This document shows positions 1-64,000 of a stretch of DNA of 64,000 bases, piece after piece. Location of the stretch: positions 7,359 through 71,358 of the forward strand of contig JAITQD010000116.1 in NCBI GenBank assembly GCA_031289095.1. The letters run 5' to 3'. A program made the position numbers and the translations under genes. Source of the stretch: Azoarcus sp. Its GTDB lineage: Bacteria; Pseudomonadota; Gammaproteobacteria; Burkholderiales; Rhodocyclaceae. A model generated the notes under the pieces. It had not been told where the DNA came from, made no database searches, and was given only the letters and a program-made list of their open reading frames with translations. The number at the start of each line of letters is the position of its first letter. Position 1 is the stretch's first letter.

Positions 1-1092
1 ATGCAGTTGATCCAGTACACGCCATCCACCGCCAAGGTGTTCAAGCGTCCGGTTCTGATCGTGCCGCCCTGGATCAACAAGTTCTACATCCTCGACTTGC
101 GCGAGAAAAACTCCCTCGTCAAATGGCTCGTAGACCAAGGGCACACCGTGTTCATGATCTCGTGGGTCAACCCCGACGAGAAGCTGGCGGAAAAGACTTT
201 CGCTTCCTACATGAACGAAGGCATCTTCGCCGCGCTCGACGCCATCGAAACGCAGACTGGGGAAAAGGACATCAACGCCATCGGCTATTGCCTCGGCGGG
301 ACGCTGCTCGCCAGCACCCTGGCCTACCTCGCGGTCAAGAAGCAAAAACGCATCGTTTCGGCGACTTTCCTCACCACCCTCACCGACTTTTCCGAGCCGG
401 GCGAACTGGGCGTGTTCATCGACGAAGGGCAGGTCAGCAATCTCGAAAAGAAAATGTTTGAACGCGGCTATCTCGAAGGGTCAGAAATGGCCGGCACCTT
501 CAACATGCTGCGCGCCAACGACCTGATCTGGTCGTTCGTGGTCAACAACTACCTGATGGGGAAAGACCCCTTTCCCTTCGATCTGCTGTACTGGAATTCC
601 GATTCCACCCGGCTGCCCGCGAAGATGCACAGCTTCTACCTGCGCAAGATGTACATGGAAAACAAGCTGGTCGAACCGGGCGGCATCGAAATCGACGGCG
701 TACCGATCGACCTCGGCAAGATCAAGGTGCCGTGTTTCTTCATCTCGGCGATGGAAGACCACATCGCGCCGTGGAAGAGCACCTACCTGGGCGCGCGCCA
801 TTTCACCGCCCCGGTGCGTTTCGTGCTCGGCGGCTCGGGTCACATCGCCGGCATCGTCAATCCGCCCGCCGCCAACAAGTACGGCTACTGGTTGAATCCG
901 GCGGACAAGCTGCCCGCGACATCGACCGAATGGTTCGAAGGGGCGCAGCAGCATGAAGGCTCGTGGTGGGTCAATTGGCAGGAATGGATCACCGGTCAGG
1001 ACAGCGAAAAAGTGGCTGCGCGCGATCCGGCCAGCGGCAATCTGAAAGCCCTGGAAGAAGCGCCCGGCTCTTTCGTCAAGTTCCGTCTGTAA
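1..1092 (+). CDS. phaC: Poly(3-hydroxyalkanoate) synthase, class I-like, C-terminal ~363 aa (N-terminus probably outside window)
   Basis: ORF starts at base 1. Has lipase box GYCLGG and PhaC-typical blocks PPWINKFYILDL and LLYWNSDSTRLP. Typical class I PhaC is much longer than 363 aa. Confidence 0.9.
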   Translation: MQLIQYTPSTAKVFKRPVLIVPPWINKFYILDLREKNSLVKWLVDQGHTVFMISWVNPDEKLAEKTFASYMNEGIFAALDAIETQTGEKDINAIGYCLGGTLLASTLAYLAVKKQKRIVSATFLTTLTDFSEPGELGVFIDEGQVSNLEKKMFERGYLEGSEMAGTFNMLRANDLIWSFVVNNYLMGKDPFPFDLLYWNSDSTRLPAKMHSFYLRKMYMENKLVEPGGIEIDGVPIDLGKIKVPCFFISAMEDHIAPWKSTYLGARHFTAPVRFVLGGSGHIAGIVNPPAANKYGYWLNPADKLPATSTEWFEGAQQHEGSWWVNWQEWITGQDSEKVAARDPASGNLKALEEAPGSFVKFRL

Positions 1093-1111
1093 AACCGGCC
1101 TGCCCAGACGA

Positions 1112-1148
1112 CGGCGCGGCGGGAATACCGCCGCGCCGTTTCTTTTTC
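1112..1148 (+). terminator. Rho-independent terminator after phaC
   Basis: 11-bp perfect stem CGGCGCGGCGG/CCGCCGCGCCG with a 5-nt loop, followed by TTTCTTTTT. Confidence 0.7.
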
Positions 1149-1157
1149 GTTCTGCCG

Positions 1158-1598
1158 ATGACCGAACCCGCACGTCTCGTACTCGATACCAACACGGTGC
1201 TGGCGCTGTGGCATTTCGCCGACCGGAACCTTGTCCCACTCGCCACCGCCATCGCTGCGGGGCGCGTCGCACTTGCGAGCCGCGAGGACGCCCTGGCCGA
1301 ATTGTGCGACGTGCTCACACGCCCGCGTTTCGGTATCACCCCCGAAGCGCAGGCGCGTCTGGTGTCTGATTATCGCGCCCGTCTTGCGTTTTTTCCCGAA
1401 ACTGGCGCGGTGTATGAATTGCCGCAATGCTGCGACCGCGACGACCAGAAATTTCTCGAAATCTCCCGAGCCGCCGCCGCCAGTCATCTGCTCACCCGCG
1501 ACAAACTGCTGCTCAAGCTCGCGCGCCACCGCCTGCTGGGCGGGCGCTTCCGAATCGTGACGCCGGAGCGCTTCGTGGCCGAACTCGCCTGCCGCTGA
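1158..1598 (+). CDS. PIN-domain protein (toxin-like, no adjacent antitoxin seen)
   Basis: N-terminal LVLDTNTVL motif and internal CCDRDDQKFLEI, with an overall PIN-like acidic residue pattern. ATG at 1158 lies inside ORF 963..1598. Confidence 0.65.
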   Translation: MTEPARLVLDTNTVLALWHFADRNLVPLATAIAAGRVALASREDALAELCDVLTRPRFGITPEAQARLVSDYRARLAFFPETGAVYELPQCCDRDDQKFLEISRAAAASHLLTRDKLLLKLARHRLLGGRFRIVTPERFVAELACR

Positions 1599-1607
1599 AA
1601 GCGGCGT

Positions 1608-3077
1608 TCAGGCGGAAGAACGCAAAACGCTCCAGTCGGTGGCGGCGAGAGTGTTTTTGACCAGCACCCCGAGACTGGTGTCGCCTTCCATCTGAAGCCG
1701 CCGCCCGAAGAACAGCGTATCGGCGTCTTCCTCGCGCAAAGCAAGGGCGATGAAATCGCGCACCGAAGCGGAGATGGTCAAATCCACCGGATCGTCGGAC
1801 TGACAGGGATGGAAGCGTCCGTTGCCGCCAAGGGTGAAATCGAGCCGCAGGCCGGCGTCGGTGACGCACACGCGCAGGTGGCGGCCCGTAAGCGGCGTCA
1901 ACGTGGCGAGCGGCAGGAACGACGCCGGGGCGAGGTTGAGCGCCGTGGTCAGCGCCAGCGTCGGCGGCAGTTGCGGCAAAACGGCGCTCAAGCGCGCCAG
2001 AGGCTTCGGCACGGTGAAAGGCGGCAGACGCAGGGTTTGCAGACGTTGCGCCAACCGTTCGCGCAGCGCGCCGGGCAGCAGGCGAACGAACGGCAATTCG
2101 GGAACGGATGCAGGTGTGGGCGCGGCGGCGCCGGATGCCGGAACGGGCACGGCAACAGCCGGTGCGCTGTCCGCCGCCACCTGCGCCAGCCCGGCCTGCC
2201 CATACCAGAAACCGTTGCACGGCCCTTCCGGCATCAGCGCCAGACTGGCCGCGAACGCATCCGCCGGAGCGAGGCGCGCATCCAGCGCAGCACGGAACAG
2301 CGCCGCGACTTCCAGCGTGTGTTCGCTTTGCGGACTCAGACGCAGGATTTCGGCATTACCTTCGATACGCGCCAGGTCGGCGAGCAGGTTGTAGACCCGC
2401 GCCGATTGCGTCTGGATACCGTTCAGGTTGAGGAAAGGCTCGCCCTCGCGCGTGCGCAGCAGCATGCCGTCGGCGTCCTCGATGCAGCGGAATTCGCAAG
2501 CGTCCTTTTGCAGATTGTGATGGCGTGCGGTAAAGCAGCGCGCCGACCAGGCGAGCGGCAGGCGTCCATAGGCGAAGATTTCGGTATCGAGCGGCGCGGG
2601 CAAGCCCTCGCGCAGGTCGATGACGTTTTCCCCGGCCATCTCGGGCGGGGCCATCCAGCGGGTCGCGCCCTCGGCGGTGAGGAGCGCGAGCGTCGTGGGG
2701 TTGAAAACGTTCAGCGTCGGCCCGGCGACCCAGTCGCAGCGCCCGGCGGCGGCGAGCAGCCGCACCGCGCCCATGTCGTTGGCCTCTACGCGGAACGCCG
2801 TCTCGACGATACGGCGCAGGGTTTTGAGGTCGGATTCCGATTCGATCAGCGCCTGGGTGGAAAGCACCGCTTCCTTGCCCGCCGCCTCAAGGCGGGCGGC
2901 GATTTCCAGCCAGTCGTCGAGGCGCAATTCGTGGCGGCGCGAGCACACGGTCTCGCCGAGGTAAACAATGTCGACTGCGTCGCTGGCGGCGACCGCGTCG
3001 TAGAAATCGAACACGCGCTGGCGCGGCCAGTAATAAAGCAGGGGGCCGAGGGAGAGTTTCATAGTTTTTTCGCTCAT
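1608..3077 (-). CDS. ubiV: U32-family UbiV fused to SCP2-like UbiT domain (O2-independent ubiquinone biosynthesis)
   Basis: The N-terminal ~300 aa is U32 peptidase-like with a Cys cluster (ETVCSRR; [18 protein letters not shown]). An Ala/Pro-rich linker follows. The C-terminal region [27 protein letters not shown] resembles E. coli YhbT/UbiT (as I recall its sequence: DPDTLFFQRRLVIEGDTELGLYVKN). The start at 3077 overlaps the ubiU stop (ATGA). Confidence 0.85.
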
Positions 3078-4093
3078 TTCCACGGGCGGTAATACGCGCC
3101 CAAGGTGTGACTCTGCCCTTCGGAAACCTTGTTGAGTTCGGCCAGCCACGCTGGCTGCGCAGCGAAGCGTTCACCATCGCACGCAAGCGCGTCCAGCGCG
3201 GCGCGCCACACTTTCGTGACCTGGGCGACGTAGGCCGGGTTGCGCTGCCGCCCTTCGATCTTGATCGCCGTCACGCCGGCGCGAGCGAGATCGGGAAGCA
3301 GTTCCAGCGTGTTGAGGCTGGCGGGTTCCTCGATGGCGTAATAAGTTTCGTCGTTGACCGTGAAGCGGCCCTTGCACAAAGTCGGGTACCCGGCGCGCTC
3401 GCCGTCGGCGTAGCGGTCGATGAGGATGCCGTTGAGGCGCGTTTCCATGCCGCGCGGCGTCTGTTCCCAACGCACGAAGGCATCCGGCGAACACGCACCG
3501 TTGCAGTTCGGCGACTTGCCGGTGGCGTAGGCCGACAGGGCGCAGCGGCCCTCGACCATCACGCACAGACCGCCGAAACCGAACACTTCGATTTCCACCG
3601 GGGTGTTGACCGCGAGTTGTTCGACCTGCGCCAGCGACAGCACTCTCGGCAGCACCACGCGCTGAATGCCGAAACGCTCGTGATAGAAGTTGATCGCTTC
3701 GTAGCTGGTCGCCGAACCTTGCACCGACAGGTGCAACCGCAGTCCGGGATGAACTCGGGCGGCGTAGGCCATCAAACCGGGGTCAGCCATGATGACAGCG
3801 TCGACCGCCAGTTCGGCGGCGCGATCCACCGCGAGATTCCAGTCCGCCTGGTTGCGGGCGAGCGGATAGGTGTTGAGCGCGAGCAGCACCTTGCGGCCAT
3901 GCTGGTGGGCGTAGGCAATGCCTTCGCGGATCTGGGGGAGATCGAAATTGAGGCCGGTGAAGTTGCGGGCGTTGGTCGCGTCCTTGAAGCCGAAATAGAC
4001 GCAGTCCGCACCGTTGTCGACCGCCGCCTTGAGCGCCGGCAGGCCGCCAGCGGGGCAGACGAGTTCGATGTTGCGTTTCGTTTTCGTGTTCAT
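3074..4093 (-). CDS. ubiU: U32-family ubiquinone biosynthesis protein UbiU
   Basis: Resembles E. coli YhbU (as I recall its sequence) along its full length ([59 protein letters not shown]). Confidence 0.9.
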
Positions 4094-4202
4094 CGTAAAA
4101 CCGATTCCGGTTATGAAACCCGCCCTTCAGAGCGGCCCGTGACAATCCGGGAGAAAAAAGAAACCCTCCCGGCTTCGTTCTGAGCGACAGACATGCCTGC
4201 CG

Positions 4203-5678
4203 CTAATTGGTTGCTGCCTGCGCGCTGGCGGGAGTCACGCCGGACGCGTCCACCGGACGTTCGCCGATGGCGATGCCAAGCGCCATTCCCGTCGCGCTCG
4301 CCGCAAGGCCATAGACCTGCGGCTCGATAAGGCCGGAAATGAGTTTGAAATGGAGCAGTATTTCCCCCAGTATCCAAGCCCCCAAGCCGAGGCAGACAGC
4401 GAGCGCGCCGCCGAGGTTGTTCACGCGCTTGCAGAAAATACCCGCCACCAGCGGCACGAACGCTCCGGCCAGCGTGATGCGGTAGGCGCGCTCGACCATT
4501 TCGTGAATGGTGGCGGTAGAACTGAGCGCATGGCCGGTAACGAGCAGCGTAAACGCGATCACCGTCGCGCGCGAGGCCCACAGGAACTGACGATCGGTCA
4601 TGCCGGGTATGAAGCCGCGCAGCACGTTTTCGGAGAACGTCACCGAGGGCGCAAGCAGCGTACCCGAGGCGGTGCTCATGATAACCGAGAGCAGCGCACC
4701 GAAAAATACCACCTGGGTGGCGAAGGACATATGGTTCATCACGAAAAGCGGCATGATCTTCTGCGTGGCGCCCTCCGATTCCGCCGTCACCTGCGCCACC
4801 ATCGCGGGGTCGATGATCTGCGCCGTGTAGGCGAGGTAGATCGGCACCATTGCGAAGATCGCGTAGGACAACCCGCCGAGCGTCGTGCCCCACACGGCGG
4901 TGCGCTCGTTACCCGAGGAGTTGACCCGCTGGAACACGTCCTGTTGCGGAATGGAGCCAAGCGCCATGGTGAAGAAACCGGCTGCCAGCGCGAGCATGTC
5001 GCGCCCCGACAGGCCGGAGACGTCGAACTTGCCCGCCGCTACGGCGTGATCCATCACCGTAGCGACGCCGCCCGCCATGCCGTTGGCGATCCAGGTCACG
5101 TAAAGCAGCCCGAGCACGATCACGATCATTTGAACGAAGGTCGTCACCGCCACCGACCACATACCGCCGAGCAGGGTGTAGAGCAGCACCACCGCCGCGC
5201 CGATCATCATCCCCGTGCGCTGGTCGATATTGCCGCCGGAGAGCAGGTCGAACACCAGCCCGAGCGCGGTAATCTGGGCGCTGACCCAGCCGAGGTATGA
5301 GACGACGATACAGATCGACAGCGTCAGTTCGATGCCCCGGTTGTAGCGGCGGCGGAAGAAGTCCCCGAGCGTAAGCAGGTTCATGCGGTACAGCGGCAGG
5401 GCGAAGAACAACCCGAACAGCATCAGGCACGTCCCGGCGCCGAGCGGATCGGAGATCAGCCCGCTCAAACCGTCCTTGAGGAAAGCCCCCGAATTGCCGA
5501 GCACGGTTTCCGCGCCAAACCAGGTGGCGAACACCATCGCCAGCACCACGGACATCGGCAGGTGGCGTCCGGCAGTGATGTAATCGCGGGCGTTGTGCAC
5601 CCTTGCCGCAGCAAAAAGCCCGATACAGATGGACACAACCAGATAGGCAACGACGAGCTTGAGCAACATGGCGGTCAT
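4203..5678 (-). CDS. Sodium:solute symporter (SSF) family transporter, substrate unknown
   Basis: Multi-TM protein whose N-terminus (YITAGRHLPMSVVLAMVFATWFGAETVLG) is typical of the SSF family. ATG at 5678 chosen inside ORF 4203..5858. Confidence 0.85.
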   Translation of the reverse strand: MTAMLLKLVVAYLVVSICIGLFAAARVHNARDYITAGRHLPMSVVLAMVFATWFGAETVLGNSGAFLKDGLSGLISDPLGAGTCLMLFGLFFALPLYRMNLLTLGDFFRRRYNRGIELTLSICIVVSYLGWVSAQITALGLVFDLLSGGNIDQRTGMMIGAAVVLLYTLLGGMWSVAVTTFVQMIVIVLGLLYVTWIANGMAGGVATVMDHAVAAGKFDVSGLSGRDMLALAAGFFTMALGSIPQQDVFQRVNSSGNERTAVWGTTLGGLSYAIFAMVPIYLAYTAQIIDPAMVAQVTAESEGATQKIMPLFVMNHMSFATQVVFFGALLSVIMSTASGTLLAPSVTFSENVLRGFIPGMTDRQFLWASRATVIAFTLLVTGHALSSTATIHEMVERAYRITLAGAFVPLVAGIFCKRVNNLGGALAVCLGLGAWILGEILLHFKLISGLIEPQVYGLAASATGMALGIAIGERPVDASGVTPASAQAATN

Positions 5679-5832
5679 TCCGGTAAGGCGTCGATCAAAG
5701 CGGCGGCAGTTTAGCGCCGAATGTGCCGATGGATCGTAAAAAATATCGTTGCCGTGTTTCCTGCCTTTCCGGTCTTTCCTGTATGCGGTAGAAACCGGCG
5801 GCGTATTGGCGAAACCGTAGCTGGCTCGCGGC

Positions 5833-7362
5833 TCATCCAAGGAAACGCCAGATTTCAAACGCCGCGAATGCGACGATCAGAACACCGAGCACAGCGATGA
5901 AATTCGCGTTCCGGCGCTGACCGCGGGCGATGTCGTCGATCCGGTTCTGAACCGCGATACGCTGCTGATGCCCTTCGAGCAACGAACGGTGCAGGAGCCG
6001 GGGCAGACGCGGCAGGGTGGTCATCCAGCCAGGCGCTTCACTTTTCACTTCGCGCAGCAGGGCGCGCCAGCCGACCTGTTCGTGCATCCAGCGTTCGAGG
6101 AACGGCTTGGCGGTTTTCCACAGATCGAGTTCGGGGTCGAGCTGACGGCCCAGTCCTTCGATGTTGAGCAGGGTTTTCTGCAACAGCACGAGCTGGGGCT
6201 GCACTTCCATATCGAAACGGCGCGCGGTCTGAAACAGGCGCAGCAAGGTCTTGCCGAAGGAGATGTCCTTGAGCGGACGGTCGAATATCGGCTCGCACAC
6301 GGTGCGGATGGCCGCTTCGAGTTCGTCGACGCGGGTGTGCGCCGGCACCCAGCCCGCCTCGATGTGCGCGATCGCCACCTCGCGGTAATTGCGCTTGAAG
6401 AAAGAGAGGAAATTGCGCGCCAGGTAATCTTTGTCGATGTCGCTGAGAGTGCCCATGATGCCGAAATCGAGGGCGACGTAGCGGCCATCGGGGTGCACAA
6501 AAATATTGCCGGGGTGCATATCGGCATGGAAAAAACCGTCGCGGAATACTTGGGTGAAAAAAATCTCGACGCCGGCCCGCGACAGGGCCGAGAGGTCGAT
6601 ACCCTGTTCGAGCAGGGCAGGGATCTGTGAAATCGGCGTGCCCTGCATGCGCTCCATCACCATCACCCCGGTGCCGCACCAGTCCCAGTACACCTCGGGC
6701 ACCACGAGCAATGGCGAATTCCTGAAATTTCGCCGCAATTGTGCGCAATTGGCCGCTTCGCGCATGAGATCGAGTTCGTCGCGCAGGCATTTGCCGAACT
6801 CGGCCACCACTTCGCACGGCTTCAGACGCCGGCTTTCTGGCCAGGCTTTTTCCAGCAGGGTTGCGCCGGTTTCAAGCAGATCGAGATCGTTGGAGATTAC
6901 TTTCCCGATGCCGGGACGCAGCACCTTGACCGCCACTTCGGTGCCGTCGGGCAACACGGCGAAATGCACCTGCGCCACCGAGGCCGACGCCACCGGCGTA
7001 CGCTCGAAATGGCGAAAGACCTCATCGACCGGGCGTCCATAGAACGCCTCCAGCAAAGCGACTGCCTGCTCGGTCGGAAAAGGCGGAACGCGATCCTGCA
7101 AGAACGCAAGTTCCGTTGCCAGATCGGGCGGCAGCAGATCGCGCCGCGTCGACAGCACCTGCCCAAACTTGATGAAAATGGGACCGAGGGACTCCAACGC
7201 CCGGCGCAGGCGCACACCGCGCGGCTCATTGAACCGTCGCCAGAAGAATACCCTGCTCCACCAGCGCACAAGGCGACCGCTCGGGTCAGCATCGAGAACC
7301 ACGCGATCGAGACCGAATCGCAGGCTGACGGCAATGATTCTGGCAAGGCGCAAAGGACGCAC
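5833..7362 (-). CDS. ubiB: Ubiquinone biosynthesis regulatory kinase-like protein UbiB (ABC1 family)
   Basis: Motifs [25 protein letters not shown] and [11 protein letters not shown], with C-terminal TM helices. Start uncertain: GTG at 7362 gives ~509 aa, and the ORF extends to TTG at 7431. Confidence 0.9.
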
Positions 7363-7455
7363 GGCGGCAAGGGCAAGCGTGGTGACGGAGCGCGGAACTT
7401 TAGCCGGAAAGGGAGGCGGTGGAAAGCACAAGGCGCGAACGATTCCATTCGACGG

Positions 7456-8598
7456 TTGTTGAAAATCTCCGCTAGACTTGCCCGTTCATTCCTTTTCGCA
7501 TACCAAGTGTTTTCCGCCAGATCGCTGCCACTCCACCTCGCCATCGCCTACATCGCCCTGCTGGTGTATGCCTGTCTGCACCCTATGAGCGGCTGGCAGA
7601 CGAAAGGGTTGCCAGTGTTCGACTACCTGGTAGCGCCTTGGCCAAAATATTCAAATTTCGGCGATCTGCTCGCCAACGTGCTTGGTTACGTGCCGCTGGG
7701 GTTGACCGTGCTTCCCGCCTTGCCGTACCGCTGGCCGGGAAAACGGCAGATCGGCGTTACGGTATTGGGCGCGGCCCTGCTCAGTTTCTGCCTGGAAACC
7801 TTGCAAGGGTTCCTGCCCATGCGCACCTCGAGCAATGTCGACATCGCCACCAACGTTATTGGCGCTTTCATCGGCGCACTGGCCGGCGCGCGCTGGGGGC
7901 AGGCGCTGTTCGCGCCGGGGCGCGGCTTGGCGCGTTGGCGCGAACGCTACATTATTGATGGCCGCACCGGCGATGCAGGCCTGATCCTCATTGCGCTCTG
8001 GCTGCTCGTGCAGGTCACTCCCGACCGCCTGCTGTTCGATGGCGGCGAGTTACGCCGGTTGCTTGGCATCGCACCGCCACTGCCTTTCGAGGCCGGGATT
8101 CTCATCGCTTTCGAGGCCGCACAAACCGCCAGCATGATGACTGCCGTCGGTCTGTTCGCACGCTGCATGCTGCGCCGGAAAGGCGCGATCCTGGCCGTAG
8201 CGCTGATCGCGCTCGGCATTGGCGCGCACACTGCGGCTTCCGCCATCTGTTTCATTCCGCCGAATCCCCTGATCTGGATGACGGCGGGAAGCGAATACGG
8301 TCTGCTGACCGGCGGCGTTCTGCTCGCTATCGCATTGCGCCTGCCGAAAGTGGCGCAGCACGCCCTGGCCGGCACCTGTCTGCTGATCGCTACCGTTCTC
8401 GTCAACATGATGCCGGAAAGCCCCTACTTCCTGAACGGCAGCCCCACCATCATCGAGCGCGCCAATTACCCGAATTTTTACGGCCTGTCCCGGCTGGTGG
8501 CGGCGCTGTGGCCTTTCGCCGCACTGGTCTATCTTTCCGCCTTCGGCCTGTGGCGCGGCGAACGCCTCGAAGACGAAAACGGAGTGGAAAACCCATGA
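7456..8598 (+). CDS. VanZ-like integral membrane protein with extended C-terminal TM region
   Basis: VanZ-like segments [14 protein letters not shown] and [18 protein letters not shown]. Only the 3' part of ORF 6739..8598 is credible because the 5' part is antisense to ubiB. Start uncertain (TTG at 7456 or 7459). Confidence 0.6.
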
Positions 8599-8694
8599 CC
8601 TCGTCTTTTGACAGTCATCCTGCGCAAAGGATTACGCGTGGCATGACGGGAGGCACTGGCCGTATGGCGCGGCAAAAATGGAGCCTTTTTCACG

Positions 8695-9354
8695 ATGAGC
8701 CGTCCCCTTCCTTCTGAATCCGTTTTCGCGCGGGGCGCGGCGGGACGAATCGAAATCCTGGCCGACCTGCCAACCGCAGTGCGGGGCATCGCCCTGGTAT
8801 GCCATCCGCACCCGCTTTACGGCGGGGCCAACAGCAACAAGGTGGCGCACACCCTGGCGCGCACCTTCCGCGACCTCGGCTACGCCGCCCTGCGTCCCAA
8901 TTTTCGTGGTGTGGGCGAAAGCGAAGGCGTCCATGACCACGGTAATGGCGAAAGCGAGGATATGTTTGCCGTACTGGCCTGGGCGCGGGCGCGTTGGGGC
9001 GATTTACCGCTGGTTCTGGGCGGTTTCTCGTTCGGAGCCTATGTGCAGACACGGCTTGCCGTCCGGCTTGCCGCCAGCAACGCGCCACCACGTCACCTCG
9101 TACTGGTCGGTACTGCGACAGGCGCGACGACCGTCGATGAGCGCCATTACGAGACGCCCGCCCTTCCCAAAGGCATTCCGGCCCTGCTCATCCACGGCGA
9201 AACCGATGACACCGTGCCCCTCGCAAACGTGCTTGCCTGGGCGCGACCGCAGGACTTGCCAGTCGTCGTACTACCCGGTGCGGATCATTTTTTCCATGGC
9301 AAACTGTCCCTGATACGCAGTCTCGTCACGCACACCGTCATTCCTGCAACGTGA
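8695..9354 (+). CDS. Alpha/beta-fold hydrolase (small, COG2945-like)
   Basis: CHPHPLYGG motif, nucleophile elbow GFSFGA, and C-terminal GADHFFHG. Confidence 0.7.
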   Translation: MSRPLPSESVFARGAAGRIEILADLPTAVRGIALVCHPHPLYGGANSNKVAHTLARTFRDLGYAALRPNFRGVGESEGVHDHGNGESEDMFAVLAWARARWGDLPLVLGGFSFGAYVQTRLAVRLAASNAPPRHLVLVGTATGATTVDERHYETPALPKGIPALLIHGETDDTVPLANVLAWARPQDLPVVVLPGADHFFHGKLSLIRSLVTHTVIPAT

Positions 9355-9417
9355 GAAGTAAAGCGTTGCGCAATATAAATGGATGCTGCAATACGCACAG
9401 CATGACGGCATGAGACG

Positions 9418-10347
9418 TCAGAACGGCGGATTACCGGACGTCGCGGCAAGCGATTCCGTTGCCTGTTCCCCGCCAAGCGCCTCGACCAGCGCCGGCAACA
9501 ATCTTTGAAACTCGCCGGACATCAAGGCGAATTCAGCATCAAAGAGCGCCTCTGCGTCGTCCCCGTCAACAAGATTCTCACGCACCACGTCGAGGAAATC
9601 GAGCCGCTTCAATTCGAGCTTGTCGGTCAACACGAAGCTCACGCGGTCGTTGAAGGTAAGCGCCAACCTGGTCGGCAGCTTGCCGCCCGCGAGATGATCC
9701 TTGATCTCACCGCCGTCGAGCGGATGATGAGCATAACGTACCGTCGCTTTTTCCTCGCTGACCGAGCGCAGTTCACAATCTTGGTCGACGGTGAAATTCG
9801 CTGGCGCTTCGCCAGCCAGCCAGCCGGTCATCGCCGAGGCGGGCGAAAGCTCGGTACGCAAAAGTGCAAGCGGAAAATGGTCGAGCGTGTCACGCAGGAA
9901 TTCGAGGACTTCTTCGGCACGCGCCTGACTTGAAGCGTCAATGCCGAGCCAGCCGCCGATCGGGTCTATCCATACCCAGGTTCGGCGGCGGCGAGTAAAG
10001 GCCCGCGGCAGCAATTCCTGCATCACCTGTTCGCGCAGGTCGCGCATCTGTTTGCGCCCAAGCCTGAAACCCTGCTTTTCGGCAAGACCCGCCGCACGCT
10101 CATCGGCTTCCTGACGCACGACCGAGGACGGCAACAAGCGGGATTCGACCCCAAGCGCAATCAGCCACTGGCGATCGACCGCACGCAACAGGGCATCGTC
10201 GTCCCTGGGTGAAACCCAGCCGCGCGATTCCATGTCCTGGTTGCCACAAGGCTGCAACGGACGCGCCGCCAGTTGCGCCTCGAACTCCGTCAGGGCAATG
10301 TCCCAACCAGCGGGAAGACGGTAAAACTGAAGATTCCTGAACCACAT
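9418..10347 (-). CDS. rdgC: Recombination-associated protein RdgC
   Basis: MWFRNLQFYRL N-terminus and ~309 aa length are typical of RdgC. Confidence 0.9.
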   Translation of the reverse strand: MWFRNLQFYRLPAGWDIALTEFEAQLAARPLQPCGNQDMESRGWVSPRDDDALLRAVDRQWLIALGVESRLLPSSVVRQEADERAAGLAEKQGFRLGRKQMRDLREQVMQELLPRAFTRRRRTWVWIDPIGGWLGIDASSQARAEEVLEFLRDTLDHFPLALLRTELSPASAMTGWLAGEAPANFTVDQDCELRSVSEEKATVRYAHHPLDGGEIKDHLAGGKLPTRLALTFNDRVSFVLTDKLELKRLDFLDVVRENLVDGDDAEALFDAEFALMSGEFQRLLPALVEALGGEQATESLAATSGNPPF

Positions 10348-10377
10348 GACAAAACATCCTTTCCGTTGAGGGTGGGT

Positions 10378-10857
10378 TTATTGCGGGCGGCCTGAGCGGG
10401 CGATTACGCGGATCGCCTGCAAAGTGTCTATATCGGAACGATAATAGGCCGAACGTACGATACTTGCATATTTTGTTTCCTCGTCCGTATGCTCTGGCAA
10501 ATTCGTCTCATAGCGGAAACGCAGGAAGAACACACCCGCTTCGTCTTCGACGATATGAATCGTCAGACTGCCGCCGACATGTTCCTGCATCGTTTCGGTC
10601 TCGAAACGAACCCAGTCGAGAGCGGACAAGCGCACACGGTCGCGGATCACCGTTGAGCCGAAATGCAGCTCACGCACCAGTTCGTCAGGGCGGCGTTCCA
10701 CAATCCGGCAGCTTTCGAGACCGGGCAGAAAGGGACGTGCATCCTCGACGCGGCACAAAAGGCCGAACCACAGTTCCTCACGGTTGAGCATCACTGGTTC
10801 GTCGGGGCCATTGACCGCAAGCAAGTGTTCAAATTGCAAGAACGAGCCTCCGTTCAT
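10378..10857 (-). CDS. SRPBCC-like / DUF1857-like hypothetical protein
   Basis: 159-aa ORF from ATG 10857. Family assignment is from memory of DUF1857-type sequences (LWFGLLCRVEDARPFLPGLESCRIVER) and is not verified. Confidence 0.55.
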   Translation of the reverse strand: MNGGSFLQFEHLLAVNGPDEPVMLNREELWFGLLCRVEDARPFLPGLESCRIVERRPDELVRELHFGSTVIRDRVRLSALDWVRFETETMQEHVGGSLTIHIVEDEAGVFFLRFRYETNLPEHTDEETKYASIVRSAYYRSDIDTLQAIRVIARSGRPQ

Positions 10858-11002
10858 GTTTGAAAGGGCGTCAGTGTACCTGCACCGTCGTGGTGACGTA
10901 AGCGGATTCACTTGCTTCGTCCAGGCAAAATGTCAGCTTGTGGAGTCTTTTATAGTTGTTCTTTAATTTAAAAGATAAAGATGTAAACATCAGGCCGTAA
11001 GC

Positions 11003-11011
11003 TGTGGATAA
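11003..11011 (-). promoter_or_regulatory. Perfect DnaA-box consensus (TTATCCACA on minus strand) in AT-rich intergenic region
   Basis: TGTGGATAA read directly. Degenerate copies lie nearby (CTTGTGGAG at 10937, TTGTTCACA at 11127). Confidence 0.3.
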
Positions 11012-11171
11012 GCTGGATATCGCCCGTGGTTACTGCTTTTCCGGGCCGGGATAAGCGTAGGGATAACTGTGGCGGTACTTGTTGGCGGAATGTCGGTCTT
11101 TTTTGCCTTTTACCGGATGAAGCCAGTTGTTCACAATGTTTTCCCCAGTCATCCACCGGGTTGTTAAAACG

Positions 11172-12329
11172 ATGCGTGTTTTCGCTGCTGATTTTTTGCC
11201 TAGATGGGAGATTTTCTGCCGGGTTGTGGATAACCACGGGGATGTGGGCGTGTGCTGGCAACTGGCGCGCACCCTGGCGGCGAGGCATGGTGTCAGGGTG
11301 AGGGTTTGGGTGGACGATTGGGCGACACTCGCCGGGGTGTGTCCGGGTGCGGTGCGCGACGGGGTGGAGGTGGAGGGCGTTGAGCTGCGGCGCTGGGTGG
11401 AGCCTTTTCCCGCTGTGGAGCCAGCCAACGTGGTGATCGAGGTGTTCGGCTGCGAGCTGCCTGCCGTGCACGTGCGGGCGATGGCGGCGCGGAAAACACC
11501 GCCGGTCTGGATCAATTTCGAGTACCTGTCAGCTGAAGACTGGGTGCGGGGCTGCCATGGTTTGGCTTCGCCGCAGACGACGGTGGCCCTGGTCAAGTAT
11601 TTTTTCTTCCCCGGCTTCAGCGCTGGCACCGGGGGTTTGATCCGCGAGCCGGGTTTGCTCGTCCGGCGCACACGGGAACAGGCGCGTGCGCGTGTGGACT
11701 GGCTGCGCGCGCGCGGGGTGAAACTGCCGCACGAGGAAGCGCTGACGGTTTCGCTGTTCAGTTATGAACAGCCGATGCTTTCCGCCTTGCTGCGACGTTG
11801 GCAAATGGGCGAGCGTCCCTTGTTGCTGCTGGTGCCCGAAGGGCGAATCCTGGCCGGCGTGAACGCGGCACTTGGGGAAAATCTGCTGCCGGGCGGACAG
11901 ACACAGCGTGACGCCCTGCGGGTAGCAGTGCTGCCGTTCTCGAACCAGGATGGCTACGACGAATTGCTCTGGCACTGCGATATCAACATGGTGCGAGGCG
12001 AAAATTCCTTCGTTCGCGCACAATGGGCGGCGCGACCGCTGGTTTGGCACATCTACCCGCAAAAGGACGATGCTCATCACGCGAAGCTGGAAGCGTTTCT
12101 TGCCCTGTATTGCGCCGGACTGGAAACGACAGAGGCCAGCGCGCTTATGGCGTTCTGGCGCGCCTGGAACGGTTGTGGCGACCCGGCGGCAGCCTGGCCG
12201 GCTTTCGTCCGCGCATTGCCGGAACTTGAACGCCATGCCCGGAACTGGTGCACAGGCTTGTGCGCACAACCGGACGTTACGGTCAATCTGTGGCGTTTCT
12301 GTCGACACATCCTTGAAAAAACTGGATAG
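11172..12329 (+). CDS. earP: EF-P arginine-32 rhamnosyltransferase EarP (DUF2331)
   Basis: WEIFCRVVDNHGDVGVCWQLAR motif, and position immediately upstream of efp. Confidence 0.85.
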   Translation: MRVFAADFLPRWEIFCRVVDNHGDVGVCWQLARTLAARHGVRVRVWVDDWATLAGVCPGAVRDGVEVEGVELRRWVEPFPAVEPANVVIEVFGCELPAVHVRAMAARKTPPVWINFEYLSAEDWVRGCHGLASPQTTVALVKYFFFPGFSAGTGGLIREPGLLVRRTREQARARVDWLRARGVKLPHEEALTVSLFSYEQPMLSALLRRWQMGERPLLLLVPEGRILAGVNAALGENLLPGGQTQRDALRVAVLPFSNQDGYDELLWHCDINMVRGENSFVRAQWAARPLVWHIYPQKDDAHHAKLEAFLALYCAGLETTEASALMAFWRAWNGCGDPAAAWPAFVRALPELERHARNWCTGLCAQPDVTVNLWRFCRHILEKTG

Positions 12330-12389
12330 AATCCTGCCTCTTTATTTTTCGACGAACGGGGGCGACCCGCCTCCCGGGGTTATCACAGC

Positions 12390-12947
12390 ATGAAAACCGC
12401 ACAAGAACTGCGTTCCGGCAACGTCATCATGGTTGGCAGCGATCCGCTGGTCGTACAGAAGGCCGAGTACAACAAATCCGGTCGTAATTCCGCCGTAGTG
12501 AAGATGAAGCTCAAAAACCTGCTCACCGGCACGCCGGCGGAGTCGGTATACAAGGCCGACGACAAGTTCGAGATCGTCGTGCTCGACCGCAAGGAAGTCA
12601 CCTACTCGTACTTTGCCGATCCGATGTACGTGTTCATGGACGCTGAGTACAACCAGTACGAGGTCGAAGCCGAGAACATGACCGACGCCCTCAAGTACCT
12701 CGAAGACGGTCTCATCTGTGAAGTGGTGTTCTACAACGGCAAGGCGATCTCGGTTGAACTGCCCAACAGCGTGGTGCGCGAAGTCATCTACACCGAACCC
12801 GCAGTCAAGGGCGACACCTCCGGCAAGGTCATGAAGCCGGCCCGCATCGTCACCGGGTTTGAACTGCCGGTGCCGGCCTTCGTCGAAATCGGCGACAGAA
12901 TCGAAATTGATACCCGCACCGACGAATACCGCAACCGCGTGAAATAA
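12390..12947 (+). CDS. efp: Translation elongation factor P (Arg32 type)
   Basis: 185 aa with a KSGRNSA loop. By direct count the Arg is residue 32. Confidence 0.95.
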
Positions 12948-12976
12948 GCGGGCGCGCGTCGCACGTCGCACTTTTG

Positions 12977-13003
12977 AAAAAGGGGCCTCAAAGGCCCCTT
13001 TTT
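12977..13003. terminator. Bidirectional rho-independent terminator between efp and the efflux operon
   Basis: AAAAAGGGGCC-TCAAA-GGCCCCTTTTT, with A-run and T-run on either side. Confidence 0.8.
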
Positions 13004-13031
13004 GTCATTGGAGAAAGAGGGCGGAACTCCT

Positions 13032-14432
13032 TTACTTCCAGCCGCCGCCCAAGACCTTGTAGAGCTCGACCCGATTGCCGGCCTCGGTCAAACGGGTGGC
13101 GATCAGTTCCTGTTCGGCAGCGTATTGCGAGCGTTGGGCGTCGAGCAGGATGAGGTGGCTGTCGAGACCGCTGCGGTAGCGCGCTTCGGAGAGGCGATAG
13201 CTTTCGTTGGCGGCCTTGACCAGTTCGCGGCGGGCGTCGAGCTGTTCGGCAATGGTGGCGCGGTCGGCAAGCGCATCGGCCACTTCGCGGAAGGCGGACT
13301 GGACGGCTTTTTCGTATTGCGCCACCTGGATGTCACGCTCGATTTCGGCGCGGTCGAGGTTGGCTTTCAAGGCGCCGGCATGGAAGATCGGGATGGTGAT
13401 CTGCGGCGCGAACGTCCATGTGCCGGTGCCCGCATCGAACAGATCGTCGAGCGTGAGGCTGGCGGTGCCTGCGCCGCCGGTGAGGGCGATGCGCGGGAAG
13501 AACGCCGCGCGTGCCGCGCCGATGTTGGCATTGGCGGCGCGCAGGGTATGTTCGGCCTGCAAAACATCGGGACGCCTGACCAGCACTTCGGAAGGAATGC
13601 CCGCTGGCAGATCGGCGACGGTGGCCAGGGCGTCGGCCAGGGCCGTGGCTTGCAGCGCCTCGGGCACCGGCGCGCCCGTAAGCAGTGCAAGCGCGTTCTG
13701 GTCGCGGGTGAACTGGGCGGTATAGCGCGCTCTGTCAGCGCGGGCGCGTTCCATGGCAGTGCGCGCCTGGGCGAGATCGAGCGCGGAAGCCGCGCCTGCG
13801 TCGAAACTCCGGCGGATGAGTTCCACTGATTTCTGCTGCGTGTCGAAGGTGCGGCGGGCAAGGTCAAGCAGTTCATGATCGGCGCCGAGGGCCAGCCAGG
13901 CATAGGCGACTGCGGAGACGAGGCTGATCTGCGCGCTACGGCGGGCTTCTGCGGTGGCGAGGTAGTTTTCCAGCGCCTGATCGCTCAGGCTGCGGATGCG
14001 CCCGAAAAAGTCCAGTTCCCACGAAGCGCCTACGGTGGCGCTGTACTGGCGGCTGATTGTCGCATCGCCGGTGGGGCTGACGTTGCCCGGCACGCGCTGG
14101 GCGTTCTGCCCGCCAGCGGCGTCGAACGCGGGCAGGATGTCGGCGCGCTGGATGCGGTACATCGCCCGGGCGCGCTCAATGTTGAGCGCCGCGACCCGCA
14201 GATCGCGGTTGTTGGCGAGCGCAAGGTCGATGATCTCGCGCAGGCGGGGATCGGCAAAGTAGTCGCGCCACGACAGCTCGGCAGCAGGCGCGCCCGCAAC
14301 ATCGGCGCTTGCCGTCGTCCAGGCGGATGGCACCGGCAGGCCGGGAAGCTGAAAATTGGGCGCGAGCGTGCAGCCGGTGGCGAGGCTGGCCGCTGCCAGT
14401 GCGGCGCACAATGCGCGGATCGGTGTTGTCAT
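13032..14432 (-). CDS. RND efflux outer-membrane lipoprotein (NodT/OprM family)
   Basis: Lipobox LATGC, 466 aa, last gene of the MFP-RND-OMF operon. Confidence 0.9.
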
Positions 14433-17400
14433 GGTTTGACCGTCTCTGTCTTGGGAAGGGAGGACTCGCTTGCCGCGTTCTCCTGCGCGGGCTTGTCCTT
14501 GAAAATGAGTTTGATGACCACGTAGAACATTGGCACGAAGAGAATGCCGAAAGTGGTGGCGGAAATGGTGCCGCCGAGTACGCCGGTGCCGATGGCGTTC
14601 TGCGCCCCCGACCCCGCACCGGAGGATTTCGCCAGCGGCAACACGCCGAGCGCGAAGGCGAGCGAGGTCATCAGAATCGGACGCAGCCGCATGCGCGCCG
14701 CGAGCATCGCGGCTTCGACCAGTCCCTTGCCGGCTTCGTATTCTGCCTTGGCGAACTCGACGATCAGGATGGCGTTCTTCGCCGACAGACCGATGGTGGC
14801 AAGCAGGCCCACCTGGAAGTAGACGTCGTTCGACAGACCGCGCCCGGAAGCCGCAACCAGCGCACCGAGCACCCCAAGCGGGATGATCATGATGACTGCG
14901 AACGGCACCGACCAGCTTTCATAGAGCGCCGCCAGACACAGGAACACAACCAGCACCGAGAGCGCATAGAGCGCCGGCGCCTGTGCGCCCGCGCGGACTT
15001 CTTCGTACGAGACGCCTGTCCAGGAATAGCCGACGCCTTCCGGCAGTTTGGCGGCGATTTCCTCCATCGCCTTCATCGCTTCGCCGGTGGACAACCCCGG
15101 CGCGGCCTGACCCTGAATGTTGAGCGAAGGCATACCGTTGTAGCGTTCCAGGCGCGGCGAGCCATAAGACCAGCGTTTGGCGGTGAAGGCCGAGAACGGC
15201 ACCATCTCACCCGCCTTGTTGCGCACGTACCATTTGTCGAGATCTTCCGGCGTCATCCGCGCCGGCGCGTCAGCTTGCAGGTAGACCTTTTTGATGCGGC
15301 CCCGGTCGAGGAAGTCGTTGACGTAAACGCCGCCCCAGGCAATCGCCAGGGTATCGTTGATGTCGGCCACGGACACGCCCAGAGCGCCCGCCTTGGCGTT
15401 GTCGATGTCGATGGTGAATTCCGACGCATCCTCCATGCCGTTGGGGCGCACGCCGGCCAGGCGCTTGTCCTGCGCGGCCATGCCGAGGAGCTGATTGCGC
15501 GCCGCGAGCAGCGCGTCGTGCCCCAGTCCGGCGAGATCCTGGAGTTGGAGGTCGAAACCGCCGGCGTTGCCCAGTTCCAGCACGGCGGGCGGCACCACCG
15601 CGAACACCTGCGCTTCGCGGATTTGCGACAGCGCCCGGCTCGCCCGCTGTGCGAATGCCTGCACGGTCTGATCCGGCTGCTTGCGCAGCGACCAGTCCTT
15701 GAGTTTGACGAAGGCCATGCCCATGTTCTGGCCGATGCCGCCGAAGCCGAAACCGGCGATGGTAAACACGGAATCGAGCACTTCTTTCTGCGGGTCTTGC
15801 TCCTTGTAATAGGAACGCACCTTGTCGAGCACTTCCAGGGTACGCGCCTGTGTCGCTTCCGGCGGCAGCGTCACCAGGGTCGGCATGATTCCCTGATCTT
15901 CTTCCGGCAGGAAAGACGTCGGCAGGCGATGGAAAAGCAGCGCCACGCTGCCGATGATGAGGCCATACACCATGAGGAAAATCACCTTGTGACGCAGGAT
16001 TTTGCCCACGGTGCTCACGTAGCTCTCGGTGCCGCGCGCAAACATGCCGTTGAACCAGTGGAAGAAGGGGCCGAACCAGCTGCCTTCGCCCGCCTCGTGG
16101 CCCTTTTCGACCCGTTTCAGGATGGTGGCGCACAACGCCGGGGTGAGGACGATGGCGACGACCACCGAAAGCAGCATTGCCGATACGATGGTGATCGAGA
16201 ACTGCCGGTAGATGACGCCGGTGGAGCCACCGAAGAACGCCATCGGCACGAACACCGCCGACAGCACCAGCGCGATGCCGATCAGGGCGCTGGTGATCTG
16301 ATCCATCGACTTGCGCGTGGCTTCCTTGGGCGAGAGTCCTTCCTCGCTCATGATGCGTTCTACGTTCTCGACCACGACGATGGCGTCGTCCACCAGCAGG
16401 CCGATGGCGAGCACGAGACCGAACATGGTCAGTGTGTTGATCGAAAAACCGAAGGCGGCCATGCACCCGAAAGTGCCCAGCAACACCACCGGCACCGCGA
16501 TGGTCGGAATCAGGGTGGCGCGGATGTTTTCCAGAAACAGGAACATCACCAGGAAGACGAGGAAAACGGCTTCGATCAGGGTGTGCACCACCTCCTCAAT
16601 CGACAGGCGGATGAACGGCGTGGTGTCGTAGGGATAGATCACTTCGACGCCTTCGGGCAGGTAGGCGCTCAGTTCCTCGACCTTGGCCTTCACTGCATCG
16701 GCGGTGTCCAGCGCGTTGGCCCCGGCGGCGAGCTTGATGCCGATGCCGCCCGAGAAACGCCCGTTGTGCAGGGCGCGGAAACCGTAGTTTTCCTGGCCGA
16801 TTTCGGCGCGGGCGACGTCCCGCAGCCGCACTTCGCCACCGTCTTCGGCGCTGCGCAACAGGATGGCCTCGAACTGCTCGACCGTCTGCAAACGGCTTTG
16901 CGCGGTGATGCTGGCAGTGAAGCCCTGCCCCGGCATCGCTGGCGTGCCGCCAAGCTGACCTGCCGAGACCTGGGTGTTCTGCGACAGCAATGCGTTGCGC
17001 ACGTCGTTCGGCGTCAGGTGGAACTTGTTGAGTTTGTCCGGATCGAGCCAAATCCGCATCGAATACTGGGAACCGAACACCTGTACTTCGCCGACGCCGG
17101 TCACGCGGGTGAGCGGATCCTGGACGCGGGCGACGAGGAAGTCCGAGAGGTCGGCGCTGTCCTGGCGACCATCGGTGGACACGAAACCGACGATCATCAG
17201 GAAGTTGCGCGCCGACTTGACGACCGAAACCCCCTGTTGCTGCACGGCCTGCGGCAGCAGGGGCAGCGCCAGTTGCAGCTTGTTCTGCGTCTGCACCTGG
17301 GCGATGTCGGGGTTTACGTCGGCGTCGAAGGTGAGCGTGACCGCAGCGCGCCCGTAGGAATCGCTGGTGGAGCTCATGTAGAGCACGTTGTCGATCCCGG

Positions 17401-17608
17401 TCATCTTCTGTTCGATGATCTGGGTGACGGATTCTTCCACCACCTTGGCCGAAGCGCCGGGATAGCTGGCGTTGATGACCACCGTCGGCGGCGCGATGGA
17501 CGGATACTGCGCCACCGGCAGCTTCATGATGGAAAGGATGCCCGCCATCATGATGATGATGGCGATCACCCAGGCAAAAACGGGCCTGTCGATAAAAAAG
17601 CGAGCCAT
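14429..17608 (-). CDS. RND multidrug efflux permease (AcrB/MexB family)
   Basis: 1059 aa with [18 protein letters not shown]-terminus and 12-TM RND architecture. Its stop overlaps the OMF start. Confidence 0.95.
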
Positions 17609-17622
17609 GTCTTGCTGTCCCC

Positions 17623-18834
17623 TCAGTGGCTGGCCGGATTGGCGGCAGCAGAGGCGACAGCCTGGGGCGTGGCGGCTCCGTTCGGAGCATACGGCGCGGT
17701 GAAGGGTTGAGCCTGCACCGTCTGTCCCGCGCGGACTTTTTGCAGTCCTTCGACGATGACCTGTTCACCGGCGGCAAGACCGCCGACGACGATCCATTTA
17801 TCTCCCTGCACGCCGCGCACTTGCACCGGACGCGACGCGACCTTGTTTTCGGCATCGACCACCATCACCACCGAATTGCCACGCGGATCGTGGTTAACCG
17901 CCGCGTGCGGCAGCAGGATGGCCTGCCCGGTCTGGCCCTGTTCCAGGCGCGCACGCACGTACATGCCCGGCAGCAGGGTGCCCTTCGGGTTGGGGAAGCT
18001 GGCGCGCAGGGTGACGCTGCCGGTACCGGGGTCGACCGACACTTCGGAGAAGGCGAGCTTGCCGTTCATTTCGTATTGGCTGCCGTCTTCGAGGAGCAGT
18101 TGCACCGGAATGTTGTTGCTCTCGTCCTGCGACAGCGCACCGCGTTCGACATCGCGCCGCAGGCGTTGCAATTCGGCGCTCGATTGCGTCAGATCGACGT
18201 AGATCGGGTCGAGTTGCTGCACGGTGGCGAGCGCCGCAGCCTGGTTGGCGGTGACGAGCGCGCCCGGCGTCACCGACGAGCGCCCAATGTGCCCGGAAAT
18301 CGGCGATTTTACCTGGGTGAAGTTGAGATCTATGTGGGCCTTGTCGAGCGCGGCGCGCGCCGAGGCCACGTCGGCCTCGGCCTGCTTGAGCGCAGCGTCG
18401 GCGTCGTCGTTGGCCTGCCTGCTGACGGCTTCGATGCCGACCAGTTCGGCGTAGCGATCCGCCTTCAGGCGGGCGTTGTAGAGATTGGCATCGGCCCGCG
18501 CCTTGTTGGCGGCGGCGCTGTCATAAGCGGCGCGGTAGGTCGACGGGTCGATCTGGTAGAGCACCTGCCCGGCTACAACCGTACTACCTTCGGTGAAAAG
18601 GCGCTTCTGGACAATGCCAGTAACCTGGGGCCGCAACTCGGCCACCATGTAGGGCGTGGTGCGCCCCGGCAGTTCGGACACCAGCGGCGCTGGCTCAAAC
18701 GCGGTCACGAGCACGCTGACCGGGGGGGGAGGCGGCGCCTGGACTGTCTGTTGGGAACGGTCGCAAGCGGTCAAAATCATGGCGCTCGCAAGCGCCGCTG
18801 TGAGTAGGATCGACTGCCGGAAACGGATAGTCAT
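17623..18834 (-). CDS. RND efflux periplasmic adaptor (AcrA/MexA family)
   Basis: Lipobox LTAC and coiled-coil/biotinyl-lipoyl-like regions. First gene of the operon. Confidence 0.9.
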
Positions 18835-19000
18835 GGGAATCTCGCGGGGTAAGGTGGGGTCAGGTTCGGCGCGCCATCGCTTTCTGGAGCCGATCCCGCG
18901 ACCTGAAAACGGTCAGGAATCGGGACTGTCGCAAAAAACGAGGGAAAGCGTGCTACCGGGTACTGTCTTGCTGTGGTCGAGCAAAATCGGACGTTTGTTC

Positions 19001-19020
19001 TAGATCGAACGTTCATTCTA
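19001..19020. promoter_or_regulatory. Candidate TetR operator (imperfect 20-bp palindrome)
   Basis: TAGAtcGAACGTTCatTCTA (16/20 symmetric) in the divergent tetR/efflux intergenic region. Confidence 0.3.
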
Positions 19021-19093
19021 TGCTAGGGTACGAATGCGTGCAAGTCATCGTTCGCATCAAAATGTACATAAACACCCGACTTTTCCTGAAAAA

Positions 19094-19768
19094 ATGCCTA
19101 CTATCACCGACGATTCCGTTTCCGCCGCATCCCCGGAGTGTACGCGCGCCGCCGCGCGGCGAACCCAGATTCTCGACGCCGCCGCAGAATGCTTCCGCTC
19201 CTGTGGTTTCCATGGTGCGAGCATTGCCCGCATCTCACAACTGGCGGGAATGAGCGGTGGGCACATCTACCATTATTTCGACAGCAAGGAAGCGATCATT
19301 GCGGCCATCGTGCAGCGCGACCTTGAACACCTCATTGCCATCTGGGCCGAGCTGAGGGCTGCCCGCGACGTGGGCGAGGCGATGGTCAGGCTCTCCTCCG
19401 AAGGGGTGGGTGACGCTATGAACCCGGTCATTGCCAGGCTCCGGCTCGAAATCCTCACCGAGGCGGCGCGCAACCCGGAAGTGGCTCACATTTTGCGCGC
19501 TGCTGATCGCTGCTGTATGGCAAGCCTGATCGAAACCCTGCTCGCCGCGCGCCGGGCGGGCGGCAAGCAGGACGACGAAACCACCCTCGCCGCCATGGCC
19601 GAAATCGTCGCTTCCATGTTTGAAGGTCTCATGATCCGCGCCGTCCGCAACCCCGATCTGAACAGCAAGCGCATGTCCATTCTCGTGCAGCGTGTGATGC
19701 GGCAGGTCATCGACAGCCCGGACTGGCGCGCCATGCCAACGGAAAGCGACGCCGCCGGGACAGACTGA
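19094..19768 (+). CDS. TetR-family transcriptional regulator (probable efflux repressor)
   Basis: N-terminal HTH (RRTQILDAAAECFRSCGFHGASIARISQLAGMSGGHIYHYF). Divergent from the RND operon. Confidence 0.85.
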   Translation: MPTITDDSVSAASPECTRAAARRTQILDAAAECFRSCGFHGASIARISQLAGMSGGHIYHYFDSKEAIIAAIVQRDLEHLIAIWAELRAARDVGEAMVRLSSEGVGDAMNPVIARLRLEILTEAARNPEVAHILRAADRCCMASLIETLLAARRAGGKQDDETTLAAMAEIVASMFEGLMIRAVRNPDLNSKRMSILVQRVMRQVIDSPDWRAMPTESDAAGTD

Positions 19769-19857
19769 TTGCAGGGGCGAACCTGAGTCAAGGCTCAGGC
19801 AGATAAAGCAGCGGTCGCTGCGGTAAAATAAGCAGTTCCCTGTCGGATGGAAACGCC

Positions 19858-20736
19858 ATGAACATCGTTGCCCGTTTACCGCACTATGCCCACCTGATCC
19901 GGGTCGACACGCTCGACAAGCAGGTGGGCACCACGCTATTGCTGTGGCCGACGATGTGGGGTCTGTGGATCGCCGCCGGGGGACTGCCGCCCCTGCACCT
20001 GGTGCTGATTTTCGCCTTTGGCAGTTTCCTGATGCACTCGGCTGGGTGCGTGCTCAACGATTATGCCGACCGCGAATTCGACGCCCACGTCGAACGCACC
20101 CGGTCGCGCCCGCTCGTCACTGGCGCGACCACGCCGCGCGAGGCCATGGGGCTGGCCGCGCTCCTGCTCGTCATTGCGCTCCTGCTCATCCTGTCGCTCA
20201 ACTGGCTGGTGCTCTGGCTGGCGCTGGTGGCGCTGGCGTTGACGGCGAGCTACCCCTTCACCAAGCGGTTCCTGCCCGTGCCGCAAGCCTACCTCGGCTT
20301 TGCTTACGGCTTTGGCATTCCGATGGGCTTCGCCGCCGTACAAAACACGGTGCCGGCGCTCGCCTGGCTGCTGGTTGCGGGCAATATTTTCTGGGTGATC
20401 GCCTTCGACACCGCCTACGCAATGGTCGACCGCGCCGACGACATCAAGCTCGGACTCGTCCGCAGTTCTGCAATCTCCTTCGGGCGTTACGACGTGCTTG
20501 CAGTCATGCTCTGCTATGCCGCGTTCTTTACGCTCACCACCGTGGGCGGTTTGCTGGCCGGGCGAGGCTGGGTGTTCCTCGTCGGCATGGCGGCGGCAGT
20601 GGCGCTGGCGGGGCGCGTCCATACCCTGATCCGTCACCGCGAACGTGCCGCGTGCTGGCGCGCTTTCGTCTACAACAACTGGGTGGGCGCGGCGGTTTTT
20701 GCCGGCTTCGCGCTCGACTACTTCGTGCGCGGGTGA
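19858..20736 (+). CDS. ubiA: 4-hydroxybenzoate polyprenyltransferase
   Basis: NDYADREFD motif and UbiA-type TM topology. Confidence 0.9.
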   Translation: MNIVARLPHYAHLIRVDTLDKQVGTTLLLWPTMWGLWIAAGGLPPLHLVLIFAFGSFLMHSAGCVLNDYADREFDAHVERTRSRPLVTGATTPREAMGLAALLLVIALLLILSLNWLVLWLALVALALTASYPFTKRFLPVPQAYLGFAYGFGIPMGFAAVQNTVPALAWLLVAGNIFWVIAFDTAYAMVDRADDIKLGLVRSSAISFGRYDVLAVMLCYAAFFTLTTVGGLLAGRGWVFLVGMAAAVALAGRVHTLIRHRERAACWRAFVYNNWVGAAVFAGFALDYFVRG

Positions 20737-20739
20737 GTC

Positions 20740-21567
20740 ATGGGTTTCGTTGCCGATCTGCGCGCCGCCTGGCGGGAACGCGATAGCCTGCTCTGCGTCG
20801 GACTGGATCCCGATCCGGCCCGTTTTCCGGCGGCGCTGGCGGGGCGACCGCAAGCGATCCTCGAATTCTGCTGCGCCATCGTGGATGCCACCGCCGACCT
20901 CGCCTGCGCCTTCAAACCGCAAATCGCCTACTTCGCCGCGCAACGCGCCGAGGATCAACTCGAAGCACTGATCGACTACATCCACGTCCGCCATCCCGGC
21001 GTGCCGGTGATCCTCGACGCCAAGCGCGGCGATATCGGCAGCACCGCCGGCCAGTACGCCGAAGAAGCCTTCGCGCGCTACCGGGCCGACGCGGTGACGG
21101 TCAATCCCTACATGGGGCGCGATTCGGTGGAACCGTATCTCGCCTGGGACGGCAAGGGCGTCATCCTGCTCTGCCGCACCTCCAACCCAGGCGGGGCCGA
21201 CCTGCAAGGACTCGACGTCGGCGGCGAAAAACTCTACGAGCGGCTCGCCCGGCTCGTCGCCACGCAATGGAACGGCGGCGGCAATTGCGCCTTGGTCGTG
21301 GGTGCGACCTTTCCGGCCGAGATCGCCCGGGTGCGCGCCCTCGTCGGCGACATGCCGCTGCTGGTGCCTGGCATCGGCGCGCAGGGGGGCGACGTCGCCG
21401 CCACTGTCGCCGCCGGACAGACCACCGATGGCCTGGGGCTGGCGCTCAACTCGTCGCGCGCCATTCTTTACGCTGGCGCGGACGAAGATTTTGCCGCCGC
21501 CGCGCGCCGGGCGGCGCTCACTACGCGCGACGCGATCAACGCCTGCCGCGCCGCGCGGGCTGGCTGA
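20740..21567 (+). CDS. pyrF: Orotidine-5'-phosphate decarboxylase (type 2)
   Basis: [16 protein letters not shown] and DAKRGDIG motifs. Confidence 0.9.
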
Positions 21568-21582
21568 GTACGTCCGGCTTTT

Positions 21583-22281
21583 CTACCATGCGGGCGCTGC
21601 CTGTGGCGGCGGCGGTGCTGGCGGTGGCGGATTAAGGCCGCCGCTTGCCACCCACACCGCGCTGGCGGCGAGCGCCACCGCCACGACGAACGGCAACCAG
21701 CCGCCGCCGCGCGCCGGTTCCGCTGCGGGGTCGTCCGTCGTCGCGCAGCCGCTGAACATTGGCGGCAACAGGTAATGCTTCTTGATCACGGCATAGAACA
21801 CGATGGAAGCCACATGCAGGCCGACCAGCCCGCCAAGCAACCACACGTTGAAACGGTGCAGGCCGGTGAACCAATCCGCAGTGTCCTGACTCACCAGCGC
21901 CTTGAGCGGGCCGGTGAAGGAAATATTGTCGTCTGCGACGAGGCCGCTGCCGACCTGGAACGCAGTCAGCGCAAGCAGGCCGAGCACCGAAAACGCCCCC
22001 AGCGGATTGTGTCCCAGGCCATGCCATTGCCCGCGCAGGTAGGCGAGCACTCGCGCCGGGCCGGGAACGAACTGCGTGAAACGAGCATAGGTGGAGCCGA
22101 CGAAGCCCCACACGATGCGAAAGACCAGCAGGCCAACGATGGCGAGTCCGGCGCGGCCATGCCATTCGATCCAGTTGCCGCCGACGAAACCCGTGGCGAA
22201 GGCCGTTGCGACCAATGTGACCAGCAACCAGTGGAACAGGCGCGTCGGCGCGTCCCACACTTTCACACGCCTGTTTTCCAT
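21583..22281 (-). CDS. Cytochrome b (b561 / Ni-Fe hydrogenase b-type) family membrane protein
   Basis: WDAPTRLFHWLL N-terminus, 4 predicted TM helices, GGAGGG SD before ATG 22281. Confidence 0.7.
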   Translation of the reverse strand: MENRRVKVWDAPTRLFHWLLVTLVATAFATGFVGGNWIEWHGRAGLAIVGLLVFRIVWGFVGSTYARFTQFVPGPARVLAYLRGQWHGLGHNPLGAFSVLGLLALTAFQVGSGLVADDNISFTGPLKALVSQDTADWFTGLHRFNVWLLGGLVGLHVASIVFYAVIKKHYLLPPMFSGCATTDDPAAEPARGGGWLPFVVAVALAASAVWVASGGLNPPPPAPPPPQAAPAW

Positions 22282-22433
22282 TTTTCCCTCCCTCGTGGGC
22301 AAAAATTCTACCAGATGCGGCTGTCGGCATACGCGGGGCGGGAGAAACTGGACAGCATCGAATCCGATGGGCTACCATCCTTCGCACTTCGGTTTCGGGC
22401 CGGTTCGCCCAAAACCGCACTCCACAAGACACC

Positions 22434-22520
22434 GTGACGCACACCGACAAGTCCCTCGCGCCCGCTTTCGCCTTCCCGCTTCGCTGGCGGGCCGCTTGGC
22501 GCTGGCCTTTGGGCCAATAA
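22434..22520 (+). promoter_or_regulatory. Candidate Trp-rich leader peptide ORF upstream of trpE (speculative)
   Basis: GTG-initiated 28-codon frame ending ...PLRWRAAWRWPLGQ*. It has three TGG codons within 7 codons and is followed by a 9-bp GC hairpin at 22534-22555. There is no convincing SD and no U-tract directly after the hairpin. Confidence 0.25.
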
Positions 22521-22594
22521 CCACTCGTCACCCTGCGGCGCGCCTCCGCGCCGCACAAGCGTCCGAATACCGTTTTCTCTCGTGGAGTTTTCCC

Positions 22595-24067
22595 ATGCTC
22601 GAAGAGCAATTCAACGCCCTCGCGGGCGAAGGCTACAACCGCATCCCGGTCACGCTCGAAACCTTCGCCGACCTCGACACACCGCTTTCCATCTACCTGA
22701 AGCTCGCCAATGAGCCTTACACCTATCTGCTCGAATCAGTGCAGGGCGGCGAACGCTTCGGGCGCTATTCCATCATCGGCCTCGCCTCGCCAACCCGGAT
22801 CGAAGTCCATGGCGACGCCGCCTTGCTCCTCACCGGCAACCGCCTGACCGAGCGCCGAGACGGCGGCGATCCGCTTGCCTTCATCGCTGAATTCATGGCG
22901 CGCATCAAAGTGCCGCCACGCGCCAACCTGCCGCGCTTCGCGGGCGGCCTCGTCGGCTGCTTCGGCTACGACACCGTCCGCCACATCGAACCGCGCCTCG
23001 GCCCCTGCAAACAACCCGACCCACTGAACACGCCCGACATCCTGCTGCTGCTCTCGGAAGAAATCGCCATCGTCGACAACCTCTCCGGCAAACTCACCCT
23101 CGTCGTCTACGCAGACCCCAACGTACCGGGCGCCTTTCGCCGCGCCCGCAAACGTCTCGCCGAACTGCTCACCCGTCTGCGCGAACCGGTAGTGATTCCC
23201 GCCGACGCCAGCGCCCCGGGCGCGCCGGCGGTATCGAGCTTCGGCGAAGCCGACTTCAAAAACGCCGTGCGTCGCGTCAAGCAATACATCGTCGAAGGCG
23301 ATGTCATGCAAGTCGTCCTGTCGCAACGCATGAGCAAACCCTTCGCCGCACATCCAATGGCGCTCTATCGCGCCATCCGCTCCCTCAACCCATCGCCCTA
23401 CCTCTTCAACTTCCATTTCGACGACTTCCACGTCGTCGGCGCGTCGCCCGAAATCCTCGTGCAACTTCAGGGAAATGACGTCATCGTGCGGCCCATCGCC
23501 GGCACCCGCAAGCGCGGCGCAACCCCGGCGGAAGACAAGGCACTGGAAGAAGAACTGCTCGCCGACGAAAAAGAACGCGCCGAACACCTGCAACTGCTTG
23601 ACCTGGGCCGCAACGACGCCGGGCGCGTGGCGGCAACCGGCTCGGTAAAAGTCACCGAACGCTTCATTGTCGAACGCTATTCTCACGTCATGCACCTCGT
23701 CTCCAACGTCGAAGGGCGGCTTGCCGACGGACTCAACGCCTTCGACGTCCTGCGCGCCGCCTTTCCCGCTGGCACCGTCTCGGGCGCGCCCAAGGTGCGG
23801 GCGATGGAAATCATCGACGAACTGGAACCGGTCAAGCGCGGCCTCTACGCTGGCGCGGTCGGCTACATCGGCTTTCACGGCGACATGGATCTGGCCATCG
23901 CCATCCGCACCGCCGTACTCAAGGACGGCCAGATACACGTCCAGGCGGGCGCGGGCCTCGTCGCCGACTCCGACCCCGACGCCGAATGGATGGAAACGCA
24001 GAACAAGGCCCGCGCCATGCTGCGAGCGGCGGAAATGGCCGAAAACGGCCTCGACACGCGGCTTTGA
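22595..24067 (+). CDS. trpE: Anthranilate synthase component I
   Basis: MLEEQFNALAGEGYNRIPV start preceded by GGAG, and a chorismate-binding C-terminal domain. The upstream part of ORF 22091.. is treated as non-coding. Confidence 0.95.
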   Translation: MLEEQFNALAGEGYNRIPVTLETFADLDTPLSIYLKLANEPYTYLLESVQGGERFGRYSIIGLASPTRIEVHGDAALLLTGNRLTERRDGGDPLAFIAEFMARIKVPPRANLPRFAGGLVGCFGYDTVRHIEPRLGPCKQPDPLNTPDILLLLSEEIAIVDNLSGKLTLVVYADPNVPGAFRRARKRLAELLTRLREPVVIPADASAPGAPAVSSFGEADFKNAVRRVKQYIVEGDVMQVVLSQRMSKPFAAHPMALYRAIRSLNPSPYLFNFHFDDFHVVGASPEILVQLQGNDVIVRPIAGTRKRGATPAEDKALEEELLADEKERAEHLQLLDLGRNDAGRVAATGSVKVTERFIVERYSHVMHLVSNVEGRLADGLNAFDVLRAAFPAGTVSGAPKVRAMEIIDELEPVKRGLYAGAVGYIGFHGDMDLAIAIRTAVLKDGQIHVQAGAGLVADSDPDAEWMETQNKARAMLRAAEMAENGLDTRL

Positions 24068-24080
24068 GGGAGACACCGCC

Positions 24081-24100
24081 ATGCTGCTGATGATCGACAA
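24081..24100 (+). repeat. attL core: 20-bp direct repeat ATGCTGCTGATGATCGACAA
   Basis: Identical to 26791-26810. Lies 13 nt after the trpE stop behind a GAGGGAG SD. Confidence 0.9.
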
Positions 24101-24146
24101 CAGCGATGCTAGTCCGCATTGTTCCGCGCAAGTCCACAAAAACTAG
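24081..24146 (+). pseudogene. Displaced trpG 5' stub (MLLMIDN + 14 unrelated codons, then stop)
   Basis: The first 7 codons equal the trpG start. The frame then diverges and stops after 21 codons. Confidence 0.7.
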
Positions 24147-24215
24147 CCAAGACCTGCACCGCTTCTGCGTTTTCATCCATCGCTGATATACCCGCCCATA
24201 GCCAGCCACGTAAAA

Positions 24216-24252
24216 ACCGGATAAGACCTTTCTTTTGGAACCCTTATCCGGT
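24216..24252. repeat. Inverted pair ACCGGATAAG / CTTATCCGGT just upstream of int (candidate arm-type or operator sites)
   Basis: 10-bp arms at 24216-24225 and 24243-24252 with a 17-nt spacer. The same CCGGATAAG 9-mer recurs at the right end of the island. Confidence 0.5.
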
Positions 24253-24254
24253 AA

Positions 24255-25463
24255 ATGGCTTCCCTCACAGACACCAAAGTCCGCAACGCCAAGCCGACCG
24301 ACAAGCCTTACAGGCTGACGGATGGACTCGGCCTCTATCTCGATGTGCGGCCATCGGGCGCGAAGATATGGCGCTACCGCTACTGGATCACGTCAGAGCG
24401 CGAAGGCATCTACACCATTGGCGAATACCCGGGCGTCTCGCTTTCTGAGGCGCGGCGCGAGCGCGAGTGGGCGCGCGAGCATGTGAAGCAGGGGCTGAAC
24501 CCGACACACGCGAAGGAAGCCCAGCGCATGGAGAGGATGGGCGAGCATGCCAACACCTTCGAGGCTGTCACCCGTGAGTGGATGGAGCAGAACAAGCCGC
24601 ACTGGTCCGAGGGCTACTACAACCAGGTCAAGATCAACGTCGAGCGCGACCTGTTCCCGAAGATCGGATCGCTGCCGGTCCGCATGGTGAAGGCGGCGCA
24701 CTTGCTGGGGATCATTCGCGAGGTCGAGAAACGCGGGGCGCAATCCATCGCCGTGCTGATTCGACAGTGGTCTGGACAGATTTTCAGGTATGCCGTGGCC
24801 ACGCTACGCGCCGACAGCGACCCGGCAGCGGCCCTCTATGGCTCGATCAAGCGGGCACCGGTACGTCACAACCCACCGCTGGAAAAAGACGAGATACCGC
24901 GCTTCCTGGTGCTGCTGGGGAGCTATGGCGGATACCGCGGGACGGTGATTGCGCTCACGCTCATGCTGCGCACGTTCGTACGGACGGTAGAGCTGCGCAA
25001 GGCGGAATGGACGGAGTTCGACCTTGAGGCGGCAGAGTGGCGCGTGCCGGCCGGTCGAATGAAGATGAAAAAACAGATGAAGGTGGGGGAGTCGCACATC
25101 GTGCCGCTGTCGCGCCAGGCGGTCGTACTGCTGACCGAGCTGAAGACGATCTCGGGTGGCCGGCGCTTCCTGTTCCCGAACCTGCGGACGCCGGACACGT
25201 GCATGACGGCGACGACAATCAATCGTGCCTTGGAGCGCATGGGCTACCTGGGCAAGTTCTCGGGGCACGGATTCAGATCGACGGCATCGACCCTGCTGCA
25301 TGAAATGGGGTGGCGCTCTGAACTGATCGAGCGGCAGCTTGCGCACGCGGAGCGCGACAAGGTGAAGGCAGCCTACAACCACGCTGAATACATGCCCGAG
25401 AGACGGGAAATGATGCAGGCGTGGTCGGACTGGATTGACGAGCTCGCCAGCTTGAAAATATAA
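24255..25463 (+). CDS. int: Tyrosine site-specific integrase (P4-like, DUF4102-type N-terminus)
   Basis: N-terminus LTDTKVRNAKPTDKPYRLTDGLGLYLDVRPSGAKIWRYRY. Catalytic region HGFRSTASTLLHE ... AHAERDKVKAAYNHAEY. Confidence 0.9.
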   Translation: MASLTDTKVRNAKPTDKPYRLTDGLGLYLDVRPSGAKIWRYRYWITSEREGIYTIGEYPGVSLSEARREREWAREHVKQGLNPTHAKEAQRMERMGEHANTFEAVTREWMEQNKPHWSEGYYNQVKINVERDLFPKIGSLPVRMVKAAHLLGIIREVEKRGAQSIAVLIRQWSGQIFRYAVATLRADSDPAAALYGSIKRAPVRHNPPLEKDEIPRFLVLLGSYGGYRGTVIALTLMLRTFVRTVELRKAEWTEFDLEAAEWRVPAGRMKMKKQMKVGESHIVPLSRQAVVLLTELKTISGGRRFLFPNLRTPDTCMTATTINRALERMGYLGKFSGHGFRSTASTLLHEMGWRSELIERQLAHAERDKVKAAYNHAEYMPERREMMQAWSDWIDELASLKI

Positions 25464-25485
25464 GCAAAATTGTTTGCAATTGCGC

Positions 25486-25514
25486 TTGACTACATAAACA
25501 ATGATGTTTATACT
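25486..25514 (+). promoter_or_regulatory. Near-consensus sigma70-type promoter for hicAB (TTGACT-17-TATACT)
   Basis: Hexamers read directly. The -10 ends 7 nt before the hicA ATG, implying a leaderless or near-leaderless mRNA. Confidence 0.55.
25494..25511. promoter_or_regulatory. Inverted repeat ATAAACA-N4-TGTTTAT overlapping promoter spacer/-10 (candidate HicB operator)
   Basis: Perfect 7-bp arms lying inside the promoter. Confidence 0.4.
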
Positions 25515-25521
25515 TTGAGCC

Positions 25522-25698
25522 ATGAACAGTAAAGAACTCAAACGGTGGCTGACTCAGCAAGGCGCGACATTCGGAACGCAAAAGGGTTCACACCTGAAAG
25601 TTTACCTGAACGGCAAGCAGTCCATCATACCGATGCACAACACAGACCTCAAAACTGGAACTGTCGAATGCATCAAAAAGCAGCTTGGTCTGAAATAA
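25522..25698 (+). CDS. hicA: HicA-family mRNA interferase toxin (58 aa; not on the ORF track)
   Basis: MNSKELKRWLTQQGATFGTQKGSHLKVYLNGKQSIIPMHNTDLKTGTVECIKKQLGLK. Has the HicA pattern (SKEL..L...G......GSH) and lies directly upstream of hicB. Confidence 0.8.
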   Translation: MNSKELKRWLTQQGATFGTQKGSHLKVYLNGKQSIIPMHNTDLKTGTVECIKKQLGLK

Positions 25699-25713
25699 CG
25701 AAAGAGGCTCACT

Positions 25714-26133
25714 ATGAAATTCCCCGTAAATCTCACCCCCGACAAAGACGACGGCGGTTTTGTTGTCACCTTTCAAGACGTTCCAGAAGCGATCACCCAG
25801 GGCGATACGGTCGAGGAAGCTCTCGCAATGGCGCAAGAGGCGCTTGAGACTGCCCTTGAGTTCTACTTTGAAGACAAGCGTGCCGTGCCGGTGCCTTCCA
25901 AGGCCAAGCGCGGGCAAAACGTCATCGAACTTCCTGCCAGCTTGTCGGCCAAGGTTCTGTTGCTCAATGAAATGGTGACACAAAACATCCGCCCTGCTGA
26001 ACTGGCGCGACGGTTGAACACCACCCCACAAGAAGTGAACCGCCTCACCAACCTGCGTCACACCACTCGCATTGACGGGATCGCCGCAGCGCTTCATGCA
26101 ATGGGGCGGCATCTTGAAATCAGCGTGGCCTGA
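25714..26133 (+). CDS. hicB: HicB-family antitoxin with C-terminal Xre-type HTH
   Basis: N-terminal HicB fold signature (FVVTFQDVPEAITQGDTVEEALAMAQEAL) and C-terminal HTH (IRPAELARRLNTTPQEVNRL). Confidence 0.85.
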   Translation: MKFPVNLTPDKDDGGFVVTFQDVPEAITQGDTVEEALAMAQEALETALEFYFEDKRAVPVPSKAKRGQNVIELPASLSAKVLLLNEMVTQNIRPAELARRLNTTPQEVNRLTNLRHTTRIDGIAAALHAMGRHLEISVA

Positions 26134-26156
26134 TACTGTCGCACAAACGCAAAAAG

Positions 26157-26195
26157 AACCCCGCACCCAATGACCGAAGTCACGGGTACGGGGTT
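26157..26195. terminator. Long hairpin between hicB and alpA; better terminator on the minus strand
   Basis: AACCCCGCACCC..TGAC-CGAA-GTCA..GGGTACGGGGTT. The minus-strand copy is followed by CTTTTTGCGTTT, the plus-strand copy only by GTTTC. Confidence 0.5.
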
Positions 26196-26355
26196 GTTTC
26201 ACTGGCAGGCTTTGACGGCGGCTTCAAGCTCTGTCTCGTAGCCTTGGCGCTGCCATCGCTCGGCGCGTAGCGCTTTCATCTGATCCCAGATTCCGGAACC
26301 AAGCGGCAGCCCATCGTCTGGCCCGTCGGCTCAACAGAATCTAAGGATGGACAGC

Positions 26356-26577
26356 ATGAACCCCAACGAACGCATCATCCGTTTGCCCCAGGTGGTCGAA
26401 ATGGTCGGCCTGAAGAAGTCGGCCATCTACAAGAAGATCAAGCTCGATGAGTTCCCGAAGCCGATCAAGCTCGGGACGCACGCCTCTGGCTGGCTAGAGT
26501 CCGACGTGCAGGGCTGGATTCTGAAACAGGCCGGTCTCGCGCCGGCCAACGATGAACAGCACCGGCAGGCAGCATGA
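26356..26577 (+). CDS. alpA: AlpA-family phage regulatory / excisionase-like DNA-binding protein
   Basis: RIIRLPQVVEMVGLKKSAIYKKIKLDEFPKPIKLG... motif. ATG 26356 has better SD spacing (AAGGA) than ATG 26347. Confidence 0.8.
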   Translation: MNPNERIIRLPQVVEMVGLKKSAIYKKIKLDEFPKPIKLGTHASGWLESDVQGWILKQAGLAPANDEQHRQAA

Positions 26578-26595
26578 TATGCAAGCAGGAAACCG

Positions 26596-26620
26596 AGGGG
26601 CCGCAAGGCCCCTTTTGCTT
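26596..26620 (+). terminator. Rho-independent terminator after alpA
   Basis: AGGGGCC-GCAA-GGCCCCT followed by TTTGCTTTTCTTT. Confidence 0.7.
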
Positions 26621-26712
26621 TTCTTTCCGAGTGTGCTAGGACGGGCGATAATGCGCCAATCGCAGAACAACGCTTTACCCCTCGCCAGCCCCCAAAAAAT
26701 GAGCAGCGTCAG

Positions 26713-26738
26713 AAAAACCGGATAAGCAGCCGGATAAG
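26713..26738 (+). repeat. Two direct CCGGATAAG copies (12-bp period) near the right island end
   Basis: Copies at 26718-26726 and 26730-26738. The 14-mer AAAAACCGGATAAG is shared with 24212-24225. Confidence 0.5.
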
Positions 26739-26790
26739 ATTTTCAGATTACAGGGGCAGGGTCTAATGGATTCAAGGAGATAGCCCTAAA

Positions 26791-26810
26791 ATGCTGCTGA
26801 TGATCGACAA
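26791..26810 (+). repeat. attR core: 20-bp direct repeat ATGCTGCTGATGATCGACAA (= start of intact trpG)
   Basis: Identical to 24081-24100. Confidence 0.9.
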
Positions 26811-27366
26811 TTACGACAGCTTCACCTACAACCTCGTGCAATATTTCGGCGAACTCGGCATGGACGTGCGCGTATTCCGCAACGACGCGATCACGCTCGA
26901 CCAGATCGCCGCCCACGCCCCCACCCACCTGGTCATCTCGCCGGGGCCGTGCTCGCCGGAAGAAGCCGGCATCTCGGTGGCGGCCATTCGCGCCTTTGCC
27001 GGCAAACTGCCCATCCTCGGCGTCTGCCTCGGCCACCAGAGCATTGGCGCGGCCTTCGGCGGCAAAATCGTACATGCCCAAAAACTCATGCACGGCAAAA
27101 CCTCCCCGGTGCTGCACCACGGCGCGGGCGTGTTTCGCGGCCTGCCCTCCCCCGTCATCTGCACCCGCTACCACTCGCTCGCCATCGAACGCGCCAGCCT
27201 GCCCGACTGCCTCGACGTCACCGCCTGGACGGAAGACGGCGAAATCATGGGCGTGCGCCACCGCGCCTTTGCGCTTGAAGGCGTGCAGTTTCACCCCGAA
27301 TCCATCATGACCGAACACGGCCACGACCTGCTGCAAAACTTCCTCGGCGCACCCGTCGCCGCCTGA
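26791..27366 (+). CDS. trpG: Anthranilate synthase component II (glutamine amidotransferase)
   Basis: [18 protein letters not shown] start and catalytic GVCLGHQ. The SD AAGGAGA is supplied by island sequence. Confidence 0.95.
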
Positions 27367-27381
27367 ATCCCGGAGAAAACC

Positions 27382-28422
27382 ATGTCGATCACCCCCCAGG
27401 AAGCCCTGCAACGCACCATTGAGCACCGCGAGATTTTCTATGACGAAATGCTGTCGCTGATGCGCCAGATCATGGCGGGCGAACTGTCTCCCGTCATGTC
27501 GGCGGCCATCCTCACCGGACTGCGGGTCAAAAAGGAAACCATCGACGAAATCAGCGCCGCCGCCACAGTGCTGCGCGAAATGGCGACCAAAGTAAAAGTG
27601 CCGCCGCCCAACGACAACTTTATCGACATCGTGGGCACTGGCGGTGACGGCTCGCACACCTTCAACATCTCCACCACCAGTGCCTTCGTCGTCGCCGCTG
27701 CGGGCGCGCGGGTCGCCAAGCACGGCAACCGCAGCGTATCGTCGAAATCCGGCGCGGCGGACGCCATCGAAACACTGGGCGCAAGCCTCAAGCTCGATGC
27801 CGAACAGGTGGCGGCCTGCATCGCCGACACCGGCATCGGCTTCATGTTCGCGCCCAACTTTCATACCGCGATGAAAAACATCGCCCCGGTGCGGCGCGAG
27901 ATGGGCGTGCGCACCCTGTTCAACATCCTCGGGCCGCTCATCAACCCGGCGGACGCGCCCAACATGCTCCTTGGCGTCTTCCATCCCGACCTCGTCGGCA
28001 TTCTGGTGCGGGTCATGGAGCGGCTGGGCGGCAAACACGTACTGGTGGTGCACGGCCTGGACGGCGTAGACGAAGTCAGCTTGGGCGCAACGACCCTGGT
28101 CGGCGAACTCAAGGACGGCAAAGTAACCGAATACGAAATCCATCCCGAGGATTTCGGCATTGCCATGGCGGGCACGCGCAACCTGCGGGTGGAAACGCCG
28201 GAACAGTCAATCCAGGTGCTGCGCGGCGTGCTCGACAACCGCCCTGGCCCGGCGCGCGATGTCGTCATTTTCAACGCCGGCGTAGCGCTCCATGCAGCCA
28301 ACGTGGCGACCTCCATTGGCGATGGCATCTCGCGGGCAAAGAAAGTGCTCGAAAATGGCGCGGCAAAAGCCAAGCTGGAAGAATTTGTACGGTATAACCA
28401 GCAATTCAAATCCGCACCGTAA
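27382..28422 (+). CDS. trpD: Anthranilate phosphoribosyltransferase
   Basis: [14 protein letters not shown] and [12 protein letters not shown] motifs. Confidence 0.95.
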
Positions 28423-28439
28423 GCGGTTACGCGACGCCC

Positions 28440-28605
28440 CAGGGTGCATACAATGCGCCCTGGCCTGCCTATAAGCGTTCGCGTAATTCGGATCGAGCTT
28501 GATCGCTTGGGAGCAATCGGCAATTGCTTTTGAATAATCGCCTAAATCATTGTAAGCCGATCCGCGATTATTATAAGCCAGCGCGAAATTTTGGATTGAG
28601 CTCAT
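28440..28605 (-). pseudogene. TPR-repeat gene fragment (about 1.5 repeats, truncated)
   Basis: ALAYNNRGSAYNDLGDYSKAIADCSQAIKLDPNYANAY is a canonical TPR unit. G+C is low. The rest of ORF 28207..28605 is antisense to trpD and so not credible. Confidence 0.4.
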
Positions 28606-28907
28606 TGGTCGACTACCTCAACGGGATCGACGAGGCGGATAAAGAACTGTCCCGTTACACACACAAGGCCATCAGTACGATCACCTGGATGGAGATTCTC
28701 GTCGGCGCAACGCCAGAGGAAGATGCGGCGCTGAGAACGTGGTTACGCACGTTCGAGGTGATGGAGGGGGGAAAATCGTCCGCGCCAACGCTGATGCGCT
28801 TCTGCCGCGCCACAAAGGCTGCGCAAGCGTGTGATGACGCGGCGCAGCTGTGCGTGGTTTTCGTTGGACGTCACTGGATCAGATATTCTATAAAATCTGA
28901 ACTGTAA
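28590..28907 (+). pseudogene. Degraded PIN/VapC-like gene fragment (N-terminus lost, probable frameshift)
   Basis: SSLVDYLNG....ISTITWMEILVGA resembles VapC blocks. The downstream VapC-like residues appear only in another frame. Confidence 0.35.
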
Positions 28908-28960
28908 CAACCACTTGCAACGCTCAGTAGACTTTAGCGGAAGTCCGCAGAATGATGCAG

Positions 28961-29035
28961 TGGAGCGGGCGAAGGGAGTCGAACCCTCGTCATCAGCTTG
29001 GGAAGCTGAGGTAATAGCCGTTATACGACGCCCGC
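28961..29035 (-). tRNA. tRNA-Gly (anticodon CCC), CCA encoded
   Basis: Reverse complement is GCGGGCG..TCAGC-TTCCCAA-GCTGA..GAGGGTTCGACTCCCTTCGCCCGCTCCA. Has a 7-bp acceptor stem and resembles E. coli glyU (as I recall its sequence). Confidence 0.9.
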
Positions 29036-29127
29036 GCAAGCACGGAGGAAGCTGCTGCCCATCTCCGGGCGGCGAATTCTAGCACCTTCTTTCCAGCGTT
29101 TGCGATGCCCGCGCCAGCGCGCTGTTT

Positions 29128-29709
29128 TTAGGGTTCCGTTTTTTTCGCCACTCGCCCGCGAGCGATGACGGCGTTCGCCACGTCGCGGCGTAGCGCTTCC
29201 ACGTTGGGCGTTTTGCCAGAGTCATAAACGATCAGGGGCAGACTGGCTTCTTCCAGCGCCTGGCGCTTCTGCCGGACGAGGCGCTGCCGTTCTTTTCCGT
29301 TGTTCGCGGGGCTGTCCAGTTCGATGACCGCCGTGGGGATGATGCCGGTCGCACTGGCTTTGCAGATCAGGAAATCGACGGTCAGACGGGCGGTTTCGCC
29401 CTGGTCTTCCCAGTCCTCCTCTCCCTTGAGATAGAGAACGCGCGCCGCGCCGACCTGGCTGAGGACGATCAGTTTTGGAAACGCTTCCGTCAAGGCGAAA
29501 TAAAGACGGGCGGCTTCAAAAGGCAGGACGGGCTTGCTGCGGAAACGTTTGTGGGTGTCGCCGGGTTGGCTCTCGCCGGATCGCTGCGAGATGGTCGCTG
29601 CGAACCAGGCGGCTTCACGCGCCCGGCGGCGGGATTGCACTCGTTTGCTCACGATGAGCAACAGCACCGCGAGCGCGCCCGCTACGACAAATACGATCAC
29701 CAGCCCCAT
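29128..29709 (-). CDS. Membrane-anchored DUF2726-like (restriction-endonuclease-like fold) protein
   Basis: N-terminal TM helix, then VDFLICKAS....PTAVIELD, typical of DUF2726 as I recall it. AAAGGA SD lies 32 nt after the recC stop. Confidence 0.65.
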   Translation of the reverse strand: MGLVIVFVVAGALAVLLLIVSKRVQSRRRAREAAWFAATISQRSGESQPGDTHKRFRSKPVLPFEAARLYFALTEAFPKLIVLSQVGAARVLYLKGEEDWEDQGETARLTVDFLICKASATGIIPTAVIELDSPANNGKERQRLVRQKRQALEEASLPLIVYDSGKTPNVEALRRDVANAVIARGRVAKKTEP

Positions 29710-29741
29710 GTTTTTCCTTTCTGGCCGTTGCTTTCAGTACG

Positions 29742-32700
29742 TCATTCTAATCGTGCGTCCTCGATATATTGACGCAAACTGCTAAAAACTGCTGTGGCAT
29801 TGTCCCGAAAGCGCCCGTCGAGGACGTCGTCAACGCCGCGCAGGGCCAGGCGGTAGGCGACATCGTTTTTTTCGGAATATTTGCCGTCATGCCATTTCTT
29901 TGCCGCAGCGGCGATGCCTTTGGCTTTGTCGCCTTGACGTACGTATTCCCAGGCCGATTTGGGGAAGAAGCGCAACGGTTGCTGCAAGCCTTCGCGGTAG
30001 AGGGTCAGCAGTTTTTCTAGCTGGATGCGGGCGGTAGCAGGCGGCACAGGGTGCAGGATGAAGTCGCCGTCGCTCGCCAGACTGAGGGTTCGGCAGGCCG
30101 TGCCGGGCGGCGGCGCGGCGCACAGGGTCAGGTGGTCGAGCCAGGCGCTGAGGTAGTCGTGCGCGCGGGCTTTGTCGTAGCGGTGGAGGATGAGTCCGTC
30201 GACAGTGGGTGCGCCAAAGGCGGCTTGAAGCATCCAGGCTTCGCCGCCGAGATCGAATTCCAGCTGCGGCGTGTGCGCCGGCAGGCGGGGATGGGCGTGG
30301 GCCGCACTGACGCGGGCGGCGAAGGTGCGCAGGGAGGTCAGTTCGCAGCGCAAGGCGATTTCGCCCAGTTCGCCGGTCGGGTATTCGCCGCCAGCGCGGG
30401 CCAGGGCGAGAATTTCATCGTCACCGTCTCTGCCGGGAATTTCGCCGTCCGCATCGGCGAGGAGGAGGGTGGGCAGCAGGCGCGCGGCGAGTGCGTTGCG
30501 GGCTTGCCAGGCGGGGATGAAAGGTTCGGCGTCGGTGAGCGCTTCGTCGGTTGCGGGGAGGTCAAGCCCCAGGCGTTCGCGGAGCAGAAAGCGGCTGGGG
30601 TTGCCGAAAAAACGCTTGAGCTGGGCGAGGTCGACGCGCCGCCAGTCTTCGGGCGGCTGCGGAAGCGGTGCGGCGAAGAACGGGTTATCGCTGCCGGGAT
30701 TTTCCGGCAGCGTCGCTGGCGCGGCGGCGCGTGCCTGTTCCCGGCGCTGGCGCAGCGTCAGGGCGCTGGCGTATTCGCTGCGGTAGTTTTCCAGCCGTTT
30801 GTCGTCTTTGTCCGCGACGAAATAGACGGGTGAGAAGGCTTGCAGCGGGTGCGACACGGTGAGGCGCGCACGCGCTGCGGCGAGCGCCGCCGGTTGCTTC
30901 GGGTTTTCGGCGCAGGCGGCGGCGAGGGTGTCGAGCAGTTCGTCGATCAGGATCGAGGGCGGTAGCCCGGCATTGTCCCGGACGCTGCGTCCGATGCAGG
31001 ACAGATGCAGGACGTCGCGCGCCGCGAGGACGGCGTCGAGGAAAAGGTTGCGTTCGTCGGTCTTGCGCTGACGGTCGCCTTTTTGCGGGCGGACGGCCAT
31101 GAGGTCGAATTCGTCGGCGCGATCGCGGCCCGGAAAAGCGCCGTGATCGAGGCCGATGACGCAGACGACGCGGTAAGGCAAACCGCGCAGGGAGGACAGG
31201 GCGGAAAACGTGACCGAGCCGCCCGGTACGCCGCCGTGCGCGCCTTCTTTGAGACGGGCGGCGATGGCGGGATGGATGACGTCGAGCGAAATGTCTGTGG
31301 CATTCGAGCCGAGGCCGGCTGCGATGTCGTCGGCGAGGGCGTTGATCGCGTCACGCACGGCGCGTATTTCTTCGGCGTGTTCGCCGGTTTCGCCCAGCAG
31401 GGATGCCAGGGCGTCCAGCAGGATGGCGCGCCATCCTTCGGCGTCGTGCGTTTGCAGCAATGCGGCGCGCAGACGGCTCAGGGCGCGGGTGTAGCGCCAG
31501 AACGCGCCCAGCATCAGTCCGGCGCTGCCTTGCGGGGCGTTTGTCGCGCCGACGTGGCCGGCGAAGGTGGCGCGTGTGGCCGCTTCACCCGCTGCCCAGG
31601 ACAGGAACAGGCGATCAAGCCCTTGTTCGACGGTGTGTTTGCCGCTGGCACCGATGGCGTGAGCCTGTTCGGCATCCAGTCCCCAGCGGATACCCGCGCC
31701 GTCCATCCAGGCGCGCACCTGATCCAGTCCGGTTTCGTCCAGGCCGAAATGCGCCGCGACCAGCGGTTGTTGCAGGAGGTCGATCACCCGGCTCGCCGGA
31801 GCGCGCCCTGCCGCCAGGGCCAGCAGCCAGTCGAGCGCCTGCGCCGCCGGGTTTTCTCCTGTGCCGCCCAGGCCGGTGATGCGCCAGGGGATGTGGCGTC
31901 CGGGCGGGGCGGCGCCGAAGACCGCTTCGATGAGCGGCGCGCAGGCGGCGAGATCGGGCGTGAGCACGACGATCTCGTCCGGGCGGGGAGGGGACGGCCT
32001 TTTGAAGATGCCGAGCAGGCGGTCGTGCAGCACTTCCAGTTCACGGACACGGGAATGGCACAGGTGCACTTCGATGCTGCGGTCGTTGTTGTCGAGGCGG
32101 ATGCTGCCTGCTTCGAGTTCCTGCAAGTCGAGCAGGGCGTTTTGCAGCTGCGCCAGCAGGTGACGGGCCGGATGCGGTGTGAAGGCGGTTTCTTCCAGCG
32201 CCGGGTGTTCGCCTTCGTGCAGGGTTTCGATGTGGGCTTGTGTCTGTTTGCCCCAGGCCGCCAGCAGCTTGTTGCCGACGTCGGTGAAAAGGTCGCGTTG
32301 CCGTTGTTTCAGCCAGGACAGGCGGCGCATGTCAACGATGTCGAACCAGTATTCGCGGCAGGGGTTGAGGACATACAGGTGCACGTCCATTGCGCGCGCC
32401 AGGGTGCGCAATACTTCCAGGTACAGCGGCGGCAGAGTCGGCAGAGCAAAGACATGGACGGCTGCGGGCAGTGCTCCGGCGGCGGCGAGGCCGATGTCGT
32501 CCATTTGCGCGGCGCGGCGCAGGAACCGCATGAAGGGGAGCGAAACCGGCCTGCCGTCGTGGATCTGTCGCCACAACTCGGCCTGCCAGGCTTCGTCTGC
32601 GCGGATGTTTGCCTCTGCGCTTGCGAACTCGGTGTCCCCCGCCGCCCAGTGTTCGAGCCACGCCGGACGGTAACAGAGGTAATGATCGAACAGGTGCGCC

Positions 32701-33080
32701 AACCGTTCGGACAGGTCGAACCGCTTGCGCGCGTCCGAGCCTTCCAGGTAGCGCGCCAGTCGCTCGTGCCGTTGCGTCCAGGGGCCGCCAAGCGCGGCGA
32801 AACAGCGCCAGGTCAAGGCAGGCGGGGCGTAAGGCGATGTTTCCGGCGCATCGGCGATGTGACCGATCCGGCGCCACAGCCATTGCGCCAGGTAATCGAA
32901 GTCGATGTTGGCGCACACACCGGTGCGCGCCGCCACCGTCAGCGCGATGTGACGGTGTAGCGCGCTGTTCGGCGCGACGACCTGGCTGCGCGCGAACGGG
33001 CCGCAGCGCCCGGCGCTCAGGCGCGCAAGCAGGACGTCGAGCAGGTTTTCGCAGCGATTGGAGAAGACGACCGAAAACAT
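29742..33080 (-). CDS. recC: Exodeoxyribonuclease V gamma subunit RecC
   Basis: 1112 aa and collinear with E. coli RecC (VVFSNRCENLL..., ANIDFDYLAQWLW, DHYLCYRPAWL). Confidence 0.9.
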   Translation of the reverse strand: MFSVVFSNRCENLLDVLLARLSAGRCGPFARSQVVAPNSALHRHIALTVAARTGVCANIDFDYLAQWLWRRIGHIADAPETSPYAPPALTWRCFAALGGPWTQRHERLARYLEGSDARKRFDLSERLAHLFDHYLCYRPAWLEHWAAGDTEFASAEANIRADEAWQAELWRQIHDGRPVSLPFMRFLRRAAQMDDIGLAAAGALPAAVHVFALPTLPPLYLEVLRTLARAMDVHLYVLNPCREYWFDIVDMRRLSWLKQRQRDLFTDVGNKLLAAWGKQTQAHIETLHEGEHPALEETAFTPHPARHLLAQLQNALLDLQELEAGSIRLDNNDRSIEVHLCHSRVRELEVLHDRLLGIFKRPSPPRPDEIVVLTPDLAACAPLIEAVFGAAPPGRHIPWRITGLGGTGENPAAQALDWLLALAAGRAPASRVIDLLQQPLVAAHFGLDETGLDQVRAWMDGAGIRWGLDAEQAHAIGASGKHTVEQGLDRLFLSWAAGEAATRATFAGHVGATNAPQGSAGLMLGAFWRYTRALSRLRAALLQTHDAEGWRAILLDALASLLGETGEHAEEIRAVRDAINALADDIAAGLGSNATDISLDVIHPAIAARLKEGAHGGVPGGSVTFSALSSLRGLPYRVVCVIGLDHGAFPGRDRADEFDLMAVRPQKGDRQRKTDERNLFLDAVLAARDVLHLSCIGRSVRDNAGLPPSILIDELLDTLAAACAENPKQPAALAAARARLTVSHPLQAFSPVYFVADKDDKRLENYRSEYASALTLRQRREQARAAAPATLPENPGSDNPFFAAPLPQPPEDWRRVDLAQLKRFFGNPSRFLLRERLGLDLPATDEALTDAEPFIPAWQARNALAARLLPTLLLADADGEIPGRDGDDEILALARAGGEYPTGELGEIALRCELTSLRTFAARVSAAHAHPRLPAHTPQLEFDLGGEAWMLQAAFGAPTVDGLILHRYDKARAHDYLSAWLDHLTLCAAPPPGTACRTLSLASDGDFILHPVPPATARIQLEKLLTLYREGLQQPLRFFPKSAWEYVRQGDKAKGIAAAAKKWHDGKYSEKNDVAYRLALRGVDDVLDGRFRDNATAVFSSLRQYIEDARLE

Positions 33081-33174
33081 GACAAGCGAGGCGGTGTTTC
33101 GTCGGGGGTGTTCATGATGGCCGTCTGCGGAGCGTCTGTCACCGCCCTCTCCGTGCGCCCTGGGCGTTTTCGCC

Positions 33175-33687
33175 CTACTCCACCGGCACGATGATGACGA
33201 CGCGGCGATTTTGGGCGCGGCCTTCCCGGGTGGCGTTGTCGCTGACCGGGTTGTCCACGCCGTATCCCTTGAGGGTAATGTTGCGGTAGGGCAGGCCGTT
33301 GCGGGCGATTTCGTGCGCGACCGACTGCGCCCGGCGCAGGGAGAGTTTCTCGTTGTAGAGCTTGTTGCCGGTATTGTCGGAATGGCCTTCGACGTTGAGG
33401 CGGGTGACGCCGATTTTCCGCAGGGACTTCACCACGCGGGCAATGGTCTCGCGGTTGTGCTCGGAGAGTTCCGCATCGTTGCTGCCAAAAAGAATGCGGA
33501 TGTCGAGATCGAACCCCCAGTTGTCGCCTTCTTGGTGGAAGCCGATGTCGCGCAACACGGCGATCTGATCCTCGTTCAGCCCGGCGGCGCGCTGCGGAGT
33601 ATGGCAACTGGCGGCCAACAGACTCAGACCAAGCAGCGACAGCAGCCGGCGGAGGGGGCCAGTATGAAATACGGAGGATAATGTCAT
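33175..33687 (-). CDS. yfiB: OmpA-family lipoprotein YfiB
   Basis: Lipobox LAASC and OmpA-like domain (EGHSDNTGNKLYNEKLSLRRAQSV). The start overlaps the yfiN stop. Confidence 0.8.
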   Translation of the reverse strand: MTLSSVFHTGPLRRLLSLLGLSLLAASCHTPQRAAGLNEDQIAVLRDIGFHQEGDNWGFDLDIRILFGSNDAELSEHNRETIARVVKSLRKIGVTRLNVEGHSDNTGNKLYNEKLSLRRAQSVAHEIARNGLPYRNITLKGYGVDNPVSDNATREGRAQNRRVVIIVPVE

Positions 33688-34958
33688 GTTTCTTCCAGGG
33701 CCGCATCCACCGTCGGATCGTACATGCAGGCGCGACCGCGACCGAGGCGCTTGGCCCGGTACATGGCGTGATCGGCCGCGCGCAGGAGGGCCACCGAATC
33801 GTCTGCCTGGGCCGGGAAAAGCGCCATGCCGATACTCACGCCCAGCTCGACATCCACCTGTTCGATCAGGCGCAGCTTGCGCGCCATCGCGGCGAGAACC
33901 TTGTTCGCTACGTGCTGGAGGTCGTCTTCACCGCCCACCGGCGCGAGCAGGATGACGAATTCGTCTCCCCCGAGGCGGGCCACGAGGTCGCTTTCGCGCA
34001 CGGCGCCGCGCAGGCGGTGGCCGATGTTGACCAGCAGGGCGTCACCCGCCGCGTGACCGTAGTTGTCGTTGATGTCCTTGAAGTGATCGTTGTCGATGTA
34101 CAGAACGCCGATCTTGGAGCTGCTTTCGCGCGCCTTTTCGATGGCCTTGTCCAGTTGTTCGCTGAAACAGGTGCGGTTGGCGAGTCCGGTGAGCGGGTCG
34201 CGCATGGCCATGCGCGACAGGGTGTTGTTGACGATTTCCAGTTGCGATTGCCGCAGCATGAGTTCGGCGTTGCGGGCCTGGATTTCGCCAAACAGGGCGT
34301 TGAAGTCCTGCCCCAGTCCGTTGAATTCTGCGATTTCGAATTCCGGCAGGCGGCGTGTGAAGTTGCCTTCGAGCCGCGCCGCGCGCGCCATGCCGGCGAG
34401 GGCTGCAAGTTCGGCGGAGAAACGTTGTTCCATCCAGCGCGCCGGGACGCGGGCCGCCAATATCGCCAGGATCAGGCAGCTGACGAACACGGCCAGCCCC
34501 CGGCGCAGGAAGCTGGCGAAGACGGAGCCGTCGCCCCTGGCTTCGACAATACCCATGTGCTGCCCGTTGCGGTTGATGTCGACGCGCGTGGTGTCGTCGA
34601 AAAATCCCAGGTTGGAGATGATTTCCGCCGCGCGGTCGACGGGGCCGTCGCAGGCGCTTTGGGCATGGGCAAAAATGCTGTCGTCGGCGGAGTGGATCGT
34701 GATCTCGCACAGATGCTCGCGGGCGACGATTTCGCCCAGTATTTCGTTGGCCGTTTGGCGGTCGTCGAACATGATCGCGGCTTCGGTCGCATAGGCGGTC
34801 GTGCGGGCGACAAGCGTCAGGTTGTTTTCCTGCTGGGCGCGCAGGGAGTGGAAGGACACCATGGCAAACATCGTGGCGCTGACGAGCAAGGTCAGCGCCA
34901 CTGGCCAGAAGATGATGTGACGAAGAACCCCGAACAAGGTCTTGCGAACCGCCTTCAC
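33684..34958 (-). CDS. yfiN: Membrane diguanylate cyclase YfiN/TpbB-like (periplasmic sensor + HAMP + GGDEF)
   Basis: Two TM helices flank a periplasmic domain. GGDEF motif (RLGGDEFVILL). Confidence 0.85.
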   Translation of the reverse strand: MKAVRKTLFGVLRHIIFWPVALTLLVSATMFAMVSFHSLRAQQENNLTLVARTTAYATEAAIMFDDRQTANEILGEIVAREHLCEITIHSADDSIFAHAQSACDGPVDRAAEIISNLGFFDDTTRVDINRNGQHMGIVEARGDGSVFASFLRRGLAVFVSCLILAILAARVPARWMEQRFSAELAALAGMARAARLEGNFTRRLPEFEIAEFNGLGQDFNALFGEIQARNAELMLRQSQLEIVNNTLSRMAMRDPLTGLANRTCFSEQLDKAIEKARESSSKIGVLYIDNDHFKDINDNYGHAAGDALLVNIGHRLRGAVRESDLVARLGGDEFVILLAPVGGEDDLQHVANKVLAAMARKLRLIEQVDVELGVSIGMALFPAQADDSVALLRAADHAMYRAKRLGRGRACMYDPTVDAALEET

Positions 34959-35530
34959 TGTTCCCGTCCTCGTTTCGACAGACGCAGTACTTGCGGATTG
35001 ATCCGCAGGAGACTGCGCGAAATGGCGTCCAGATTGGCGGCGAACCGGGCGGTTATATCTCCGGCATTGCCGCCCTTGCCGTCAGGAAGCAGGCAGAACA
35101 TACCGCCCGCGCTACAGAACATCCTGCCCTCGCCGATGGTCAACATCGCCGACGCACCCTTGAGATCCCGCAGCAGGCTACCCGTTTCGCCGCTGGGCCT
35201 GGCAGGAAAATAGACGACATCGCATGCGCTCACGACGTCGGATGGCGTGCTGCGGACGATGATCTTCCGTCCGAGATTGACCACCCTGGCGGAGTCACGG
35301 ATCGCCGCCGCGTACTTGTTGTCTTCCGGGAGGCAGGCCCGCAACGCGCCCTTTTCACTGGGCCAGCGTGTGTAGCTGACGATGCCCCAGAACACGGTCA
35401 CGACTTTCGAGGTTTGCGTGGCTGTGTCATCCGCCGCCGCCTTCGTATTGCCCGTGAGCAGGGTGAACGCAACCAGACTGCACAGAATCGGCGCCAGATA
35501 ATACGGCAATCTTCCCAAGTGGGTTGTCAT
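34955..35530 (-). CDS. yfiR: Periplasmic YfiR-family (DUF4154) regulator
   Basis: Signal peptide, FAANLDAISRSLLRINPQVLRLS C-terminus, first gene of the yfiRNB-type operon. Confidence 0.75.
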   Translation of the reverse strand: MTTHLGRLPYYLAPILCSLVAFTLLTGNTKAAADDTATQTSKVVTVFWGIVSYTRWPSEKGALRACLPEDNKYAAAIRDSARVVNLGRKIIVRSTPSDVVSACDVVYFPARPSGETGSLLRDLKGASAMLTIGEGRMFCSAGGMFCLLPDGKGGNAGDITARFAANLDAISRSLLRINPQVLRLSKRGREQ

Positions 35531-35765
35531 TATGATTTTTGCATAAGCATGTCGTTTCCTTCTCCATTATAACCCGAGTGCGCAGGAACGAATTTGATGG
35601 CTGTCGCCATCATTGTAAACCGGCTGGCGGCTGGAAGCGGGCCGATTCTATACGAACTCTCCAATGCTAGAATGGCAAGAAATCCACATCGTCTGGAGTC
35701 TGACGCCCATATCACCCGGTTTGGCACGGTTTTCGTTCTTTCTTTCTGTTACAAAAGGACACAGT

Positions 35766-36200
35766 ATGTCGCCGCTTCGTTTTCCCGCATCCCTTGCATT
35801 TGCCGCCGCCGCCGTGTTGCTTGCCGGTTGCGGGCAGAAAAGCACGGTCGATCCCGAGGAATCCGCGTCTCTGACCAGCCCGGTCGCCCGTTTTGAGTTC
35901 CTGTCCACACCAAAGGTTCCTCCCGGCAATCGCACGGGCGAGGAAGTCTACAAGGGCATCTGCACGACCTGCCATGCCACCGGCACGCTGGGCGCGCCCA
36001 CAACGGGGGACGCTGCGGCCTGGGCGCCGCGCATCGCCACCGGTTACGACACCCTCGTGCAATCGGTCATCGGCGGCAAAGGCAACATGACGCCCCGGGC
36101 CGGTTCGGTCGATCTGACCGACACCGAAATCCGGCGCGGGGTAGCCTGGCTCGCCAACCAGGCCGGGGCGCACTTCACCGAGCCGCCGCTCGAACAGTGA
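35766..36200 (+). CDS. c-type cytochrome (c5-like) lipoprotein
   Basis: Lipobox LLAGC and heme motif CTTCH. Confidence 0.8.
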   Translation: MSPLRFPASLAFAAAAVLLAGCGQKSTVDPEESASLTSPVARFEFLSTPKVPPGNRTGEEVYKGICTTCHATGTLGAPTTGDAAAWAPRIATGYDTLVQSVIGGKGNMTPRAGSVDLTDTEIRRGVAWLANQAGAHFTEPPLEQ

Positions 36201-36238
36201 AACCGGCGTGACGCGCCAGGAGGACGGCTTTTCCATCC

Positions 36239-38239
36239 TCACTGGTCAGGCGTGCGGCGCGCGTCGAGCATCGCCATCAGACCCGCCAGGCGCGCGCGGC
36301 TTTCTTCTTTCGAGAGCGGTGCGTTGCGTTGCGCGCGATCGTTGATCTGCACGTCCTCGCCCATTTCGGCGATGAAGCGGGAAGGCTCGCATTCCCGCAG
36401 TTCTCCGCCCGTTTTGCGGCGTTTGCACCAGGTGAGGTGAAGGCTTCTCTGTGCGCGCGTGATGCCGACGTACATCAGCCGACGCTCCTCGTCGATCTTT
36501 TCTTCGTCGATGCAACTCTGGTGCGGCAACAAGCCTTCCTCGACGCCGATCAGAAAAACATGCGGAAACTCCAGCCCCTTGGCTGCGTGCAGGGTGGCGA
36601 GCTGAACGCCGTCGAAGTCGGGGTCTTCCTTGTCGAGCATCGAGGCAAGCGCGATGGTCTGGGTGAGTTCGATCAGGGTCTTGCCGTCCTCGTCGCCGCG
36701 CCGTCCGAGCCAGTCGACAAAATCGGTGACGTTGCGCCATTTTGTTTCCGCCTCGCGGTTGGCGTGGTGCGAAAACAGCCAGGTTTCATAAGCGATTGCC
36801 GCCAGCAGGTCAGCGAGTACGCGCGCCGCCGGCTCGATGCGGGCGCGCCGCTGCATGGTCGCGGCGAAGGCGGTGAACTGGCGCACGGCTTCCAGTTGGC
36901 GCGCCGGAACGTGTTCGGCGCTGCCTTCTTCATGCGCGGCGGCGTACAGGCTCAAGTGACGATGTCCAGCATAGCCGCCCAGCGCTTCGATGGTGGTCGC
37001 GCCGATGCCGCGCCGTGGCACGGTGATGGCGCGGATGAAGGCGAGATCGTCGTCTTCGTTCGCCAGCAGCCGCAGCCAGGCCACGACATCACGTATTTCG
37101 GCGCGCTCGAAAAAGCTCTGGCCGCCGGAAATCACGTAAGGAATGTGCTGGTTGCGTAATTGCTGTTCGATGAGACGGGCCTGATGGTTGCCACGATAGA
37201 GAATGGCGTAGTCGCGGAAGCGGCTGCGGTGCTGGAACTTGTGGGCGGCGATCTTTGTTGCCACCCACTCGGCTTCGTGCTCGGCGTTGTGGCAGTCGGT
37301 GACGATCACCGGTTCGCCGATGCCGTGTTCCGACCACAGTTTTTTCTCGAAAATCTTGTCGTTGTGGGCGATCACCCGGTTGGCGGCATCCAGAATGCGG
37401 CGCGATGAGCGGTAGTTCTGTTCGAGCTTGATGACTTTCAGTTGCGGAAAATCCACCTGCAACTGGCGCAGATTTTCGATGTCGGCGCCACGCCAGGCGT
37501 AAATTGCCTGATCGTCGTCGCCGACGGCGGTGAACGCGCCGCGTACGTCGGTCAATTGGCGCAGCAGCCGGTACTGGGCGCGGTTGGTGTCCTGATATTC
37601 GTCGATGAGCAGGTAACGCAGCCGGTTTTGCCAGCGTTCGCGCGCCTCGGCGTTTTCCTCGAACAGGCGCACCGGCAGGGCGATGAGGTCGTCGAAATCG
37701 ACCGCCTGGTAAGCGCGCAGGGTGCGTTCGTAATCGGGGTAGAGCCGCGCCGCCGCGGCCGCGATGTCATCGTTGACCCGTTGCGCCGCCTCGGCGGGAG
37801 AAACCATCGCATTCTTCCAGGCGGAGATTTGCCATTGCAGTTGTTTGGCGATGCCCTTTTCCGCGTCGCCCGCGATGTCGGCGACGATCTGCACCGTGTC
37901 TGCGGCATCGAGAATGGAGAATTGCGGCTTGAGGCCGCAGTGACGTGCTTCCGAGCGAATAATCCGCAGTCCGAGGGCGTGGAAAGTGCACACCGTCAGG
38001 CCCTCCGGCGTCCGACCGCCCACGAGGCGCGCCACCCGTTCCTGCATTTCGCGCGCCGCCTTGTTGGTAAAGGTGATCGCGCCCACGTTGGCGGGAGAAA
38101 AACCGCACTCGCCGAGCAGGTAAGCGATCTTGCGCGCGATCACCCCCGTCTTGCCGCTGCCCGCGCCGGCCAGCACCAGGCAGGGGCCGTCAAGGTAGCG
38201 GGTTGCTTCGCGTTGCGGGGCGTTGAGCTGAACGGACAT
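36239..38239 (-). CDS. rep: ATP-dependent DNA helicase Rep (UvrD/Rep family)
   Basis: 666 aa with Walker A AGAGSGKTG and a TFTNKAAREM motif. Confidence 0.9.
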   Translation of the reverse strand: MSVQLNAPQREATRYLDGPCLVLAGAGSGKTGVIARKIAYLLGECGFSPANVGAITFTNKAAREMQERVARLVGGRTPEGLTVCTFHALGLRIIRSEARHCGLKPQFSILDAADTVQIVADIAGDAEKGIAKQLQWQISAWKNAMVSPAEAAQRVNDDIAAAAARLYPDYERTLRAYQAVDFDDLIALPVRLFEENAEARERWQNRLRYLLIDEYQDTNRAQYRLLRQLTDVRGAFTAVGDDDQAIYAWRGADIENLRQLQVDFPQLKVIKLEQNYRSSRRILDAANRVIAHNDKIFEKKLWSEHGIGEPVIVTDCHNAEHEAEWVATKIAAHKFQHRSRFRDYAILYRGNHQARLIEQQLRNQHIPYVISGGQSFFERAEIRDVVAWLRLLANEDDDLAFIRAITVPRRGIGATTIEALGGYAGHRHLSLYAAAHEEGSAEHVPARQLEAVRQFTAFAATMQRRARIEPAARVLADLLAAIAYETWLFSHHANREAETKWRNVTDFVDWLGRRGDEDGKTLIELTQTIALASMLDKEDPDFDGVQLATLHAAKGLEFPHVFLIGVEEGLLPHQSCIDEEKIDEERRLMYVGITRAQRSLHLTWCKRRKTGGELRECEPSRFIAEMGEDVQINDRAQRNAPLSKEESRARLAGLMAMLDARRTPDQ

Positions 38240-38555
38240 CGGACGGGCGGCAAGCGGGCAACGGTGGAGGACGAAAAGCCGCTTGCCGAATGCAGAAGGT
38301 TATTTTTTGCGCAGTTCCTGCAAGGCTTCGTTCATTTTGAAAAAAACAATGAAAAGCTCGCAATAGATCTCCGGAAAACGAGGAATAAAAGAGGCAATAT
38401 CATACAGAAATCCAAGGGTGACGGATACTGTCGTCCGTTCAGCCATCGGTATTTGCTGTGCGAAACAATTTCTTTGGCATAAAGATGACAGATGCGGAGA
38501 AACCTTGCAGAATTGGCGTATCAGGGCGTAAAGCCCGTCTTGTCCGGATAGCCCC

Positions 38556-39050
38556 ATGAAAACCCGCATCATTGCCGCGTTCGCCGTCATTGCGCTCCTT
38601 GCCGTCGGCGTCTTCATTCTCAACGCCAAGCCGCTCGCGCCCAACGTTGGCTTCACCACCCTGGAAGGAGAGCAGTTCACCACCGCCGCATTGCGCGGCA
38701 AGGTGGTGCTGGTCAATTTCTGGGCCACGACCTGCACGACCTGCATCGCCGAGATGCCGATGCTGGCCGAAACGCACAACAAGTTTGCCGCGCGCGGGCT
38801 GGAGACCGTGGCCGTGGCGATGAGCTACGACCCCGAAGCGCAGGTGCGCGCCTATGCCGAAAAAAACGCGCTGCCGTTCAAGGTCGCGCTCGACCCCGAT
38901 GGCGCTGCGGCGAACGGTTTTGAGGGCGTGCGCCTGACGCCGACCACCTTCCTTATCGACCGGGAGGGGCGCATCGTGCACAAGTATTTGGGCGCGCCGG
39001 ATTTCAGCGCCCTGCACACCTTGTTGGAAGAATTGGTTTCTATGGGATGA
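38556..39050 (+). CDS. TlpA/ResA-like thiol:disulfide oxidoreductase
   Basis: N-terminal anchor and thioredoxin motif WATTCTTC (CxxC). Confidence 0.8.
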   Translation: MKTRIIAAFAVIALLAVGVFILNAKPLAPNVGFTTLEGEQFTTAALRGKVVLVNFWATTCTTCIAEMPMLAETHNKFAARGLETVAVAMSYDPEAQVRAYAEKNALPFKVALDPDGAAANGFEGVRLTPTTFLIDREGRIVHKYLGAPDFSALHTLLEELVSMG

Positions 39051-39939
39051 AGGCCAGGATGCCCGGACGGAGGACACCTTGCAAAATATCCCGGGCGACA
39101 AAAATTTCCGGCATGCCGAGCGAGCGCGGCCCGGCCTCGTACATGCCGTAGCCGAAAACCAGGCCCCCTTGGGCAATGCGCCAGTTCCTGTTCAGATGGA
39201 AGGCGAACATGGGATTGGTGAGATGTTGTTCGATGTCCGCATCCGACATTGTGCCGACGGCTCCCAGATAGACGCGGAAGGCATCGCGCTGGAGCGCTTC
39301 GAGCGCCTTTTCCCGGTCGGGCAGCACGATGTCGCCGAGGGTCAGGATCTTGCGTCTGCCGGTGTCGATCACGATGAAGCCGCCCGACGGGCCAGGTGGG
39401 TGCGCTTCGCCTTCAAACGACAGGGCATGGCTCAGGGACAACTGCAACAGGGGGCCGAAGCGCTCCGGCCAAGCGTTGCCTTCCGGCGACCGGTTGTTCT
39501 CGTCGCAGCCCGTCAACTTCGCTGAAAATTCAAACAGGGGCGGGTTTTCTACATCCTTGGCGTTGCGCCCGCTTTCGCGGATCAATGTCTTCAGCAGGGC
39601 CAGGTAGCGGGTTTCCACGGCCTCGCCTGCGGCCAGGGGCGGCACGCGCTTGCCCAGCACCTCGGAGAACATCGGCAGGATGACGGCGTCGGCGAGCAAG
39701 CGGAAAAGCCAGGGCGTGTCCGCGTAATACGGGTACAGCAACTTGGCCGTGGAGCAGGTGCGTTGCGGTTCTATGGCGTCGGCGGGCAAGTTTCGATCGG
39801 TCGGGCAGAGACCGGCGTTCAGGGTCTTGAACCCCGGATGGGTGAAATCGTCCGCACAGGCGCTGCCGGAAAAAGCGAGCAGCGCCGCGAGCGCGGCCAG
39901 TCCGGCGTAACGGCGGAAAAAATTAAAAGAACTGTTCAT
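39040..39939 (-). CDS. Secreted hypothetical protein (C-terminal DUF3298/RsiV-like region suspected)
   Basis: Signal peptide ending SACA. The C-terminus (NWRIAQGGLVFGYGMYEAGPRSLGMPEIFV) resembles DUF3298; assignment is from memory. Confidence 0.5.
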   Translation of the reverse strand: MNSSFNFFRRYAGLAALAALLAFSGSACADDFTHPGFKTLNAGLCPTDRNLPADAIEPQRTCSTAKLLYPYYADTPWLFRLLADAVILPMFSEVLGKRVPPLAAGEAVETRYLALLKTLIRESGRNAKDVENPPLFEFSAKLTGCDENNRSPEGNAWPERFGPLLQLSLSHALSFEGEAHPPGPSGGFIVIDTGRRKILTLGDIVLPDREKALEALQRDAFRVYLGAVGTMSDADIEQHLTNPMFAFHLNRNWRIAQGGLVFGYGMYEAGPRSLGMPEIFVARDILQGVLRPGILAFIP

Positions 39940-40099
39940 GGTCGTTTCCGTGTTGCGGCGCCTGCCCCCGGTGGGCAGGGCCGGGTTGTCTTTTTTGCAT
40001 CACTGGGTGCGCAGTATATTTTTCGCTTTGCCAGTGAGGATGAAATCGTGCCGGGTTTGTACGCCCGTTCCGGCGAGGTTCCCGTGCGGGCGCAGGGGC

Positions 40100-42472
40100 T
40101 TACCTGAACGACCGCTCCTCGACCGGTGCGGGGCGCTGCTGCTGGTGCGGCGGCGTAGGCGCGTGGCGTTCGCCTGGGGTGAGGCCAAACAGAGATCTGA
40201 ACCAGTCGGTTTCTCCATCTTCGGGTTCGACCGTCAGGGCGGGGGGCTGGTTTTCGGAGTAATAGACGTCCTCGCGGTTGCCGTCCCCGACGCGGGCGCT
40301 GCTGATGCCCGTCGGGCGGGGAAGTTGCGTCGTCGGCATGCCCGCGAGCGCGGCGCGCATGTAGTTGATCCAGATCGGCAGCGCCGCCGCGCCGCCGGTT
40401 TCGCCCTTGCCAAGGTTGCGCGGGGTGGGAAAGCCGATCCAGGAGACGGCGGCGACCTGGGTGTTATAGCCGCAGAACCAGGCATCGACGAAGTCATTGG
40501 TCGTGCCGGTCTTGCCCGCGAGGTCGTCGCGGTTGAGGCTGCGGGCGCGGGTAGCGGTGCCGCGGCGCACCACGTCCTGCAACATCGAGGTCATGATCCA
40601 GGCGTTGCGTCCGTCAATCACCCGTTTTGCGTCGACGCCAGCGGTCGGCGGCGCGGTGCGGGCGATCAGCTTGTCGTTGCTGTCCCGGATTTCCTTGATC
40701 ACGTACGGGTTGATGCGAAAGCCGCCATTGGCGAACACGGCGTAGGCGGTGGCCATTTCCCACGGTGTGACCGAACCCGCGCCCAGCGCCATGGTCAGGT
40801 AGGGGGGATGATGGGCGGCGTTGAAGCCGAAACGGCTGATGTGGCTCTGAGCATAGCGCGGCGTGATGTCCTCGAGCACCCGGATGGCCGGGATGTTCTT
40901 CGAGTGCGCCAAGGCGTCGCGCAAGGTGACAATGCCGCTGAATTTGCCGTCGTAGTTGTGCGGCGTCCATTCATGCCCGGTGATGCTGCCTTCCGGGTAG
41001 TACAGAGGCTCGTCCGCGATCAGCGAGCCGGGGGCGTAACCGCGTTCGAGGCTGGCGGAGTAGATGAAAGGCTTGAAGCTGGAGCCGGGCTGGCGCTCCG
41101 CCTGGGTGACGTTGTTGAACTGCCTGCGGTTGTAGTCGAAGCCGCCCACCAGGGCGCGCGTGGCGCCGGTACGGGCGTCTATCGACAGCAGGGCGGCCTC
41201 GACGTCCGGCAACTGGGTGATTTCCCAGCCTTTACCGGCATTGCGGATGCGCACCAGCGCGCCCCGCCGCACCCGGCGCGTCGGCGACGCTTTGTCACTC
41301 AACAGAGGGGCGGCGAAGCGCAAACCGTCACTGGCGATCGGGATGGTCTGGCCGTTGCGATAGACCGTGACTTCCTTCGCCGTAGCCCGGGTCACGACGG
41401 CAGCGAGCAGATCGCCGTAGTCGCGCGCCTGGGTGATTTCCTCGTCGAGTGTTTCCTCGTCCAGCGCGTCGGCCTGTAGGGGGAGATATTTTTCCGGGCC
41501 GCGGTAGCCATGGCGGCGGTCGTAGTCCATGACGCCCTGACGCAGGGCTTCGTAGGCGGCCTCCTGCTCGGCGCGGTGGATCGTGGTGATGATTTTGAAG
41601 CCAGCCTGGTAAGCCTGGTCGCCGAATTGTTCGATGGCGATCTGGCGCGCGATTTCGGCCACATATTCGGCGTGTACCGGGCTGACGATGTGGGGATCGC
41701 GCGCGGCGCTGCCGGCGCCTGTCCGCACTGTTTCGTGCGCGGCTTGCCGGTATTGGTCTTCGGTAATGAAACCCGCTTCGACCATGCGCCGCAGGACGTA
41801 GAGCTGCCGTTGTTGCGCGCGCACGGGGTTGGAAATCGGATTGATTTTGGTGGGGGCCTTGGGCAAACCAGCGAGCATGGCGGATTCGGCCAGGGTGAGT
41901 TCGGCGAGCCGCTTGCCGAAGTAGATCTGGGCGGCAGCCGAGAAGCCGTAGGCGCGCTGGCCGAGGAAGATCTGGTTGACGTAGAGTTCGAGAATCTGAT
42001 CCTTGCTGAGACTGTGCTCGATTTTGAGCGACAACAGGGTTTCATACAGCTTGCGGTTGTACGACCTCTCCCGGCTCAGGAAAAAATTGCGCGCCACCTG
42101 CATGGTGATCGTCGATGCGCCCTGCCCGCGCGTGCCGGAGCGCAGATTGTTGATGAATGCGCGCGCGAGACCCACGATGTCGATGCCCATGTGTCCGTAG
42201 AAATTTTCGTCTTCCGCCGCCAGCAACGCCTGTCTGAGCTGAAGGGGGACATCGGCGATCTTGACCACCGTGCGCCGCTCATCGCCGAATTCGCTGATCA
42301 GGTAGCCGTCGGCGGTATAGACGCGCAGGGGGATGCGCGGGCGGTAGTCGGTCAGTGTTTCGAGGGAAGGCAGTTTGGGCCAGGCCAGCAGGGAAACCGC
42401 CGCCAGTGTAGCCAATCCGATCACCAACAGCGCCAGCAGCGCGGCGAGCGGGTACAGGAACCAGCGCATCAT
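40100..42472 (-). CDS. mrcA: Penicillin-binding protein 1A (bifunctional transglycosylase/transpeptidase)
   Basis: EDENFYGHMGID glycosyltransferase motif and SSFKP transpeptidase motif. Start taken at the MMRWFLY methionines. Confidence 0.95.
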   Translation of the reverse strand: MMRWFLYPLAALLALLVIGLATLAAVSLLAWPKLPSLETLTDYRPRIPLRVYTADGYLISEFGDERRTVVKIADVPLQLRQALLAAEDENFYGHMGIDIVGLARAFINNLRSGTRGQGASTITMQVARNFFLSRERSYNRKLYETLLSLKIEHSLSKDQILELYVNQIFLGQRAYGFSAAAQIYFGKRLAELTLAESAMLAGLPKAPTKINPISNPVRAQQRQLYVLRRMVEAGFITEDQYRQAAHETVRTGAGSAARDPHIVSPVHAEYVAEIARQIAIEQFGDQAYQAGFKIITTIHRAEQEAAYEALRQGVMDYDRRHGYRGPEKYLPLQADALDEETLDEEITQARDYGDLLAAVVTRATAKEVTVYRNGQTIPIASDGLRFAAPLLSDKASPTRRVRRGALVRIRNAGKGWEITQLPDVEAALLSIDARTGATRALVGGFDYNRRQFNNVTQAERQPGSSFKPFIYSASLERGYAPGSLIADEPLYYPEGSITGHEWTPHNYDGKFSGIVTLRDALAHSKNIPAIRVLEDITPRYAQSHISRFGFNAAHHPPYLTMALGAGSVTPWEMATAYAVFANGGFRINPYVIKEIRDSNDKLIARTAPPTAGVDAKRVIDGRNAWIMTSMLQDVVRRGTATRARSLNRDDLAGKTGTTNDFVDAWFCGYNTQVAAVSWIGFPTPRNLGKGETGGAAALPIWINYMRAALAGMPTTQLPRPTGISSARVGDGNREDVYYSENQPPALTVEPEDGETDWFRSLFGLTPGERHAPTPPHQQQRPAPVEERSFR

Positions 42473-42774
42473 TTGTCCGTATGAAGTAAAACGGAACACA
42501 TTATATATAGGATGAATCGTCTTTCCCCTCGTGCGGGCAACATGCGCGGACATGTGAAATCTGCACTGCGTACGGAAGACGTCACTGCCGTTACCACATC
42601 GCAGGACAGCAAAACCTTATCTGCCGCTGACCGCGAACAATGTCACTTCGGATTGTCTTCGCAGATATTACTTGCTTGAAGCCTGCTTGAAGCTTGGCAT
42701 ACACTGGGTTTGGGGTCGGCAGGCGGTGGAAATGTCCTGACGTTCTCGTCCGATGCGAACAAATAGGGGCTTTT

Positions 42775-43848
42775 GTGATCGATATCTCGTTATTTCGTGC
42801 AAAATCACGCCAGCTCGCGGGGCTCGATATTTCGTCCTCTTCGATCAAGCTTGTGGAGCTGACGGCGGGAGAGCGTGGTGGCCCGAAAGTGGAACGCTAC
42901 GCGATAGAGGTGCTGCCGCGCGAGGCTGTGGCGGATGGCAACATCGCCAACTTCGACGCCGTGGCCGACAGTCTGCGCCGCGCCCTGCGACGCTTCGGTG
43001 CGGGAGGCAAGAACGTCGCCATCGCCCTGCCGGCGTCTGCGGTCTTCACCCGGAAGATCCTCCTGCCCGCCGGTCTGCGCGAGGTGGAAATGGAAACGCA
43101 GGTCGAGTCCGAGGCCACCCAGTTCATTCCTTTCTCGCTCGACGAAGTCAATCTCGATTTCCAGGTCGTCGGCCCGGGAACCAGCCCCGACGAAGTCGAG
43201 GTGGTTGTCGCCGCCTCGCGCAAGGAAAAGATCGAAGACCGGATCGGCGTAGTGGAAGCCTGTGGCCTCAAGGCGGTGGTTGTCGACGTTGAGTCCCTGG
43301 CGCTCGAAGCCGCCTTTGAACTGGTGGCGCGCCAGTTGCCCGGCGGCGGCGCTGGCAAACTGGTGGCGCTGGTGGATATCGGCGCTGCCGTAATGAATTT
43401 CACGGTTTTGCGCAACGGGCAAAGGGTCTATGCACGCGAACAGGCTTTTGGCGGCAACCAGTTGACCCAGGATATTGCCCGCCAGTACGGCATGGACGCG
43501 GACGAAGCCGAGACGGCCAAGCGTACCGGAGGACTGCCCGGAGATTACACAAGCGATTTGCTGCAACCGTTCATGGACAGCCTGGCGCTCGAAGTGTCGC
43601 GCGCCCTGCAATTCTTCTTCACTTCCACGCAATACAACGAAGTCGATTATCTCGTGCTCGCCGGAGGGTGCGCGGCAATACCCGGGCTGGCGAACGTCGT
43701 TGCCGGGCGCACCCAGGTGCAGACACTGGTGGCCAATCCCTTTGCGGGCATGTCCGTATCGGCGAAGCTCGGCGCCAAAAAACTGCTGACCGACGCGCCA
43801 TCCCTGATGGTGGCGTGCGGTTTGGCCTTGCGGAGGTTCGACGCATGA
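42775..43848 (+). CDS. pilM: Type IV pilus assembly protein PilM
   Basis: Actin-like ATPase fold (GLDISSSSIKLVEL). GTG start chosen, so the start is uncertain. Confidence 0.9.
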   Translation: MIDISLFRAKSRQLAGLDISSSSIKLVELTAGERGGPKVERYAIEVLPREAVADGNIANFDAVADSLRRALRRFGAGGKNVAIALPASAVFTRKILLPAGLREVEMETQVESEATQFIPFSLDEVNLDFQVVGPGTSPDEVEVVVAASRKEKIEDRIGVVEACGLKAVVVDVESLALEAAFELVARQLPGGGAGKLVALVDIGAAVMNFTVLRNGQRVYAREQAFGGNQLTQDIARQYGMDADEAETAKRTGGLPGDYTSDLLQPFMDSLALEVSRALQFFFTSTQYNEVDYLVLAGGCAAIPGLANVVAGRTQVQTLVANPFAGMSVSAKLGAKKLLTDAPSLMVACGLALRRFDA

Positions 43849-44435
43849 TCAGGATCAACCTCCTTCCGCACCGGGAAGAAAAACGCAGGGAACGGCGGCA
43901 GCAGTTTTACGTGGTTTTCGTGTTGATGCTCGTGCTTGGGGCAGCCGTCTGGTTTCTGGTTCATATGGTCAATGCCGGGAACATCGGGAGCCAGGAAGCG
44001 CGCAACCGGTATATCCAGGAAGAAAACGCCAAACTCGACAAAGTGATTGCCGATATCAAGGATCTGCGGGGGCAGATCGACCGCCTGACTGCCCGCAAGC
44101 AGGTAATCGAGACCTTGCAGAGCAACCGTGCCGAAACCGTGCATCTTTTCAACGAATTGATCGCACGGGTACCGCCAGGTGTCTATCTGACCTCGGTGGC
44201 GCAAACGGACAACACGATCACCTTGAAAGGCTATGCGCAATCCAACGCGCGTGTCTCGCAGCTGATGAGCAGCCTCAACGATTCGCCCTTCCTGGAAAAT
44301 TCCGAAGTCGTCAAGAGCGTGGCAGAAATGGTCAACACCCGGCGCGCCTATAACTTCGAAGTCAATGTTTCCATTGAGCACACTTCCGTGCAGACGGGTG
44401 AAACGGCGGATGCCGCGCCAGCGCGCAAAGGATGA
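43845..44435 (+). CDS. pilN: Type IV pilus assembly protein PilN
   Basis: MIRINLLPHREEKR N-terminus. ATGA overlap with pilM. Confidence 0.9.
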   Translation: MIRINLLPHREEKRRERRQQFYVVFVLMLVLGAAVWFLVHMVNAGNIGSQEARNRYIQEENAKLDKVIADIKDLRGQIDRLTARKQVIETLQSNRAETVHLFNELIARVPPGVYLTSVAQTDNTITLKGYAQSNARVSQLMSSLNDSPFLENSEVVKSVAEMVNTRRAYNFEVNVSIEHTSVQTGETADAAPARKG

Positions 44436-45095
44436 GTGGCGATGAACTTCGATTTCCAACGATTGCAGAACGATTTCCAGGGATTGAACTTCAACGATCC
44501 CGGTGTCTGGCCGCTCGCGCCCAAAATCGCCGCCTTCGCATTGGCGCTGACCGCTGTGGTTGCGGTGGGCTGGCTCCTCGACTGGTCGGATCAGTGGAAC
44601 ACCCTGGAACAAAGCAAGGTGCAGGAACAACAGTTGCGCGAGCAGTGGGTTGGCAAGAAGCGCCATGCCGTCAATTTCAGCGAATACCAGCGCCAACTGG
44701 CGGAGATCAATCGCCAACTGGAAACCCTGGTCAGGCAATTGCCCGGCAAGGCCGAGATGGAGTCCCTGCTCTCGGATATCAACCAGGCCGGGATCGGGCG
44801 CGGCTTGCAATTCGATCTGTTCCAGCCGGAAAAGGACAGCATCAGGGAGTTCTACGCGGCGGTACCGGTCAAGATCAGCGTGACCGGCAGCTATAACGAC
44901 CTGGGCGAATTCGCCAGCGACGTCGCCAAGATGCCGCGCATCGTGACCATCAAGAACATGGTGCTCACGGTTGCGCCGCCGCCGGCCAACAAAAAAGAGA
45001 AAGTCGATGGCCGTCTGAAGCTGGACGCGACGGCGGAAACCTACCGCTATCTCGAACAGGATGAGCTGGCAAAGCAGCGGGGAGAAAACAAATGA
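44436..45095 (+). CDS. pilO: Type IV pilus assembly protein PilO
   Basis: Single TM helix plus coiled coil, in the conserved operon position. Start is GTG 44436 or ATG 44442. Confidence 0.9.
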   Translation: MAMNFDFQRLQNDFQGLNFNDPGVWPLAPKIAAFALALTAVVAVGWLLDWSDQWNTLEQSKVQEQQLREQWVGKKRHAVNFSEYQRQLAEINRQLETLVRQLPGKAEMESLLSDINQAGIGRGLQFDLFQPEKDSIREFYAAVPVKISVTGSYNDLGEFASDVAKMPRIVTIKNMVLTVAPPPANKKEKVDGRLKLDATAETYRYLEQDELAKQRGENK

Positions 45096-45622
45096 AAGGC
45101 GCGCTTGCTGTTGCGACGGTATGCGCCGCCCTGCTGGCTGGCTGCGCGGACGACCAGGAAGACATCCAGCAATGGATGGACGAGCAGACGGTGGGGATGC
45201 GTGGAGCGGTCAAACCCATACCGGAGATCAAGATTTTCACGGTGGTCGACTACCAGGCTACGGAAGATGCGGAGCCATTCAATGCCACCAGACTGGAACC
45301 CAAGAGACCGGAAAAGCAGCAGATCGACGATCCGCGTCTCAACCCAGACCGGCAGCGCGAACCCCTGGAGTCTTTCCCGCTGGAATCCCTGAAGATGGTC
45401 GGGGCAATGACTCAGGGCAAGGATATTCACGCGCTTATCCAGGCGGACAGCGCGTTATACCAAGTGCGTATCGGAAATTTTTTGGGACAGCATTACGGGA
45501 GAATCGTTGCGATTACCGAGGACACGGTGGAGCTTCAAGAGCTGATCGAAGACCCCAACGAGGGTTGGATCGAACGTAATAATTCATTGCGGCTGCAAGA
45601 GCGGCAGGAGGCAGGAAAATGA
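45092..45622 (+). CDS. pilP: Type IV pilus assembly lipoprotein PilP
   Basis: Lipobox LLAGC and operon position. Confidence 0.9.
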   Translation: MKGALAVATVCAALLAGCADDQEDIQQWMDEQTVGMRGAVKPIPEIKIFTVVDYQATEDAEPFNATRLEPKRPEKQQIDDPRLNPDRQREPLESFPLESLKMVGAMTQGKDIHALIQADSALYQVRIGNFLGQHYGRIVAITEDTVELQELIEDPNEGWIERNNSLRLQERQEAGK

Positions 45623-47817
45623 GTAACAGAATCAGTACGTTACTGCTGGCAGTAGCAGCGGCTGGATTGTTCATGCCGGGAATGTCGGCATGGGCGCAAA
45701 CGAACGATCCGGCCCAGACGGTGGCTGGCGTCAATCTCAACAACATCCGGTCGCTGGACGTGGCCGAAGACGGCAACACGCTGTACGTGCGCCTGATCAC
45801 CCAAACGCCCCTGGCAGCGCTTCCAGCCAGCTTCACCGTGGCCAACCCGCCAAGCATCGCCTTCGATTTTCCCGCTACGGCCAATGGCCTCGGGCAGGGT
45901 GTGCAGAGCATCGAACGCGGCGATTTGCGTAGCGCCAACATCGTCCAGGTGGGCGACCGCACCCGCGTGGTGCTCAACTTGGCGCGCTTGCTTGCCTACG
46001 ATACCCGTGTCGACGGCAATACCGTAACCGTCGCCTTGTCGGCGAGCGGTGCGACGACCGCTGCTTCGGGGGCTGCCCGCCTGCCCGCCCTCAGTCGCGC
46101 GACCGAGCCGGCCACGGCCAGAACGGGGCGGAGCGTCAGCGACATCAACTTCCGCCGTGGCACAGGGGGAGAGGGCCGGATCGTCGTCCAGCTCTCCAAC
46201 GCAGACATCGGGGTCGACGTGCAGCAGCAGGGCGGCAAGCTGGTGGTGAGTTTCCTCAAGACGGCGCTACCGGACAACCTGCGCCGCCGCTCCGACGTCA
46301 CCGACTTCGGCACGCCGGTCACGTTTCTGCAAGCCGAGCAGCAAGGCGAGAACGTTCGCCTGACCGTGGCGCCGAACGGGTTGTGGGAGCACAACGCTTA
46401 CCAGAGCGACGACCAGTTCGTCCTTGAAGTCAAGCGTGTCGTCGAAGACCCCAACAAGCTCGTGCAGAAAGGGAGCGGACGCGCCAGGTACGCGGGCGAC
46501 AAGCTCTCGCTCAACTTCCAGAACGTCGATGTGCGCTCGGTGTTGCAGGTCATCGCCGACTTCACCGATTTCAACATCGTCACCTCCGACTCCGTGCAGG
46601 GCAACCTTACCCTGCGCCTGAAGGACGTACCCTGGGATCAGGCGCTCGACATCATCCTCCAGGCCAAGGGGCTGGACATGCGCAAGAACGGCAACGTGAT
46701 CTGGATCGCGCCGGGTGAAGAACTCGCAGTACGCGAAAAAATGATCAACGAAGCGCGCGCGCAGGTCGAAGAACTGGAGCCGCTGCAAACCGAGAGCTTC
46801 CAGGTCAATTACCACCGCGCCACCGAGATCACCAATTTCTTGCAGGCCAAGGGCCAGACCGTCCTCTCCAAGCGCGGCAGCGTCGTGGTCGATGATCGCA
46901 GCAACAAGGTCTTCGTGACCGACGTCGGCTCCCGTCTCACCGACGTGCGCCGGGTGATCACCGAAATCGACATCGCACCGCGCCAGGTGCTGATCGAAGC
47001 CCGTATCGTCGAGGCCAACAAGAACTTCGCGCGTGACCTTGGCGTGAAACTGGGCTATGGCGACTCGAAGCTGAAGAACCTGGGCAACGGCGCACAGATC
47101 GGATTTGGCCACACCAATTTCGCCAACATCGACCAGAGCGCCGGCACGATTACCGAATACAGTCCGGGCAGCAGCGGTACGTACAACGGCATCTCGGTTT
47201 TCCCCGCGGGCGCCGCCGGCGCGCCGGCCTGGAGTGGCAACGGGCTGGAGAATATGTTTGGGCAACTCGGCCTGACGCTGGTCAACAAAAACCTGACCCG
47301 TTTCCTGAACATCGAGTTGCAGGCGCAGGAAACCGATGGCAAGGCGCGGATCGTTTCCAGCCCGCGCGTGCTGACGGCCAACAACGTCGAGGCACTGATC
47401 GAGCAGGGCAAGGACATTCCTTATCAGGAATCGAGCAGCTCCGGGGCGACTACTGTGTCGTTCAAGAAAGCGGTGCTTTCTCTCAGGGTCAAGCCGCAGA
47501 TCACGCCTGACGGACGCCTCCAGCTCACCATCCAGGTCAACAAGGACAATGCGCTGATGAACGAAAAGGTCAACGGCGTGCCGCCCGTGGAAACCAAGAG
47601 CGTCAAGAGTGACGTGTTGATCGACAACGGCGGCACCGTGGTCATCGGCGGCGTCTATCTCGAAGACGAACACAGCCAGGTCGACAAAGTGCCTCTCCTG
47701 GGCGACATCCCTGTTCTCGGGCATCTTTTCCGCACGACGACCAAGGCAAAGTCCGAATCGGAACTGCTGATCTTCGTGACGCCGCGCATCGTCGATGAAT
47801 CCCTGACCTTGCGCTGA
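45619..47817 (+). CDS. pilQ: Type IV pilus secretin PilQ
   Basis: 732 aa with a C-terminal secretin domain (VPLLGDIPVLGHLFR). Confidence 0.95.
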   Translation: MSNRISTLLLAVAAAGLFMPGMSAWAQTNDPAQTVAGVNLNNIRSLDVAEDGNTLYVRLITQTPLAALPASFTVANPPSIAFDFPATANGLGQGVQSIERGDLRSANIVQVGDRTRVVLNLARLLAYDTRVDGNTVTVALSASGATTAASGAARLPALSRATEPATARTGRSVSDINFRRGTGGEGRIVVQLSNADIGVDVQQQGGKLVVSFLKTALPDNLRRRSDVTDFGTPVTFLQAEQQGENVRLTVAPNGLWEHNAYQSDDQFVLEVKRVVEDPNKLVQKGSGRARYAGDKLSLNFQNVDVRSVLQVIADFTDFNIVTSDSVQGNLTLRLKDVPWDQALDIILQAKGLDMRKNGNVIWIAPGEELAVREKMINEARAQVEELEPLQTESFQVNYHRATEITNFLQAKGQTVLSKRGSVVVDDRSNKVFVTDVGSRLTDVRRVITEIDIAPRQVLIEARIVEANKNFARDLGVKLGYGDSKLKNLGNGAQIGFGHTNFANIDQSAGTITEYSPGSSGTYNGISVFPAGAAGAPAWSGNGLENMFGQLGLTLVNKNLTRFLNIELQAQETDGKARIVSSPRVLTANNVEALIEQGKDIPYQESSSSGATTVSFKKAVLSLRVKPQITPDGRLQLTIQVNKDNALMNEKVNGVPPVETKSVKSDVLIDNGGTVVIGGVYLEDEHSQVDKVPLLGDIPVLGHLFRTTTKAKSESELLIFVTPRIVDESLTLR

Positions 47818-47844
47818 AGTTCCGTTGTCACCTGTTATGATGCG

Positions 47845-47879
47845 AGGCGGCGTTCCTTAAAAGGAACGCCGCCTTTCTC
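47845..47879 (+). terminator. Rho-independent terminator after pilQ
   Basis: 12-bp stem AGGCGGCGTTCC/GGAACGCCGCCT with loop TTAAAA, followed by TTCTC. Confidence 0.7.
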
Positions 47880-47884
47880 ATTGA

Positions 47885-48436
47885 ATGACGACAACGACAT
47901 CCGTGATCTGTCTGATCCTGATCGGCATGATGGGGGCCGGCAAAACAACGGTGGGGCGCGAACTGGCGCGGCGGCGCGGGACACGTTTCGCCGACTGCGA
48001 CCACGAACTCATCGCACGCACCGGCGTTTCGATTCCGGTCATCTTCGATATCGAAGGTGAGGCCGGTTTTCGCCGCCGTGAGGCGCGCTTGCTGGATGAA
48101 CTGACCGCCGAAAACGACATCGTTATCGCCACTGGCGGCGGTGTTGTGCTCGACCCCGCCAATCGCGCCCTGCTGGCGCGGCGCGGCATCGTCATTTACC
48201 TCGACGTGCCGTCGCACGTCCTGTGGGAACGCACCCGCCACGACCGCAACCGCCCCTTGCTCCAGGTAGACGATCCGCGCGCCCGTATCGTCGAACTGCA
48301 CTGCCAGCGCGACCCCCTGTACCGTGAAATCGCCGACATCGTCATCGACGGCGAGCGCGGCGGTTCCTCGGCAATGGTCAACCAAATCGAAAAAGCGCTG
48401 CTCGGCTTCGAGAAAAAACTTCCATGCACACCCTGA
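47885..48436 (+). CDS. aroK: Shikimate kinase
   Basis: Walker [12 protein letters not shown]. Confidence 0.9.
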
Positions 48437-49506
48437 ACGTCGCCTTGGGCGTGCGCAGCTACCCGATTCACATCGGGCGCGGCCTGCTCGATCGCCCCGA
48501 CCTGATCCTGCCGCAGTTGCGCACACGCAAGCTTGCAGTGGTGACGAACGAAGTGGTGGGGCCGCTCTACCTCGAACGGTTATGCGCGGGCCTGCGCCGC
48601 GAAAAGCTCGAAGTCGTCAGCGTCATCCTGCCAGACGGCGAGGCGCACAAAGAATGGCGGACGCTCAACCTCATCTTCGACATGCTGCTGCGCGAACGCT
48701 GCGAGCGCTCCAGCACCCTCATCGCCTTGGGCGGCGGCGTAGTCGGCGACATGGGCGGCTTTGCAGCGGCGTGCTACCAGCGCGGGATCGACTTCATCCA
48801 AGTGCCGACCACCCTGCTTGCACAAGTGGATTCCTCGGTGGGCGGCAAAACCGCGATCAATCACCCGCTCGGCAAAAACATGATCGGCGCTTTCCACCAG
48901 CCCCGTCTGGTGCTGGCTGACACCGAAACCCTTTCCACCCTGCCGGCGCGCGAGTTTTCCGCCGGTCTGGCCGAAGTCATCAAATACGGCCTGATCCGCG
49001 ACGCCGGGTTTTTCGCCTGGCTGGAGCAGAACATCGACGCCCTGCGCGCCCTGGAACCTGCGGCGCTGGCCTGGGCGATAGAACGCTCCTGCCACGCCAA
49101 GGCCGAAATCGTCGCTGCTGACGAAACCGAACAGGGCGAGCGCGCCCTGCTCAACCTCGGTCACACCTTCGGACACGCAATCGAAACCGGGTTGGGCTAC
49201 GGGCAATGGCTGCACGGCGAAGGCGTGGCCGCTGGCGCCATGATGGCGGCGGAACTTTCCCGTCGCCTGGGCTGGCTGGGCGACGAAGAAATGGCGCGCA
49301 TCGAGCGCCTGTTTGAACGCGCCGGCCTGCCGGTCTTCGGCCCGGCCCTGGGCGTGCCGCGCTACCTGGAACTGATGGCGCACGACAAAAAAGTAGAAGC
49401 GGGCAAACTGCGTTTCGTGCTGTTGCGCGGTCTGGGACGGGCCGTCGTGACAAGCGAGGCCGCGACCGCCGAGGTGGCCGCGGCCATCGAGGCGCGTTGC
49501 CGGTGA
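48424..49506 (+). CDS. aroB: 3-dehydroquinate synthase
   Basis: [27 protein letters not shown] and HGEGVAAG motifs. Confidence 0.95.
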
Positions 49507-49606
49507 GGAAATCCTGAAAGGGTTTTCGTGGTCAGGGTCTCTTGCGGGAATCGGATCGTTCCCTCATTGCGGCGCATAGAATGCGTCGGTATCTTCCGGG
49601 AGCATC

Positions 49607-50743
49607 ATGGAACCACTCGCCGCTTACGCCGTCACCGAAGCCGTTTCGCGCGGTCGCCATCATGCCGAGCCTGCGCCGCAAGGAAGGGGCGAATTCCAGC
49701 GCGACCGTGACCGCATCATCCATTCAACCGCTTTTCGCCGCCTCGAATACAAAACCCAGGTCTTCATCAATCACGAAGGCGACCTTTTTCGCACCCGCCT
49801 GACCCATAGCCTGGAGGTAGCGCAACTGTCGCGCAGCATGGCGCGGGCGTTGCGGCTCAACGAAGACCTTGCCGAAGCGGTGGCGCTTGCGCACGACCTC
49901 GGGCACACGCCTTTCGGACACGCGGGGCAGGACACCCTGAATGCGTGCATGAAGGATCACGGCGGCTTCGAGCACAACCTGCAATCGCTGCGCATCGTCG
50001 ATTCCCTCGAAGAGCGCTACGCGGCTTTCGACGGGCTGAACCTGACGTTCGAGACGCGCGAAGGCATCCTGAAACATTGCTCGCCCGGAAACGCACATGC
50101 GCTCGGCGACGTTGGGCAACGCTTCTTGGACGGCACGCAGCCTTCGATCGAAGCACAACTGGTCAACCTCGCCGACGAGATCGCCTACAACAACCACGAC
50201 GTCGACGACGGCCTGCGCGCGAAACTGATTACGCTGGCGCAACTCGATGAGGTGACGATCTTCGCCCGCTGCCGCCGCGAGGTAGAAGCGCAATGGCCCG
50301 GTCTGCAAGGGCGGCGGTTCGTGCACGAAACCGTCCGGCGCATGATCAATGCCATGTCGCTCGATCTTATCGCCAACACACGCGCAAACATTGCGGCAGC
50401 GGGTGTCGAGACGTTCGCCGACGTGCGGCGCGCGCCAGTACTGGCCGCGTATTCCGAAGCAATGCGCCCGCAACTGCGCGAATTGAAAACTTTCCTGTTC
50501 GGCAACCTTTACCGGCATGAGCAGGTATTGCGCACCATCGACAAGGCGCGGCGCATCGTCGCCGATCTTTTTACCGCCTACATGGCCGACCCCGCCCTGT
50601 TACCGGGGCAGCATCAGGCGCGCGCGGAAGGGGACAAAGCGCGCGCCATCGCCGATTACATTGCTGGAATGACCGACCGCTATGCAGTGAAGGAGCACGA
50701 AAGATTGTGCAATGGCGGAGAATTTACAGGCTGCTACTACTAA
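49607..50743 (+). CDS. dgt: dGTP triphosphohydrolase-like HD-domain protein
   Basis: [17 protein letters not shown] and HSLEV...[10 protein letters not shown] motifs. Confidence 0.85.
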
Positions 50744-50760
50744 TTTGGCGATTTCGGGTT

Positions 50761-51660
50761 TCAGAAGTTTTCTGCCTGCTTTCGTTCTGCCGCATCCCGC
50801 TCACCCCACTGGGTGCGCGCCTGCCTCGCTTCCTCAAAAAGCAGTTCGAGACGCTCGCCATTGCTGGAAAGCAGCAGGGAGCGAATCAGCGCGAGTTCGC
50901 CCAGATATTGATCCAGTTCGCCCAGCAACGCCTGCCGGTTGGCGACGCAAATGTCGCGCCACATCTCGGGATGGCTCCCGGCGATGCGGGTAAAGTCGCG
51001 GAAACCGCTGGCGGCGTGGGAAAACAGCAGTTCGGCATTGGCGCGGCCAGCCAGGTCGTGCACCAGTCCAAAAGCAAGCAGGTGCGGCAAGTGGCTGACG
51101 GCGGCGAAAACACGGTCGTGATCCTGCGGCGACATGTCGACCACCGCTGCGCCGCAAATTCGCCATGCTTCCCGCACTCGTTCGACGGCGGCAGGGTCGT
51201 TCTCCGGCAGCGGCGTAATCACCGTGCGCTTGCCCCGAAAGAGCGCAGCGCTGGCGGCTTCCACCCCGCTTTTCTCTGCGCCGGCTATTGGGTGTGCGGG
51301 CACGATCCGCGCCAGGTGGGCGTCGAGCCGCTGATAGGTGGCGGCGATTACGCCGCCCTTGGTGCTGCCGACATCGGAAACGACGGTACGCCCTTGCAGA
51401 TGCGGAGCCATGGCGGTCATGATCGTGTCGATCTGGCCAACCGGCGTCGCCAGCAGCACATGATCGGCATCGGCAAGCGCCGTCGCCCAGTCGGTGGCGA
51501 TTTCGTCGATCACGCCGAGCGTGCGCGCACGATTGAGCGCGGCGCGCGAGCGGCCCATGCCGACCACATGCTCAACTTCACCTTTCTCGCGCAACGCCAA
51601 GGCAAAGGAACCGCCGATGAGGCCGACGCCGCAGACCACCAGTTTGCCGATCAGCGCCAT
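50761..51660 (-). CDS. tyrA: Prephenate/arogenate dehydrogenase
   Basis: NAD-binding GVGLIGGS and a prephenate dehydrogenase core. ATG 51660 lies inside the longer ORF 50761..52095. Confidence 0.85.
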   Translation of the reverse strand: MALIGKLVVCGVGLIGGSFALALREKGEVEHVVGMGRSRAALNRARTLGVIDEIATDWATALADADHVLLATPVGQIDTIMTAMAPHLQGRTVVSDVGSTKGGVIAATYQRLDAHLARIVPAHPIAGAEKSGVEAASAALFRGKRTVITPLPENDPAAVERVREAWRICGAAVVDMSPQDHDRVFAAVSHLPHLLAFGLVHDLAGRANAELLFSHAASGFRDFTRIAGSHPEMWRDICVANRQALLGELDQYLGELALIRSLLLSSNGERLELLFEEARQARTQWGERDAAERKQAENF

Positions 51661-51674
51661 GGACGTTCCCGGCC

Positions 51675-52772
51675 TCAAGTCAGGGCGCGGCGCAATGCCG
51701 CAATGAAACGCACGTTCTCGGCGGGCAGGCCGATCGACACCCGCAGCCATTCGGGCAGGCCATAGCCGGCGATGGGGCGCACGATGACGCCTTGATCGAG
51801 CAGGGCGCGATTCACCTGCGCGCCGTCGCCGACCCTGACGGTGACGAAGTTGCCGAAAGAGGGAATCCACTCCAGCCCCAGTTCGATGAAAGCGGCGGTC
51901 AGTTGCGCCATGCCCTGCCGGTTGTTTTCGGCGACCTTGCGCACGAAATCCCCGTCCTCCAGCGCCGCGACCGCCGCCGCCTGCGCCACAACCGAGGCGT
52001 TGAACGGCTGCCGCACCCGGTTCATCAGGCCGGCCACGTCCGGGTGCGCGACGGCGTAACCCAGCCGCAGACCTGCAAGTCCATACGCCTTGCAAAGCGT
52101 GCGCGACACCAGGAGATTGGGAAAGCGCGCCACCCAGGCGATGGCGTCGTAACGTTTTTCCGTCGGCAGGAATTCGGTGTAGGCCTCGTCGAGCACCACC
52201 AGCACATCCTGCGGCACGCGGGCGAGGAAGGCCTCGATCTCACCGCCTGACAGGAAAGTGCCGGTCGGGTTGTTGGGGTTGGCGATAAAAACGATGCGGG
52301 TGGCGTCGTCGATGGCCGCCGCCATCGCGTCGAGGTCGTGCCCGTAATGCTTCGCTGGCGTCTGGATGCAGCGCCCGCCGCGCGCCAGGGTCGCCAGCGG
52401 ATAGACCGCAAACGAATATTGCGCGAACACCGTCGCGTCGCCGGGCGAGAGGAAGGTTTGCGTGGCGATTTCCAGCACGTCGTTGGAGCCGTTGCCGATC
52501 ACCAGTTGCGATATATCCACCCCGTATTTTTTCGCCAGCGCCGCCTTGAGCGCATAGGCGTTGCCATCCGGGTAGCGCGCGCCTTCTTCCAGCGCCGCCG
52601 CGGCTGCTTCTCTTGCTTTCGGACTCATGCCAAAAGGATTTTCGTTGGAAGCGAGCTTGACGATATTGGCTTCGGGAATCCCTGTTTCGCGCGCCAGTTC
52701 CGAAACCGGCTTGCCCGGCTGGTACGGAGACAGGGAACGGATATGCGCGGGGGCGCGGCTGGCGACGCTCAT
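51675..52772 (-). CDS. hisC: Histidinol-phosphate/aromatic aminotransferase (HisC2 type, tyrA-linked)
   Basis: LASNENPFG and the PLP-lysine context TLCKAYGLAGLRLGY. GGAG SD precedes ATG 52772. Confidence 0.85.
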   Translation of the reverse strand: MSVASRAPAHIRSLSPYQPGKPVSELARETGIPEANIVKLASNENPFGMSPKAREAAAAALEEGARYPDGNAYALKAALAKKYGVDISQLVIGNGSNDVLEIATQTFLSPGDATVFAQYSFAVYPLATLARGGRCIQTPAKHYGHDLDAMAAAIDDATRIVFIANPNNPTGTFLSGGEIEAFLARVPQDVLVVLDEAYTEFLPTEKRYDAIAWVARFPNLLVSRTLCKAYGLAGLRLGYAVAHPDVAGLMNRVRQPFNASVVAQAAAVAALEDGDFVRKVAENNRQGMAQLTAAFIELGLEWIPSFGNFVTVRVGDGAQVNRALLDQGVIVRPIAGYGLPEWLRVSIGLPAENVRFIAALRRALT

Positions 52773-53211
52773 CGGAAATCTCCATGTCGATCCGGCCCTC
52801 GCTCCGCGACGGGACACGAGAGCATCCACATCATGGTGAAACGCCGACAAAGCGCCTGTGACCCGAAATGGCGCGGGGGAAAGCTGGAATTCTAACACGT
52901 GGGGGAAAAGCGGAAATGGACGAATGCCTCATCGTAGGCTGCCCGTTTTTTTCAAAAAAGTTCTCACCATCCTGCTCTCTGTTATCACAACAAGCGCGCT
53001 TGAATGAGTAAAAGAGTGGAGGAGGAGAAAACGGAAATAATGATTGCCATATCCCAGAAGTCTTTTGTAGGTTTCTTTCGCCGGACTGTTTATACCAACG
53101 CTAAACCAAAATGTATCATGACGTCTCCAGTTATTGCTGCGCCAGCAGAAAGGCTGGCGTCTTTCCCTAGGGTGCGAAGCCGCAATGTTGCCGTCCGCCC
53201 GTTCCGCCATC

Positions 53212-54897
53212 TCACGCGAGCCGTTTTTCGCGCGCTTCCGCGCCAAGCCGATTGACGCCGCTCACCAAAGCGCGAATCGACGCGGTGACGATGTTTTCAT
53301 CGACGCCGACGCCGTAGCGGCTGGAACCGCCGCCCGCGCCTGCCAGTTCGAGAAAGGCGCAGGCTTGGGCCTCACCGCTCTGGCTGGCGGAAATCGACTG
53401 CTCCCCGAAACTGCGCACCTGTACGGCGATATCGGCCTGACGCAAGGCGTGCACGGCGGCGTCGATGGGGCCGTTGCCTTGCCCGGCAAGGGTGCGGCGC
53501 TCACCGTCGACGTCGACGGTGAGTTCGATGCCTTGCTGGCTTCCCTGCTCGCGCAGATGGTGTTCGACGTAGCGCACCGGCGATTGCGGCTCAAAATAGG
53601 TGCGGGAAAAAAGCCGCCAGATTGCCTCGGCGCTCATCTCGCCGCTGGCTTCGGTTTCGTGCTGCACCTCGCGCGAAAACTCTACTTGCAGACGGCGGGG
53701 CATGGCAATGCCATAGCGGGTTTGCAGTAGCCAGGCGATGCCGCCCTTGCCGGACTGGCTGTTGACACGGATGACCGAGTCGTAATTGCGCCCGATGTCG
53801 GCAGGGTCGATGGTCAGGTAGGGTAACGCCCAGGGTGCGCCGGGCTTCTGCACCGCAAAACCTTTTCTGATCGCATCCTGGTGCGAGCCGGAAAAGGCGG
53901 TGAAAACGAGATCGCCGGCATAGGGATGACGAGGATGGATCGGCATGCCCGTGCATTGCTCGAAAGTGCGCGCCACGGTGTCGATATCCGAGAAATCGAG
54001 CCCCGGCGAAACACCCTGGGTGTAGAGATTGAGCGCGAGGGTGACAAGATCGACGTTGCCGGTGCGCTCGCCGTTGCCGAACAGGCAGCCCTCAATGCGG
54101 TCGGCCCCGGCCATGAGCCCCAGTTCGGCGGCGGCGACGCCGGTGCCGCGGTCGTTGTGGGGGTGCAGCGAAAGAATAACGCTGTCGCGGCGGGCGAGAT
54201 GGCGGTGCATCCACTCGATCTGGTCGGCGTAATGGTTGGGCGTGGCAAGCTCGACGGTGGCCGGCAGGTTGAGGATGACCTTGTTTTCCGGCGTGGCGCC
54301 CCAGGTTGCGGTGACGACATCGCACACCTCGCAGGCGAATTCCAGTTCGGTGGCGGAGAACGTTTCCGGGCTGTATTCGAGCACGATTTCGGTGTCGGGC
54401 ATGGCGTCGGCCAACTGGCGGATGCGGGCAACCGCCGAGGACGCGAGCTTGACGATTTCGGGCTGAGTCATGCCGAACACGACTTCGCGGAAGGTGGGCG
54501 AGGTGGCGTTATAGACGTGGACGATGGCGCGGCGCGCGCCTTTGAGCGCCTCCAGCGTGCGGATAATGATTTCGTCGCGCGCCTGCGTGAGCACTTCAAT
54601 GGTGACGTCGGGCGGAATGTGGCCGCCTTCGATGAGGTGGCGCACGAAATCGAATTCGGTTTGCGATGCGGCGGGAAAACCGATCTCGATTTCCTTGAAG
54701 CCGATCGCGCACAAGGCGTGGAACATGCGCATTTTGCGCGCCACGTCCATCGGTTCAAACAGCGCCTGGTTGCCGTCGCGCAGGTCGGTGGTCATCCAGA
54801 CCGGGGCCCGCTCAATGGCGCGATCCGGCCATTGCCGGTCGGTGAGACGGACGGGGGAAAAGGGGCGGTATTTGGCGGCGGGATGGGAGAGCATCAT
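53212..54897 (-). CDS. leuA: 2-isopropylmalate synthase (long, LeuA type 2)
   Basis: KYRPFSPVRLTDRQWPDR...DLRDGNQ motif. Start taken at MMLSHP; the in-frame upstream extension is treated as UTR. Confidence 0.9.
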   Translation of the reverse strand: MMLSHPAAKYRPFSPVRLTDRQWPDRAIERAPVWMTTDLRDGNQALFEPMDVARKMRMFHALCAIGFKEIEIGFPAASQTEFDFVRHLIEGGHIPPDVTIEVLTQARDEIIIRTLEALKGARRAIVHVYNATSPTFREVVFGMTQPEIVKLASSAVARIRQLADAMPDTEIVLEYSPETFSATELEFACEVCDVVTATWGATPENKVILNLPATVELATPNHYADQIEWMHRHLARRDSVILSLHPHNDRGTGVAAAELGLMAGADRIEGCLFGNGERTGNVDLVTLALNLYTQGVSPGLDFSDIDTVARTFEQCTGMPIHPRHPYAGDLVFTAFSGSHQDAIRKGFAVQKPGAPWALPYLTIDPADIGRNYDSVIRVNSQSGKGGIAWLLQTRYGIAMPRRLQVEFSREVQHETEASGEMSAEAIWRLFSRTYFEPQSPVRYVEHHLREQGSQQGIELTVDVDGERRTLAGQGNGPIDAAVHALRQADIAVQVRSFGEQSISASQSGEAQACAFLELAGAGGGSSRYGVGVDENIVTASIRALVSGVNRLGAEAREKRLA

Positions 54898-55373
54898 GTT
54901 TGAAAATCCTTGCGGGGCTGATTGCTTGTGCCGGAAACCTTTTCGCGGGGAACGGGCTTGTTGCCCGCTCCCGCGTTCGGCCATCGTTCGGTAAGGAGGG
55001 TTCGGGAATATCCGGGGGGCTGGGGGCGCGGAAAGCTTGTGGCTTTGCAGCTTCGCCAACGCGCTCGTGGCGCGGCTGACGATGAACGCCATATTACGCG
55101 GCGACCCTCGGCAGAAGATTGCAAAGTTTGATGTTTTTGGTTTGCTTGCGAAATATTATTTCTCTATTAAACGTTTTATTAGAATAATTTGCCGTTCCGT
55201 GATAAAAGGCAGCCGCAGCAAAACACCGGGCAAGCGCCTCTGGCATTGGGGCAGGGGTGGGAAAGAAGTGTCATCGCCTTGGCGGATGCTGGCGGCAGTT
55301 CTGAACTGAAGCCAATTTACCGTCCTGAAAGCCGCTTGGTTTACCATGTCGCCCTTTACCGGAGACACCCCCT

Positions 55374-55553
55374 ATGCGCGCGACGATTGCCCTGACGGTG
55401 CTTGCCGGCACCCTGTTCCTGTCGGCATGCGGTATCAAGGGGCCGCTTTTTCTCCCTCCCGTCCCCGAGGAAGATCGGACGGTCGTCCCGGTGGAAAACG
55501 GCGATCACGGCGAAGCCGCAACAACCATGTCCGACGACGCCTCCCAGCCATGA
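55374..55553 (+). CDS. lptM: Small lipoprotein LptM/YifL family (59 aa; not on the ORF track)
   Basis: MRATIALTVLAGTLFLSACGIKGPLFLPP, giving lipobox LSAC and the CG.KGPL.LP signature. Its stop overlaps the lysA ATG (ATGA). Confidence 0.7.
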   Translation: MRATIALTVLAGTLFLSACGIKGPLFLPPVPEEDRTVVPVENGDHGEAATTMSDDASQP

Positions 55554-56818
55554 GCACGACCCCGTCCCTGTCGCCCTTTTCCCAGGGGCCGCGCGGCCTG
55601 ACCCTCGAAGGGGTTGCCCTTGCCGACATCGCCGCGCGTTTCGGCACGCCCACGTACGTTTATTCGCGGGCGGCGCTCGTCGCCGCTTTTGACGCTTACC
55701 GCCACGCACTCGGCGAGCGTCCGGCGCTGGTGTGTTGCGCGGTCAAGGCCAATTCCAACCTCGGGGTGCTGTCGGTGTTCGCCGCGCTCGACGCGGGGTT
55801 CGACATCGTTTCGGGCGGCGAGCTGGCGCGCGTGCTTGCGGCGGGTGGACGCGCCGATCGTGTGGTGTTCTCGGGTACGGGCAAGAGCCGCGCCGAAATG
55901 CGGCAGGCGCTCGCCGCCGGCATCCACTGTTTCAACGTCGAATCCGCCGCCGAACTCGACAGGCTCGACGAAGTCGCTGCCGCACTGGGGACGACGGCTC
56001 CCGTCGCCCTGCGCGTCAATCCGGACGTCGATCCCGGGACGCATCCCTATATTTCCACCGGCCTCAAGAGCAACAAGTTCGGGGTGGCGTTTTCCGGAGC
56101 GCTGGCGCTCTACCGGCGCGCCGCCGCCTTGCCGAACCTGCGCGTTTGCGGCATTGCCTGCCACATCGGTTCGCAGTTGCTCGATCCCGCGCCAGTCGTC
56201 GAAGCCGCCGGAAAGGTGCTTGGCCTCGTCGACCGGCTTGCGGCGGAAGGCATCCATCTCGACCACATTGACCTTGGCGGCGGGCTGGGCATCCGCTACC
56301 GGGACGAAACACCGCCCACGGTCGCAGCCTATCTCGCCCCGCTCCTCGAATTGTTCAAGGGACGCACCGAGGCGCTGTGCTTCGAGCCGGGCCGCTCGCT
56401 CACTGGAAACGCAGGCCTGCTGTTGACCCGGATCGAATACCTGAAGCCGGGGGAAGAAAAGAATTTCGCCATCGTCGATGCGGCGATGAACGACCTTGCC
56501 CGCCCGGCGCTCTACGACGCCTGGCACGACGCGGTGGCCGTCATGGCGCGCGACCTGCCGCCACAATGCTACGACGTCGTGGGCCCGATTTGCGAGAGCG
56601 GCGATTTTCTCGCGCGCGAACGCAATCTCGCCGTCGAGGAAGGCGATCTGCTTGCATTGCTGTCGGCGGGTGCTTATGGCATGAGCATGAGTTCAAACTA
56701 CAACTCGCGTCCGCGCGCCGCCGAGGTCATTGTCGATGGCGACAGCGTCCATCTCGTGCGAGAGAGAGAAACAGTCGAATCGCTCTATGCGCTGGAAAAG
56801 CCGCTGGCGCGGGAATAG
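55550..56818 (+). CDS. lysA: Diaminopimelate decarboxylase
   Basis: PLP site CAVKANSN and a CESGD motif. Confidence 0.95.
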   Translation: MSTTPSLSPFSQGPRGLTLEGVALADIAARFGTPTYVYSRAALVAAFDAYRHALGERPALVCCAVKANSNLGVLSVFAALDAGFDIVSGGELARVLAAGGRADRVVFSGTGKSRAEMRQALAAGIHCFNVESAAELDRLDEVAAALGTTAPVALRVNPDVDPGTHPYISTGLKSNKFGVAFSGALALYRRAAALPNLRVCGIACHIGSQLLDPAPVVEAAGKVLGLVDRLAAEGIHLDHIDLGGGLGIRYRDETPPTVAAYLAPLLELFKGRTEALCFEPGRSLTGNAGLLLTRIEYLKPGEEKNFAIVDAAMNDLARPALYDAWHDAVAVMARDLPPQCYDVVGPICESGDFLARERNLAVEEGDLLALLSAGAYGMSMSSNYNSRPRAAEVIVDGDSVHLVRERETVESLYALEKPLARE

Positions 56819-56829
56819 ACCGAACCGTT

Positions 56830-57165
56830 TCAGGTGTCCGCCGGTTCCTGCGCGGCGTCGGCCAAGGCGCGCCCGAACGTCCTCCACACCCCCATTTCCG
56901 GCACCTGAACGCCTGCCAGGGCGCTTTGCCGCATGATGTCGAGCATCAGTTCCGAGAGCGCGAAAAGCTCGCCCCTGGCTTTCATGCTCCCGTCGCTGGC
57001 GTGCAGCATGGCGAGACGTTGTTCGGAGGTGCAGCCCAGGGCTTCACGAGCCAGGGCGCGCACCTGGGCAGGATCAGACCAGTCCAGCCCGATCAGGACG
57101 CCCCGGGTGACGATCTCGTCTTCAAGCTCCAGCGCGGTACGCTCATAATGCCCAAAACCACTCAT
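56830..57165 (-). CDS. Hypothetical protein (111 aa)
   Basis: ORF from ATG 57165, convergent with lysA. No family recognised. Confidence 0.45.
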   Translation of the reverse strand: MSGFGHYERTALELEDEIVTRGVLIGLDWSDPAQVRALAREALGCTSEQRLAMLHASDGSMKARGELFALSELMLDIMRQSALAGVQVPEMGVWRTFGRALADAAQEPADT

Positions 57166-57254
57166 TGAATTCTCCACGAATGAAGGCACGAACAACCATG
57201 CCATCAAGTTATAGTGCAGCGCATCATACGTTACCATCGTCATGGTTGCCGCGA

Positions 57255-58718
57255 ATGTCGTTTCGGTCACGTCGCTACGTACTTGCTTTTGTCCTGGGCG
57301 TGGTCGCCGCGCTGGGCGTGCACGCCGCCCCCGGCGCAAAGCTGCCGCCCGTTGTAGACGTGGCGCTCCAGCGCGCCCGCATTCCGGTGAGCGCGGTGTC
57401 GATATGGGTTCAACCCGTGGACGCGGCGCAGCCGACGCTGGCGATCAACGCCGGGCAGCCCATGAATCCGGCCTCGGTGATGAAGATCGTCACCACGTTC
57501 GCGGTGCTGGAACAGCTCGGCCCGGAACGGAGCTGGAAAACGCGCCTCGCCGCCAGCGGGCCGATCCAGGACGGCGTTCTCGGCGGCGACCTCTACCTGA
57601 TCGGCGACGGCGACCCCGTTCTGACCTACGAACGCCTCTGGCGTCTGCTGCGCCGCCTGCGCATGCTGGGACTCACCACTATTTCAGGCGACATCGTGCT
57701 CGACGGCTCCGCGCTCGTTCTGCCCGCGCACGATCCCTACGCCTTCGACGGACGAGGATTGCGGCCCTACAACAGCAACGGCGACGGCCTGCTGATGCAC
57801 TTCAATACCCAGGAACTGGCCCTCTTTCCCGGCAATCCGCCGCAAGACCCGGTGCGGCTGGTCGAGGAGCCGCCCCTGGCGGGCGTCGTCATCGACAACC
57901 AGATCGTGACTTCCGGCAAGGCTTGCGAACCATGGTATCGAGACCTCGACGCCCATTCCGAAGGCGGACGGTTGGTGCTTACCGGCAGCCTGCCCGCCAG
58001 TTGCGGGCCGCGCATCTGGGCCACGTCGCCACTGGCGCCGCCCGATTTCGATGCGGCGCTGGTGCAAGCGCTCTGGCGGGAACTGGGCGGCGTCGTACGC
58101 GGCAAGGTGCGCAGCGGCATCGCGCCCCAAGAGGTGCAAACCCTGTTCGCCGACGAGTCGCCGCCGCTCGCAGAGATTGTGCGCACCATGAACAAATGGT
58201 CGAACAACGTGATCGCGCGTCAACTGCTGGCCCAGTTGGGCCGGGATACTCCCGCGCCCGCCGATTCGATGAGCGCGGGCGTCGAAGCGGCCCGCCAGCG
58301 TCTGACCGAGGCCAGCATCGACGTCTCCGGACTGGTCATCGTCAATGGCGCCGGGCTGTCCCGCGACGCCCGCATCCGCGCCGACAGCCTCGGCGCCTTG
58401 CTGATCCGCGCCTGGAATCGTCCCTGGATGCCGGAATTCGTCGCCTCGCTTCCCGTGGCCGGGCGCGACGGCACCACCCGCCGCCGCCTCACAGACAGCC
58501 CGGCGCGCGGTTACGCCCACCTGAAGACCGGCACCATCAACGACGTAAAAGCCATCGCTGGCTACGTGCTCGACCAGTATGGCCGCCGTCACGCGCTGGT
58601 GATGATGGTGAACCACCCCGCCGCCGTCGATTCCGGCAAGGCGCAGGATGCGCTGGTCGAATGGGTGTGGGCGTCGCCTGCACGTATTCCGGCAAACGAC
58701 AGATCTGTCAGCAAGTAG
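57255..58718 (+). CDS. dacB: D-alanyl-D-alanine carboxypeptidase/endopeptidase (PBP4 family)
   Basis: Signal peptide, SxxK motif (PASVMKI), and C-terminal KTGTINDVKAIAGY. Confidence 0.85.
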   Translation: MSFRSRRYVLAFVLGVVAALGVHAAPGAKLPPVVDVALQRARIPVSAVSIWVQPVDAAQPTLAINAGQPMNPASVMKIVTTFAVLEQLGPERSWKTRLAASGPIQDGVLGGDLYLIGDGDPVLTYERLWRLLRRLRMLGLTTISGDIVLDGSALVLPAHDPYAFDGRGLRPYNSNGDGLLMHFNTQELALFPGNPPQDPVRLVEEPPLAGVVIDNQIVTSGKACEPWYRDLDAHSEGGRLVLTGSLPASCGPRIWATSPLAPPDFDAALVQALWRELGGVVRGKVRSGIAPQEVQTLFADESPPLAEIVRTMNKWSNNVIARQLLAQLGRDTPAPADSMSAGVEAARQRLTEASIDVSGLVIVNGAGLSRDARIRADSLGALLIRAWNRPWMPEFVASLPVAGRDGTTRRRLTDSPARGYAHLKTGTINDVKAIAGYVLDQYGRRHALVMMVNHPAAVDSGKAQDALVEWVWASPARIPANDRSVSK

Positions 58719-58742
58719 GGAAATTGCCGTTTCGGGGGATGT

Positions 58743-59246
58743 TTACCGTTTCGCCCGCAACAGGTAAGGAACGCCCTGGATGCCCAGCCGTTCCCCGATC
58801 GCCAGGTTCAAGGCCAGTGCGCCCGTGTCGCAATCTCCGTTACCGGGGGGTATCTGGCGTTTCAGCATCCAGCCGTTCCAGGCCGCGCTCCGGTCTTGTG
58901 CGCACCAGATCTGGCGCGATTTCAAGTCCGAATCTTCGGACAGGATGGGAAGCAGGAAGGTGTAGATGGTCACGTTGTCGAGATGGGCCAGTTTTTCGTC
59001 CAGCCTGGTGCAGAACGGGCAGTTGGGGTCTTCAAACGTCACCACGATCAGTTCGCCGTCACCGTGCACCTGCCTGATCGCCTGCTGCAAGGGCAGGTCG
59101 TTGAGGTCGATTTCGCCGTCGGCGCTCTCCAGCACCTCGGCGGCGATCTCGTCCGGCGTCCGGTTGGCCTCGCGGTACAGGGAGTAAAAGACAGCCGCCG
59201 CCACGCACAGGGCCACGAGGCAACCCACGAGTGTTTGCGTTTTCAC
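58743..59246 (-). CDS. DsbC/DsbG-like thioredoxin-fold protein
   Basis: N-terminal anchor and CPFC active site. The GTG start overlaps the hisC stop (GTGA). Confidence 0.65.
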
Positions 59247-60355
59247 GATTCTGCCTCCGCGCCGGGTTGCGCCGCCGCCGTTCGCAGGATTTCCCGCAGC
59301 GCCGCAAGCAGCGTGGCGCATTGTTCGTCGGTGCCGACGGTGATGCGCACATATTGTTCGATTCTCGCCGCCTTGAAATGGCGCACGACAATGGCGCGCT
59401 GGCGCAGGGCAGCGGCGATGTCGGCGCCGTCACGGCGAGGGTGGTGGGCAAACACAAAGTTGGCCGCCGAGGGCAGGACGTCGAAACCGAGTTCCCGCAA
59501 CCCGGTCACGAGCGCGGCGCGGCTGGCGATCACCTTGCGGCGGCTTTCCTGAAAATAGTCCTCGTCCTCCACTGCGGCAAGGGCACCGGCAAGCGCCAGA
59601 CGGTCGAGCGGATAGGAATTGAAACTGTTCTTGATCCGTTCCAGGCCCGCGATCAGGTCGGGATGCCCGAGGGCGAAGCCGATCCGCAGACCGGCAAGGG
59701 CGCGGCTTTTCGAGAAAGTGTGCACCACCAGCAGGTTGGGATGGCGGTCGATGAGGGCGACAGCGCTCGCTTCGGGGTCGGCGAAGTCGATGTAGGCTTC
59801 ATCGACCAGCACCACGGCCTCCGGGTTGGCGGCGACGATGCGCTCGACCGCCTCGCGCGGCAGCAGACGGCCCGTGGGGGCGTTGGGGTTGGGAAAGACA
59901 ATGGCCCCGGCGCGCTCGTCGGCGCGGGGCAGGTAGTCTTCGACCCGCAGGGTGAAATCGTCGGCGAGCGGAATCTGGCGGAAGGCGATGCCGTAGAGAC
60001 CGCAGTAGACCGGGTAGAAGCTGTAGGTGACATCCGGCATCCACAACGGGCGTTCATGTTTCAGGAGACCGAGAAAAGCGTGCGCAAGCACTTCGTCGGA
60101 ACCGTTGCCGACGAAAACCTGCGCCGGACTCACGTCATGGCGGGCGGCAAGCACGGACTTGAGCGCGCTTGCGTTTGGATCGGGATAAAGACGCAGGCCG
60201 TCGTCGGCGGCGTCCCGGATGGCGGCAAGCACCCTGGGTGAAGGGCCGTAGGGGTTTTCATTGGTGTTGAGCTTGACGAGATTGTCAAACCGGGGCTGCT
60301 CGCCCGGCACGTAAGGAGTCAGGCCATGGGTGACGGCGCTCCAGTAGCGGCTCAT
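59243..60355 (-). CDS. hisC: Histidinol-phosphate aminotransferase
   Basis: [12 protein letters not shown] and [14 protein letters not shown] motifs. Divergent from hisB. Confidence 0.9.
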
Positions 60356-60530
60356 GGGAACACTCCAACGAAAACTACGCAAAAAGAAGGCGCAAAAGCG
60401 CACGGCAATCCGACGACGGCGCGTGGGACGTTGGACGTATTCAAGGCCGGGAAAATCAAATGATTGGAGTAAGGGTCGCCAGCGGCGATGGTATCATGTC
60501 CCGCACTTCCATCCGCTCTCCGAACCGACC

Positions 60531-61118
60531 ATGCGCCAGGCCAGCGTTATCCGCAACACCGCCGAAACCCGCATCTCGGCGCGCATCGACCTCGACGGCA
60601 CGGGACAGGGCAGGCTCGACACTGGGGTGCCCTTTCTCGATCACATGCTCAATCAGGTGACCCGGCATGGCCTCGTCGACCTTGAGGTGCGTTGCGAGGG
60701 CGACATCCATATCGACGACCATCATTCGGTCGAGGACGTCGGCATCGCGCTCGGGCAGGCGTTCGCCAAGGCGCTTGGCGACAAAAAAGGCGTGCGCCGC
60801 TACGGTCATGCCTACGTGCCGCTCGACGAATCGCTCTCCAGGGTCGTGCTCGATCTTTCCGGGCGGCCAGGGCTGTTCTACTGTGTAAATTTCGCCCGCG
60901 AGCGCATCGGCGGCTTCGACGTCGATCTGGCGCGCGAATTTTTCCAGGGTTTTGTCAACCACGCTGGCGTAACGCTGCACATCGACAACCTGCGCGGCGA
61001 CAACGCCCACCACCAGTGTGAGACCATGTTCAAGGCGTTTGGCCGCGCTCTGCGCATGGCCGTCGAGCACGACGAACGCGCCGCAGGCACGGTGCCGTCG
61101 ACCAAGGGGTCTCTCTGA
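60531..61118 (+). CDS. hisB: Imidazoleglycerol-phosphate dehydratase
   Basis: RNTAETRI and [14 protein letters not shown] motifs. Confidence 0.95.
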
Positions 61119-61239
61119 GGCGCTTTCGGCAACAAAAACACGATTCCACAATCGAACTCTTTTGATGGACTGGACTTCGCGGTGCGCGCGCGGCGTTTTT
61201 GCCGTTTTCCTTTTTCCTTTTTCCTGACAGGCAGACACG

Positions 61240-61878
61240 ATGACCACGGTGGCCATCATCGACTACGGCATGGGCAACCTGCGCTCGGTGGCGAAAGCGA
61301 TGGAGCACGTCGCGCCGGAACACCGGGTGGAAATTACCGCTGACCCGGCGCGGGTGCTCGCCGCCGACCGGGTGGTGTTCCCCGGTCAGGGCGCGATGCC
61401 CGACTGCATGCGTGAACTTGATCTGCGCGGCCTGCGCCCAGCGGTGCTCGACGCTGCCGCCACCAAGCCTTTTCTGGGAATCTGCATCGGCCTGCAAATG
61501 CTGTTCGAGCACAGTGACGAAGGCGACGTGCCGGGCCTGGGCGTATTCGCGGGCAAGGTCACGCGCTTCCGCGACGAAGACATGTGCGCCACCGACGGCG
61601 CGCGCCTAAAAGTGCCGCACATGGGCTGGAACGAAGTGTGGCAACGGCGTCCGCATCCGCTCTGGGAAGGCATCCCGGATGGCGAACGCTTCTATTTCGT
61701 CCATAGTTATTACGTACTTTCGGCGGACGCGCAAGCGGTCGCCGCCGAAACCGTGCATGGCATACGCTTTACCAGTGCGGTGGAGCGGGCTAATATCTTC
61801 TCAGTCCAGTTCCATCCCGAAAAAAGCGCCCAGGCCGGTCTGCGCCTGCTGTCCAATTTCACGCGGTGGGAACCCTGA
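61240..61878 (+). CDS. hisH: Imidazole glycerol phosphate synthase, amidotransferase subunit
   Basis: [18 protein letters not shown] and FHPEKS motifs. Confidence 0.95.
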
Positions 61879-61927
61879 GTCGCGGGTTCCTTCATCTTCC
61901 CTCCCGACCACGAATCCCTGTCCCGGT

Positions 61928-62677
61928 ATGTTGCTCATTCCTGCCATTGATCTCAAGGACGGTCATTGCGTTCGCCTTCGCCAAGGCGAAATGGCCGATG
62001 CCACGGTATTTTCGGAAGTGCCCGCAGACATGGCGCGGCACTGGCTTGACCAGGGCGCCCGACGCCTGCATCTGGTCGATCTCAACGGCGCCTTCGCGGG
62101 CAAGCCCGTCAACGGCAAGGCGATCCGCGCCATCGTCGATGAAGTCGGCGACGACATTCCGGTGCAGCTCGGCGGCGGTATCCGCGACCTCGACACCATC
62201 GAACGTTATCTCGACGAAGGCATCACCTACGTCATCATCGGCACCGCCGCAGTGAAGAACCCCGGCCTGCTGCACGATGCCTGCGTCGCTTTTCCCGGCC
62301 ACATCATCGTCGGACTCGACGCGCGCGACGGCAAGGTGGCCGTCGATGGCTGGTCGAAAGTCACCCGGCACGACGTCGTGGATCTGGCGAAAAAGTTTGA
62401 GGATTACGGGGTCGAAGCGGTGATCTACACCGACATCGGGCGCGACGGCATGCTGTCCGGCGTCAACATCGACGCCACGGTGCGATTGGCGCAGGCCTTG
62501 CGCATCCCGGTCATCGCCAGCGGCGGCGTGGCGAGCCTCACCGACATCGAAGCGTTGTGCGCCATCGAAGACGAAGGCGTGAGCGCCGCCATCACCGGAC
62601 GCGCCATCTACGAAGGCACGCTCAATTTCGCCGCCGGGCAGGCACGCGCCGACGAACTCGCCGCGCGGGCGCGTTGA
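61928..62677 (+). CDS. hisA: ProFAR isomerase
   Basis: [17 protein letters not shown] start. Confidence 0.95.
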
Positions 62678-63435
62678 TGCTGGCCAAGCGCATCATTCCC
62701 TGCCTCGACGTCAATGCCGGGCGCGTGGTCAAGGGCACGAATTTCGTCGACCTGCGCGATGCCGGCGATCCGGTGGAGGTGGCGCGCCGCTATGACGAAC
62801 AGGGTGCGGACGAGGTGACTTTTCTCGACATCACCGCCAGTTCCGACGCGCGCGACATCATCCTCCATGTCGTCGAACAGGTCGCCGCGCAGGTTTTCAT
62901 CCCGCTCACCGTGGGCGGCGGCGTGCGCACGGTCGAAGACGTGCGGCGGCTGCTCAACGCCGGGGCCGACAAGGTCAGTGTCAACACCGCCGCGGTGAAT
63001 AACCCGCAAGTCGTGCGCGAAGCCAGCGCCAAGGTGGGGAGCCAGTGCATCGTGGTGGCGATCGACGCCAAACGCAGCGCTCCCGGCCAATGGGAAGTCT
63101 TCACCCACGGCGGTCGCAAGGGCACGGGACTGAACGCCGTCGCCTGGGCGCGCCAGGTCGAAGCGTTGGGTGCGGGAGAAATTCTGTTGACCAGCATGGA
63201 TCGGGACGGCACCCGCGCCGGGTTCGATCTCGAACTCACCCGCGCCGTAGCCGACGCGGTGCGCATTCCGGTGATCGCCAGCGGCGGCGTGGGCACGCTC
63301 GAACACCTGGTCGACGGCGTGAGCGTGGGCGGCGCCGATGCGGTGCTGGCGGCGAGCATTTTCCATTTCGGCGAGCACACGGTGCGCGAAGCCAAGGAAC
63401 TGATGCGCGCGCGCGGCATCGAGGTGCGCCTGTGA
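62677..63435 (+). CDS. hisF: Imidazole glycerol phosphate synthase, cyclase subunit
   Basis: RIIPCLDV and FLDITAS motifs. Confidence 0.95.
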
Positions 63436-63848
63436 ATGAATCCGGATCGGAAAACTGGCTCGACGCCATCCGCTGGGATGCCACCGGCCTCGTGCCGGTG
63501 ATCGCGCAGGAAGTCAAAAGCGGCAAAGTGCTGATGTTCGCGTGGATGAACCGCGAGGCGCTGGCGCGCACCGTGGCGACGGGCGAGGCCGTATACTGGT
63601 CGCGTTCGCGGGGACGCCTGTGGCACAAAGGCGAGGAATCGGGCCACGTGCAAAAAGTGCTCGACATCCGCACCGACTGCGACAGCGACGCATTGCTGAT
63701 CGCCATCGAACAGGTCGGCGGCATCGCCTGCCACACCGGGCGGCACGGCTGCTTTTTCCAGCGTTACGCCGACGGACACTGGGAAAGTGTCGAGCCGGTA
63801 TTGAAGCACCCCAGGGACATCTACAAAGGACGCGCCGGAAAAACATGA
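63432..63848 (+). CDS. hisI: Phosphoribosyl-AMP cyclohydrolase
   Basis: LVPVIAQE and SGHVQKV...DCDSDALL motifs. The GTG start overlaps the hisF stop. Confidence 0.9.
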
Positions 63849-64000
63849 ACTCTCCCCCTCCCGCCAGCGACGTCCTCGACCGGCTTTCCGCCACACTCGC
63901 GGCGCGTCGGCACGCTGACCCGTCCACCTCCTACACGGCGAAGCTCTTCGCCAGAGGGCCGGACGCCATTCTGAAAAAAATCGGCGAGGAAACCGCTGAA
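63845..64000 (+). CDS. hisE: Phosphoribosyl-ATP pyrophosphatase (3' end outside window)
   Basis: Reads [53 protein letters not shown] overlap with hisI. Confidence 0.8.

Follow-up and report, generated by a model that had tools for sequence, protein, structure and literature searches.

Organization of the trpE-trpG Locus

In the 64-kb window (the whole stretch of Azoarcus sp. DNA that was analysed, 64,000 nucleotides), trpE and trpG are separated by a 2.7-kb insert bordered by ATGCTGCTGATGATCGACAA, a perfect 20-bp direct repeat that occurs in two copies only, where no chance copy is expected in the window even with two mismatches tolerated (Table 1). The repeat is the opening 20 nt of trpG, and past the 20-mer the likeness between both copies extends to 24 identical positions out of 27. 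An earlier sequence-only reading of this locus had described two exact copies of a trpG start, the left one behind an SD (GAGGGAG), at a distance of 13 nt from the end of trpE, and opening a 21-codon frame, the right one running into a full-length trpG; all of these features were found again, with the trpE stop codon TGA at 24065-24067. Codons 1-7 of the stub come from trpG and the remainder is phage-derived attP sequence. The GAGGGAG motif belongs to the host flank of attL, a flank that varies from host to host. The right copy is preceded by a second SD, AAGGAGA (26774-26780), and the TrpG that it opens is 88% identical to TrpG from Azoarcus-like MAGs.

The integrase, HicA, HicB, and AlpA genes lie between the repeats, as had been proposed, together with the fragment of a phage gene. 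The lower G+C attributed to these genes holds for the whole element (0.575 versus 0.64–0.65 for trpE/trpG) but not for the integrase gene, which at 0.62 is about at flank level; the low values belong to the arms and the hicAB cassette (0.51 each) and to alpA (0.59). An Rfam scan of 21-30 kb returned nothing within the element, a tRNA-Gly downstream of trpD being its sole match. An inverted repeat formed by the left arm and the 3' end of trpE was significant in the window (0/500 shuffles), but its pairing is lost in Azospira and in the related locus L006, and therefore no function was assigned to it.

The window probably derives from a metagenome assembly, in which a mis-join could collapse a full prophage or a chimera could create the duplicated 20-mer. 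However, a second run, SRR14710897, contains two contigs that are 100% identical to the window over 22857-26180 and 26153-28714, respectively, and their shared 28-nt overlap means that they cover trpE-attL-int-hicAB and spanin fragment-alpA-attR-trpG-trpD, so that both att junctions as well as the int/hicA and spanin-fragment/alpA junctions recur without a mismatch. Even though the two contigs end at the hairpin at 26157-26196, an assembly error is highly improbable, and the second run rules out the artefactual repeat that the sequence-only reading had named as grounds for its own refutation.

Table 1. Features of the trpE-trpG locus, in window coordinates.
Feature	Position	Strand	Basis or detail
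trpE, anthranilate synthase component I, host left flank	22589-24067	+	Pfam Chorismate_bind 2e-94, Anth_synt_I_N
Host SD GAGGGAG, used by trpG before the proposed integration and now by the stub ORF	24066-24072	+	sequence reading
attL core, left repeat copy	24081-24100	+	exact repeat
Stub ORF, 21 codons, MLLMIDNSDASPHCSAQVHKN*	24081-24146	+	relatives' stubs
Left (P') arm	24101-24254	+	predicted arm-type sites CCGGATAAG at 24217-24225 (+) and 24243-24251 (-)
P4-type tyrosine integrase, 402 aa, apparently intact	24255-25463	+	Pfam Arm-DNA-bind_3, Phage_int_M, Phage_integrase
hicAB toxin-antitoxin cassette	25455-26140	+	Pfam HicA_toxin, HicB_lk_antitox
Predicted hicAB promoter, TTGACT-17-TATACT	25486-25514	+	promoter scan, 10/12 consensus positions
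hicA	25522-25698	+	HicA_toxin, full-length match
hicB	25714-26133	+	HicB_lk_antitox
Strong intrinsic terminator	26157-26196	-	fold -32.7 kcal/mol, z = -5.1, minus-strand U-rich tail
Truncated o-spanin-like lipoprotein gene, last ~45 codons and stop	26196-26330	-	phage homology
alpA-type excisionase/regulator	26347-26577	+	Pfam Phage_AlpA 8e-18; alternative start ATG 26356
Right (P) arm	26578-26790	+	direct predicted arm-type sites CCGGATAAG at 26718-26726 and 26730-26738; SD AAGGAGA
Intrinsic terminator after alpA	26595-26624	+	terminator scan, 8-bp GC-rich stem then TTGCTTTTCT
Candidate outward-facing right-arm promoter	26624-26652	+	-35 TTTCCG 26624-26629, -10 GATAAT 26647-26652
attR core, right repeat copy, start of functional trpG	26791-26810	+	exact repeat
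trpG, anthranilate synthase component II, intact, 191 aa	26791-27366	+	Pfam GATase 2e-61
trpD, downstream of trpG	27382-28422

The Integrase and Its Attachment Site

All three Pfam domains of the integrase exceed their gathering thresholds, and the protein matches phrog_1 ('integrase', 9e-65). The residues R243, H338/R341, H364, and Y374 (Arg, His-x-x-Arg, His, Tyr) are invariant against six aligned homologues, while the length of the C-terminal tail differs among family members. The 9-mer CCGGATAAG occurs four times in the window against an expectation of 0.18, and all four copies fall within the two arms flanking the att cores; by analogy with the P4/lambda paradigm, these arm-type sites would be bound by the integrase. 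Their layout is conserved in relatives. An alignment of six related attP/attL sequences displayed a third P'-arm site, conserved in all relatives, which has been lost in the window only through a 12-bp deletion. Among deposited phages, the closest integrase is that of Yersinia phage YeP4-6 (55% identity), which carries the same CCGGATAA arm motif and lacks the trpG core.

A far closer integrase, 96% identical, is encoded on the phage contig L004 among RecT, SSB, methylase, baseplate, and tail genes. The contig has alpA, attP, and int in this order, and the right arm, core, and left arm of the window align colinearly with this attP, including the SD, the ATG, and a nearly identical 21-codon stub; all relatives carry stubs of similar length. 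The right arm of the window is nearly identical to the L004 attP segment upstream of the core. In Azospira oryzae PS, trpE is followed by a stub, an integrase gene (80% identity), and then a prophage with lysis and tail genes, and the TrpE of the window is 74% identical to this Azospira TrpE, which likewise adjoins attL. Nucleotide homology of the window to phage is limited to 24081-25449 and 26362-26810, corresponding to the left arm with int and to alpA with the right arm. Another remnant at trpG (L008) spans 7 kb and contains int, hicBA, and tail-gene relics.

The occurrence of attP forms in phage contigs and of attL/attR forms in genomes indirectly supports recombination, both integration and excision, by this integrase. 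The proposal of an integrative element that uses the first ~20 nt of trpG as attB, with a right arm that gives a new SD and start, is supported by the attP in the phage contigs. Because both window copies of the core are identical, the crossover point within it cannot be placed by mismatches among attP, attL, and attR. Direct repeats at insertion borders can also be left by transposition, and a target-site or local duplication independent of the integrase, arising by a transposon or by illegitimate recombination, was considered as a rival origin of the repeat; yet free phage contigs already carry the repeat and both flanking arms joined in one attP, the same core accompanies homologous integrases across many genera, and no transposase is present. 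Such a duplication is effectively refuted by the attP contigs, and its probability is negligible.

Homologues of the integrase recur at trpG starts in many genera, an association that the sequence-only reading had proposed to look for. In a quick NJ tree computed without support values, whose clade members share 46–100% identity, 27 of the 29 clade tips with sufficient upstream flank have a trpG/pabA-start core upstream of int, at a distance of 175–230 bp or, in two cases, 924 bp. The sister clade in the same tree adjoins tRNA genes, and a Pectobacterium relative targets a similar gene start, possibly pabA. Comparison of these loci indicates that the trpG start is a docking site used by many phages and by a whole P4-type integrase clade. 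This clade would be a large one ranging over Beta- and Gammaproteobacteria, with an attB formed by the first 20–27 nt of trpG or of a similar, possibly pabA, start. At trpG, the attB encodes the conserved N-terminus MLLMIDNYD. The remark that no trpG-start case was known agrees with a literature search, in which no description of the trpG start as an att site or integrase target was found.

The empty site that the sequence-only reading had proposed to look for in relatives was not found: no isogenic trpE-13 nt-trpG junction was recovered among them. The exact TrpG protein was found solely in the same strain, and the nearest TrpG relatives (84–88% identity) have a single unoccupied core with trpE not directly adjacent: a divergent binding-protein gene lies upstream of trpG in one locus (L048), and three genes separate trpE from trpG in another (L049). 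The one other copy of the 2.7-kb element that was found is likewise from the same strain, and no circular form of the window's own element was seen.

The Interior of the Element

The hicAB cassette is predicted to be a type II HicAB system, with adjacent toxin and antitoxin genes and its own predicted promoter. Both families fall into the PHROG category 'moron' (toxin/HicB), and the cassette occupies a typical moron position. The homology block 25455-26140 was found again in many unrelated contigs. Scans for HicB relatives (up to 90% identity) covered 82 loci, 10 on viral contigs and 72 on metagenome contigs, and none of these loci contained this int, alpA, spanin fragment, or trpG. Since the block recurs elsewhere without this int, alpA, or trpG, hicAB is regarded as a portable, independent module, and it could postdate the deletion described below instead of being a phage moron.

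On the opposite strand, the truncated lipoprotein gene shows 79% nucleotide identity to an 89-aa lipoprotein gene adjoining int in the Azospira prophage and also matches the 'outer membrane spanin component' of Xanthomonas phage Rb1. Its match to the phrog_3580 profile, which is 87 positions long, is confined to positions 49-86. The minus-strand terminator adjoining it is the 3' end of a former phage lysis operon, and the 5' (upstream) break of the gene is an internal deletion junction. Among deposited phages, DNA matches were obtained from hicB and the spanin fragment only.

AlpA is assigned to the PHROG class 'excisionase and transcriptional regulator' and is 75% identical to the AlpA preceding attP in phage L004, in which the terminator after alpA is also kept. 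Behind this terminator, a GCGATAAT block with TTGCCN 17–18 nt upstream is kept in the attP/attR arms of four relatives (L004, L139, L143, and L164). The corresponding candidate promoter of the window is below the threshold of the consensus scan, and its -35 TTTCCG is weaker than the relatives' TTGCCN. It may serve int while the phage is free and trpG once the phage is integrated.

Origin of the Insert

These results suggest that the insert is, very probably, the remnant of a tailed temperate phage that entered trpG by site-specific integration within its first ~20 nt. The phage attP mimics the trpG start: it combines an SD, the ATG, and seven codons with a promoter-like element, and arm-type sites lie on both sides. 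Recombination at the host trpG start then splits attP into attL, in which the host SD and first seven codons run into phage sequence as the 21-codon stub followed by int, and attR, in which the right arm places its own SD ahead of an unaltered trpG frame. The right arm is probably also the promoter source for trpG-trpD, because alpA closes with a terminator. A later internal deletion, presumably a single event, would have begun within the o-spanin-like gene and ended shortly before alpA, leaving attL, int, the hicAB moron, the terminator with the spanin fragment, alpA, and attR. Only int, alpA, and the spanin fragment remain of the genes expected for an intact prophage, and the head, tail, lysis, replication, and lysogeny-control sets are missing.

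The sequence-only reading had left open whether so small an element is a minimal addiction cassette or a heavily decayed island. Decay is favoured, and the addiction cassette disfavoured, because of the truncated o-spanin-like gene with its terminator, the portable hicAB, and the deleted arm-type site. A related possibility is that the element is minimal yet functional (a mini-IME or satellite-like), with int, alpA, and hicAB forming a selected design that excises and reintegrates, hitch-hikes on helper phages or transduction, and is held by toxin-antitoxin addiction. The apparently intact integrase, the presence of AlpA, both att cores, and four arm-type sites, the strong predicted hicAB promoter, and the perfection of the att repeats would all suit such a design. 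Against it, HicB was paired with this int, alpA, or trpG in 0 of the 82 loci, the sole other copy is in the same strain, a gene fragment and an orphan terminator look like junk rather than design, one conserved arm site is gone, and 2.7 kb leaves no room for replication, packaging, or oriT/relaxase functions; a selected mini-element is accordingly unlikely. The prophage remnant, which has no replication, packaging, or transfer genes, may still excise, as the apparently intact integrase, the putative excisionase, and both att sites are kept, and hicAB plausibly penalises its loss.

Significance of the trpG Attachment Site

The element of the window itself would be an ordinary product of prophage decay, and its value lies in the clear view that it affords of an apparently undescribed attachment site, in which the trpG start is used by an integrase clade as a tRNA gene is. 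By bringing a predicted promoter, a ribosome-binding site, and the first codons, the phage would allow the host to keep tryptophan prototrophy. The clade may also explain the separation of trpE from trpGDC in several lineages. For annotation, attL can be recognised by an 'MLLMIDN' stub that either follows trpE or precedes a P4-type int, and for integrase-based genome engineering in Proteobacteria the site adds a conserved, well-defined attB.

Comparison with Known Systems

The integrase shares with P4-type tRNA-targeting integrases the three-domain architecture and the catalytic residues (43% identity to P4 Int), the arm-type repeats in both attP arms, and the position of int directly adjoining attL in the orientation of the target gene. 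In contrast to their target, the 3' end of a tRNA gene, the target here is the 5' end of the protein-coding trpG, and therefore attP mimics an SD, a start codon, and seven codons instead of a tRNA 3' half.

Islands at dusA (Farrugia et al. 2015, PMC4482086) interrupt a conserved housekeeping gene inside its 5' end and provide it with a new 5' end and a putative promoter; their att repeats are ~21 bp, their cargo is variable and includes prophages, and their integrases (DAIs) are Rci-like recombinases that differ from phage integrases. The window element resembles them in its insertion into the 5' end of a housekeeping gene and in supplying the replacement end; as codons 1-7 are replaced by identical ones, the TrpG protein is unchanged. 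Its target is trpG rather than dusA, and its integrase is P4-type with an arm-binding domain, set apart from DAIs by their description. The comparison with dusA drawn in the sequence-only reading is thus valid as an analogy in mechanism but does not extend to the integrase.

Cryptic prophage remnants with toxin-antitoxin systems are similarly reduced by deletion and keep int, an excisionase-like gene, and a TA pair, whereas the remnant of the window is extremely small (2.7 kb) with both att sites still perfect. Phage satellites (P4-like/PICI) have in common with it an int and an alpA-type regulator; unlike them, the window element has no primase/rep, ori, or helper-packaging hijack genes among the ORFs of its 2.7 kb.

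The trpE-trpG slot is also a hotspot of R/F pyocin/tailocin clusters in Pseudomonas (PMC7344871; PMC13624779; bioRxiv 10.1101/2023.04.17.536465), which likewise place phage-derived DNA between the two genes. The tailocin loci have tail and lysis genes but no integrase, whereas the window shows the opposite, with the integrase kept and the tail genes lost. Immediately before the trpG ATG, P. aeruginosa-like pyocin loci and the right arms of active phages have the sequence AATCA-A-R-R-GGTT in common. A TrpE-profile scan of viral contigs returned three loci; one (L197) has no stub directly after trpE, and another (L198) shows trpE, a host gene, a stub, and int. A common origin of the tailocin loci through the trpG-start integrase clade may be envisaged. 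It is possible, though still doubtful, that this apparently undescribed P4-type clade and its expression-preserving attP are the reason why trpE-trpG became the hotspot for the domestication of R/F pyocins and other tailocins, the region upstream of trpG being a fossil attR, which offers a testable mechanism for the long-noted 'insertion hotspot' of Pseudomonas.

The trpG-start repeat and the genes it encloses

The 20-bp repeat ATGCTGCTGATGATCGACAA was present in exactly two copies in the window, where none is expected by chance. As the sequence-only reading had described, the left copy lies 13 nt past the trpE stop, follows GAGGGAG and opens a 21-codon ORF (MLLMIDNSDASPHCSAQVHKN, then a stop), while the right copy begins the full-length TrpG. 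This TrpG has 191 aa, and trpD follows it. Enclosed are genes for an integrase of the P4 type with three domains, for HicA and HicB, and for an AlpA-type protein. The reported drop in G+C holds for the arms and the hicAB cassette (0.51 each) and for alpA (0.59), but not for the integrase gene, which at 0.62 is close to the flanks (0.64–0.65). An assembly artefact was dismissed because two contigs of run SRR14710897 reproduced the structure at 100% identity, matching window positions 22857-26180 and 26153-28714.

An 18-nt inverted repeat (17/18 complementary) was also observed between the 3' end of trpE and the left arm, significant against shuffles (0/500). Its left-arm half is kept in the phage contig L004 and in an Azospira prophage; the trpE pairing is absent in those hosts.

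Features of the insert, its surroundings and the compared loci
Feature	Position	Strand	Description
Inverted repeat, trpE half	23986-24003		ATGGATGGAAACGCAGAA
trpE stop	24065-24067		TGA
Left core	24081-24100		first 20 nt of trpG
Phage-homologous block 1	24081-25449		left arm and int, 91%
Inverted repeat, left-arm half	24163-24180		TTCTGCGTTTTCATCCAT
hicAB cassette	25455-26140		own strong promoter (promoter scan)
Terminator, strong	26157-26196	minus	-32.7 kcal/mol, z = -5.1
Phage-homologous block 2	26362-26810		alpA and right arm, 85%
Replacement SD	26774-26780		AAGGAGA
Right core	26791-26810		start of full-length trpG
Region after trpD	28423-29035		low-GC stretch (0.50-0.56) between trpD and tRNA-Gly, then the tRNA gene
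tRNA-Gly(CCC)	28961-29035	minus	just downstream of trpD
L004 attP spacer, part 1			alpA terminator, GATAAT box, two direct CCGGATAAG sites, TCAAGGAGATAGCCCTAAA
L004 attP spacer, part 2			ATGCTGCTGATGATAGATAA and matching 21-codon stub, three more CCGGATAA-type sites right before int ATG
Conserved attP order (clade)			two direct arm sites, …TTTTCAG…, AATCA-A-R-R-GGTT, ATG core and stub, two direct and one inverted arm site, int
Second remnant at trpG	L008 7216-14235		CAZBWH010000029.1, Burkholderiales MAG
Yersinia phage YeP5	L034 1200-1500		MK733263.1
Pectobacterium stub locus	L036 5820-6003		RMBP01000002.1

Excised and integrated forms in relatives

The closest integrase to that of the window (96% identity) was found on the 44.7-kb contig L004, which is rich in phage genes (YqaJ, RecT, SSB, DNA methylase, baseplate and tail). 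Here alpA is followed by a 400-bp spacer and then int, and this spacer, colinear with the window right arm, core and left arm, is an attP mimicking the trpG start. The integrated form is represented by Azospira oryzae PS (CP003153.1), in which trpE is followed by "ATGCTGCTGATGATCGATAACAGCGAC…", an int 80% identical, and lysis and tail genes. With attP, attL and attR forms all seen, the proposal of an attB at the 5' end of trpG, whose replacement SD comes from the right arm, was supported.

The target of the integrase clade

Integrase homologues recur at trpG: in genomes, IMG/VR and assemblies, many relatives turned up whose int is preceded by a trpG-type core. The records name Azospira, a Burkholderia MAG, Iodobacter, Luteimonas, Pigmentiphaga, Pectobacterium and other Beta- and Gammaproteobacteria as hosts; judged by sequence, Pseudomonas also appears to be among them. 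When 54 integrases were placed in a quick NJ tree, the clade containing the window integrase spanned 46–100% identity. The core lies upstream of int in 27 of its 29 tips with enough upstream flank (the window and L196, the contig that duplicates it, are both counted), at a distance of 175–230 bp (924 bp in two). Only L011 and Yersinia phage YeP5 depart from this, and sister-clade members adjoin tRNA-Met, -Thr and -Ala genes. The attP layout is kept and the arm motif varies: the window's group has CCGGATAA, whereas GCGGGTAT takes its place in the group of Pseudomonas-like and Pectobacterium members. By this count, the trpG start is the general target of the clade. The original observation was confirmed, and its main interpretation is supported by the att forms and by the recurrence within the clade.

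YeP5 carries the closest deposited phage integrase (55% identity); the ACCGGATAA arm-type motif occurs in both of its arms, as in the window, and the trpG-like core is absent. It exemplifies a changed core specificity with a retained arm motif. In Pectobacterium (L036), an int 60% identical is preceded by the stub ATGCTGCTAATTATCGATAAC (MLLIIDN…) and GCGGGTAT arm sites, and the locus adjoins a pectate-lyase gene cluster. Integration here probably interrupted pabA or a trpG-like gene, with an intact copy beyond the locus covered.

Proposed mechanism

The compared att forms place the crossover within the first ~20 nt of trpG. Upon integration, the host SD and seven codons become a stub at attL, and the phage arm sets its own SD before trpG with the TrpG reading frame unchanged. 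Excision would restore an attB reading trpE stop, 13 nt, ATGCTGCTGATGATCGACAATTACGAC, and a circular attP joining the right arm (26700-26790), core and left arm (24101-24200). Since alpA ends in a terminator and right arms keep a promoter-like element of the form GCGATAAT/TTGCCN, the phage is probably also the source of the trpG-trpD promoter; the candidate GATAAT box of the window lies at 26647-26652. In the free phage, transcription from this right-arm promoter would run on into int. After integration, int follows trpE in the same direction and the terminator scan predicted no terminator in between, so int may be transcribed by read-through from the trp operon.

The window element as a deletion remnant

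What was called a "mini-island" is a prophage that has decayed, which is an ordinary fate. At the nucleotide level, only two blocks are homologous to the phage, and the 0.9 kb between them consists of the hicAB cassette and a terminator with a gene fragment. Dozens of unrelated contigs also carry the hicAB block, a window-type int, alpA or trpG was absent from all 82 HicB-relative loci, and both the HicA and HicB protein families are classed as morons in PHROGs. Next to the terminator, a phage lipoprotein gene is reduced to its last ~45 codons; these match the C-terminal half of an 89-aa gene adjoining int in the Azospira prophage as well as an "outer membrane spanin component" of Xanthomonas phage Rb1, and align only to positions 49–86 of the 87-position phrog_3580 profile. 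A putative deletion running from inside the lipoprotein gene to ~20 bp upstream of alpA explains the window layout. Of the two origins offered earlier, a minimal addiction cassette or a heavily decayed island, the latter is favoured, as a prophage remnant with a truncated phage gene.

One of the three arm-type sites in the P' arm is gone through a 12-bp deletion, all three being present in 6/6 relatives compared. The integrase looks intact, with its catalytic residues present and a C-tail whose length varies within the family. The remnant may still be able to excise and may be stabilised by hicAB; we infer that it would be incapable of replication or transfer.

A second remnant (7 kb, L008) contains int (62% identity), reversed hicBA and tail-sheath and tail-Z gene relics; as it also lies at trpG, decay at this site is not unique to the window. 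On the host side, its attL already looks like the right arm of a phage (ggctctacaaatcaaggggattgcc…); this points to a scar of earlier integration or to tandem occupancy. In this genome, trpE does not lie upstream.

The trpE-trpG interval in host relatives

Azoarcus/Pseudothauera-like host relatives (TrpG 84–88% identical) have unoccupied trpG starts with a single core. Because trpE is not directly adjacent to trpG in the relatives examined, none of them offers a genuine empty site for this host. Upstream of trpG, the Azoarcus-like metagenome contig L048 has a divergent binding-protein gene and a sequence like phage right arms (caaaacaaaaggatagacg). Pseudothauera lacus (L049) has an aminotransferase, a BKACE-family gene and an uncharacterised gene between trpE and trpG. 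By these comparisons, the interval is variable in the host's family too. In both contigs, trpC follows trpD; it is absent from the window. In the window, nothing but fragments (a single-TPR piece, an ORF without Pfam match) occupies the low-GC stretch downstream of trpD, and a DUF2726 gene lies beyond the tRNA; another tRNA-linked island may have left this scar.

Comparison with known systems

The trpE-trpG interval counts in the literature as the pyocin/tailocin insertion hotspot of Pseudomonas, for which no integrase or att site is named in the three sources (PMC7344871, PMC13624779, bioRxiv 10.1101/2023.04.17.536465). Full-text literature searching gave no description of a trpG-start att site, in line with the earlier remark that no such case was known; silent listing in large island databases is possible. 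The att-site biology at the trpG start is general and, as far as found, undescribed, and it bears on this hotspot.

In P. aeruginosa-like F-pyocin loci, trpG is closely preceded by AATCA-A-R-R-GGTT, a block also found in the right arms of active phages, and the arm sites are degenerate only; this fits a fossil attR, without being proof. Four IMG/VR prophage calls that reach trpG (L153, L155, L141 and L136) are Pseudomonas-like pyocin/tailocin regions. Their last ~150 bp before trpG close with AATCA-A-R-R-GGTT, as in active phage right arms, and contain degenerate arm-site-like repeats. At L142, L150, L183 and L188, a new int-bearing prophage occupies the core directly after older right-arm-like sequence. 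The first pyocin/tailocin gene after trpE would be prtN. A further variable region abutting trpG is known from Xanthomonas arboricola, where the space between ltaE and trpG is taken up by the hrp/hrc type III secretion island or, in a non-pathogenic strain, by an 8-kb restriction-modification island (PMC4686621).

The "P4-like" label was apt: by its three-domain architecture the window integrase belongs to the P4-type family, and it shares 43% identity with P4 Int. It is not of the dusA type, because dusA integrases are Rci-like (PMC4482086) and set apart by architecture and description. The earlier comparison with dusA-targeting elements holds as an analogy, through the common logic in which insertion at the 5' end of a gene brings a replacement 5' end and promoter.
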